Below are positions 1 through 64,000 of a stretch of 64,000 nucleotides of DNA, piece by piece. How positions within the stretch are numbered: the first letter of the stretch is position 1; the number at the start of each line of letters is the position of its first letter. This DNA comes from Trichoplax adhaerens (lineage: Eukaryota; Animalia; Placozoa), in the NCBI RefSeq assembly GCF_000150275.1, contig NW_002060949.1, positions 395,861 through 459,860 on the forward strand, read 5' to 3'. The translations under genes and the position numbers were made by a program. The notes under the pieces were generated by a model. The model was not told the origin of the DNA. It worked only from the letters and a program-made list of their open reading frames with translations, and ran no database searches.

Positions 1-3000
1 TCCTCAGTTTTAATAACTCTAATTTCGAGTTAGTGAATTGCGAACCAAAGGGATAATTTTACTCATTCAAGATAATAGTATAATTTAAAGTAATGTGTAG
101 ATTTAGCATATGGTATTAAGAATATTCTTTAGCTTATTTCAGTTGGTTTGGTCTAATATCGCGGCTCTTAACTAAAGCTATGTACACAAAAACTTTTTAT
201 ATAACATAGATCCCAAATATTCGTATGATATTAATGTATAGTTAACAGTGCAAGTACATGTAGAATGTGTACAGTGCTCAAAGTACCGTATAAAGAAAGT
301 TTGTTCTACTAAGTTCAACTAACGACATCTAATTCATACTACATCAAAGATTATAATCCAATAAATGTTTTCTAAAATCGCCCGTCTGTTATACATATCG
401 TTGCAACTTAGAACGAAAATATTCATTTAGTAAATTTATGGGCTAAGCAAGATAATTTAAAATTCGGTAATATGATAAATTGTTCATTAGCAACTATAAA
501 TCACTTTGCGTTATGCTCGCTGATATCAGAATCAATAACTACGTTAAATTAAAATAAAACTGGCCAAAATCCATAGATTAATTATAATCGCAGAATTATT
601 CTTTGCAACATAATGGTTAGGTAAATAGCCAATTTCGTAAACTTACGGTAACAGATTTGCACAATTACCCGGAATTACAATAAGGGAAAATTAACGATAT
701 GCCACTATATTACAATAATTATAAGTGTGTATGGAGTGAACTGGTGTCTGCAAATAACTAGTAGCTATTTACTATATGCCTATGTATTAGTAAGTGATAC
801 GATAATAGTATCTCGAAATGTATGAGATAAATCAGAATTATGAATTTGTCTGAGCAAGAAAATGACCATTGTCTAAAACTAGTTCTATATTAGAAACTGA
901 AGCAATACTTGCCATTCATTACATCGTGTATGTTCGTATACGCGCATATTGCGGAACTGTGACTCTTATGAAGTCATACTGTTTACTTATATGCAATCAT
1001 CGCTGGATTACGAGTGCATTTGTTCCGTAGCATATGTATAATATATACGCGTATACTATGTATACAGAGATTGAGAAGTGAAATAAGTGAGTGGCTGTAA
1101 ATTATTGTAGAATATAGTATAGCTGTTAGCAAACAAGTATGTGAAATACCAGGAGCGGAAAGGTTATAGTATTCAAATCTTGTTAATTTTACGTAAACGT
1201 ACTATTACTGTACTCATAAGTATAGCGCTTTCATGGAGCTGTCCATACAATGCCCGTAGCTTGATTAAGGTAAACTGGTTGGCTTTACTGGAGTCAGTAC
1301 CGTCAGCGAAGTGATGGGTATTTGAGCTAGTATCGTACATCTAATTGCTACAAGTCAAATGGTAGCTTAATGCCTTAATTGAAACTGATGTTGTAAGTCA
1401 AGTACTCGTACGTGTTAAATATATATTTAATTAATGCCTGTCATGAACTATAGCAGTGACCACAGTACGAGAGTTATAATTATTACTGAATCGTAAGGGC
1501 AGACGAAATAAATTAAACTCTATTTACTGATTGCATCATTATCGAAAAAGATTTGTTAATAAAGGTAATACACAAATTATGGTCTTTGATTCGTATGCCT
1601 GAATACAGAGCGAGTTCAGCTCTTCTATTAAAACTTATAATCACTTTCTATTGCAGTTCAGATATACGAATTATATTTAATAGCATTAGAATCAAATCAA
1701 AGCTATCTACTGATGTTAACTACAATCAAATCTATATTAGGAAGAGATTATATAATAATAAAATTATCGACTAGAAAGTAATGCTAATATTAATTAATTG
1801 ATATTTACAGTAGCAACTTAGTCTAGGGGTACATATAGATGATCGTGCAGTTTTCTGATGAAAAATTTACAATCACTTGATAAATTTCTTAATATCAGAT
1901 TTACTTTTGTAAATAGATGATTGCGAGTATACAATACTGTATACGTTACAGCTTCAAACAAATATAGGCCTAGATGCATAAACAATACAGCAAACTTGCT
2001 CTCTAAATACTATGTTATCATGCTAAAGGGGTTAGCAAGTAGCCATATATCACAATATTTATCTGAAGGCAAATTTATTAAGCATTAGTTGAACGTAAAG
2101 TAATTTATCGGTTATTGTCTATTTGACAGCCCTAAAATTGATGGAGTCTAAACGCCGAAAAATCAGGATAATTCGAAGATAAAATTTCGCTATTATGTAA
2201 AACGCGTTTCTTAATTGAATGAATTTCAGATGTTTTTTAATACCTGCATACAAATAGATCTCTGAAAGTTCGTTAGCTAAGACTATATTTTATTATTTGC
2301 AAAATTTTTGTTTACTCAAATTTAATAATAAATATCGAAATCATATTGCATGTATTAGTACTTTTATATATAATGTTCTATGAATAGTTTTGAAAAGAAT
2401 CGCAATAAAGTAAGCTATTGAATAGGTCGTATGTAACATTATGTTACCTTTATAATTAGATTTATTAATACCAATTTTATTTGAAAGTGTCTATTTCAAA
2501 AATTATGTTGGATTTGCTCCATATAATGTAACTTTAAAGTTCCTGAAAAGGTTATACTCTACAAAATTCTTCTGAATATAAATGGTAAATTTTTAAAATG
2601 TTATTTATGAACTACCAGATAGGTACTAATAAAATATACAAACACTACGATCAGATTAACCTTATAATCTATGTCAATTATTTATTAATAGTTCGTAACT
2701 GTTTTAGTTGATCAAGGAGCATTTTTCTCATGATACTTAAGTTATTTTATTAATAAGATGTAAAAATTATTGATAAGACCACATCAATGACTGAAATAAT
2801 TAGTTAATTTTAAGACATATCAATCAGCAACACTTTTAAATGATGCGTTATGATTTTGTGCGAACTTTTTCTAGACTTTGACATACCATGAATTAATTCC
2901 TGAAATAAGAGATTTTTGATAATTTATGGTTAAATTACCAACTCATTTCTGCTACGTTAAAGTTGTAAAGTTATCAGTGGATCTGATACGTTACATTGTA

Positions 3001-6000
3001 CACTGCTACATGTATCTAATTTTTAGGTTAACACCCAATCATATAATGTTATCGATTTTCAGTTTGGTTTGATAGTTGAAATAGGGCACCTAGTGATCGT
3101 AGCATCTCTTCTACTAAGGTTGAGCTTTATTTCAATCAGTATGAATAGTCTACTTTTCAGCATTTTTTTACTATTAATTTGTTGCGGAAGTTTTTCGACA
3201 TGTAAATTCACTTACAACCCAAAGATTCGTTATGAAACCTGATATGAAATTCTATTGCAGAAATACTGTATATTATGCATTACATCAACTGGCTTGCAGT
3301 TGGGGAAAAGAAACCAATCAAGTACTACATCATTTTGTTACTTTATGCAATCTTTAGATAATGCAGTTAGTGATTCAGACTATGGATATTAATAAAAATA
3401 TTCATTTATGGATAATTTTCTGAGATAATAGGTTGTAAAGGTTTGTAATAGGTTGCGATATTTGAAGTGTATTACAAAAATTTTATTAGACACATTGTCC
3501 GGATTTGCAAGCGTTTTAGTGGCCCAAGGCGATGAGATTACTTCGAAGATAGCGTTATAATAGTGTCTTAATTACTTTTAATATAGAAATTAAAAGTCCC
3601 CGGATTACTGTTAATTTGCACACTAATGCAATTTGTGGCAACATGCATTGTATGATAAAACACTTGAAAAGGCAATAATTATCGCAATGCAAACTGATTC
3701 TTCATTTGAATTAACAATTTTAAATACTAATTTCCATATCATTAATATTCGAGCGCACTGTTTGAAGTATTTATGTTGATATGCCTAATTTTTTTTCGCG
3801 ATCGCAGCTAGATTCTATAGATGTAAGAATATGTTAGATGACGCGATTTTGGGAACTGCTTTATAGTAATTAGCTTAAAAGAATTTTGGATTTTTTTATT
3901 CCTGTGCAGTGCAGATACTGCCAACCATACTAAAAAAGTAATGCACTACTTTAATTAAAATCATATTAAGGAATATGGCTCTCATTCTCTTACGAATCCA
4001 ACTATAAATTGCTGTTCTTATTACCTATTAAAATAAATTAAGGTTTTAATTTCTAATTTCTGATTTAGCTTTCCGAAGGTGTTTTTCAAAGTTTGCTTTT
4101 GTCGCCCGATAATTATATAATATACTTTAATCGTATTTTTAAAATAATCTATAGCACTTTGGTAAGCCAGTTCTGCAACTAGTAGAAGATTATTGCGAAT
4201 GCCTTTGAATCGGCTGACCTACTACCGAACCTAAGGGAGCGACAAATTTATAGAGTGGCTATTATCATCTGTATCTTCAAATGATTGATTGAAAAATGGG
4301 ATATGTTTTGTAAGCTATCTATACACTTTTAGATTCCTGTTATTTGGGAAGAACAAACATGCGATTTTTCGTTCTGTGAATTCTAAACTAGGATTAAGGC
4401 AATAGGAAATAGTTAATAGGGATAGATTTATTGAAGTACGGTAGTCAGTTACTGTATAGAAATAGATATATGTACGACGAGTATAGTTTCCCAGCCATGG
4501 TAAGATATATTCAGTTTATAAGCTTCAAACTTAGCAAATGAAGCTAGCGCAACGGATGATTAGTACCATAAATCGTTAATACCGGTACAATACAGATTGC
4601 GCAGACAGTTATCGTTAAATAAGGAAGAGCAAATGCTAAAGATCGATTTATGCTCTGACTTTTACTTTTCATAACTACATCTACATTGCATTTTACATAT
4701 CTTGCGAGATAAAAAGATAGAACCTTTCAATAGGTCCAGCATGGGGATCTAAGTATTGTTTTAATTGATGTATTTAGCGTTATTTGGCGCCTTTTCTAAG
4801 GAGCAATCTCGACGATTTTAACTGCATCATGGGTAGGAGTTGAAATCTTGTATTTATTACGTCAGCTTCTTTATAATACAAAGGTAAGTTTGCACTACAA
4901 TTAATACAGGGTTTTCTCTACAAGTGCTGCTTATACATCACATATTACTGTACATTAACACGGAAGTTGTAGCATACACGTAAAGCTGTATTCTAAGTAA
5001 GATACAACGTTTCGCTAGTTTACAGTTTCGTAGGACCATTTTTTATTCTGGTATTAATAAATGTCGTAATGAAAGTATAGGTAAGAATCAAACGCCATAA
5101 ATATAAGCACTTAAGCGATAATGTACAAGCGTCAGCTCTTCCTAGTGCAGGGTTAGTTGCCATAGAAATTAATACTGTCATTCTTAATTAATTGTCCGCT
5201 CTTATTCTGTGCGCGCAGATTACCCAAATAGTTGTTAAGGTACCTATTGTAATTAATTTTTTTCCCGTAAGATCGTTCTGGCACATTTTAATTGCTGATT
5301 GACAATTGAAAATGATTTTGTTCCGATTACTATATTGTTGCATGATACTAAAGTAATGACACATCCATTCATTGTAGTTCATTCACAGCAAAAGTAAAAA
5401 AATTTCATTGTTTGGAATGATGCCTTTGTTTATTATGGTTTAATGCATTCTTGAAATTATCCGGTAGCATTTGTAAATGAATAGTTCTTCTTTTATGATG
5501 TTACGCTTTTGTATCGGGTTGAATATTAGACACGCTAATTTTCGACATCAACTCGCTTCATAACTCGTAAGTTAATTAGTGTGTGTAGTAATGTTCATCT
5601 ATCGTCTTAAGCACGATGCTCTGTAGCTTATTTTTTTAAATTAAAACCGATATTTACGTATTTTAAACTTATTACTTTTTTGAATATACAGTACTTATTT
5701 TAAACCGTGATATATCGGTATTATTAACATTAAGAAAAGTAATCTTAAATATCAAATGCAGCTATTATATTATTTTAGTGATAGATTCGTGGATGTCAAA
5801 TTAAGTTAAGGGACCAAAATCGTATAGTTCTTGTACAAAATATTCTCAATCAGAGAATTAGTGAATCTTATCAGGCTTGATTCTTCCTCAGACAGGAGTA
5901 GGTTCTACGACGATATAAGAACATTTTGTAAGCGTAAGAATTCAAAATTTAGTAAGCCACAAAGTATACGATGAATCTTTGTGTATGAAAAATTAATTGG

Positions 6001-6321
6001 GTATCATACCAAAAGAATGAGCATTGTAATCTGGTTATTGTAGTACTTATTAATTTTTTATACATCTATATTATTTCATGAATTGATCGATCATCACATT
6101 AAACTCGACTAATTTTAAATGTTTGACAAGATTAATTATAGCATAATTGATAATTAATGATAATAAATAGATAAATATAGATTTTCCGATCGTCTTTATC
6201 GATTTTGAATTCATAACCACGTAGTGGTTGCTACATAATAAGTGACTAATTAATCAATTGTTGTGGATATTTATTTGAATTCAGACTGGATCTGAACTTC
6301 CATAACACTACAAATATGGAC

Positions 6322-8959
6322 TCATGTACCCTTGTAGGAACGATTAATGAAATTGTCTATCGTTAGTTTTGTGAATAAAAATCGAAAATGAATATCAACT
6401 ATAGCTGGATTACTGGAAATGTGAAAGTAGAATAATTCAACTAAAATAAGAAGACGCGATACAATAAAATGAACGACAGAAGTTTCAATCGAAAACATTG
6501 CTTTCATTCGAAAATACATTCTTACCTTCCTCCCTTTTTTTATGGTTGGATTTTCTCTTCATTACAAAAATAATGCCTGAAATTACGAGCATAACTAGCA
6601 CGCAACTTAATCCAACGCTTATTCCAATGATAGATCCACCATCGATATTTGGCAGAGCATTTGCAGTCGTTGATTTAGAGAAATCTGAAATTTTTAATGA
6701 TATACGAGTATGAAGGCTTAAAAATTATATTTATAAAAATATTATTTAAGATCGAAGTAATAACTCAATGCATTGAAGCGTACCGGTTGTAACCGCTACT
6801 GGATTAGTCATAGTAGGGATTGATGTTGTGGTTGAGATTCCATCGGTAAAAGGATGACTGACCACAGTCTCAGCACTAGAAGTGCTCTTTAAGGTTGTAG
6901 TCGATTCCGTTTTTGGTTCTAGCGTTGTTAGATTATTATGAATGCTTGTAGAGTTATTACCTTATTAAAATGTTTTAAAAATAAGTCATAGTTTCAGAGG
7001 CGATATTTTATCGATAAAAATAGCTTTAAAACATACTATTTTCAAATCTTATCGCTAAATTGCTATAGAAATAGTTGCTAGTTTGGAGATATCTCCTAGC
7101 ATTACTTGGTGTCTTATTTTCAATAGTTACGATTTCGTCTGTTCCGGGTGTTTGCGTAGTTTGCACGTAACTATCACTGGGTGTACTATCATCGCTAGAG
7201 TTGGATATAACATTATCGGTACTATCGCCAATTAAAGTCGATGAAGGTGTCGACGGCTCAGTTTTAACTGAATTTTCACTTTGTCCAATAGAGACTGTAG
7301 CAGTTTCTTCTTCAATATCCGAAGTTGTAAAGCTATCAGTGTATAGCCACGTTGGAGAACTAGTAGGTACTGATGATTCTACAGTATGAGTTTTCGTCGT
7401 TGAGGCAACTGTAGTAGGTATATGATTAGTTGTTGTAGTTTTGATAGGAGTTGTGATAGTTTTGATGGGAGTTGTGGTAGTTTGGATAGGAGATGTCGAG
7501 AATGTTGTTGTACTTTTGGTGACAGTTAGCGCAATAACAGTGTCTGTTGGATTAGGACCGTAGTTTCCTATCATAAAAATGTGCAGTGATACGAAATATC
7601 AGAATTAATGTATACCCAAATATATTCCATCTTTCAACTCAAATATTAAGGCAATATTAACTAAAATGATATTTACAATTCCGTATATGATCAGCAAGTT
7701 GTTATACCATGTACAACAACTGTAATTTTGCAGATACTTGAAATCAATAATTTTAATTATGTACGTAATTTACAAAGGATGATGAGGACGTCAAACTAGG
7801 AAGCGTGAGATTTCATTTCATTACCGAACTCTTACCAGTTATAAACATAGTTCCTAAAGTCCCGCTATCACCAATTCGATTTCTTGCAGACAGAGAGCAG
7901 ATGTATAGCGTGTTCTTTCTAAGACCTTTCATCGTCAGTGATGTTTGATTTGTTTCTGTGTTAACAAGATGTTGCGAAAGACCTTGTGCCTTACATCTGA
8001 TTATAAAATGTTGCCTGAAGCCGTTATCGTATCCCGGCTTCCAGGAAAAATAGACTGAGGAATTCGTAAGGTTCTCAGGCTTAAAAGAAGCAGGAGGCTC
8101 CGGTGGGCCTGAAAAAATTACATTACATTGAAGACTATCTATCGCATTGGTAAATCTACAAAGAATTTATCATAATCTAATAGAGGTTATTGTTCTTGAA
8201 ATGTAAAATTGATATCACACAGTAATTAGTTATATCACGACTGTGTTGCTACTAGTTCATAGGTGCTACTTCGCTATTCTGATTGAATTACACAAGTTAA
8301 TTGTAATTGAGGGTTTAAATAGTGTGAATTTAGTACAGTAAAACCAAATACAATAATCAATCTGCTTCGATATAGTTAATAGATGATAAGTTTTATAGGG
8401 AAAGTCGTAATTTAAAAGATTTTACATGCTGCTGTAGGAAAAATTATATTTTGTAACGACTATCAATAATTACTAGAACTTTACTTTCTTTTTTGCATAA
8501 GCTCTATCTAAATTTGCTGTACTTACTCATAACAACGACTGTTGTAGTTATGACTTTTTCATGGTTTGGTTGATATGAGGCTGTCCATATATAGTTTCCG
8601 CCATCGCTGGTGACCAAATTCTTAATGGTTAATCCCAATGTTACTTCTGTTGAAGTCTTGTTGTAGAAACTTTTCATACGATTTGATGGCTTAATTTCGC
8701 CAGTCATATATTCGTTAAAAGGACCAATAATTAACATTAACCGTGGGAATGGGGACTTCTGAAGTGTCAGTGTCAGTAATTCTAAGTTTCTTCCTGAGTT
8801 ATCGGTCTTTTTGGCTGTACATAATAAAATTATATCCTCATTTATTCTTGCGTAAGTCTTGCCAGATGGCGTCGCTAAAATGGCTTCGGTTACTGGTAAG
8901 TTTAAAGCGGCGACATTAAAGAGTAGCAGCATATAGCAAAGCTTTAGCCACTTAGCCAT
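6322..8959 (-). CDS. Type I membrane protein: signal peptide, Ig-like domain, FN3, Ser/Thr-rich mucin stalk, TM helix, short tail (6 exons)
   Basis: Exon 8959-8527: MAKWLKLCYMLLLFNVAA signal, then Ig (LLCTA...LTIKNLVTSDGGNYIWTA). Exon 8108-7836: FN3 (SPPEPPASFKPENLTNSSVYFSWKPGYDNGFRQHF...LRKNTLYICSLSARNRIG). Exons 7567-~7107 and ~6960-6784: S/T-rich. Exon ~6685-6526: TM IIGISVGLSCVLVMLVISGIIFVM followed by RKSNHKKREE. Exon 6356-6322: DNFINRSYKGT*. All junctions are phase-1 GT-AG. Confidence 0.85.
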
Positions 8960-11900
8960 AGGAATAAAGAGCGGCAATTGATTGCGGAGGCTAACATTGA
9001 AAAATGAAAGTTTTAATTTAAATTAATTTAATGACTGCCCTCGTGCGTTCAATATGGTTGGAAAAAGAATTAAAAGTCCTTTATTCCAAATGTCGTGAGG
9101 TACATATCAGTCAATCTGAATAAAGTATTATAACTTAAAATGATTTGAAATAAAACGAAATTTTAGTAGGTTTTTAGTAGCTAAGTGACAAGTTGGTATA
9201 CAAGGACTGTAAAATCGGTATGAAATAAATTATGTTAAGCTAAAATGGCGTCTGAAACTTCTTTTAACCATCAGCATAAAGTATCGACTTCGTACGCTTA
9301 AAGGATTATTTTGCGGGGATGCAGCACAGTAACAGCTTGGTATAATTGATACACTCGTATTATTTTTATCTTATTTACATTAGCTTCTTGATAACCAATA
9401 GAACGGATGACAGGTATTGTTTGCATAATGTATTCTTATCTGATGACAACAATATTTGCAAAATAATTGCAACCATGACAATTGAAGTTATTTCATTTGT
9501 CATACTGAGTCCCGCTATCGCTTACAGTTTATTGGAAGCTCTTTATATGTAGATTTATAATTTCATTGTGAAATGTTTTGCGGAATAAAATTTGGCTAAG
9601 TTATCAATTAACGGGTGCAATGATTTCTTAAAAATTAATGCCTAAAATGTAATTTAAATGGGTTAAAGATGATTTTAAATAATTATCTTTGCAAAATTCT
9701 GTTTCTTCTTTCGGTTGATTAGCTTTATATAACAAGTACTGTAAATTTAATTTTTAGGCATAAGTAGTAGTGCTTAATAATAATTATTCATGTGCAAATA
9801 AGCAATTTAATAATGTGCTTAGAGCATCGACAAAGCAACTTTTATTTTGGTATATAACAAATAGATTCACTGCTTTAATATTTTGGTGTTTAAATGTACC
9901 CGGCTTTAAAGATTTATTTTTTAAAGAGTACCGAGATAAGTCTATTAAAATCTTCTTGGATTTCATTCGAAAATTCTATCATGTCATTAAATTGCATATG
10001 TATACCTGTCTATTTTCTTCTTTCCGTTTCATTTCATAATCACAGATAGATGCACTTGGCTAATATTATAAAATGCTTAGCTTGTATGCTAATTTACAGA
10101 ATAACGTGATTATTTTTAATAATTTACTAGGCGAATAATAACTTAAATTTACTCCGATTTGCTTCCAGAATGTTCTCATGGCTCCTTTTTTTAATTAACT
10201 TTACATCCTTACACCGCAGAAAAGCTACGGTAGTGATATCATACTGAAATTTTACCAAATCAGAAATTGTGATACTTTTGCTAAAATCGCTTAACAAAAT
10301 AAATATTTCATAGCAAGTAATTGTCATTCTTATGATCGGAACTATCATACTTTTAATTAATCGTTACGTATGTCTAACTGTACACGCCCAATTTTGGTTG
10401 TGCGTAAAAAGACGATTGACGGACATTTCACCATGACAAATAGTGATCTTTAATAGTACATAGCGATTATTATTCATTGTCATCTTGTCTAAAGCGATGG
10501 ATGAAACATGTAGCAAGGGAGCAGCCCTATACTACAATGAATCATTATTATCGTGATTTATCTCATGGATAACATTTCGAAATCTAGGTCTCTAAATTAC
10601 TCAATTAATTCAAGTAAGTTTTAATATATTTCGATCTAAGTCTACGATACTTACAATTGCGAAATGCTATTTGTTAGCGTACATGGAGTTCGATTCTAAT
10701 TATATTTTATCGATTCTTACTACATAATTTCATATACATAGTATTAAGATATTTCACAGTAAAAATATTTGGATCTCATATAGATAGTTCAAGCTTTATT
10801 AATAACAAGTTGTCATGCAGTGAACAGGTAAATTACGGTATGTTCTGATTATTATGGTCACCGGAATTTTATAGAAGAAAAATAGAGGTATAAAAATTGG
10901 TTGATTTTAATTGGCAATTGATAATAATACTGTAGTGAAGCTGTTAGATAAGCTCTTGTTATCAACTTGTTATGTAGAAGTGAATTAGACATAAGTTAAA
11001 AATGATACCAAAATCTAGGGTTGTTAACAATAATAATAGGTATATATAAGTGATATTCGTGATAATTCAAGTATGTTGATTTCAGCTTCGTAGAATATTA
11101 TACTAATCATATAATTTTATTCTGATGCTAAGTTCTGTACTGCGAGTGTTGAATTATGTTTTTCGCAACTATCATGTCATAAACAAGTTAGATAACATAT
11201 TTAAGCAGCTGCACTTTTCTGTCATCATTGTTGTTAGTCCTTCTTTTCTAAGATCTGCTGTTGTAGGAAATTTTCCTTGTTTGTCAGAGCTTGTTGTGCT
11301 GTTATGTACGTAGTGTCTCAATCGATAGAGAACAAGTAGTAAAATCTGCTATTCTAAAATTTCTTGTGTGAACTACACTTTCATTACAGTTAATAGACCA
11401 GGTTTTGTTACAAATACATAAGTATATATAAGTAGATAAAAATATACTGTATGTAATTGTAATTATGTAACAGCTTCACGTAGATGTACGTCTATAGTAT
11501 ACCAATTATAGAATGTTTTAAATCTTCTGAACGTAGAAAAGAGCTTGTTCTGAATTTCTTAATCATGGCAGGAGTAAGCAGGCTAACTTAGCGTTTGGCA
11601 GTCACCTCATTTTTTTATTTAACATTTTCTTACGCCCTGTGTTAAGTTTTCTTGTTAGTGCACCGGAAATTATCAAGTTGCAGAGGCTATAAATGAATGT
11701 CGAGCAATATGAAAAAGAAATTTTTCAAAAGTTACTATACTGTTGTATTGTACGTATAAGAGGATGTTCTATGAACCACCAGTGAAACGAGCTAAGCAGC
11801 TTGTAGTTTTTTGGCAAATCTTTCGAAACTGAGTGGTAAATTTGATCTAGCAGGATTGAACTCTGAATTAAACTTGTGAATAAAAAAAAATCATAAATGG

Positions 11901-12630
11901 ATTTACAAAGGTTAAATCCGTATTTTTGCTTAAGAGACAGCAATATAATAAAATATTCAGTTAAATCGAGCTCATATCTAATTGAGATACAATGATTCGC
12001 ATTACGGTAGCTTATTACGTCTGCTCTCACTGGCACTGTCACAAAAGCTCAAGTTACTAGAGCATAAGCAGGGACTACTAAAGAGAAATTAGTAGTTCCT
12101 GGTCTAACTTTCGTTGCTCTCGGTTAAAAAATTTAATTTATAATAATTATTATTGGGATGCAAAATGCTGTGCCAATAGCAAATCAAAAAATTTGAACTC
12201 TCTACCCTTATGTTTGCATAATCGCATCAATAGTACATATGTAGTGTCTGGTCCTTCTAAAAATAATATAATGAAATAAATTAGATTTTTCTGCTACGAG
12301 AGCCAGCTTAATCAAAAGGGAACGGGTAATAAGAATTGAGTCTAAGATAGCACATCGTAACCTTAGCCCGTAGGTAGAGCTGCAGGCTACGCTCTACGTG
12401 TTTTAGTGATGATACAGTAGCAATATCAAGTTCAGCTCAATACAGCAAAATGAAAAAAAAAGTGTTACGGTTAATAATAAAGTCTCCATGGCCTAACCAT
12501 TATAATTTATATATATATTATAATTTATACTATGTTTTACTGCAATCAAGAAATTTAAATTTCAGAACATCATCATGGTGCTGAGCTGAGCGTAATTTTG
12601 TACGGTAAAATACAGTAGAGACCCCTAGAA

Positions 12631-12938
12631 TGTACTGTACTGTACAGTACTGTACACTGTATGGTACAGCATGCATACCGAAAACATACTGTACAGCACA
12701 GTAATCACACTTGGTCCGTTGTAGAATGTGGAGTACAGTACCGTAATTATGGACATACTGTACTGTACAGTGTACAGTACAGTATGTATCGTTTATGGTG
12801 AACTGTACAGTACTGTACTGTACAGTAAAGTTACTGAATTGCTTTACTCTTTTTTTACTACAGTACAGTATGTTTTGTTACGGTACTAAAATTTCAGAAG
12901 GTTTGTACTGTACCGTAGTGTACAGTACTGTACAGTAC
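12631..12938. repeat. TACTG/CAGTA palindromic pentamer array upstream of SMIM7
   Basis: Repeated tactgtactgtacagtac blocks ending ~108 bp before the SMIM7 ATG at 13046. Confidence 0.85.
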
Positions 12939-13045
12939 GAGCACTGAGTATTTACTGTTCAGCATTAACTTTTAAATTTTAGTTTAATTTCACTGATGCT
13001 TGCTTGAGAAAATTCTTGTTCTAATACAGTAGTAAATATTTCTTT

Positions 13046-13981
13046 ATGGCGTTGGTGTCAGATATCATAATTATAGGGTAATGCTTGTAAATTATTACTT
13101 ACAATTAAATCTGTTAATACTCTGTAATTTCAAGTTTCAAACGTTTCGTACAGTATTTAATGTAGTCAACTTAGTATCGTTTAATGTGTTTTACTATCTG
13201 ACAATATCGTGCTTGTTGATATTTTAAATACAGTGTACAGCATATATATTTATTAATTATGCTGCAGATGTTTGATTTTTGGTATTTAATATACTGTAGT
13301 AATTAGCTGCTCTATTACTTAAGATTATTATTCTTTCTTTTAATTTTCCGAATGATAGGACGCTATTGATAAACGCAGGGGCTGTCCTGAACTATAGACT
13401 GTAAGACTTCTTTAATATTCATAGTTTTTTACTGAAAAAATGATAGACACGACACGTCCTATAAATAATTATTATCCATGTACCGTTATTTATAAAAGAT
13501 TTAATATTGTAATCTCTACACTACTACCACTGTATAGGTCACTTGTTGACATAGTAAGACACATAAAATCTTTACGGCGATGATACTTACGGTATCCATC
13601 AAGTCTGCTTAAACCCCTTTTATCTTAACTATCATTTGCGTATAGAGATGGTGTAGCGGGTGCACATTACGAAAGTCAAGGAACTGTAGGTTTGTGGTAA
13701 AGTTTAGGAAGTGTTGCAACCAAATATCCTTTCACAGTTGTAAGGTTTGATGTTCGGTATCTGTGTATTACATTAATTAATTTTCCGTCTTTGTGCTGTT
13801 TTAAGGCGAAAAGATTAGAGAATTTCTACAGAGTTTGTGTTATTTTCGAATTTTCATCGGAATGTGGAATATTCTTGTAATACTTGGAATGATCATGTAG
13901 GTAGCTTTTCTCTGAGATAATTAATATTCGTGCTAATGTTTAATCATGCAGTATTACATTATTAGATTTTTCAGTGCTTGA
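13046..13981 (+). CDS. SMIM7: Small integral membrane protein 7 (5 exons)
   Basis: Exons 13046-13077, 13359-13400, 13646-13689, 13806-13897 and 13966-13981 give [74 protein letters not shown]. This matches the SMIM7 motifs GTLLMNAGAVLNFKL and IREFLLSLRYFRIFIALWN. Confidence 0.93.
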
Positions 13982-14810
13982 AGATCTTTGCAACAGGGTA
14001 CGAGTATCATTGGTTATCTAATTCTGCGATTGAATTATCGGATGAAAATGTTTAGCTTTGGTTAGCATGGTAAAATAGAATCGAACCCTACCAGTGGACT
14101 GGGCATGGATTATATGGCTGAATGCTTACAACATATTAGCCTGTAGTCAAGTAAATTAATGAATAAGCAGTTTAACATGTGTACGATATATACGAAAAAC
14201 TTTATAGACGTTTCTTTAATGCGTAGTAGTATAGTTCAACGCAAATAATGATCATTTGTATAGTTGATAATTGTTTATGTACAGAGCCATAATGTTAGGG
14301 TAAATCGTAATTATTTATTTTTATTATTTCTATCGCTTGGCAGTCTTATAATTGTATATCTGTTAAAATGGGCAAGATATGATCATACTTGTGCAAATTA
14401 CTATCAGAATAATTAATTATAATAGAGATTTGGAAATTAGTTTATGAGACTGTTTGAATATGTATGCATCAATAATAAACTAACTGATTTCTTGCTGAGT
14501 ATGAGGATGTGATATCAGTATTTTATTCTTTAGCTTGTATACAGTTTATGTGATGACCATATAAATGCATGCAGGAGTATTAGACTTCGATTTTTTAACA
14601 AGTCATTTCAAATACTAATGAGTACCATAAGCGAATTTACCCTCCTCGACCACTTATGTCTAAAATTTCTTTAAAATTCATTTAACTATTGTTTTGCCAC
14701 TCTGAATTGTAGTAAGTAACAATGTTACAATCGGAAAGCTGAGTAATCCTTTCAAATTATATTTATTCACTATTTACAATATCCTATTAAAGAATCGTAG
14801 ACATCATTCG

Positions 14811-17800
14811 TTATCTTGCACAAGGAAAAGGGTTCAAGAGGGATTTGCTCTCCTATTATGGAAAAAGAAACGTCTTAGATAGGAATGTTGTATAAATAAA
14901 TCTAAAGGTGGATTCCATTTGACTTATGCTATATATTTTATACATGAATTAACCTTGCTAGCTTTAGGCTTGCAGAAAACATTCCAAAACCTGAGAGTTT
15001 CATCGCCAGCACCGGTCACAATAGATTCTCCTTCAGGTGAAACGGACTAATAATGTATATAATCAATATGATAAGCAAACATGTTATCAATGGTGAACTA
15101 ATTATTATTAATTGCACGAAACTTATTGACATATTTTCGGTTTAAGGCGTGATATGTTGACTAATTAATAATAGATCATACCAAGTAGAGGACGCGATAT
15201 GTGTGCCCTGATAGTTCAGCTACTTTGGAGAGAGACGGGTATTTCCAAATAACGATATGATTCTTAGAGTAGCCATGTGTACTTACCTGTAAAGCGAATT
15301 TACAGGTAGTTATATATGATTGCTGACAACTAATTACATTAGTTGCTATATAGTACATCATAAATTTTACTGCTTGAAATACTCACCAACTCGTTTGTAT
15401 ACTTTGACCAAGCTAAATTGCATACTTGCGAGCCGGTATCAATGCAATTTATTGATTGGTTGGTCAAAATATTTCTAAATCTGATGCAACGATCAGCCGT
15501 TCCACCCCCCGAGGCTAAAAGACCATGCTTCAGATATTAAAAAAATTTCTGACTTAAAATTGTTATTACGAACCCAAATGTTATGGCAAATGTTAACTTT
15601 AAAAAGGTCTCGTTTTAAGGTAGTGTAGCCGAATTAATGAATCATAAAATTCGTTTTCCTAACTTGCGGACATACATAAATTTTCGCAAAATCTCATTGC
15701 AGAAGAGCATTTAAATTAGCAAAGACTTCAATATAGCTTGCAGTTAAAAATTCACGTACAGATGAACAACGAATGCTGATAGTTATATTTAGTAATGTAG
15801 ACTCCTCGACATCCTGCTTATATCTCGAACCTGATGAGGTGACCATGCGATTGCTTTTACGGCAGCTTCATGGTCAGCGTACGTTTGGATAGGAGTCTCG
15901 GCAGACAAGTTCCATATAAATAGCTAACAGAAAAAGTACTGATAATTATAATCGTATTCGTGATCGTAATATTTATTACATAAATTAAAATTTAAAACCT
16001 TATTATCATTTCCTCCAGACGCTAAATATTGTCGGTCAGACGACCACTTTAAACCACAAACCTTCGAATAAGTGAGTTATCATTATTAGATTAACATTTA
16101 GGAAGACGGAATATTGCAAGAGATGGTGTTACTGCAAGATGAAGTGTAGTACTGCACCTCCTGTTTATGAGCCCTTAATTTTCGTGTAATTGAACATGGC
16201 GTTCTAGATCAATCAAATAAAGTTGTAATGATTCTTGCTAGCGCTAATGCCATAAACACCTAGAGTAACCTCTTTAAAATTTGGATATTATTTATTGATA
16301 TAGGAAATAAGTAGTAACCTCAGATCGCGCTGGAAGATACACTTATCCCGGCTACCGGAGTATAGCAAATCATTATTCCATGCGAGTGTGCCTGGAATAT
16401 AAATTGAATCCCGAATTTTAGCCGAATCTATTTACAAATTCAACCAAAAGGCAATATAAATAGCATATATGCCATATTTTAGAGATCAACGGACCAACTC
16501 GTGCAGTATGGCCATCTAGAAGAGCAATAAGTCTGGAGACAGTTACGTCCCATATATGAATGTAGCCTCGCTGAGTTCCTACGGCAATGTGATTGCCCTG
16601 TAAAGTAAAGCCATGCGTGCTAGTTCAATTAGTTTAAATCACTATTAAAAGAAATTAGTGTATACTTTTTCAGTCCAGGAAACAGACGTAACCGAATCTC
16701 CTTCACTTTGGAAATCACATAACTTAGTAACCTAAATGAAAAACATTTCATTGTAAATAACACCCCGTTAATCGAAACAATGTTTTGGGGTTAAATTCAG
16801 TTGAATTTTACATTAACAACATTAATAAAAATTGTAGAGTCGGTTACCTGCCCGTTATTTGCACTCCATAAATACACACACGTTCCGAGACCAACACTCA
16901 ACACGTTTTGTGGCGACCAGTCAACTAAATTTAAATAGAAGTCATCCTGAAAGAGTAGAGGCGGAAAGTTATTGTTTGGTTTTTCCGGGTATCTTTAACT
17001 CAAAGTAACCTGCAAATCTGGTGCATCCAAAACTTTATACGGTGCCTTCGGTATTTTTCTAGGTGGCTATATCCGTACCAAAAAAATGCAGCTTAACGAC
17101 TCATTGTGAAATAGGATCATAGGCTAAACTATTGAGCGCTATCGACCATGTAAAGATAATTTCGGTCTAACCTTAGTTGCTGAACACAGCAGACTTTGAC
17201 TATATAGGTAGATAATGAGCAATACAACTTAAAATTTAAACTTGAAGCATAAACGTAATAGGAATTGTACAGTACCTATCGATTCCCAGAGGCGACATTG
17301 CATAACCAGCAATAAGCTTTTTTGAGTCATCAAATAATTTTCTTTTAGCAGGGGATTGATACTATCATAAACAGGTTATCAGGTATGTCGCCATTATTAA
17401 ATTAAAAGATTATCAAAATCTCATGTTGCCGTTAGATAAAGGTACTCACTTCGAAAAGGTTGCAACTGTTTTCTCTTAAAGTGCTGATCTCTCTCGGTGT
17501 TGTTTGCTTCGGTTAAGAGATGTTTTAATAACATATTAAAAAATAAGCCAAAGCAAACCTGCAAGTTCGCTAGTAAACCATGTTATGTCTTACCTCCGCT
17601 CTTGTTCCTAACACTTCATTCGCTATTACGCAATTGTACATCTGATTTTCTTTACATTGAATATACGTTTAAGGAAATCCGTGAGTAGATACATGTGATT
17701 CAAGGTTTAGTGCATTAAATACGTTTCTGTTTACTATTCAAGAAGGCTGCCCTCGCAATAGTAACATTAAGCTTTGCTTAAGCCGAGTAAAGCGCAGAGT

Positions 17801-18542
17801 TACAAGAAACCACGGATCTCTAGGGACCCGTATAAAAAACTGATATAGCATTTACATTCGCACGTTCTCTCAGGAATATTATATTATTTACGGACCGTAG
17901 TCATAAACATCATCAAAACCACAAACCTTTACTAGATTGCGCGTTGCCATCTGAGAATACTGTATTATTTCTATTTGGGGATTCCTTTGACTGTATTTAG
18001 TTAGTAATGAAAATACCAAAGACAGATTGAAATTCCGTTAAAATTAAAATTATTTAAATTGGTAAATACACCAGTAATAGCTATGAAAAGCTGTTTATTG
18101 TTGAAGTGGATGAAGAAAGGTACAAGGTACAATTATACTGATACTGCACATCGCATAGCATATTAAACAGACAGTGATTTCACCTGCAATAAATTAAATT
18201 TTCCGTTCCAGTCGGATGATGATCGATCAGGAATGAAGCTGGGTACCCATGGGAATCATGAGATGGTTAACAAGACAAGTTTGTTAGCATTTTTGTGAAA
18301 TCTTAAGACGAAATATATATATTACAATGCATAGTATACCGATTACAACACTTTTCTTTGGAAGGCAGTGGTGACATCATCGTGTGCTCTGCTCCGACCT
18401 GAAAGGTTAATTAATCAGATAGAAGTCATTAGTAAAGATGTGCGCGTCAATGAAAATGGTAACTGAAGTTTTAGTCCAGGTTAGAGAATACCAAAGTAGA
18501 AGATGGACTATTCATCAAACGCTTATTGTAGTTGGTATTCAT
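14811..18542 (-). CDS. FZR1: Fizzy-related/Cdh1 APC/C coactivator (WD40, multi-exon)
   Basis: Exons encode MNTNYNKRLM, NRFIPDR (C-box-like), RKIPKAPYKVLDAPDLQDDFYLNLVDWS, HKQEVCGLKWS, LASGGNDNK, AAVKAIAWSPHQHGLLASGGGTADRCIRF, DTGSQVCNLAWS, VSTHGYSKNHIVIWKYPSL and [33 protein letters not shown]. Stop at 14811-14813. A probable 5' UTR exon ends at a gtaagt donor near 20100. Confidence 0.93.
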
Positions 18543-20301
18543 GTCGACAGCCAGATAGCATATAATCTAGAAAAATTGAAAATCTTTTACGAATTTCATA
18601 GTGAAAATACTATATTATAATAAAGTTGCAGCAATTTCACTGATATAACTGTCATAACAGATTTGAATTTGTGCTCTACAGGAAATCGGATTACTGGTTA
18701 AAAAGCAAACTGTAGGCTTATCTCATGTAATCTTCGATAATTTTTATTACTGCTTTCCATGGGAGCGAGATTTGAAATTTGGACGAGAGTGTTCTGGCAT
18801 TTGGTGATTATTGTCGAACGTTTGCGCGGGCACGGGCGCCATAATTAGCACTAATGTCAGTCTCTGATACATACTATCGGACAGTACGTTAACTTTGTGG
18901 CTAGTTAATGGTGTTACATGCATTTTTATTTTAAAGTTAAAAGTATTGAAGAGTGAGTACGTCAGAGTTTAACAGTTCTTTTGAGTGGCATTAGAGTACT
19001 TGATGGTAGTTAAATCAATGAACAAGCAATTGTAAATACAAACGTATTATATAACCAGAAACAGGATAACGGGCTGATTCGTTGAGTAGTAATAATTTAA
19101 GATTATAATAGATATGTGGTGTTATAGTCGGATATGAAAAGATAATAGAATTCCGTACAGTATTTATACATCTTTTTAAGACATTAATCAATTTATTAAG
19201 TTCGATGAAGTTTCAGACAACAGTTTGTACATAATCTCATCCGTTAATTGAGCATTATATCGAGTTAAGCTGACAGCGAGGGAATTACGAAGTGGGTCAT
19301 GAAATTCCCTTGATCTAGCTACATGTATTGTTTTTAGGGGCTTGAAAGAAATCCTGATCTTCTCACAAAGTGATTTCGTTAAATATTTAATGCTTGGCCT
19401 TCACATTTGGAACTAGTACATTTGCAATATACTAAACACTGCACCGAATACCTACGATCGAAATTTTATAATTACGAGTGTACAACTGTAGTACCGTATA
19501 AGTCTTTGCAATTAATTGCGATTATAGTATAGCAATCTTTAGAAGGCTTATAATGCATAAATAAAGGAAAAGACATTACGAAATTTATTGTCCAATGAAC
19601 ACCATTGCAGAAAACTAAGCCAAGAATCTCAGGTTTTAAGTATTCATAGGTACAATTGAACAGGACTTATAAGGCTTTAATTAAGTTAAGAGTTCACCTG
19701 TAAAGCTGATATGGTAATTCATTACGAGTACAGTATGGATATTATTATTGTATTGGGGAATTTTATTATTCAAGATACGCATAAATGTTTAGTTTTGAAG
19801 GCTATCTACAGTTAGAATGGTATCTTACGCTAGCGACGTTTGGACCTTGAGAAATTTAAAAAGATGAACCCACACACTGATACAGAGTGTAACTCTGTAT
19901 AGTGAAATCAAATTGATCCCACTACAACATTAATTAAAACATCAAGAACACACTGTGTGCACTATACGTGCAAAGCCGGTTGATTAAGTACAGTACCGCA
20001 CTGAATTCAGCCGATTCATGTTAAAATAAAATATTTAAATGCTATAAGACCGTTACTATAAAGCGCAGGATTTTAAAATAACTTAATTACCTCTACTTAC
20101 GCGATGTAACCAGCGTAGACAGTGTACTTTCACAGTTTAGATGAATTGAGAAGCTGCCGAGAAATTCAATTAAACTACCCAAAGTCTGAAATAGTTTTTA
20201 ATTCTGTATTTGCAGTTAAATAACAGTCAATCAAAATTCCGCAGCTACCGCTCGGGTCTTAAAGCTTTTCAAATCTATTGCCGCGGATCTTTACTCCTCG
20301 C

Positions 20302-20832
20302 TACAGTACCGCATACTGTACACTACAGTACAGTATACTGTATAGTACAGTACAGTACATCGTGCCAATGTTGCCAACCTCTACTGTACAGTACCGTACT
20401 GTACTGTACGGTTCAAGATAACTTACAGTATTGTACTGTACAGTATGCAGACGGCTGATCCTGATTTTTCTAAATTAACAGTACAGTACTGTACTGTACT
20501 GTATGTACTGTATAATAGTACATTGAATCTTATTATTGGTTACTAAAGCTCTTCTTAGAAACAGCCATATAAGATCGTCAATAGTGATATAGAAAACCGA
20601 GTCAGAAGATCCATACTAAGCAGTCATTTTCGATATTGACGGTTTCGTTTGGTGAAAGAAGTCCGTCCGTCTACAGTATATTAGAGACCTTTACTAAATC
20701 TACAGTACTGTACGGTACTGTACAGTACAATATACTGTACATGTACAGTATACAGTATTGTACAATGTACAGTACAGTACAGTATGATAGTACAGTACTA
20801 CGGTACAGTGTACTGTACAGTACAGTACAGTA
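20302..20832. repeat. TACTG/CAGTA array in the divergent FZR1 / PTP-receptor promoter
   Basis: Two dense blocks (20302-20520 and 20700-20832), followed by (AAT)n, ~100 bp before the ATG at 20935. Confidence 0.85.
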
Positions 20833-20934
20833 TACCATAGCAGTAACAATAAAGTAATAATAATAATAATAATAATTAATTATAATGTAATTTTATGCAC
20901 GTACTATATCTTTATATCCTCCACTTCGGCGAAG

Positions 20935-23900
20935 ATGTCAAGGATTTTAAATATTGGCTTTGGTTTAGCCTTTATTGTAATCGTGTCCATTACAGGTTTG
21001 TTAATAATTATTATCGCTAATATGGCTGAGATGGAATCGTAGACGTCTAGCTATTCATATTTCGGTGTGGATTTCATTTGATAAATAACCAGTTTAAACC
21101 GGCAAATGTGCAGGAGTGCAGGTGTTTTTTTTTAGCTATGACTGAACCTGCAAATGCTGAAGATATCGTCTTTTCAGTTTCTTAAAACTTACTTAATTAA
21201 AAATCCAGGCTAAAAGGCTTAGTCAACGTTCGAATATGCAACACTGGTGTTGATTAACACCGTAGCTCGGAGACGCTTATTACGACATTGAGTAATATGG
21301 TAGACGTAGTCGTTGATTAGTGGGATAAGACATTTTGTTTTGATAGTTAATTGAACTTACGCATACTGTAAACGAATTTGCACATAATATTAGTATCAAT
21401 AATAACGCCATATAGTGAAATGCAAGAAAAAGTCATGGCTGTATTATTGACAATGAATATCGGTATACAGAATGAAACATTTTACGGGAAGTTGATCTAA
21501 TTTTACTACCTATAGCTAATAACTGCCTGTGCACGAGCCGTCCAGTAAATGAAGGATACAGCACTGTAGTAGCACTGTTCATGATTTCCGGACTTTAAAC
21601 ATTACAGTCTATTTATGCCTGTAGGCAAGTTATTTTGTGCGCTTATACTCTTCGGATGATCGCCTATCGTCGTAAGCTACTAATTTTGAATCTCTGAACG
21701 CTGCACTTCTGCAAGTACGATCTTACTGTGCCGACAGATTCATGTTGATCCTTGTGCTGTACTAGTAGCTAGTTGTCAAATGACTATACCGATTAATTTT
21801 GATGATAGTTTTTCAATCTGCGGGCAAGCACTGTACCGTACCGGGGACAACGAGTGAAATACGTGGAGACGCGGAGTAGTGTTTGAGTAGATTATGTAGT
21901 TATGAATGACTGGATGAGTGGTCTGTACTGTAAGTAAGGTAGTACAGTACGTGCTCTTAATATAACTGCAAATGGAGTAGCGCCATAATTTACGTATTTT
22001 TACGTATCAAGTACAGCACAATATTTATCCATCCCCTATGACTTACTGCTGATAGGTTCAAGTCATTGACTACCAAAAAAGACCTTTTTCTAGCAGTCCT
22101 GGTTAATCCTGCTGTCCCACTGGTAATTGTGGTGTAATTATTGTAAAGTAGATTCTTCTTATCCTGGACAAACTGCGAGCTATATTATACGTGTATGTTC
22201 CTTATATCAGCATTAACAGTAAATTAATTATGAAGTTTTCTGTAGTATTCATACTAAAGTATAATGTAACGCTATCCTTCGCACAGTAGGCGACGGTGCT
22301 GCTTCTAGTTGATCCCAATATATTTCATAACGTATGTTATATCGCACGGGGTTAGACCAGCGCTGGTGAATTGCTTTGCGTTGAATAATGTCGAAGAACG
22401 TTGATTTTCCCTTGATACTCTTTGAATTTATATGTTCTGTAGCTGCATCATATCTTCAATTAACCTAAATATAAATTTGCAGAACTGTATTAGTCCTTTT
22501 TTGCGCTTGGATGCAGCAGATAATATTTCCGAAGTAAATAATACGCGATCTGGAAAATCAGTTATGATCTTACTGACAACTAATATCCCTTTTGGTTTTA
22601 TTATAATTATTCATCAGGACATTGTACAAGAGGTCTCTCTTTGTATTGTTCTTATCGCCTGCCGATGGGCTTTGATGAGGATGACTTTTACTCTATTAGA
22701 TGCTGGACTAACAATGATAATACAAAGTTTACTTGGTCTAGAGTTTCATCTCGTGTATCGCCTTTTCATGTCAGCACGGATCAGTATCAGATACAGAATA
22801 AGTCCGGTGAATCAACATTAATCTTGCCGTGGAATTCTCTAAACGATTTTTATCGTTACGCTGGTGTATATGAATGCCAAGCAACAAGCACAGCCAGTAA
22901 TTCTCCCCAAAGGAAGACTTTATGGGTTGGAGTTACTCATTCTGCATGTAAGGGTATATTTAATTTCGACCTTTTAATTAATGCATTAACGATTTCAGTT
23001 GTGATATATTTAGATCTTAGAAGCCGTTAACACCTCTGTTTTTAATTATTTATTTAGCTCCTGTACAGCCATCAATTATTTCACAAGTTGGCTATGTTCG
23101 CGATACCTTAGTGTTAACCACGTTATCGAATAATGTCGTAACTTGTAATTATATATGGTACCACAACGGCTCACGTTATACCCGATGTGACAATGCTTGC
23201 AACTGTAGTTTTGATAGCTTGAGATTACAAGATGCCGGAGTTTATGAAGTGATTTATCCGGCATCTGACAAATCTAATATTACTGGTGCTTTTATGACAT
23301 TAACTGTTTTAGGTAAGTTACGCGTACAGTACATCGGAAATATATACCTTGGAATCTCTGCTCTTCTGGTATTAGTTTATTTTATTCTTTACAGAGAAAA
23401 AATGTAGCCAAAATCAAAACTGCCTCAACGGAGCCATCTGTATGACAGACAATAGTTGCGGTTGCCTTCCAGGCTTCAATGGTACTTCGTGCCAGACAGG
23501 TTAACTGTAAATCTACAAATGTCATTCATTCTGTTATCACATGATTAAATTGCAACTAGATACGCTTAAAGCTTATCATTAAAGGACAATCTCTATTATT
23601 ATTAGCTTGCAGTCTTCCGTTTCGTTGTGGGCCTGCATGCCAATTTGCTTGTCAGCCAGAAAGTGTGTACTGCAGTTCCGATATGTATGGGTGTATGTGT
23701 CCATCTGGAGTAACTGGCATTAGCTGTAAAACTGGTAGGTTGAGGTTTTTTGAAACTGCCTGTAGACAAACAGGCGGTATTAAATAAATTATGTAATACT
23801 CATTTCCTGTCGTAAGAATGAAGGTTATATTTTAATATTAGATTCGTGTCCTGCTGACAACTATGGACCAAATTGTCAACTGAAATGTAATGGGTGTAAT

Positions 23901-26900
23901 AATCATGGAAGCTGTCAGTCAAAGACGGGTTGTTTGTGCCAGTCTGGATACTCTGGAATCTACTGTGAAGAAGGTTATTATTATTTTCTGTGTTAATAAA
24001 AAAATTACTGCTGCGATGACTGTTTCTTCGATTTCTAAATCCTAATTAATTTAAACAGTTGCAGGCGGTTCCGTAGTTGTTATAATTGGTGTCGTTGTCG
24101 CAATTATTGCTGCTGTTAGTTTAGGAGTGATTGCTTACATTTGGTACAGGTATCAAACGTAGTAGATTACAATACTGAAATTGTTTATCAACTGTTTCCA
24201 GAAACCAAATTAATGCTAATTTATTTTGCAGCCGTCGCCGCGCTAGAGCTTTAGCTAATATCAAATCACCAGATCCTGTCGTCATTGTTGATGCATCTGG
24301 TGATAATCCATCGTCCTTAGATACTAATTTAATCCGGTCACGATTAGGACAGTATAAATACGTAGTATCCAAAGGTAACTGTTACACGGAGAAAAGTTGC
24401 ATAATTTGGTCGATACGGCTTACAGTAATACCTCTATGTCGCTTGTACATTTTAGCGCAAAAGGCATCATTGGTTCAAAATATTAAGATCCCGACTAAAC
24501 CTATAATTGTTAAGGATCTGCTTGATCGTATTAACGCTTTGAAGGAAGATTCGGCTCTTGCTTTAAAGGAATTTGAGGTGAGTAAATTTGGAACGGTTGC
24601 TTTGATATAAAGTGGCATGACTGCATTCATTCTCCTTGCTCCTATAGTCCATCCCTCCTTGTAAAGAGACCCATGCTATTGCAGACATGAAAGGGAACGC
24701 GAAAAAGAATCGTTCTCAAAGTGTTATTAGTTGTACGTTTATTAATTATATAATATACAGTAAACGTCCAATTTTTTATTTACGATATCGGTGATCCTAT
24801 TCATCAGATTAAATGATTTATTTCCTAGATGATCATTCAATCGTCACAGTCGGCGATGGAGGAGTCAATTCGTATATTAATGCTTCTCATGTTCATGTTA
24901 GTAAAGATTCCTTATAATGATTCATAGTAGGGAACAGAAAGCTTTTTCTAATGCTTTACTGATTTAACAGGGATACATGAAACCTAATGGTTACATAGTA
25001 ACTCAAGGTAATTGCAATTTATCCTGGCGGCTAAAATTAAATTGCATATATGGCTTGAAGATAATTTCGAGTTATTAATCAGTTAATCGTAAAGATGGGT
25101 AGATTGTTAGATAATGTTTCCCAGGATTAGCTAAATTTAGAACTGACTATGAAATTAGGTCCTCTAAAGTCAACATGCAATGATTTCTGGACCATGGTTT
25201 GGGAAAAGGAAACCTGTGCAATAGTGATGCTCACAGAGTTATCTGAGAAGGACGAGGTTAATTATTCAAAAGGATTTGATTCTTAGGTTTATAAATTTAG
25301 GCCAAATTTGCCTTACGTGTACCTGTTAAATTTTTTCAGCAATTATGTTACAAGTACTGGCCAGAAGAAAAGGATACTTATGGTAATGTATGTGTCACTC
25401 TAGAGAACGTAAGCAAGAGGAGCTGTTATACAGTCAGAACTTTTCATTTGCAAAAGGTAGTGTATAACCTTTAATACTGTTACGTGACATAAACTTTCTC
25501 TAAATTAGTATTTGCTCCAAAACTATGCAGGTTGGAGAAGTAGAAAAGCAAGAAGTGAAACAGTTTCACTTCACTGCTTGGCCCCACGGTGGTATACCTG
25601 AATCCAGTACAGGGCTTTTTAGATTTAGGTCACTGGTACATGCTTTTAACCCCTCCGATGCTGGTCCTATCGTTATTCATAGCAGGTATGGCATATTACC
25701 TATACGCCTTTTGATCTTATCTTAAGAATGGTGATTTTCATTTATAGTGAAGGAAGTAGTCGTTGTGCTATGTTTGTTGCACTCGATATCAATCTTGACC
25801 GCGCCCGCAAGCAAGGTGATATTGATGTTTTAGAAAACGTTGGTTTGATGTCGCATCATCGAAAAAACATTTTAGTCCGTGTTGTAAGTGACGTTGTTCT
25901 TCATAGATAGCTTTGTCTGAACACCACCATGATCATTTGTATTTAAGGCCAGTAAGAATTTTTGTTTCTGTATTGATTTTTCATTTCAGAATGAATACTT
26001 ATTTGTATACGAAGCAATACTTGATGCTCTAATACGAGGCAATACGCAAATGTCGCTTAAGAATTTGCAAACCTTCGTAAGCCGGGCAGATACATCCGAA
26101 TCGGGCTCCAAAAACAATCCTTATACCATCATGTTTCAGGTAACATACCAAATGAATTAGATTAGTATCGAGATTGCTATTAGTATATGCGAAATCAGCC
26201 GATGAATATTTAAGCTACGTTTCGTTTTGGTAAAGTGCTTACGATGTCAGGAGGGAGAACATGATGATTTCGCTGGAGCTTCGTTATCTGCAAATGAAAA
26301 CAAAAATCGTTTTCCTGATATCTTAGCTAGTAAAGTCCTTAAGTCTAATATTCTAAAATAGGCAGTTTTCATTTATATTTATCGTTGTATGAAAGTGTAT
26401 CAGCGTTAATAATTATATATTTTATGACTCAGGGGATAAATATAGGGTTAAACTTTCAAGCAGTGACAGCTCAGACTATATAAATGCTGTATTTATTGAC
26501 GTAAGTTTTGTGATGATGCTGTACTATGCAACATTTATTATGCTGCTAGTTGATGTGATGTAATATTAGCAAAACACTTATTACAGAGTTACTTAAGAGC
26601 AAGAGAATTTATTGTCACCCAATATCCACTACCGAATACTATAAATGATTTTTGGAAATTAATCATGGAACAGAACGTTGCGTGTGTTGTTACCTTGGGA
26701 TCATTTAGTAATCATCCGGTAAACTTATTTGATTTATGTTTTATTGAAAATACATGTAGATAGCTAATCATTTTTATAACATTGGTGCTTCTATAGCCTT
26801 ATTGGTGGCCTTCTAATAAGAAGCACGACGTATACGATAACATTAAGGTTGAGATTTTGGAAGTAGCGACGGTAGATGACCTAACTATAAGACAATTAAA

Positions 26901-27572
26901 GGCAACAGAGAAGGTTTAGTAATTCCATTTACCAGTGATTCGATTTATTCATGCGTTTATTCATTACGATGTTATCTGATTATCTTTTCTTAGAATCATT
27001 CTAAAACTAATATAATGAGCCAATTTCAACTCAGTGGTTGGGAAGATGAGGATAAAGCGCCAGCCCAAGCTTCTACGATTATTAATTTAGTAAATCGTGT
27101 GCAAGAATGTATAAAAACAGTTCGCGAACCAGGACCTATTGTTGTTCAATGCCTGTACGTTAATATTACAAGCACAATACATTTTTACATTAATTTGATG
27201 TTGAGCTATAGGTAATGCTGTCTTAGTTTCATTTTATTGTTTATAATTATAATTCGCGTATGTCATTAACAGTAATGGCAGAGGACAAAGTGGAACTTTC
27301 TGCACGATTTACTCTGCGTTGAATACGGCGATTGAAGAAAAGGCTGTTGATATTTATTCTGATGTCCTTTCAATGAGAGTAGCTAGACGAGGATTAGTTC
27401 AGTCAGAAGTAAGAACTTATGCTGCGTCTTTTGAAGAGCTGATTTATCAGCCGAACTATTTTCAGTTGCTGATAAATTTCCATTTTGAAATGAATTAAAT
27501 TTATTTTAGGAGCAGTTACGATTCTGTTTTGAAGTTGTCGTGAAATACACTCAAGATACTGGATTGCTGTAG
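20935..27572 (+). CDS. Receptor-type PTP-like protein: signal peptide, 2 Ig, 3 EGF (Tie-like), TM, tandem degenerate PTP domains (~23 exons)
   Basis: Signal exon 20935-20995. Ig1 22618-22947 (YAGVYECQA). Ig2 ~23058-23312 (IWYHNGS...LQDAGVYEV). EGF exons at ~23394, ~23607 and ~23842. [27 protein letters not shown] followed by RRRR. D1 motifs [60 protein letters not shown]2 motifs [41 protein letters not shown]. Ends [16 protein letters not shown]. Confidence 0.9.
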
Positions 27573-30312
27573 CGCGTTTAGGATAATAATGAAGTTTTTG
27601 ATTTTATGAATAACCAGCTATAATAGTTAAGATAACCATATCGTGTTTTATCAGTAAAATCGTCACGGAAAACATTTTTAAGTGCTGCTGCTTACGCTTA
27701 ATTATTTCGTGCAAAAATTCTTGTGCAGCATATGTGTTATATAGGTAATGTCAAAGGCAGGTGTTTCGGTTAGGTTTATATATCTTCGGCGGATAACGCA
27801 TCGTCCGGCGATTACGAAAATTTAATTGGTATTTTACTGTAGCACAGCTCTTTGCTCTTTTTTGAGTTTATTTGTGACCTACATGTATTGTGTATCACTA
27901 TAATACATAGAAGAATAACTTTACTTATATCGTCGTAAGTTGAAATGTTAGCGGAAATACAGGAACAGAATTGTTTCTATATATCTCATACAATGACATT
28001 AATCTCGATGATAGTACATAAATTTTAAATTAAGATCCAATATAAGGATTAAATATAGTAATTGATTAATTAAAATTGATGCTATGGATTGAAAACAGTC
28101 AGATAAGCCCATGCCGTTCAAGTTTATAAGTTATATTTTTTATTTCGTACTTAAAATGCCAATATCTAAAGATAAATTAATGTTGTAATTTCATATTGCC
28201 TAGTTATGCAAATATATTACAAATTCACTTATATTATCTGAATAAGTTGTGGTGTTTTTAATATACTAAATGATCATAATTATTAGCATTTTTCTATTGT
28301 CTGTAAAAATTAATTGTACTATACAATCTATATGTATGCAACCGTTTTATTTTTGGTCAATTTTTAAAGTTAATTTTTGGTAATTGAATCAACGATTTTT
28401 CGTGAACTTCGGAAATTATTGTTTTCTCCATGCGATATCCATGTACCGAGTTATTTCTGTGTTTTGTCGTGGATGATGAATGCGTTTGTCTTTGGAATGT
28501 ATCTGAAGCAATGATTTAATGTCAGGTTAATAAAGGCTGCCATATTATATCGCAGTATCTATCTGCATTGACAAACTAAAATAATATTACCAGAGGTTCG
28601 GTGTACCATCCTATTTCTTGAGCTTCAGTTTGTGGTTCCATGTATTTATGGCTGGGTGTATCATGCGAATGCTTCACTTTTTCGAGAAAATTTGCTATAT
28701 TGTGTAGTTAACGCAGTAGAATAAAGATTTATGATTCATATGATATACGGTACAGTTTGATGGCTTAATTGGTAATTGTTATGGAAAATAAAGCTTATAT
28801 GCAATAGTTAAAAATCTGAAAGTTGTAGATTTACTTTACGCTTTAAAATTATGCAACACAGACGCTAACTGGAATCATCACAAATACTTTACATTTGTCA
28901 TGAACATCGAGTCTACTTAAAGTGCCATCCTTTCAAATTTTATCGAACAGCTTTCAGTGGGAATAGAATTACTGAATTAGGTCTTAAGTACTGTAACATC
29001 AACATTGAAAATAAAATTATATATTGCGTTATTAACTTATTATGTGTTTATGACTTTACTCCGACAGCACGAAAACTAGTGCCTTAGTTGCATTTTGTGT
29101 TTGTCTATGCTTACATACAATGCATAGTCCTGTACATATACATATAGATTTCTGCAATACATTTTGCACTATCCATTGCATTGGTTACATTCTACTGTTT
29201 AGTTATATATGTTATATATTTTAAAAATAAATCCCAACTTCTGCATTACATTTTAAAACTCAAAGTGTAATTTGAGCTAACTCATAAGTAGGACGAATCT
29301 ATAAAAACATAACAGTCACTTACAGTCTGTATTGCTATCGTTGAAGTCTTCATTTTCATTGACTTTGCTTGTTAGTGTGTAAACTATATTAGGATTAAAA
29401 TGGCGACGTTAGGATTAAATTATAATATTGCTTCTACCTTGAAGTGTTATATGGCTTTAAAAAAATATCGGGAAGCGACGATAATATGATTGTCTATATT
29501 ATACTCTTGTGATAGAAATACAGAGATGCTTTTCACTAATAAATAAATCGTATTGTAAACAGTTTTTCCGTAATAAGATCAACCATGATTTATTGCCTTA
29601 CGTTTGTTATAAGGGTTTACATTAAAGGTAGTATAGATCCTTTGCTGGCGTTGCTCTTTTTTGATAGTTTCGCAAAGGATATCATTCTGATGAACGAAGT
29701 TCAGTGGTTCCGTGTCTATCTGTTTCTTCTTGTTAACCGTTGTCCGATTCTTAGTGTCAGCCATGATCTCGTTCCTATAGTAACGATGTACTGTGCAGTA
29801 AGCAATATTTATATATTACAGAGTATATGTACAGTATAGTACATTCATTAGGACTCCACTGGCTAAAGTATTGAGATTGCGTAGTTATCTTACCCTGCAT
29901 AGAGTCTGATCAGAGGTAAATCCCGTACATTTACTGCATTTACAGAGTGAAACTAATGCTGATGTTTCTTTACATACGAGCATGAAGAATTATATTATCA
30001 TATAGTGTAATAAATAAAGCACCACAATATAGTAATATAGTACTGTACAGTAGTATATTTAGTATATTTTGTGCGAAGTATCCCAAGCGAGATATTTCAT
30101 TAGTCATTTTATTAATAGTTGAAAAGTTCAGTGTAGCGTCTTTGTCAGTCAAATTAGGATGTTGTAAGCGAATAACCTGTTAGTAGTGATACATTAACAC
30201 AGTGAGTAAGTAACTATAATTAATAGAAAAAAATAATACTAAACTAAGTGTTAGATACTGTATGCGTGCATCTGGCTTTCATTTGAGCTCCTTCATGTAA
30301 TAACCTTGTAGG

Positions 30313-33300
30313 ATGGCTTCCAGCTGGCACCACAGTAAGAATACAGAAATTGGGATTATAGAGGAGTTACCAAAACGAACATTTCGAAAGATTTCTGGCG
30401 ACAGGTCGAGCAATTTTGAAACATCTGGAATTGTTGTTGATTTTAGAAAATTGCTTGTGAGTGAAAGAAGGATCATTGACTCGGTAAGAGAGGATTTGAG
30501 ATCAAACTATCAAAAGACTGGATTTAATGCATCCGTGTATATATATATATATGTCTGCATTTATGCTGCAAATATTGGTAATTGTGACGGCTTGCATGTT
30601 GTTATTGACAGTCAAAAAGCAACGAATTTTATTGTAATGGTAGGAGGTGAAAATTAAAATTATAGTTACAGAGGCAATGAAGAAAATTTGAAGTTGTTAC
30701 TGCCCAATTAATATGCATTAATTGCTAGGGTTTAGTTGGTAGAGAACTCGCTACCGCAGATAAATAAATATAAACTTATTATTGTGCACGTATGCTTTAA
30801 TTAAGTACCGAAGATATACGTTCAACTATGCTGTTAATTTATATTAAAGGAAAATGAATATATTAACTAGCTGCTTGGTGTTATGCTTACTACAGTATAT
30901 ATTATTACATTAATACGTATTTGAACGTGATGGACGTCGAACTTTCACATTTCAATCAATCGGATGGATGTTGACTTTTGGTGCTTGATTTATTATAAAG
31001 GCGTATTAATGATTTCAGATTTCAAATCGGGATCTCTTACATGCCATCGTTGGACTTTACGATATATGCCTGCCGGATGTCACTCCAGAGGTTATATACG
31101 ATTGCGTGTGCGCAAGATTTTCCAAAACGGTTATTCTTTTGCGGGACATAAATGGTAAGAAATGTGATTTAGTAACATTTAATATGTTTAGATATCTATG
31201 TAATAGTATTATTTTTATATGATCAGTGTATTCGTAATTATTCATTGAAGTATTCTATACAAAAATCATTTTGTATAAATTTGGCATTACAAATTATATA
31301 GTAATACCAGTAATACACTGGTGGAATACCGCTAGTAATCGGCAATCGCTTACCGAGATATTGAAAGAAAAGTTATGACGCTTTTGAGGCTAAAGGATAC
31401 TTATATCGTACTTACGCTTTGATTGACATTTCTGTGTTACTTTCGAGTTTAAGTTATATATTATTATTGCATCAAATAGGTATATTAGATACTTCTGCAA
31501 TATTCTGATTCGATACAGTGTCATGCAGTTAGTAATAATAGTTATGACGTTGTGTTCTTTAGAACTTCATGATTTCAATACAGTAGGTGGGGTAGCGAAG
31601 TTGGAGTTTGTAACATTGAAAAATCGGGTAGTCGATTTGGTATTGATTACGAAAGAATTTGATGAATTCTAACTGTTTAAATAATGTTCCGAGCTATAGC
31701 AGTTCGATACGGCTCAGTCGGTTTAACAAAGCCTGTTCTGCTAACTGTAATTAGCATATAGATTACATAAATAATTTTATAATAGCAGATATTATTACTG
31801 ATTCTCTAACGATTAAGATACTACGTAATAGTACAAGCTCTGACAGACAAGAAAAATCTTCTTACAACCACAGATCTCAGAAAAGAGGGACTAAGAACGA
31901 TAATAATAGAATAACGTTGCTGCTTAAATACGTTATTCAACTTGTTTATAATATAAAAGTTATAAACAACGTCTCTAAACACTTACAGAACTTAGCTTGA
32001 GAGCAAAATTCTGTGATTATTGTTATATTCTACGACGCAGAAATCAATATAGTTAAATAATAATTGCTATAAACATTGCTTGTACGGTTTACACCTATTA
32101 TTGTTAACTGTCTAATAAATGCGTCTCACAATAACTCTCTTAGTCAAATGGTATTTTCTAAAAGGCTTTTATTGCAAGGTTTTAGGAATAGTGGAGCAAT
32201 AATTAATTACTACAAGAACCTAGTCCAAATCTAAACTATTCTGAGCTCAAAGCGAAGTGAAGTCTCTTCTCTTCCGTGAGCTCATCTCTGCGGTTATTAT
32301 AAACATTTCGTTAAATCCATTTATGACAAATTGATTAATTTACAATCAGACATGAGTCATCAAACAAAATACTTTTCTCTAATAGTAAGTCATTATTTTC
32401 CACAATCTGAATCATTCTACTTAAGATGTCACTACTCTCCTATTAACGTCTAGGCCCTTTCTCCGCATGGCATCTTAACAACTATAGTTTTTCTAGCCAT
32501 ATAAATCTTGTATCATAATTAGTCAACTGGCTACTATTAGTCATCAACAATTTCTAATATAGTAGTTAGCAATCGTTTAATATTAGCTTCGCGATGATAT
32601 CTATTCAAAGTAACCTAGCTATATCAAATATAGCTATCCGTATAATCGAATATGGGTGCATCACTACACTGTCTTAGATTTTGTGATTATTTTTAAGTTA
32701 TATCTAATTTACTTGTACAGTACATAGTACGTTGACAACAATAGCTTATTTAACAGTATCACTACAGTCGGTTGCAAATGTCTTGGATGATTATCCAGTA
32801 CTTTAAAATTTAGAAGATGCAATCATTATTACGACTGCACAATGAATTTTTTGTATATAGTCTGCGGAGAAGAGTGGGACCTTTGTCTGTATTGGTTAAA
32901 TACTAGTAGATTGGTGTGGGAGACTTTAATTACTTTATTCATTTCATGCATGAATACATGCTGTACGACACTATTTTCTTGTTATATAATTTAAAGTCTC
33001 TATGATAGGTTTATTACGAAATGAGATTATTAGCATGTATAAGTAGCTTCTATAGTATAATCTGATTACAATATTAACTGATTCTGTTGGACTATTGAAC
33101 AATAGTAATACATCTTCACTTAAGTTTAAAATTTATAGTATTTAAGTTTATAGATTAAATATATTCGCCTAAATGTAATCGCGGATATATATTATCACTT
33201 ATAGTGATTCATCGGTCATTATCTTATTTTCGAGAATGCTATCGCGTACCCTAGTTTTTAGAATGTGTTCTTAGCAGCATTAGCTTAGTTCAGTTCAATA

Positions 33301-36300
33301 ACAATAAAGATTTAGTCCAATATTCTAGCTTTATCGGATTCGTCTGAAAATTTCTGGCTAATCTTCCTTGTTACAAAGTAGAAGTATTTCGAAACTGTAA
33401 CAGGATTGCAAAATTCCCATTCTTAGAGCCGTCTCATTTTTTTATACTAGATATCAAAGGATCAATGATAGTAAATGAGCAAAAGGAGCAAAATGACTGT
33501 GATGTGGATGATGGAGGCTCTACCAAGTCTGTTGATCAAGGTGAAATATGTTGTATCTATCTGTAATTGGCATGCATTGTGTTCATAGTGTGCATGGGAA
33601 ATCTCATTTTATGCATTGTGTATAAATAGTTTTGTGTCGCTAGAGGTGGCTATGTAGTAGATATCAAGTTGGTTATCTTACATAATAACTAGTTGCTTTG
33701 CATTCCTTATACCGTATCCAGCAGTTTGTGGAGTTGCAAACCCTGAAACGCCGATAATGAAATTAAGAATATGATAAAACACGCATTTACAGATTAAGAC
33801 TATAGTAAATCCTTACTTGAAAATTCTTTTAAAATTTAGTATTTAGAGGCGAACAGAGAAGTATCTTTACGGGAATTTATAGCGATTCAGAAGAAAGCGT
33901 ATTGGCTTCGTCGGCGGATAGGTCTGTTGATTGGTATTCCTGTATAAAAGAACATCTACATCATCAATTACATATTCGTCAACTTTAGTAGTTAAATGCT
34001 AAATGTCGGAAGAGGCTTCAGCCTAATGGAGATTACGAAAGATTAAATACAATGGATAATCACTTTTCTATATTAAAGCTTAAATCTGTGTGATTATAAT
34101 TCCTTAAGCATTTATTTAAGGATATAAAGCTAGAGTTTGCAAATAAGTCTTAATGATGTGCGTACGCATAATTTTATACATACCGTACAGTGTACGAGTT
34201 CACTTGCGGAAATGATATCAGATATTTTTTGGGCTTATAGCAGTGAAAGCGATAACTCTGAAGAGGAGAATTATAGTGCTGGAATTGATGAGTTTATAGA
34301 GGCCGCCCGTGAACGTCGTAGAATGATTGCGGATTCTACAGGTAGTAATAGATAGGCTTAAATTAGTACCGATAACAGTTGGCTTACCTGAATGAAAAGT
34401 AGGATAATTTAATGATTGTCTGTTAATATTATAAGGATTGGTAGATCTCGTAGTGCGGTAGGCGAGAGATGTGTAGTTTTGTTAGCGATTGATCCTTAGT
34501 ATTAGAGTCGCATTGTAGGCTAATGGCAGCGAGGACAAGCATTTCAGCAGGCTCATAGTAGCTTGGTTTGTCGTTACAAATTTCGATTTACAACAGTGTC
34601 AAATTGGTCCTGTCTTGGTGATTAATTTAATTTGAACTGGTTGTAGGCCTGTACTAATTCTATATAATCAATCTGATTGAAAACATTGATAAATTTGTTG
34701 AGTAGATGTGGATATAAAATGGAATGATTGATTAATTTATGCCATTAGAAATTGATAGACAAGATGTAGGAGTTGTCGGTCTCACTGAAAACTTGACATC
34801 ATATTGTACTTGGTACGACGGATTCTATGTTAATAGGGGGAGAATTGTCTACGAAGTTGATTGGTCCTGAATGCTTGTTAGTAGGATGTGCTACATTTGA
34901 AAGGGCTTACAGGTATGGTAACAATTGAACGATTTGTACTGTGCAATATTGCTTCATAGCTGTTGAGGTAATCTGCTCAAAGCTACTAGTTGATTAATTA
35001 TTGCGGCATACGCGGACAATTTGCACTAACAATTTGTGTATTAAGACATTTATCTGGAGATTATTTATTTGAGAGCACCTAATTTAAAAAACGGAGGCAT
35101 TAGTGATAAAGTAAATCGAAAGTAAGAACCTTATTCATTTCTTTACAGTTTAAATTAATAACATGAAGTCTTGTAATACTGCATGTTTTGTATATTGTAT
35201 TTTTAGGAGTGTAATGCTAATTACGATAGTTACTTTATTTACAGTTGACGGCTTGTGAGAGGGAAATTTCAGTAAAAATCTATAACTTGCAAATGGTTGG
35301 AAGTATCTTATTTAACCATTGGTCTATTGATACGCTAGTTTTACTTATAATTAGCTTGATTTTATATCGCTTCGCTAATAAAAGTATTATATTAAACATT
35401 TCAACTTTTTCGTAATATTTATGACAATAAGCAATGTTTAATGCCATAGTGTGATAAATATGCTCCTGTTATATATATAATTATTATTTACAACAAGTAC
35501 TAATCACGAAACGATTTCGAGTAAAATTGAATTTAATTACTGATTTTGGTTAACCAAATTTCTACAACGGGAAATTATCGTTTCAAGAATAAGTACCATT
35601 CTAACTCTATTGATATAGCTTCTTATATAGCTAGTTTGTTTACGACACCCAAAATAATTGAGAAGAAATAGCTGAATCAATCATTTACCCATTAGACTTA
35701 GCATTAAAATGAATGAATCTCTACGATTACTATAGCTTCCTACGAAACTGAGATTGGTAAACTTATGGTATTGGCAACATGACAATACTTGTACTAGCTG
35801 TCATTAATAATTTATAAATGACTCCAAACTGTTGACGAGGGCATGCATTATGTTATTATACACCGCTCGTGCATGATGTTGTGGATTGCATTTGGTTACG
35901 TGATAATATAATATTTGATAAGATTAAAGTACAAAATAGCCTGCGATTAGTACCGTTCACAGCAACCTGGACCAGTTTAAATTTCAAAATTTTAGCGTAA
36001 ATGCACTTCTCATAGCTTTGCAAGGTAATGCTGTTCTTTGGGTCATGAAACATACTTGAAATTGTTACAAAGGAATGCTAAATTATCAAGCGTGTTAACG
36101 ATGTTATTACCTACGAGCTTAGTTTCATTTTTTAACGTAGACGAGGAAATGAGAGAGTTGGACAGATTAGTTTGCTGGCTGTGAGAAATAGATATAGGCG
36201 ATGCCATATTGGAAAGTATCTGCTTGAGGTAATTTTTATATGCAATTCTTTACGCCAGCATTGTCATGTTATATGCGAGCGAGATGTATATGCAACTTTT

Positions 36301-39300
36301 TTATTGCCTTGAGATCGTTTGTGAAAGAGAGTAAGTATGACCATAATAGAGTGTAGGTCAAGTCAAATGGCTGAATAGAATTAGAAATGTTGCTAGCTAT
36401 ATTTAATTTTTATTCGATTTAAAATTTAAGAGTTACTTGGATGTAAGTTTTATTTAATATCCCAGTTGAACTGTCGATGAAGATGTACATGCGTGATATT
36501 GCAGTAGAGTATTTGCTTACCAATAGAATATTCCAATGAGTTTACGATTAAGATTTCATTTGACTGTCTTGAGGAATTATTATTGCAAAGTAAATTAATT
36601 TTCTATGTTATATGATTATTTTGTGTATTTTTCTTGTAATTTATCGGTGAAATTGTTTTAATTGATAGATAATTATGAATGTGAATATAATGGGGGAATA
36701 CGATGCGATCGCAGCGTACGTAGATGACGGTGCCAAAGATTTCTTTTTAAATAATGGATTCAGCGATGATGTCTTGCTAAACAGCCGGTACAAGTATGTG
36801 CGAATGCAGTGCAGTTTAAGAGATCCATATGTATAATACTTTGAGACGTTTAATTATTTAAGACCTTTAGTATGTAGAATCATCAAGCTCGATATTTTTC
36901 AAACTATACATAATATAATTAATGAATTATTGGCCAACCTCTTTGCTCGTAGTTGTTTAGTTTTTGGAAAAGGTTGCTTTTTACAGGTTTAGGTTTATGA
37001 GTATATGTCCATGAGGCTTTATTTTGAGTGCAGTAGTAACATAATTAATTACTATACTTATATACTGTAAGTGAAGTCTCTTGATCAAGTGGATACAAAA
37101 TTAACTCGGTGTTCAAGTGGTGGTAGTTGTGTTAAAAATTTAATCCTTTTGGAAGTACTGTACTTTATAAAAAATGTACATTGTAGTAAAGTTAGATTTA
37201 TAGATTTCTATTGACATGGACTTCTTTTGAAATTTTGGTTTGTTACCGTCTGTATCACTAAAGGACAGTCAATTTATTGTGATAGCATACTGTACTTTTA
37301 AATTAAATTATTATTATAACTCTTTCTTTACCTTATTAGGAAGTATATCAATCACTGGATTAACAGTACATTGATGTGCTACTTGCCAATGGTTTCAGGT
37401 AGAGGAATAGCTAGATTGACAGTAAACAGCAGTGTAGGCGTAAAAATTTACATTGAACAGCAACATAGGTTTTAAAAATGACATCAATACGAAAGAATTA
37501 ATTACTTTAAAGTAGAACAATGTAACGCATACCCTGTATTGTCGCAACGTTCATTGTAGGTGTTTTACCGTTCGATAACAATTTGTATTTGACTGAACGC
37601 TTTAGCTGTTAATATAAACAACGCCGGTAGTCTTGATGAAATTGTTGAAGAATGTGAAAAATGGTGAGTTAGAAAAAGGATTATAGTATTGATAGAACGT
37701 GTTGATTTAGTGTTGAAATTGTAGTTATAATTCGATGTAATACTGGATATATAAAAAACGGGTATACCGATTTTAGGAGACAGAAAAGTCTCGAGGCTTA
37801 TCAAATGCAAGCTGGCTGCATGTTTAAGATGGTACATGAAAACCATCAGCTTAGGAAAACGGTCGATAAATTGAAGATTCTTTCTCTGTGTTTATTGTAT
37901 ATATAATTCTTGTAATCAAATGCATCATAATAATAATAATAATAATAATAATGTGCCATTTGTCTTGGAAATAACCGTTATGCTATGAAATAGGTAAAAG
38001 AGCAGACTGAGTTGATCAAAGATTTGGAAGATCGCTTAAGTAGAAAACAGCAGCAATTGGAATATATTGGTATTACTTACTATAGACTAGTACTGCATCA
38101 ATATGGAATAGTGGAGCAGGAATTAACTTCAATGTTGTGATTTGAAATGTAGAAAAAGAATTTACTAGGTATCGTCAGAAAGTTGCAGTAGGTAAATGCA
38201 CATGTTTGGTTTGGTAGTTATCATTGCTCGTAATACGTTTTATTTGAATTCGGTTGGATGTGTCAATAGAAAGTTGACATGGTGGTAAGAAATGAAATTT
38301 ATTATGATGTATTTCTGTTGCCAGATTCTAGAGAGTTGTCAAGAATGACTGAAGATGTAGAAAGGCTACATTTGAGTGATAATAGATCACAAAGTATGAC
38401 TGATTAGTTTTGGGTGTTGATGGAAATATTAATATAATAATAGGTAATTATAGAAATTTGTAGCTGTCCATTGAAGTAAGGAAATTTTTTGTTGATATGG
38501 TTTTGCAGATTTTGTTGGGAAGTTTGGTTGTAGAGATGAAATTCTGAAAGAATTACGGTATCCAGTTGAGGAATTTGTAAAGTGTATGGAACAATGTATG
38601 CAATCTGGTAGCAGCGTTGAAGTACAAGAAATCTATCAGGTTAAATATGGATTATTATTTTTCTATTAAACGACGAGATTTCCATCGCCTCTTTTATATA
38701 GAGAATATGTGATTGTTGTTTTCTACTACAGTGGGGCAGGAAATAGACTATAAATGGTAGTTGTTATTATTATTATGATTATTTAGTCCTAGAAGATGTC
38801 AACTGCTAGTATTATTATATTACTATTATTTAAGGATAGCATTGACATAGTAGGGTATGTGCTTGGTTTATAGGTTTCTGAGAATGCTAAATCAAAAATT
38901 CAAAATAATTTTGATTCTTGCGTGAACTCTTTTGGAGATAATGCTTCTGTGCTAACGTTGTATTATTGTGGAGGTAAAAGCGGCTTAAAGGGAATATTAG
39001 AAAATGGTTTTACTACAGAAGGTAAAAGCTATGTAGTAGGACACGATAAGACAATCGTGCATACCGTTAGTGTAGTTAGCTTAAGGTAATAATTGATGCT
39101 GTGCTTTTGAAACAATTAGGTTGTCCAGTACGGTACAATAGAGAATTATGAGCTAACTTAGTTAGTCCTAGTTGATGTCATTGCTACCCAATTGTATTTT
39201 ATTTATTTACTTACAATACTGTAATCAAAGATTGTCAACGTGTAGCAATATGATTAACTGATTTTATTATGGAGTATTTATTGATGGATATAATCAGTTG

Positions 39301-40551
39301 TACTTGATACAAATGCGGTAGTGCAGTACTGGAGAGTATGATCGTAGTAGTAGTTTATTATGATTTCATTTGGAGTGCAATATTCGTTTAGGTGAGGGAT
39401 AAGGAATAGCGTAAAAAGTGGGATATTGACAGGGTGATTTCTACTTGTAGTAGTGTGTATTTTTAGAGTATTGATGATGATAATATGATAATAATTATAA
39501 TAATTTATTGCTGTGATTCATTCATTCATTCAATTATTGTTATGGACGTATGATAAAAATACGAACGTGAAAGAATTTGTAAGAGATATTTTTGGGCAAG
39601 GGTTGTATTTTTCAAAATACGCAACACAAGCGATTTATTTCAGCAAGGTAATGAAGTCAATGTACTGTACTTTTTGTTTATTTATGATGTGGAAGTGTTG
39701 CAGTAGGTAGGTTTGTAATGGATAAGTAGGAAAGTTAACGTCAGTATAAATTACGTAAGATATAGTAATAATAATATAGGAGTAGTAGTACAGTACAGTA
39801 GAGAAATGATAATGCTGTCTATCATTGTTATGATGATTAGTGAAACGTATACAGTCGATGTACTGTACAGTATTTCATAATATGCATAATAGAGCAATAA
39901 AGAGAATAATTTATGTTGCGAATTTTTATTGTAGCCAGATGAGGTTTTGATTGCAAGAGTGGCTCTTGGTCGAGTAGAGTCGGTTGTGAGAAGTGATGAA
40001 AACTGGTACAATTGTGCTTGTGTTTTTGTAGCATTCTATGTTGATTGATGATTGTGTTTGTTCATTCGATGTTGTATCTTTGCTTGTATTAGTTGCACAC
40101 CACCGGAAGGTTTTGATTCTATCTTGGTAAGGAGGAGCTAGTGTGTATGATTATAGTTCATTAGTGATGTTAAGTTTCGTGTGTTTTGTGTTGGTATGGG
40201 TAGAAAATATATTTATTTATGAATTAAGAAAGTACTAATATAGACTTTGCTGTATTGCTAGTGATAATTGATGTTATGGCTTGTGTATGTGTCAATGATG
40301 TGAATTGATATTTTATGGCAGACTAAAGGAAGACATTCTATAACTTATCAAAGAGATCCACTGTATAAGCATGAATATATTCTATTTCGTCCTGAGCAGG
40401 TACTATCATACTCAATCACATCAAGGTAGTCGATTGCGTAGATACTGTATAATGAAAGGAGATTCACTAAGTAAGTTGATTGGAATTTGGTCTATAGGCG
40501 ATGCCTATCTGTGCTGTGAAGTACGTGATTAAAACAAGAAGCGGCCCTTAG
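30313..40551 (+). CDS. GCN5-like GNAT acetyltransferase + coiled coil + PARP-like ADP-ribosyltransferase domain fusion (~20 exons)
   Basis: Phase-consistent exons from 31019 to the stop at 40549-40551. GNAT part: LLHAIVGLYDICLPDVTPEVIYDCVCARFSKTVILLRD, an acidic insert, LLVGCATFER, VGQISLLAVRNRYRRCHIGKYLLE, AIAAYVDDGAKDFFLNNGFSDD, YINHWINSTLMCYLP. Coiled coil: VKEQTELIKDLEDRLSRKQQQLEYIEKEF. PARP-like part: LTLYYCGG...ILENGF, FGQGLYFSKYATQAIYFS, VLIARVALG, PPEGFDSI, HEYILFRPEQAMPICAVKY. The 5' exon structure (30313-30638) is uncertain. Confidence 0.8.
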
Positions 40552-41258
40552 AGTATGCTACTACACTAGCTGAACATGGTAGAAAGATTTGGAAAAGAGA
40601 GATTTTCGATTTAGTGAAGATTGGGAAATTAGTATGTGTATGTCTAGTTTTATGCTATTGAAATTATAGTGTCAATTGTCCTTACTGATAGGTGATTAAT
40701 ATCGTTGGAGGTAGATATTACGGTTAGTGTGACTTGTCGCGCATCACGATTTTGGAGAATTTAAAAGTGTCAATTAATAAATTAACGAAATCAACAGAAT
40801 CCTGTACAGTGGAGTTGTTATGAAGTAAGAGTACTAAGTGTGAAATATGTATTTTTTGTATTAAGCATACGTACCGCTGCCATGTGTAGAAATATGTAGT
40901 GGAAAAAATCAGTATGGGTAAAATGTGGTAGCGAGGTGAAATTGATATACAGTACTGTATTGTAGGATTATAAGGGGAAGGGAACTGTAGAGTGAATCCC
41001 TCCTGTAGATATTAACTTTATAATCTTCTTACCTATGGAAAATTTGGTAATTTGCGATACTCTGGAAACGTAATTGTTACTTTTTAATTAGTGCACAGTA
41101 TGGTTCTATTTTATAAGTATCGGATACTTTTTGAGTACTGCAAAGCGGATATAATGTACAGTAGGTCTTTTCTTTTTGAAAGCACATGGCAGCCGCCGCG
41201 TGTTGCGTGTTTTTTACGCGTCGTCAACGCATGTTTTCATAAGCAATACTGCTTTGAA

Positions 41259-41425
41259 GTACAGTACAGTGTACAGTACAGTGTACAGTACACGAGGACT
41301 TGTAAAGTACTGTACAGTACAGTATAACAATGTTACAGTACGGTACAGAGCAGCTCTGTATTGGCAGGTACTGTACTGTACTGTACTGTACGAATACTTA
41401 CCAAGTTACAGTACTTAGTACTGTA
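41259..41425. repeat. TACTG/CAGTA array upstream of U6
   Basis: gtacagtacagtgtacagtacagtgtacagtac...gtactgtactgtactgtactgtac, ending ~95 bp before U6 +1. Confidence 0.8.
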
Positions 41426-41486
41426 AAAAATGCAAATAAGCACATATTAAAGCGCCTATAATAGAAGTAAAAGATTCTTAAGTTAC

Positions 41487-41495
41487 ATATATATT
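41487..41495 (+). promoter_or_regulatory. TATA box of a type-3 Pol III (U6) promoter
   Basis: atatatatt lies about -31 to -23 from the U6 first G (41518), the expected position. Confidence 0.65.
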
Positions 41496-41517
41496 AATAC
41501 GTGAACTTTAACCTAAC

Positions 41518-41539
41518 GTATTACCTTGTGTAATACATT

Positions 41540-41574
<35 letters not shown>

Positions 41575-56448: not shown

Positions 56449-56547
56449 CGCCCTGCTTGCCAGATACTGTATATAGAAATCCCCAACTGTAAAATACCCT
56501 TGATGTCGTTCACAACTTGCTTGCATCAACGTTTAGCGCATTTAAGA

Positions 56548-56946
56548 ATGTACAGTACAGCATATTATACTGTATTTCAATCAGCAGCAAGAATGATTCC
56601 GTGTGATACAACTTGGGTTACCGTACTGTACTGTACGTACAGTAGCTTCAACTTACTGTGTACTGTACACTGTACTGTACAGTACCGTAAATCATGTTTA
56701 CCGCTCGTGATAGTTTATTGATGACAGCGTACTGTACTGCACAGTATAGTAATTTCACTACTGTAATAAGATTCTTGTCCACTTGTACAGTACAGTACAG
56801 TACAGTCGTGTGTGCACTACAGACTGTGCAGTACAGTACAGTATAGTGTACTGTACTGTACAATGTACTGTACTGTACAGTACTAATCTTTGACTATCCC
56901 TCCTACAGAACAGTATAAATTACAGGTTCTCTTTACTGTGTACTGA
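56548..56946. repeat. TACTG/CAGTA array in the divergent PSMG3 / TMEM38 promoter
   Basis: Dense pentamer blocks fill most of the 531 bp between the two divergent ATGs (56448 and 56980). Confidence 0.85.
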
Positions 56947-56979
56947 ACTTTACTGTTCTGAACGTAATTTCACACAAAC

Positions 56980-59693
56980 ATGGATGGTGAGGTTCATTCG
57001 TAAGTATCGTATAATTGACTGAACAAATTTAGCTTCAAGATCGCTAAATGGCAGCGCGACGTTTTAGAGTAATCTGTTTATTCATTGTCTTATTATTTAT
57101 TACTAGTCATTAATTAATAAAGTGTGCACTGCTGTACGTATATAGCGTGCATAGAAGACTTTAGAGTACACTGACTTATTATATTAGACTTACTACTTTT
57201 TAAATAAACATTTTCATTGATTTGTTCCGTCATTCATGGTAGGTTATATACAACGGCTCTAAACGAATTTGCGCGAATTCCTATCTTTCCTTATTTGCAG
57301 CTCTGTCATATGGTACTTTGCGCGATGAAACTAAGAAAAGAGCAAGGTTAGTTATATAGCATTAATTAAATAAATAAATTGTGCAACAGTTGGTCACACC
57401 CGTTCGTGCTTTGATGAAAGAAATTTACGGCGTGTTCACGTTAAATTAATTAATTATTGATCGATATCCACCAATTTAGTATTATACTGTACTCGTATTT
57501 CGTATAACATATTGTTACGGCGAGTGCGAAATAATGATATACTGCATACGTACGTAGACAAAATCCCTTACGGTGTATTGAAAAGTTTCCATATAAATAA
57601 AATTGAAAAACAAATGTAGCTTAATTAAACTGACGTATAAATACTCGCATTACTTGCACATACTGTGGTCAAATACCGAACTGTATTACTGTAATGTACT
57701 GTATTGTACAATAGCGTACGTTGGTTATTATTTGAAGTATATTTTATATACTGTATATATAGTATCACGAGCTGGAAATGATTCCAGTATTGATTTATTC
57801 TGTCTCTGAGGTTCGGCATAAGTCATCGACTATTAAATATAGAATAGCATAATATAGGAATTTTATTCGCACGGTATGGTATACGGTTTAAGCTAGTACA
57901 ACAATAGCAATTAACTTAATAATATTAAAGGACTAAGTACTGTACATTGTACAGTACACATAGATTATATATAACATATATAACATTCTATAGCTATCTG
58001 TCAGCTTAATTAATTAAATTAGCTTCAAGAAAATTTAGAGTACAGGACTGTGCTATAAAACAGGCATAAATTTATAATGAATTGATTGTTATTTTCGATC
58101 TAGTGTAGTGTATGTATGCCGATAATAATTGCCAAATTTACATTAAATTACAGAAATTATGCAGATAACCCGAACGTTTCCGTTGGCTTCCTTTGTATCA
58201 TTCTATTTTACTACAGTTTCTGGTACAATTTTGGCTAACTTTTTTACCGGTAACCGTATCTTCCAACCGTTAGAAAGTAGTGACAAACTCCTGATGGCGC
58301 TCTTGATATGGTATTACTGTTGCTCTAAAATAATTAGTTTGCCTCTCACTTAATTAAGCCACATAATATCATTATATTATTAGTTAACATGCGGACAAAA
58401 AATGTTATATAAGATAGGGTAGGATTGTTATTGCCATATTACTTACACAGGTTTATAGGACTACGTAGCTTTAACTAGTAGGGATAATGCAAAGAGCACG
58501 ACATCCGTTCTTATGGCTAATATACTCCTACGTGTAGTTTATATGAACTCAATAGCTCGCACTTTTAGTAATGTACTACACTTAACAAATGAAATATTCT
58601 TTGCTCATTGCGCAGTATTTTCGCTAACTTATAAGACTTAAGTAAAAGCAAAATTTACCTGAGATAATTGGATCACATCCAATCTTATTGCGACCTAAAA
58701 ATAGTTTTACTTTTCAGGTACTTGTTTTTTTGGGGACCTGCTGATAAAGTCATGTCAGTAGCGAGCTGGAAGCCTGTAAAGGTAGTAATATCGTTAATGG
58801 TTTACATATTTTTATACCAGTGACATTAACTCTTCAAATACTTCTAGGATGAACGCTTGTTTTACCTAAATAAGACATTAGCTAGATACCATAAATTCTT
58901 TACTCTTAGATCATTATTACATCAATGAAAATGATGAAAACTGCTAAGGATGTACTAATTGGCTCAAAGTTGGGGTATACTGCAAACCCATCATCTATCA
59001 TAGCAACGGTTTTACCTGCGGCCAGCAAAAGCTGTGGAGGCTCTATGTTTGGTCCCATACACAGAATGTTACGTGGTTCCTTTAAAATCGAAGATTATAA
59101 GCATGAATTGCTAAAGCCATCATTGTAGGAAGTCTACAGTAGCATCGTTAACAATCTCTGATTAAAATCGACGCCAAATATTTATGTTTTCTATATACGA
59201 GTGCATAGTTGCGCACACCGGGTGAATTACGTGATTTTACTAGTGACATTATTTTCGGAGATTTCGACAATAGAAAATCTATTTCTATATTGATATGCTA
59301 GTCTATTCTATATTTCTGAAGACATGTACATGTACTGTAGACATTATCAGATTATACTTTTTATACGGCCTTGCTGCATCGTTGCTAAACAGCTTTCTTT
59401 AACTTATTGTTCCGACTAATTTTGGGTTCCTTTTTTATATTGATAATATTAGGAATTTAAGGATTGCCGTTATAACTAGCATCCTTTACCACTATCAATT
59501 TCAAAGAGTGATTGACGTCACGAAAGAAACAATTTTACTTGGATCGGCCATAATATTTGTAGCTTTCGGAATTCTATCAGTGATTATGGAAAATTCTATC
59601 AACCCATTTGCTTCTATTGAGAAACTTATATATAACATATTGATGATTGGTTCAAGTCAGGAAGATAAAGAAAAGAGAACAAAGCAGGATTAA
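56980..59693 (+). CDS. TMEM38: Trimeric intracellular cation channel (TRIC/TMEM38 family), 6 exons
   Basis: Exons 56980-56999, 57243-57346, 58154-58310, 58718-58781, 58910-59124 and 59453-59693 give FARIPIFPYLQLCH, RTFPLASFVS...ILANFFTG, LLIWYLFFWGPAD...WKPVKIIITSMK, KSCGGS...RMLRGSFK...HELLKPS and NPFASIEK. These parallel TMEM38 FSRVPLFPVF, HPIASWL, VWYLIFFCPLD...PVKLI and LLRGVWKPETNEIL. Confidence 0.85.
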
Positions 59694-61272
59694 AACTACA
59701 TTTTACGTAGTCAATTTTAATGCTATTAGAGCTTAAAGTAATGTTTCCCAAACTTACAATCATGCCTTTCGTATTCGCACGTAAAATGCCAATAATTTAA
59801 GAGCGCGATCCGCATTAAAATCGGCGTAAGGTTTTATGAAGCATTCATTGGCATCAAAGCTATCGGCAACTGGATCATGTAATCCATAACTAAAACCTTT
59901 TAATTTTTTATTTATTTTTATCGTATATCTATGTTACATGATTGTAAATTGTAATTAAAAGGGAAGAATTTAAATGTGCGTTTTAGTGCCTTTCCTCAGA
60001 TCTTACTTTGCAATAGTATGTTATGCGAAGTACCTTTCAGCTAACACTGTCGTACCATAGTCAGCAATTCATTTTAACTAACCAAATATTAGATAACGTG
60101 CTAGCAGCATTATAGCTCACAAGCACTTCATGGCGCAACCACAAAGCCATCTGTCCAACTCGTAATCAAGGTGACGTTACTTTAACGTTGGAAAAGAAGC
60201 ACCTATTGTAATGTACGGTATAGATCTGGATACCTCTTTAACTGCATTGCGAATAATAAGCTACAGTATATCTATCCTAAATTATATATGGTAAAAATCA
60301 ATGATAATAATTACGCGATGACACTGATAATTATAACAAACCATTCAGCTTTTATCATAAGAGTGTAACTATTTTTGTTCTACATCGTAATGTATCCTTC
60401 GAAATTATTTTATAGAGCACAACTACGTTCCTCACCAAATATAGTATAACGTAAATACGTAAATAAAATAAATTACGTTTTAGTTTTTGCCTTCACAATC
60501 TCATGTACATATTCAGAAGCATAGCATACCTCATATTATGCACGTTGGCAAGTAATAAGAATTCTGAAATCATGAAATATCAAGCTTTGCACTGATACAG
60601 TTGCTTACGCCGTTATGAATACCTCTTATTTCCTGCTGTATATGCTCAGGCAAAAGATTTCTCTCCAAATACAAAAACTTTGCAAAACTGGTTTGTAGCA
60701 AGGTTGCAGCAGCTGTAAGAATAACAGTGACTACTAACAATAGTAACCATTTCTGAATAGACTGTATGTTGTGGCTTTATTGCCTTCACAATGTTATTTC
60801 CTTTATTACGACTGTTAACTAAACAATCGATTACTAATCAAGAGCCATTCCTTCTCATAAAGCAAAATCAAACTAATCCCATCTAGTATGATAGCGTAAC
60901 CATAAGCAATATCACCTAAGTAAAGTCCTATATAGACTATTCATAATACTAACTGTACAAACAGTAGTCAAATTGCATAATACATCTTGAAAAATTAATT
61001 TTACCAGAAAGAATTCTTGGACATAGAACATGCTATGAATCATTCATTTAATACTCCACAAGCACAGAAGAAATAAATTTCTAGCATTATATACAGCATG
61101 ATTTTATATGCAGCAAAATATTAAAACTAGTAGACGCCGTGGCTGATTGTTTAAAAAGGATTTGCTTCCTATTAATTAAGATGATACAGAGGTGATCCCA
61201 GAACACATTTTATTGTTAAAATGTATAATACTTATGGGGCTCTATTATACAGCTAGGCTCTAATCATAGCTA

Positions 61273-63000
61273 TTAACGTTTCTGCAATCTTCTTCTCTTG
61301 CCCGGACGTTTATTACCGGCCTGATTGATTTTCATGCAAGCATATACGTATATAAAAACACAAACAAGGATAAAAAAATCAATTAGCTGTAAGAAACTTC
61401 TACCACTAAATATGGTCGTTTGCTGCTATCAATGTAATTTTCTTACACTACTGCGCTTCTTTCGAGGTTTACCATGAATCCCAGAGTCAAAAAATGACGT
61501 ATTCGCGCTTGCACTAGTATTTTTTTTTATATTCTTTTTCTTTCTACCATACCCATATTTCATATCTTTCCTTCCCTTATTTGACAAACGCGGAGACCTG
61601 TATGCAGTACGTCCTCAATCAGTTAATTTACAAACATGCCGTGCAATACCATTGTAAAGTAAGATATTTATATTTAAATAAAAGTACCTAGATTTATTTA
61701 CGTAGTTATCTACCGATTTCTGCGTTTTCATCTCAACTAAATTCGCACCTAACAGAATATGGATATAATACCGTATATTATGATTATGAATATAATATTT
61801 TAAGCATAATAGGTACATAATAGGTACATCATATACTGTATCACTGCGCGTATATAGAAGAAAAGAATCACCTTTATTTAGTTTCCCATTGGATTTTCCC
61901 GATTGGAGATTTTTTCTGTTAGATATTACCTCTTTTTCTACCTAAATGAGCGATTTAAGAGTAACGCACTTAAGACTACTGCATCTATAGTTATAATTAA
62001 TCGCACTCCGACTATGTCCATCCATACTACATATTTTAGTATGCCATATATCGCATAGGGCCATGCAAACAAACCTTTTTCCCAAATTTTTTAATGAACT
62101 GGATTCTTTTCGCTTTTTCAAAAGATTTAATATTTTCTTGTTTTTCCAATAACTTACGGCGTATCTAAGAGCCCATAATATGTATATTCAGAGAAATTAA
62201 ATTTACCTTAAAATGATAAAATCTCTTTTACATTAAAATAGTGAATTAATTGAGAAATGCAAGCTTAGATTTTAGTATACTGTCGTGTGATTACATTACA
62301 CACTACATACTGTACTGCACAGTAGCTACCCAATTTTACATCAGGTTTTCCCTTTATGAATACGATATATTACACGATCATACAACTAACAGACCTTCTG
62401 CATATGAATATCAGACTTTACCATCTCCGCAAAATAGTCAGCTGGACGCTTTGTTATAACATTTTCCGAATGCAGTTTGGGGAGAGCTTCAATCACAGCT
62501 TTCTGAGCTTGCCTATAACTGCAGATAAATAACAGTACTTACACTCTACTATGGGACTGTCTCCACACAATTATTCCTACTTTAAATAACATAAATTCTA
62601 ATAAAACTTCTTACAATGACGCTTCCCTCTGGAAATCATCATGAATTCTAGCTACATTATCATCACTAAAAGTTTTATCCACAGCTACTTCCTTTGTAGC
62701 ATGCAATAGATCCTGAGCTAAGCAGTAACTTAGAGTTACATCAATCCTTTCCAACCAATTAACACCATCGAAAATATCGGAGAGTCTCCGACGCAAGCCT
62801 TCCTACGTTTCCGTAAATAAAATAGCAATCGAAAAATTATACGAACAGTACAAGTACAGCATAACTTTCGTAGATTATACATGATATACTCCATATATAT
62901 GATCCACTTTCACATCATTACACAGATGTTCCACTACCAAAAGTTAGAAATTACTGACCGTATCGTTATGCTGTGTTCGATGTTCCGCAGCAACATCCAT
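61273..63000 (-). CDS. EBNA1BP2: rRNA-processing protein EBP2 (compact form, short N-terminus)
   Basis: WLERIDVT, IHDDFQREAS, YRQAQKAVIEALPKL, TKRPADYFAEMVKSDIHMQKIR, EKAKRIQFIKKFGKKVEKE, KDMKYGYGRKKKNIKKNT, and C-terminal NKRPGKRRRLQKR*. One internal junction near 61870/61613 is uncertain. Confidence 0.92.
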
Positions 63001-63188
63001 TTTAAGACTGTTACGTGGCTAACGCTCTAGATTGGTCTTGTACAAACTACATATATATATGTACTGTATACAGTATATATATCTATATACATAAACTATC
63101 ACCGGCGAACAGCAAGCACTGACTAAGCCCAGTATAATCCAGTAAAGAACTGTACTATAGTTTTACTTTTATCAAAATATAAATTTTG

Positions 63189-63486
63189 TACTTGTACTTG
63201 TACTGTACAGTACAGTTCTGTAGCGTACAGTACTGTATTTTATTTTGAAATTTTACACATGGTTTTACTGTACAGTACCGTACCAGGACTGTACTGTACT
63301 GTACAGTACTACTGTATGGACTTGTAAAGACTACCGTGGTATTTACTGTAGAAGTCCCTGACTGTACACTGTACAGTACAGTACAGTACAGTAAAACCAT
63401 GTGTAAAATTACGACTGTACCTACGAGCCTGACACGCAAACCGTCGCTTTACTGAATAATTAGTTGTACAGTACGCTACTGTACAC
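63189..63486. repeat. TACTG/CAGTA array in the divergent EBNA1BP2 / WDR36 promoter
   Basis: tactgtacagtacag blocks between the ATG at 63000 (-) and the ATG at 63780 (+). Confidence 0.85.
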
Positions 63487-63779
63487 TATAGTTCAGCACC
63501 ATGGCATGGGCTACGGTACTGTGCTGTTTACTTTGCTTTACCAACACCGGTACACTGAGTGTAACAGGGGTAACTTCCAAAATACTGTAGGGCCTATGGA
63601 CATGGACCTCAAGATCTCGAGGCCCTTGCACTGTAAGGAAAAAGAGTGATACGCAAAGTACTCAAGCTCCTTTTCTGCACAGGAGGCTGCTGCAGGATGC
63701 TGCTGCATATTATTAGCTAACAGCATTCAATTCTGATAGTTAGTTGTATCTATTTGCCGCGTCTGTTGGATATGTTGTT

Positions 63780-63926
63780 ATGGCTCTATCCAATACTTGC
63801 AGCAATCTTTATTCATATTATCGAGCTATAGGATGTATCTGTAACCATGTACCCTATACGATTCAAATTAAAGGTGGTGAACATTTTGTCATTACCTCGA
63901 TTGGGAAAACGTTTCACGTATATAAT
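63780..63926 (+). CDS. WDR36: WD repeat protein 36 / UTP21, first coding exon (gene continues beyond the window)
   Basis: MALSNTCSNLYSYYRAIGCICNHVPYTIQIKGGEHFVITSIGKTFHVYN|gtgaga resembles the WDR36/Utp21 N-terminus (FRALGLFSNDIP...FYVTTCVGKSFHTYD). Confidence 0.8.
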
Positions 63927-64000
63927 GTGAGATTTTAGTTTTACGACGTACAGCTATATTCTTTAATGAGCTTTACTTTTTATGTATCAACCCATTACAC

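Follow-up and report, generated by a model that had tools for sequence, protein, structure and literature searches.

The locus analysed here raises the question of whether the ligand-binding head of the Tie receptors also exists on a phosphatase scaffold in an early-branching animal. The window (i.e. the whole stretch of DNA that was analysed, 64,000 nucleotides from the AT-rich genome of Trichoplax adhaerens) encodes an Ig-Ig-EGF-EGF-EGF ectodomain, an order that we otherwise know from Tie alone, and the initial annotation had read it as a Tie/TEK-like head on a phosphatase-type, rather than kinase, receptor. We consider it probable, with good confidence, that the locus is one intact and selectively maintained gene, whose product is a membrane receptor that combines an ectodomain of generic modules (two Ig and three EGF domains) with two presumably dead PTP domains.

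The extended gene model runs on the forward strand from a signal-peptide exon at 20935 to the stop codon at 27572. Exon 1 (20935..20995; ATG and signal peptide; 20 full codons and one further base) closes on a phase-1 donor (ACAG/GTTTGT) and was, among the upstream ATG-initiated candidates that also have a phase-1 GT donor, the most strongly hydrophobic. Over the 1.6 kb upstream of Ig1 it forms the sole island conserved in L028, an orthologous contig of a related species (75.7% identity over 70 nt, E = 1e-8), its ATG context and donor are identical between both species, and no exon except this one was found upstream of Ig1. The Ig/EGF block (22618-23973) consists of five exons, each (5/5) with an AG acceptor, a GT donor and phase 1 on both sides: Ig1 (exon 2, 22618..22947, 109 full codons), Ig2 (exon 3, 23058..23312, 84 full codons), an ordinary 6-Cys EGF (EGF1, exon 4, 23395..23499), a divergent 8-Cys EGF that carries an 11-residue motif (EGF2, exon 5, 23606..23734) and an 8-Cys EGF of the MEGF/SCARF/Tie class (EGF3, exon 6, 23842..23973). 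The peptides and exon boundaries quoted in the initial annotation all lie in the forward-strand translation where it had placed them.

Downstream of EGF3, and separated from it by an 85-nt intron with no ectodomain exon in between, exon 7 (24059..24149) encodes a 29-codon hydrophobic stretch that we read as the transmembrane (TM) helix; Ig3 and the three FN3 repeats of Tie are thus absent. Exon 8 (24232..24374) supplies the basic stop-transfer signal (RRR) and a juxtamembrane segment conserved in the related-species contigs L005 and L029, and the 81-nt intron that follows it (24375-24455) is in frame and stop-free. The first PTP domain (D1) is spread over several exons at 24456..26139 (Pfam Y_phosphatase on four exon pieces), and the second (D2) over several more at 26236..27572 (Y_phosphatase on three exon pieces, stop TAG at 27570-27572), both on the same strand as the Ig/EGF exons. 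The reading phase is kept from EGF3 onwards, across the TM exon and the juxtamembrane exon and on into D1, and Pfam found Y_phosphatase twice and no kinase in the downstream exons. The layout of a receptor-type PTP (signal peptide, single TM helix, two PTP-fold domains) is hence present, and the placement of the Ig-Ig-EGF-EGF-EGF ectodomain on a PTP-type receptor is borne out by exon order, translation and the paired Y_phosphatase domains.

Four orthologous contigs of the related species (L028, L006, L005 and L029) jointly tile the gene from signal peptide to stop with the order unchanged, L005 alone covering Ig2 to D1 and L029 alone covering the TM helix to D2. Against L005 and L006 the exons are 73-81% identical (e.g. 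Ig1 73% at the nucleotide level and gap-free against L006; the TM exon 81% against L005) and all their gaps have lengths divisible by three, whereas the introns are 49-55% identical and carry many gaps. Every Cys is kept, the dN/dS per exon ranges from 0.10 to 0.22 (0.22 for exon 1, 0.18 for Ig1, 0.17 for EGF2, 0.13 for Ig2 and 0.10 for EGF3), the cytoplasmic juxtamembrane exon is likewise under purifying selection, and the locus has neither frameshifts nor internal stops. We take these to be true coding exons and reject chance ORFs. Given the exon order in the related species, the difference between exon and intron identity and the dN/dS values, the Ig/EGF exons are best assigned to the PTP gene, on grounds of phase, conservation and colinearity.

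Both PTP domains depart from the catalytic consensus. As read from the sequence, the D1 active site has KNRS for KNRY, WPH for WPD and IHS-SEGSSR for HC-SAGxGR (i.e. the P-loop Cys is replaced by Ser, the WPD-loop Asp by His and the KNRY Tyr by Ser), while the D2 P-loop (VVQC-LNGRGQ-SG) has Gln in the place of the catalytic Arg. L029 carries identical substitutions in D1 and an identical P-loop in D2. Judging from these residues, both domains would be catalytically dead. The best matches of the WPD-loop exon of D1 are D1 of PTPsigma and of LAR (70.7 and 66.7 bits), followed by PTPalpha (56.4), and its identity to own-genome paralogues (at most 42%) stays below its similarity to PTPsigma/LAR. 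The analogy with VE-PTP (PTPRB), raised by the initial annotation as a regulator of Tie2, is not sustained: PTPRB carries one PTP domain only and reaches 27 bits on this exon, far below the 70.7 of PTPsigma, and a published survey did not find an R3 RPTP in Trichoplax (PMC5336234).

The affinity of D1 would be expected if the gene were a remodelled type IIa (LAR/PTPsigma) RPTP that kept remnants of its Ig domains, exchanged its FN3 repeats for EGF exons and later lost catalysis. LAR-type receptors likewise begin with Ig domains, which suits such an origin. We nevertheless hold it to be unlikely: LAR-family Ig1-Ig2 structures have been solved and should therefore have been matchable in the PDB, but searches with Ig1 and Ig2 gave no LAR-family chain; moreover, for the D2 exon the nearest match is D2 of PTPRG/PTPRZ and not that of LAR, and queries of exon size are too short for assigning a subtype.

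The Ig domains bear most directly on the Tie question. Ig1 is a single-copy domain in the genome with both canonical Cys (B- and F-strand) in place, and its Pfam matches were weak (I-set E = 0.007, Ig_3 E = 0.03, both under the curated cut-offs). The family that typifies the first Tie2 Ig domain (PF10430, Ig_Tie2_1) was not reported for it even at E <= 10, and had no match anywhere in the genome in a search run without a positive control. Ig2 is of the C2 type, lacks the F-strand Cys, has an extra C-x3-C-x-C cluster and was assigned to no Pfam family. Its phmmer search of the PDB returned sidekick-1 alone (E = 0.99) and no Tie2; among 1.8 billion proteins it found 140 generic multi-Ig matches, some of them bacterial, in which a regular-expression search for kinase or PTP motifs found none, and one orthologous exon fragment (P0001) matched it at 75% identity. 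Its language-model neighbours were I-set/Ig_3 clusters. The AF2 model of Ig2 (pLDDT 81) had its best fold matches in FceRI, RAGE C2, CEACAM1, Dscam and CD22 (Z 10.2-8.8), Foldseek and VIA-align led with myomesin, FcR, RAGE, CD22 and Dscam, and Tie2 did not appear among the 50 best rows listed. All in all, Pfam, PDB sequence search, the 1.8 billion proteins, language-model search and AF2-model fold searches gave no Tie similarity for Ig1 and Ig2. The DAGVY..Y motif on which the annotation of Ig2 had drawn is the consensus of Cys-less Ig_3 repeats. Ig2 is a generic C2-type, Cys-less, Ig_3-like domain, and with its generic Ig_3/I-set matches, none of them a Tie protein, the proposed Tie-specific similarity of this domain falls.

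The EGF domains retain a resemblance to Tie2, at the level of the class. EGF1 (Pfam EGF, 5e-5) matched WIF1 first in the PDB (7.6e-7) and Tie2 merely at E = 0.08, the latter falling on Tie2 EGF1. EGF2, which has no Pfam match and a variant Cys spacing (C1-C2 shorter, C3-C4 longer), had Tie2 as its sole PDB match at E <= 10 (E = 0.1), best on residues 249-277 of Tie2 EGF2 (13.0 bits). With a profile built from both species (A1) no PDB match was left at E <= 10 and the Tie2 signal was gone; an unrelated EGF from one of the genome's own multi-EGF genes matched EGF2 at least as well as Tie2 did (19.4 bits, 44% identity), and the nearest language-model clusters were of the EGF_laminin/PEAR1L type (score 0.88). 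The EGF2-Tie2 match is thus marginal and not robust. EGF3 (Pfam EGF_2, 2e-5) ranked Tie2 first in the PDB (1.5e-11; SCARF1 was also matched) and aligned best, and gap-free, on Tie2 EGF3 (26.6 bits), with which it has a short G-C-x-C loop in common. Its eight Cys also follow the MEGF/SCARF spacing, with C-x8-C-x3-C leading in and C-x-C-x8-C at the tail, and multi-EGF genes of its own genome carry repeats with 45-58% identity to it.

As controls we used repeats of generic multi-EGF genes of the same genome (L010:1501-1623:- and L008:1501-1629:+). Against Tie2 they reached 2.6e-13 (L010) and 2.7e-8 (L008), compared with 1.5e-11 for EGF3, and the former scored 32.6 bits on Tie2 EGF3, above the 26.6 bits of EGF3 itself; the other control repeat had SCARF1 first and Tie2 second. 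A similarity to Tie in excess of that of generic 8-Cys EGFs is contradicted by a generic repeat that matches Tie2 better than EGF3 does. We regard the EGF3-Tie2 match as class-level, and EGF2 and EGF3 as members of an 8-Cys class common to MEGF, SCARF and Tie proteins. Tie2 as the top PDB match is to be expected for any MEGF-type EGF repeat, which calls for caution with similar findings.

Three small features point towards Tie, namely the Ig-Ig-EGF3 order, the Tie2 match of EGF2 and the gap-free alignment of EGF3 on Tie2. Together with the weak EGF1 match, which also falls on its positional counterpart, they would be accounted for if Ig1-Ig2-EGF1-3, as a very divergent relative, and the ligand-binding head of Tie1/Tie2 went back to one ancestral module that acquired a kinase in one lineage and PTP domains in another. 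If true, the Tie-type module would predate the bilaterians and, in placozoans, would have come to sit on a PTP scaffold without catalysis, with a faint positional signal left in EGF2 and EGF3 only. We deem such homology very unlikely, as neither Ig domain gave a Tie signal by any method used, generic EGF repeats of the same genome match Tie2 equally or better, and the EGF2 match is not significant, disappears with the two-species profile and is at least equalled by an unrelated own-genome EGF. Besides, EGF1 aligns with six Cys against the eight of Tie2 EGF1, the EGFs are followed by neither Ig3 nor FN3, and no phase-1 modules outside the cell are commoner than Ig and EGF, which allows the same order to come about independently. 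What truly sets the Tie ectodomain apart is the packing of its head as a whole; the comparisons made here covered single domains. Since Ig2 is generic and EGF2 and EGF3 belong to the shared 8-Cys class, the Tie/TEK likeness comes down to domain order and EGF class, and not to a demonstrable shared descent of the ligand-binding module. Of the Tie-like ectodomain initially annotated, the order and the EGF class stand and the ligand-binding module does not, and the locus provides no evidence for a pre-bilaterian receptor of the Tie/angiopoietin type.

That the locus holds two genes (an Ig/EGF/TM adhesion gene and an N-terminally truncated PTP gene) or a decaying pseudogene would agree with two PTP domains that lack catalytic residues and with an exon chain that rests on phase, conservation and colinearity, but it has next to no chance of being right, given that no stop or start signal lies between the TM/juxtamembrane exons and D1, that the phases match, that single related-species contigs span Ig2-D1 (L005) and TM-D2 (L029), and that all exons are under purifying selection, free of frameshifts and internal stops, with catalytic-site substitutions identical in both species.

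We reason that the single, maintained gene encodes a type I receptor, which would comprise a signal peptide, two Ig domains, one 6-Cys and two 8-Cys EGFs, a TM helix, a juxtamembrane segment and tandem PTP folds, and which would act without catalysis. Its Ig/EGF part may serve in ligand binding or adhesion, and the dead PTP folds, by analogy with other receptor pseudophosphatases and with inactive D2 domains, could work as docking or regulatory modules. The domain shuffling proposed for this locus is upheld, as the ectodomain is made of phase-1 exons, a kind readily shuffled; single-domain phase 1-1 exons are the classic substrate for the process, and the locus offers a clean example of it in an early-branching animal. 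We know of no receptor PTP from well-studied animals that has EGF modules in its ectodomain, nor of any that pairs a degenerate D1 with a degenerate D2; the range of receptor pseudophosphatases may therefore be wider, and the ligand could be sought by experiment in a simple animal.

Set against known systems, the predicted receptor combines features of several. With the Tie2/TEK and Tie1 head (PDB 2GY5/4K0V) it shares two Ig domains followed by three EGFs, of which EGF2 and EGF3 have eight Cys; it differs in having neither Ig3 nor FN3, a PTP part in place of the kinase, a 6-Cys EGF1 (8-Cys in Tie2), an Ig1 that is not Ig_Tie2_1 and an Ig2 that is un-Tie-like in sequence and fold, and its EGFs resemble Tie2 no more than generic MEGF-type repeats do. 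The receptors MEGF10, PEAR1 and SCARF1 have the same 8-Cys pattern, with the C-x-x-x-Y-G-P-x-C lead-in found here in EGF3 and less clearly in EGF2, whereas our protein has two such repeats only, Ig domains before them, no EMI domain and a PTP-like cytoplasmic part. VE-PTP/PTPRB is likewise a receptor-type PTP, but the R3 type has an FN3-only ectodomain and one PTP domain, in contrast to the Ig/EGF ectodomain and two PTP domains encountered here. The tandem RPTPs (type IIa LAR/PTPsigma, R5 PTPRG/PTPRZ and R4 PTPalpha/epsilon) have the same type I topology, juxtamembrane segment and two Y_phosphatase domains; their ectodomains are Ig-FN3, CA-FN3 or a short stub instead of Ig-Ig-EGF3, and D1 is active in these families, while here D1 itself appears catalytically degenerate. 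Finally, IA-2/PTPRN and the STYX-type proteins present the same picture of a PTP fold that has lost catalytic residues to substitution and is still kept under selection, implying that it binds or scaffolds; IA-2 joins a single PTP domain to an unrelated lumenal domain, whereas the Trichoplax receptor would unite two dead PTP domains with an Ig/EGF ectodomain.

The observation behind the initial annotation is confirmed: the gene at window positions 20935-27572 (+ strand) is real, and the peptides quoted from it were all found in the + strand translation. In an AT-rich sequence (GC 0.29-0.37) with short exons and GT-AG introns, splice acceptors and donors served to bound the exons, which delineated the modules Ig1 (22618-22947), Ig2 (23058-23312), EGF1 (23395-23499, six cysteines), EGF2 (23606-23734, eight cysteines) and EGF3 (23842-23973, eight cysteines), each exon lying on the + strand with phase 1 at both ends. 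Directly after the EGF3 exon stands the transmembrane exon (24059-24149), followed, on the same strand, by a juxtamembrane exon that begins RRRAR (24232-24374) and by the exons of the PTP domains D1 and D2, which gave Pfam Y_phosphatase matches on seven pieces. The exon phases join without a break from EGF3 to D1, and the reading frame closes at a TAG stop codon (27570-27572). The juxtamembrane and first PTP exons are separated by an 81-nt intron (24375-24455) that keeps the frame and contains no stop codon; its retention would insert 27 residues and leave the protein unbroken. Because the related species conserves it poorly, at 49% identity and with numerous gaps, this is in all probability a normal intron.

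Support for this model came from contigs of a related species. When Ig2 was compared with 1.8 billion representative proteins, a single close relative was recovered (P0001, a 108-residue ORF fragment with 75% identity), whose contigs L005 and L006 belong to raw assemblies of this related species; two further contigs (L028 and L029) were reached via two word-index searches with Ig1 and the D1 P-loop exon as queries. These searches, which cover candidates of 0.55-1.75 times the query length and thus not full-length relatives, returned exclusively exon-sized ORF fragments of that species. Jointly, L028 (signal peptide, Ig1, Ig2), L006 (Ig1 through EGF3), L005 (Ig2 through D1) and L029 (transmembrane exon through the end of D2) tile the gene, with the exon order of Trichoplax adhaerens. 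The exons share 73-81% DNA identity with gaps solely in multiples of three (introns: 49-55%, gaps numerous), they are under purifying selection (dN/dS 0.10-0.22 per exon, T. adhaerens versus the related species), and every cysteine is kept; conservation thus supports each of the predicted exons.

Upstream of Ig1 the sole conserved island (20932-21001, E 1e-8) coincides with the top signal-peptide candidate of a blind scan, and the ATG context and phase-1 donor of this exon are the same in both species; hence, the predicted mature ectodomain is exactly Ig-Ig-EGF-EGF-EGF. A start candidate at 22230 (MKFSVV...) was rejected because its phase does not fit and it lacks conservation, as was a mini-exon at 22483-22533 (wrong phase, no conservation). 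Just 5' of the first exon (20301-20835), degenerate TACAG/GTACT pentanucleotide arrays yield long 'TVQYSTV'-type pseudo-ORFs in several frames, and look like a non-coding microsatellite. On the genomic evidence of exon phases, colinear contigs and conservation, the Ig exons are predicted to belong to the PTP gene rather than to lie outside its transcript.

The proposal that this ectodomain is specifically Tie/TEK-like, which depends on Ig2, fared differently. All ectodomain comparisons were made exon by exon. In Pfam, Ig1 matched I-set and Ig_3 weakly, in both cases under the curated cut-offs, and did not match Ig_Tie2_1; nor did it match Tie2 in the PDB; an Ig_Tie2_1 scan of the whole T. adhaerens genome, run without a positive control, was likewise empty. 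Ig2 matched no Pfam family, and among PDB sequences only sidekick-1 (E 0.99). Its 140 matches in the large protein library are, P0001 excepted, long multi-stretch proteins; none is of Tie-like length and aligned where Ig2 sits in Tie receptors, and regular-expression searches for kinase, PTP or 8-Cys EGF motifs in the 140 found none. Seven of them were scanned, and all proved to be Ig_3/I-set repeat proteins, two with a bacterial secretion tail. Two of the best matches, P0003 and P0010, are bacterial Ig_3-repeat proteins that carry a type IX secretion sorting tail, and the Cys-less DAGxYxVxV Ig repeat class occurs in both bacteria and animals.

As the alignment consensus of the Ig2 matches reads Y-Q-W-x-x-N-G and D-A-G-x-Y-x-V-x-V, the QDAGVY motif and non-Cys F strand that had been read as Tie-like are instead the hallmark of a large Cys-less Ig repeat class. 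Besides lacking the F-strand cysteine, Ig2 carries a B-strand cysteine and an extra C-x3-C-x-C cluster after the C strand (23163-23215), with all four cysteines conserved in the related species; the cluster suggests a disulfide arrangement of non-canonical type. Language-model neighbours of Ig2 fell in I-set/Ig_3 clusters. Its AF2 model, unusable from a single sequence (pLDDT 43) versus confident with a 21-sequence alignment (pLDDT 81), ranked myomesin, neuroplastin, titin, Fc receptors and CD22 at the top in Foldseek; VIA-align gave 173 chains with Z >= 8, led by FceRI, RAGE C2, CEACAM1, Dscam and CD22 (Z 10.2-8.8), and no Tie2 chain was present among the best 50 rows listed. Paralogues of Ig1, Ig2 and EGF2, including a kinase-linked twin, were sought in the T. 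adhaerens genome and none was found.

EGF1 is an ordinary six-cysteine repeat (PDB best match WIF1, Tie2 at just E 0.08), where the EGF1 of Tie2 has eight cysteines in the alignment. EGF3 matched Tie2 first (1.5e-11), its best stretch being the EGF3 of Tie2 (26.6 bits). Repeats of T. adhaerens multi-EGF genes are 45-58% identical to EGF3, and two of them were searched against the PDB as controls: one returned Tie2 first at 2.6e-13 (32.6 bits on Tie2 EGF3), and the other SCARF1 first and Tie2 second. Since the controls also match Tie2, the latter is the PDB's best representative of EGF3's class, and the EGF3 match is class-level. For EGF2, Tie2 was the sole PDB match at E<=10, placed on Tie2 EGF2 (E 0.1, 13 bits); an EGF of an unrelated T. 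adhaerens multi-EGF gene scored 19.4 bits (44% identity), and the language-model neighbours of EGF2 were laminin-EGF/PEAR1L clusters.

We consider it very improbable that the Ig-Ig-EGF3 head is truly homologous to that of Tie: the domain order is shared, the weak matches correspond by position (EGF2 to EGF2, EGF3 to EGF3) and EGF3 has a short G-C-x-C loop in common with Tie, but one control matched Tie2 better than EGF3 does and the EGF2 match was lost when a two-species profile was used (nothing in the PDB at E<=10). Single-domain exons of phase 1-1 are not by themselves diagnostic. The Tie-specific interpretation, together with the suggested link to fibrinogen-domain ligands, is not supported. 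For non-bilaterians, the literature searched yielded nothing relevant on receptors resembling Tie or on RPTPs that carry EGF modules.

The control repeat that matched Tie2 at 2.6e-13 came from a long MEGF-like gene on the minus strand (G000:C1409:3935060-3940450, our L014/L018), in which calcium-binding-type EGFs precede at least 12 consecutive 8-Cys repeats, one exon each. Two other multi-EGF genes of the genome (G000:C1409:702600-705550, our L013/L017, and G000:C1413:2784880-2787250, our L015/L019) pass from a signal-peptide-like start directly into runs of 8-Cys EGF repeats and have a SCARF/SREC-like look (PDB best of one repeat: SCARF1, 2.3e-12).

Both PTP domains have lost catalytic residues. 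D1 reads KNRS in place of the PTP KNRY, WPH for WPD and, in the P-loop (IHS-SEGSSR), serine for the nucleophilic cysteine, while in the D2 P-loop (VVQC-LNGRGQ-SG) arginine is replaced by glutamine; at each site the residues are identical in the related species. To judge from these residues, the protein would be a non-catalytic receptor whose Ig/EGF ectodomain would engage a ligand or a neighbouring cell, and whose dead PTP folds would act as docking or regulatory modules. With the tyrosine of KNRY lost as well, it is doubtful that phosphotyrosine still binds.

With regard to known phosphatases, the cytoplasmic region is that of a tandem-domain RPTP. In exon-sized PDB searches the D1 WPD-loop exon was nearest to D1 of PTPsigma/LAR (70.7 bits), whereas PTPRB reached just 27 bits; the region is thus not R3/VE-PTP-like, and the analogy drawn initially with VE-PTP, the regulator of Tie2, does not hold. 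No R3 RPTP turned up in Trichoplax in a published survey (PMC5336234). The D2 exon was nearest to D2 of PTPRG/PTPRZ and, as the two domains point to differing subtypes, we claim no orthology. No close paralogue exists, the remaining T. adhaerens PTP exons being at most 42% identical. Two PTP-domain exons on the same contig (G000:C1408:268235-268381, - strand, and 345674-345817, + strand), 73 kb and 150 kb away and with 34-37% identity to the D1 exon, may form a loose PTP gene cluster. The architecture of the encoded protein is unusual among receptor PTPs.

Follow-up and report, generated by a model that had tools for sequence, protein, structure and literature searches.

Does a single gene of Trichoplax adhaerens join a GCN5-like acetyltransferase fold through a coiled coil to a PARP-like ADP-ribosyltransferase domain, and what might such a protein do? 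This architecture had been proposed in a first-pass annotation of the analysed window, a stretch of 64,000 nucleotides. PARPs and GCN5-type acetyltransferases are among the best-studied protein-modifying enzyme families, and their respective cofactors, NAD+ and acetyl-CoA, are two central metabolic cofactors feeding chromatin regulation.

The gene at 30313-40551 on the + strand consists of 21 exons with GT..AG introns throughout and an open frame of 614 amino acids (Table 1). It is expressed in Trichoplax adhaerens as one spliced mRNA. RNA contigs of the runs X4, X7 and X11, which represent three studies, revealed GT..AG joints at all introns between 36229 and 40497. The DNA-like run X5 exhibited no splice joints. 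A spliced RNA contig of 880 nt (X7 record 25, X11 record 3) linked exons 36141-36228 through 38874-39021, that is, the GNAT motif A exon to the first PARP exon. The later joints 39021>39574, 39647>39935, 40005>40093, 40126>40322 and 40399>40498 were each represented by contigs in three of three RNA runs. Thus, the phase-consistent spliced ORF of the first-pass annotation was recovered, all exons from 36141 to the stop codon are joined by RNA, and the GNAT and PARP exons share one transcript. The peptides quoted there are all in frame on the + strand, each within an exon (IVGLYDICLPDVTPEVI...SKTVILLRD in 31019-31154, AYVDDGAKDFFLNNGFS in 36669-36793, YINHWINSTLM in 37340-37398, FGQGLYFS in 39574-39647, VLIARVALG in 39935-40005 and PPEGFDSI in 40093-40126), and HEYILFRPEQ/AMP straddles the 40399/40498 junction.

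Upstream of 35000 the exons are based on the gene model P0003 of Trichoplax sp. H2, on orthologue conservation and on profile matches to exons 2, 5 and 6. P0003 is identical to the gene over exons 1-2 and agrees with exons 1-6 of the 614-aa model. Joining 31154 directly to 34837 would also keep the phase, with a product of 523 aa, but would skip three conserved exons (33451-33540, 33840-33921 and 34241-34341). The exons between 33451 and 34341 raise the ORF to 614 aa and add an acidic serine-rich insert within the GNAT fold. Further downstream, the RNA-supported donor of exon 11 adds VHENHQLRKT (aa 348-357), which is absent from both public models, P0001 and P0003; this longer form is also present in orthologues. 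The 3' UTR extends to at least 40765 in contigs of three runs, and AATAAA is found at about 40776. In a profile search of the Trichoplax genome all matches of the family profile mapped to the 30313-40551 locus, so the gene is single-copy.

An artefact of gene prediction, in which neighbouring GNAT and PARP genes were merged into one ORF, had to be considered, since the public models are incomplete. The database protein P0001 from the same locus lacks the first four exons, P0003 breaks off within intron 16 and has no Pfam domain among its precomputed annotations, and neither has the whole architecture. Moreover, none of the RNA contigs of X4, X7 and X11 covers the entire mRNA or all later joints at once. 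Against this stand the 880-nt contig from two runs, the single open frame across all later junctions in three runs and the presence of both domains in one protein in independent gene models from more than 10 phyla. The artefact explanation is close to refuted and appears exceedingly improbable; there is hardly any doubt that the gene and its GNAT–coiled-coil–PARP architecture are real. The 21-exon RNA-supported model gives the full protein, unlike both public Trichoplax models.

Table 1. Features of the gene in window coordinates (joints, splice joints in RNA contigs; profile, family profile)
Feature	Residues (aa)	Position	Strand	Evidence and remarks
Open reading frame	1-614	start ATG 30313; stop TAG 40549-40551	+	
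Exon 1, start codon and N-terminal strands before GNAT core	1-57	30313..30483	+	ATG, GT donor; equals P0003 residues 1-57
Exon 2, GNAT fold N-terminal half, LLHAIVGLYDICLPDVTPEVIY...KTVILLRD	58-103	31019..31154	+	AG/GT sites; phase 0 in, phase 1 out; best genome exon match of profile, E 3.2e-18; pairwise alignment to Trichoplax GCN5
Exon 3, start of acidic insert within GNAT domain	103-133	33451..33540	+	P0003 match; in-phase AG/GT
Exon 4, insert, acidic serine-rich 'F..[VI][FY]SDSE'	133-160	33840..33921	+	P0003 match; in-phase AG/GT; motif kept in orthologues of other phyla
Exon 5, insert, acidic run and conserved helix 'NYSAGIDEFIEAARERRR'	160-194	34241..34341	+	profile E 4.3e-5; in both P0001 and P0003; helix pLDDT 87-89 in AlphaFold model
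Exon 6, GNAT beta-strand LIGPECLLVGCATFERAY	194-219	34837..34912	+	profile match E 0.026; its final 28 bases precede 36141 as an overhang in RNA contigs of X4, X7, X11
Exon 7, GNAT strand beta-4 and motif A (R238-R-C-H241-I-G243)	219-248	36141..36228	+	joint 36228>36669, 3 runs; alone Pfam GNAT E 0.006; aligns to Trichoplax GCN5
Codon at GCN5 catalytic-Glu position (exon 7)	Q227	36163-36165	+	
Exon 8, GNAT motif B region AYVDDGAKDFFLNNGFS	249-290	36669..36793	+	joints both sides; profile E 6.2e-14
Exon 9, GCN5-type C-terminal segment KYINHWINSTLMCYLP	290-310	37340..37398	+	joints; aligns to GCN5 'FIKDYEGATLM'; N, T, M, P nearly invariant in family
Exon 10, linker and start of long helix	310-329	37606..37663	+	joints 37398>37606 (X7, X11), 37663>37777 (3 runs)
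Exon 11, conserved 'W..KSLEAYQ.Q' motif and coiled coil	329-357	37777..37861	+	joint 37861>37994, 3 runs
Exon 12, coiled coil	358-383	37994..38069	+	joints; heptad register
Exon 13, coiled coil	383-396	38153..38191	+	joints
Exon 14, end of coiled coil and variable linker	396-419	38325..38393	+	joints
Exon 15, helix and first strand into PARP domain	419-462	38509..38639	+	joints; H268-288, E294-302 in AlphaFold model (P0001 numbering)
Exon 16, PARP 'LYYCGG' strand	463-512	38874..39021	+	last exon in 880-nt contig; 100% match to P0001
Codon at catalytic His position of PARPs (exon 16)	C494	38967-38969	+	G495 retained; vs tankyrase-1 'MLFHGS'
Exon 17, PARP 'GQGLYFS'	512-536	39574..39647	+	joints 39021>39574, 39647>39935, 3 runs; alone Pfam PARP E 0.09
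Triad Tyr codon (exon 17)	Y523	39606-39608	+	A531 and F534 at PARP Ser and Tyr positions (alignment to tankyrase-1)
Exon 18, PARP strands VLIARVALGRVE	537-560	39935..40005	+	joints; aligns to PARP4 'LLICDVALGK'
Exon 19, PARP 'PPEGFDSI'	560-571	40093..40126	+	joints; aligns to PARP4 'PPGYDSV'
Exon 20, PARP 'HEYILF'	572-597	40322..40399	+	joints; aligns to PARP4 'DEFVVY', tankyrase-1 'AEYVIY'
Catalytic-type Glu codon (exon 20)	E589	40373-40375	+	
Exon 21, coding part	598-614 and stop	40498..40551	+	joint 40399>40498, 3 runs

The N-terminal domain is a GNAT acetyltransferase fold nearest to GCN5/PCAF. The specific resemblance to these enzymes claimed earlier was borne out by profile, by structure and by alignment to the GCN5 of Trichoplax. 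The best GNAT matches by profile were GCN5, KAT2A and PCAF with 32-27 bits versus 20.7 for the next GNAT. Searched against the PDB, the family profile gave Tetrahymena GCN5 (3e-7), KAT2A (2e-6) and PCAF (1.5e-5), followed by GNA1 as the next GNAT (1e-3). In VIA-align PCAF and GCN5 filled the top ten (Z 13.2-12.7, rmsd 1.9-2.6 Å over 129-139 residues), with the runners-up NatD (12.7) and AAC(2') (12.4) within one Z unit of them. Alignment to the HAT core of Trichoplax's own GCN5 scored 71 versus 30 ± 5 for shuffles (z = 8.2) and took in the peptide-cleft helices, the motif A position, motif B and the C-terminal '[AS]TLM'. The Pfam GNAT families were only borderline on P0001; Acetyltransf_10 was matched by 30 of the 37 family members. 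An acidic serine-rich insert of ~90 aa, which ends in a conserved helix, splits the GNAT fold.

These matches also bear on a different function, namely the acetylation of a metabolite such as an amino sugar, a polyamine or an ADP-ribose derivative from the PARP-like domain. GNA1 as next-best GNAT by profile would fit such a small-molecule enzyme, as would the aminoglycoside and polyamine acetyltransferases among the fold matches and some UniRef entries automatically named 'glucosamine-phosphate N-acetyltransferase'. However, automatic names carry no functional evidence, the GCN5 family is clearly ahead by profile (32 vs 20.7 bits), and the alignment extends over the peptide-cleft helices and the C-terminal TLM segment specific to GCN5. 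We regard a small-molecule enzyme as very unlikely.

At the active site, Q227 stands opposite the Glu in the 'FSEIVFCAV' segment of Trichoplax GCN5. In yeast Gcn5 this general-base Glu on strand beta-4 is E173. Among the 37 family members this position is occupied by H (19), Q (14) or K (3), and never by E. Motif A, the acetyl-CoA pyrophosphate loop with the general pattern Q/R-x-x-G-x-G/A, reads R-x-x-G-x-G in the family (R 37/37, first G 31/37, second G 37/37), and in Trichoplax a His replaces the first Gly. Because motif A is kept family-wide, with this one exchange in Trichoplax, the GNAT domain probably still binds acetyl-CoA. The chance that it is also catalytically active, judged from its residues, lies just short of even; His or Gln would then act in place of the general-base Glu of GCN5.

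The heptad-rich helix between the two domains is real and comprises about 100 residues. Residues 318-418 (101 residues) contain no Pro and one Gly, and a single stable a/d register with 62-88% hydrophobic positions runs over aa 339-415. The coiled coil was called by register analysis and the AlphaFold helix. The AlphaFold model contains a continuous helix of 83 residues between the domains, and the coiled coil is predicted to form a parallel dimer.

The C-terminal part adopts the complete fold of a PARP-type ADP-ribosyltransferase. Pfam PF00644 scored 39.3 bits on P0001 (cut-off 26.7, E 6.6e-10) and was matched by 35 of the 37 family members. The family profile found PARP4 (1.6e-9) and tankyrase (1e-7) in the PDB. 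Foldseek yielded PARP4, tankyrase, PARP3 and PARP1 at E about 1e-10 with probability 1.0 and TM up to 0.68 (tankyrase), and the AlphaFold model has a pLDDT of 83-96 across the PARP domain. Profile and fold searches therefore returned what had been anticipated, a GCN5 HAT N-terminally and a PARP fold C-terminally.

The nicotinamide pocket departs from that of known PARPs. 'LYYCG' aligns to 'MLFHG' of tankyrase-1, which places a Cys at the catalytic His position. The triad is consequently C-Y-E and not H-Y-E: the Cys was found in 37/37 family members, the following Gly in 36/37, the Tyr in 35/36 and the Glu in 35/35. To our knowledge, all studied PARPs have His at the position of this Cys. In addition, the nicotinamide-site Ser of PARPs is changed to A531 (Ala 35/37) and the stacking Tyr to F534 (Phe 35/37); the PARP1 counterparts are S904 and Y907. 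The triad His and the nicotinamide-site Ser are hydrogen-bond partners of NAD+ in PARP1 and tankyrase. Since the exchanges of His to Cys and of Ser to Ala drop two such partners, the affinity for NAD+ may be low. Going by the conserved residues, binding of NAD+ is slightly favoured, and an active transferase is somewhat doubtful.

Altered residues in both active sites raise the possibility of a double pseudoenzyme, in which both folds have lost catalysis and the dimeric protein serves as a scaffold or reader. It might recognise CoA, ligands derived from NAD, or partners carrying acetyl or ADP-ribosyl groups, but transfer nothing. The constant absence of the general-base Glu, replaced by H, Q or K, speaks for this view, as do the exchange of the PARP His for Cys in every member, that of the nicotinamide-site Ser for Ala in 35/37 and the R-x-x-H-x-G form of motif A in Trichoplax. 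Inactive PARP-fold proteins exist, and PARP13/ZAP is among the family-profile matches (E 2e-5). On the other hand, the PARP Glu, Tyr and Gly as well as the Arg and second Gly of motif A are kept over more than 10 phyla, which is unusual for dead sites; in known inactive PARPs the Glu is lost. Furthermore, the His found at the Glu position in 19/37 members could act as base, and there are many active GNATs without Glu there. Overall, we consider a double pseudoenzyme rather unlikely.

The gene is a member of an ancient animal family that has been conserved but not yet characterised. Orthologues sharing its architecture were found in Cnidaria (corals), Mollusca, Brachiopoda (one brachiopod), Echinodermata and Hemichordata and, among chordates, in Tunicata (one tunicate), Chondrichthyes (sharks), coelacanth and Amphibia. 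Atlas clusters point further to Rotifera and Chordata. Database searches found no amniote, mammalian, insect or nematode member. In models of ray-finned fishes and in one tunicate model the GNAT domain and the coiled coil are kept and the PARP domain is absent, so the GNAT domain and the PARP domain do not strictly depend on each other. Identity among the non-placozoan members amounts to 55-58% in the GNAT halves, 46% in the PARP domain, 41% in the coiled coil and 24-33% in the insert and linker.

In agreement with the earlier remark that no characterised animal PARP family or GCN5 was known to have this architecture, a literature search found no paper describing it. Public databases already contain the family and show both of its Pfam domains, but only under the label 'uncharacterized protein'. 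Two surveys of PARP evolution do not mention an acetyltransferase-PARP, possibly because the family is absent from the model organisms used to catalogue PARPs; zebrafish-type fishes retain the GNAT half only.

Taken as a whole, the best explanation is a single-copy 21-exon gene of an ancient family that encodes a dimeric enzyme or sensor for acetyl-CoA and NAD+ (probability about 0.6). In such a protein the PARP domain would accommodate NAD+, or a ligand related to it, in a modified pocket, because Tyr, Glu and the nicotinamide-site Gly are kept while Cys, Ala and Phe stand for His, Ser and Tyr. It could be a mono-ADP-ribosyltransferase, possibly with itself as target, or alternatively sense NAD+ or ADP-ribose and thereby control the acetyltransferase. 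An acidic insert with a basic patch behind it, together with descent from GCN5, hints at histones or other basic proteins as possible substrates.

A protein that combines both folds and has persisted from placozoans to amphibians would naturally link the NAD+ and acetyl-CoA chemistries, and the C-Y-E triad offers a clear exception to the H-Y-E rule that lends itself to testing. A bolder reading would see in the family an unrecognised PARP catalytic class, ancestral to animals, whose C-Y-E chemistry or ligand differs and which is physically tied to an acetyltransferase of GCN5 origin, one dimeric enzyme thereby reading or using the levels of both acetyl-CoA and NAD+. Examples would be acetylation and then ADP-ribosylation of one substrate, or a cysteine-linked auto-ADP-ribosylation that gates the acetyltransferase. 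We consider this reading a long shot.

Compared with known systems, the protein has the GNAT fold, the peptide-cleft helices, the motif A position, motif B and the '[AS]TLM' segment in common with GCN5/PCAF (KAT2A/KAT2B). The KAT2 orthologue of Trichoplax is a different gene with PCAF_N, located at G000:C1412:9557234 onward. In contrast to GCN5/PCAF, neither PCAF_N nor a bromodomain appeared in Pfam scans of P0001 and the 37 family members, the catalytic Glu is changed to Gln (His, Gln or Lys in the family), and the ~90-aa acidic insert, the coiled coil and the PARP domain are added. With the H-Y-E clade (PARP4, tankyrase-1/2, PARP3 and PARP1) the fusion protein shares the fold, the GxGxYF and GFDS motifs and the catalytic-type Glu, whereas it differs in its C-Y-E triad, in Ala for the nicotinamide-site Ser and in Phe for the stacking Tyr. 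The ankyrin/SAM, BRCT, WGR, macro and WWE partner domains of PARPs were not detected in Pfam scans of the fusion family members. The inactive PARP13/ZAP and PARP9 likewise combine a PARP fold with a residue other than His at the first triad position. Their triads are Y-Y-V and Q-Y-T, respectively, in which the Glu is lost too, whereas the fusion family retains Glu (35/35), Tyr (35/36) and Gly (36/37).

The gene at window positions 30313-40551 (+ strand) is one expressed gene of three-part architecture, in which a GNAT fold with affinity to GCN5 is joined through a coiled coil to a genuine PARP fold. It lies in AT-rich DNA (about 32% GC) with short introns, in a source genome of 105.6 Mb and 1414 contigs. 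The public record for the T. adhaerens protein of the locus, P0001 (454 aa), reads "expressed hypothetical protein [Trichoplax adhaerens]". All peptides cited in the first-pass annotation, which had proposed the GNAT-PARP fusion, were found in frame on the + strand. A script assembled the full spliced model from the window DNA for translation, heptad counting and local pairwise alignment. Single exons, P0001, the Trichoplax sp. H2 gene model P0003 and their homologues served as queries for the search, fold and database steps.

Logan contigs from four runs, each of a different study and one of them (X11) a declared RNA library, were aligned over window positions 35000-40900. Contigs of X4, X7 and X11 exhibited GT..AG joints at all introns between 36229 and 40497. 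The X5 contigs showed no joints over 35000-40900, and their depth was flat and low; this run behaves as DNA and was used as control. An 880-nt contig (X7 and X11) comprised ten exons, from 36141-36228 with GNAT motif A to the first PARP exon at 38874-39021. Each of the five junctions downstream of 39021 was present in X4, X7 and X11. A 28-base loose end 5' of 36141 in the contigs represents the exact 3' end of the exon 34837-34912. Thus, the exons at 36141 and 39934 share one transcript, as the first-pass annotation had assumed, via a chain of overlapping spliced contigs. None of these contigs spans all exons; that the fusion is an artefact of the gene model is nevertheless very improbable.

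Unspliced RNA contigs over introns 6, 16 and 17 were observed at about one fifth of the exon depth or less, and one of them crosses the 36141 acceptor (see table). They could be pre-mRNA or reflect intron retention. Inside intron 16 a joint of 78 nt with TA..AG ends was seen at lower depth in the three RNA runs, which reflects either non-canonical splicing of the retained intron or indel polymorphism relative to the reference. Intronic indels differ among the runs, with TACAG inserted behind 35475 (X4, X7) and 5 nt deleted at 39859 (X5, X7).

Features of the locus and related loci (window positions unless a contig is given)
Feature	Position	Source
Exon 3, insert	33451-33540	P0003
Exon 4, insert	33840-33921	P0003
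Exon 5, insert	34241-34341	P0003
Unspliced RNA contig	35000-36168	RNA runs
Unspliced RNA contig	38992-39227	RNA runs
Unspliced RNA contig	39327-39600	RNA runs
Unspliced RNA contig	39618-39962	RNA runs
78-nt TA..AG joint	39248-39327	three RNA runs
GCN5/KAT2 gene (L012-L015)	G000:C1412:9557234-9561100 (+)	PCAF_N domain
Weak match (L002)	G000:C1408:3590644-3590718 (+)	exon LYYCGG...GILENGF

Both public Trichoplax models, P0001 and P0003, are incomplete. P0001 starts within the intron preceding exon 5. P0003 ignores the donor at 39021 and terminates in intron 16, probably because of unspliced or retained intron RNA. In both, exon 11 is shorter and lacks ten residues (VHENHQLRKT) which are supported by RNA joints and by the orthologues. 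P0003 is identical to our model in exons 1 and 2 and continues with three further exons, which map to the window with AG/GT sites and correct phases (see table). Their product is a serine-rich acidic insert with a helix at its end (NYSAGIDEFIEAARERRR). Orthologues from other phyla share the insert motifs F..VFSD[ST]E and EEDFS.G...F...V..RR, and exon 5 alone matched the family profile with an E value of 4.3e-5. The best model therefore has 21 exons and encodes 614 aa; its exons 1-6, upstream of 36141, are predicted from P0003, the orthologues and the profile matches. Splicing of exon 2 (31019-31154) straight to 34837 is also in frame and yields 523 aa. This form was ruled out as the main one, since the acidic insert is found in the H2 model and in all orthologues and exon 5 matches the family profile; an isoform which skips the insert by a direct 31154 to 34837 splice is possible.

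All family-profile matches in the T. adhaerens genome fell within this locus, and consequently the gene is single-copy in Trichoplax. One single exon gave a weak match elsewhere on the same contig (E 1.1, 25 residues at 52% identity; see table), which may have arisen by chance or stem from an exon of a different PARP gene.

Pfam analysis of P0001, in which the N-terminal half is missing, gave borderline GNAT matches, and Pfam on exons one at a time gave sub-threshold matches only (GNAT E 0.006, PARP E 0.09). Single exons searched against the PDB revealed no meaningful matches because they are too short. Among the 37 family members 30 matched Acetyltransf_10 (best E 1e-11). The profile of the 37 members was then run against all PDB sequences. 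On the GNAT side it ranked Tetrahymena GCN5 (3e-7), human KAT2A (2e-6), PCAF (1.5e-5) and yeast Gcn5 (3e-4) first, followed by GNA1 (1e-3) and Naa30 (5e-3). A PDB search with the Styela GNAT-only protein alone did not find GCN5; the family profile alone does. The AlphaFold model of P0003 reached a pLDDT of 82-94 over both GNAT halves, and the first Foldseek matches of this domain were HAT1, Tetrahymena GCN5 (TM 0.67) and the SAGA HAT module. The top ten of VIA-align were all PCAF/GCN5 entries (Z 13.2-12.7, rmsd 1.9-2.6 A, 129-139 residues), with NatD and AAC(2') less than 1 Z unit away. The true T. adhaerens GCN5/KAT2 gene, in which PCAF_N exons are followed by HAT-domain exons, was found on another contig through its PCAF_N domain (see table), and its HAT core served as comparison sequence. 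Pairwise alignment with the GNAT domain scored 71 versus 30 ± 5 for shuffles, covered nearly the whole domain and ended in a common TLM motif. The proposal that the GNAT part follows GCN5/PCAF is thus borne out by the profile ranking, the VIA-align top ten and this alignment.

In the alignment Q227 takes the place of the catalytic Glu of GCN5, a position occupied by His in 19, Gln in 14 and Lys in 3 family members. R238-R-C-H241-I-G243 was aligned to QVKGYG, and motif A has the canonical form R-x-x-G-x-G in 31/37 members. As judged from these alignments, the Glu substitution is family-wide and the CoA loop largely preserved.

The coiled coil is a single helix of 83 residues in the predicted model. 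The 101 residues from aa 318 contain no Pro and one Gly, and a single heptad register holds between about aa 339 and 415, where 62-88% of the a/d positions are hydrophobic. A near-invariant motif, W..KSLEAYQ.Q, marks its start.

At the C-terminus P0001 matched PF00644 with 39.3 bits (cut-off 26.7); this Pfam family was also matched by 35/37 family members. The family profile found PARP4 (1.6e-9) and tankyrases (1e-7) in the PDB, and also PARP3, PARP10 and ZAP. The predicted model has a pLDDT of 83-96 over this domain, and Foldseek returned PARP4, tankyrase, PARP3 and PARP1 (E ~1e-10). The first-pass annotation had expected a GCN5 HAT match at the N-terminus, which the family profile and the structure searches gave, and a PF00644-like match at the C-terminus, which Pfam and Foldseek gave. 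HMM alignment to tankyrase-1 paired LYYCG with MLFHG, GLYFS with GIYFA and QEYVIF with AEYVIY. The counterpart of the H-Y-E triad is C494-Y523-E589, conserved in the family as Cys in 37/37, Tyr in 35/36 and Glu in 35/35 members. A first ungapped guess of Tyr in place of the PARP His was ruled out, as the tankyrase-1 alignment pairs His with Cys and keeps the next Gly. In place of tankyrase's nicotinamide-site Ser and stacking Tyr, the alignment shows Ala and Phe (35/37 each in the family).

Proteins with the same three parts (577-746 aa), all under automatic names, occur in scleractinian corals, many molluscs, Lingula, one sea star, one sea urchin, two hemichordates, the tunicate Clavelina, three cartilaginous fishes, the coelacanth and five amphibians. 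Atlas clusters point to rotifers as a lead only. No amniote, arthropod or nematode members were among the matches listed in the word-seeded searches. Exon 16 searched against 1.84 billion representative proteins matched only P0001 and one spurious bacterial LRR protein, and a profile search of a 5.8-billion-protein set added one Mya model among the matches listed. Among non-placozoan members identity is 55-58% in the GNAT halves, 46% in the PARP domain, 41% in the coiled coil and 24-33% in insert and linker.

GNAT and coiled coil occur without a PARP domain in P0049, P0050, P0052 and P0055 (ray-finned fishes) and in P0045 (Styela clava). The paddlefish, gar, bowfin and salmon proteins (si:dkeyp-50b9.1) and the Styela model stop after the coiled coil and PARP motifs are absent, which suggests loss of the C-terminal PARP domain in these particular lineages. 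In Acipenser, the GNAT and coiled-coil part lies at the C-terminus of P0056, a protein of 1012 aa annotated as tyrosine aminotransferase, apparently through a merging of gene models.

No description of a GNAT-coiled-coil-PARP family was found in the literature. Surveys of PARP evolution covering Trichoplax, Nematostella and Lottia mention no acetyltransferase-linked PARP (PMC2964712, PMC4245714). The sole mention of a family member was in a testis gene list, where zebrafish si:dkeyp-50b9.1 is strongly up-regulated with sycp3, dmc1 and hormad1 (bioRxiv 10.1101/650218). This listing hints at a germline role for the GNAT and coiled-coil part and is no evidence on Trichoplax.

The family thus combines deep conservation with substitutions at catalytic positions. 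We propose, with a probability of about 0.6, an enzyme or sensor: the coiled coil would dimerise the protein, the protein would still bind acetyl-CoA as well as NAD+ (or a related ligand), and it would have dual enzymatic activity or sense these cofactors. Canonical kinetics are argued against because Glu, His and Ser are missing. Such substitutions would also suit a scaffold of two pseudoenzymes, a rather unlikely alternative; Glu, Tyr and Gly of the PARP domain and motif A of the GNAT domain are invariant, which argues against simple decay. Human PARPs carry the triads H-Y-E, H-Y-[ILYTV], Q-Y-T or Y-Y-V, and measured against this human family the pocket, although conserved, matches no characterised PARP known to us.
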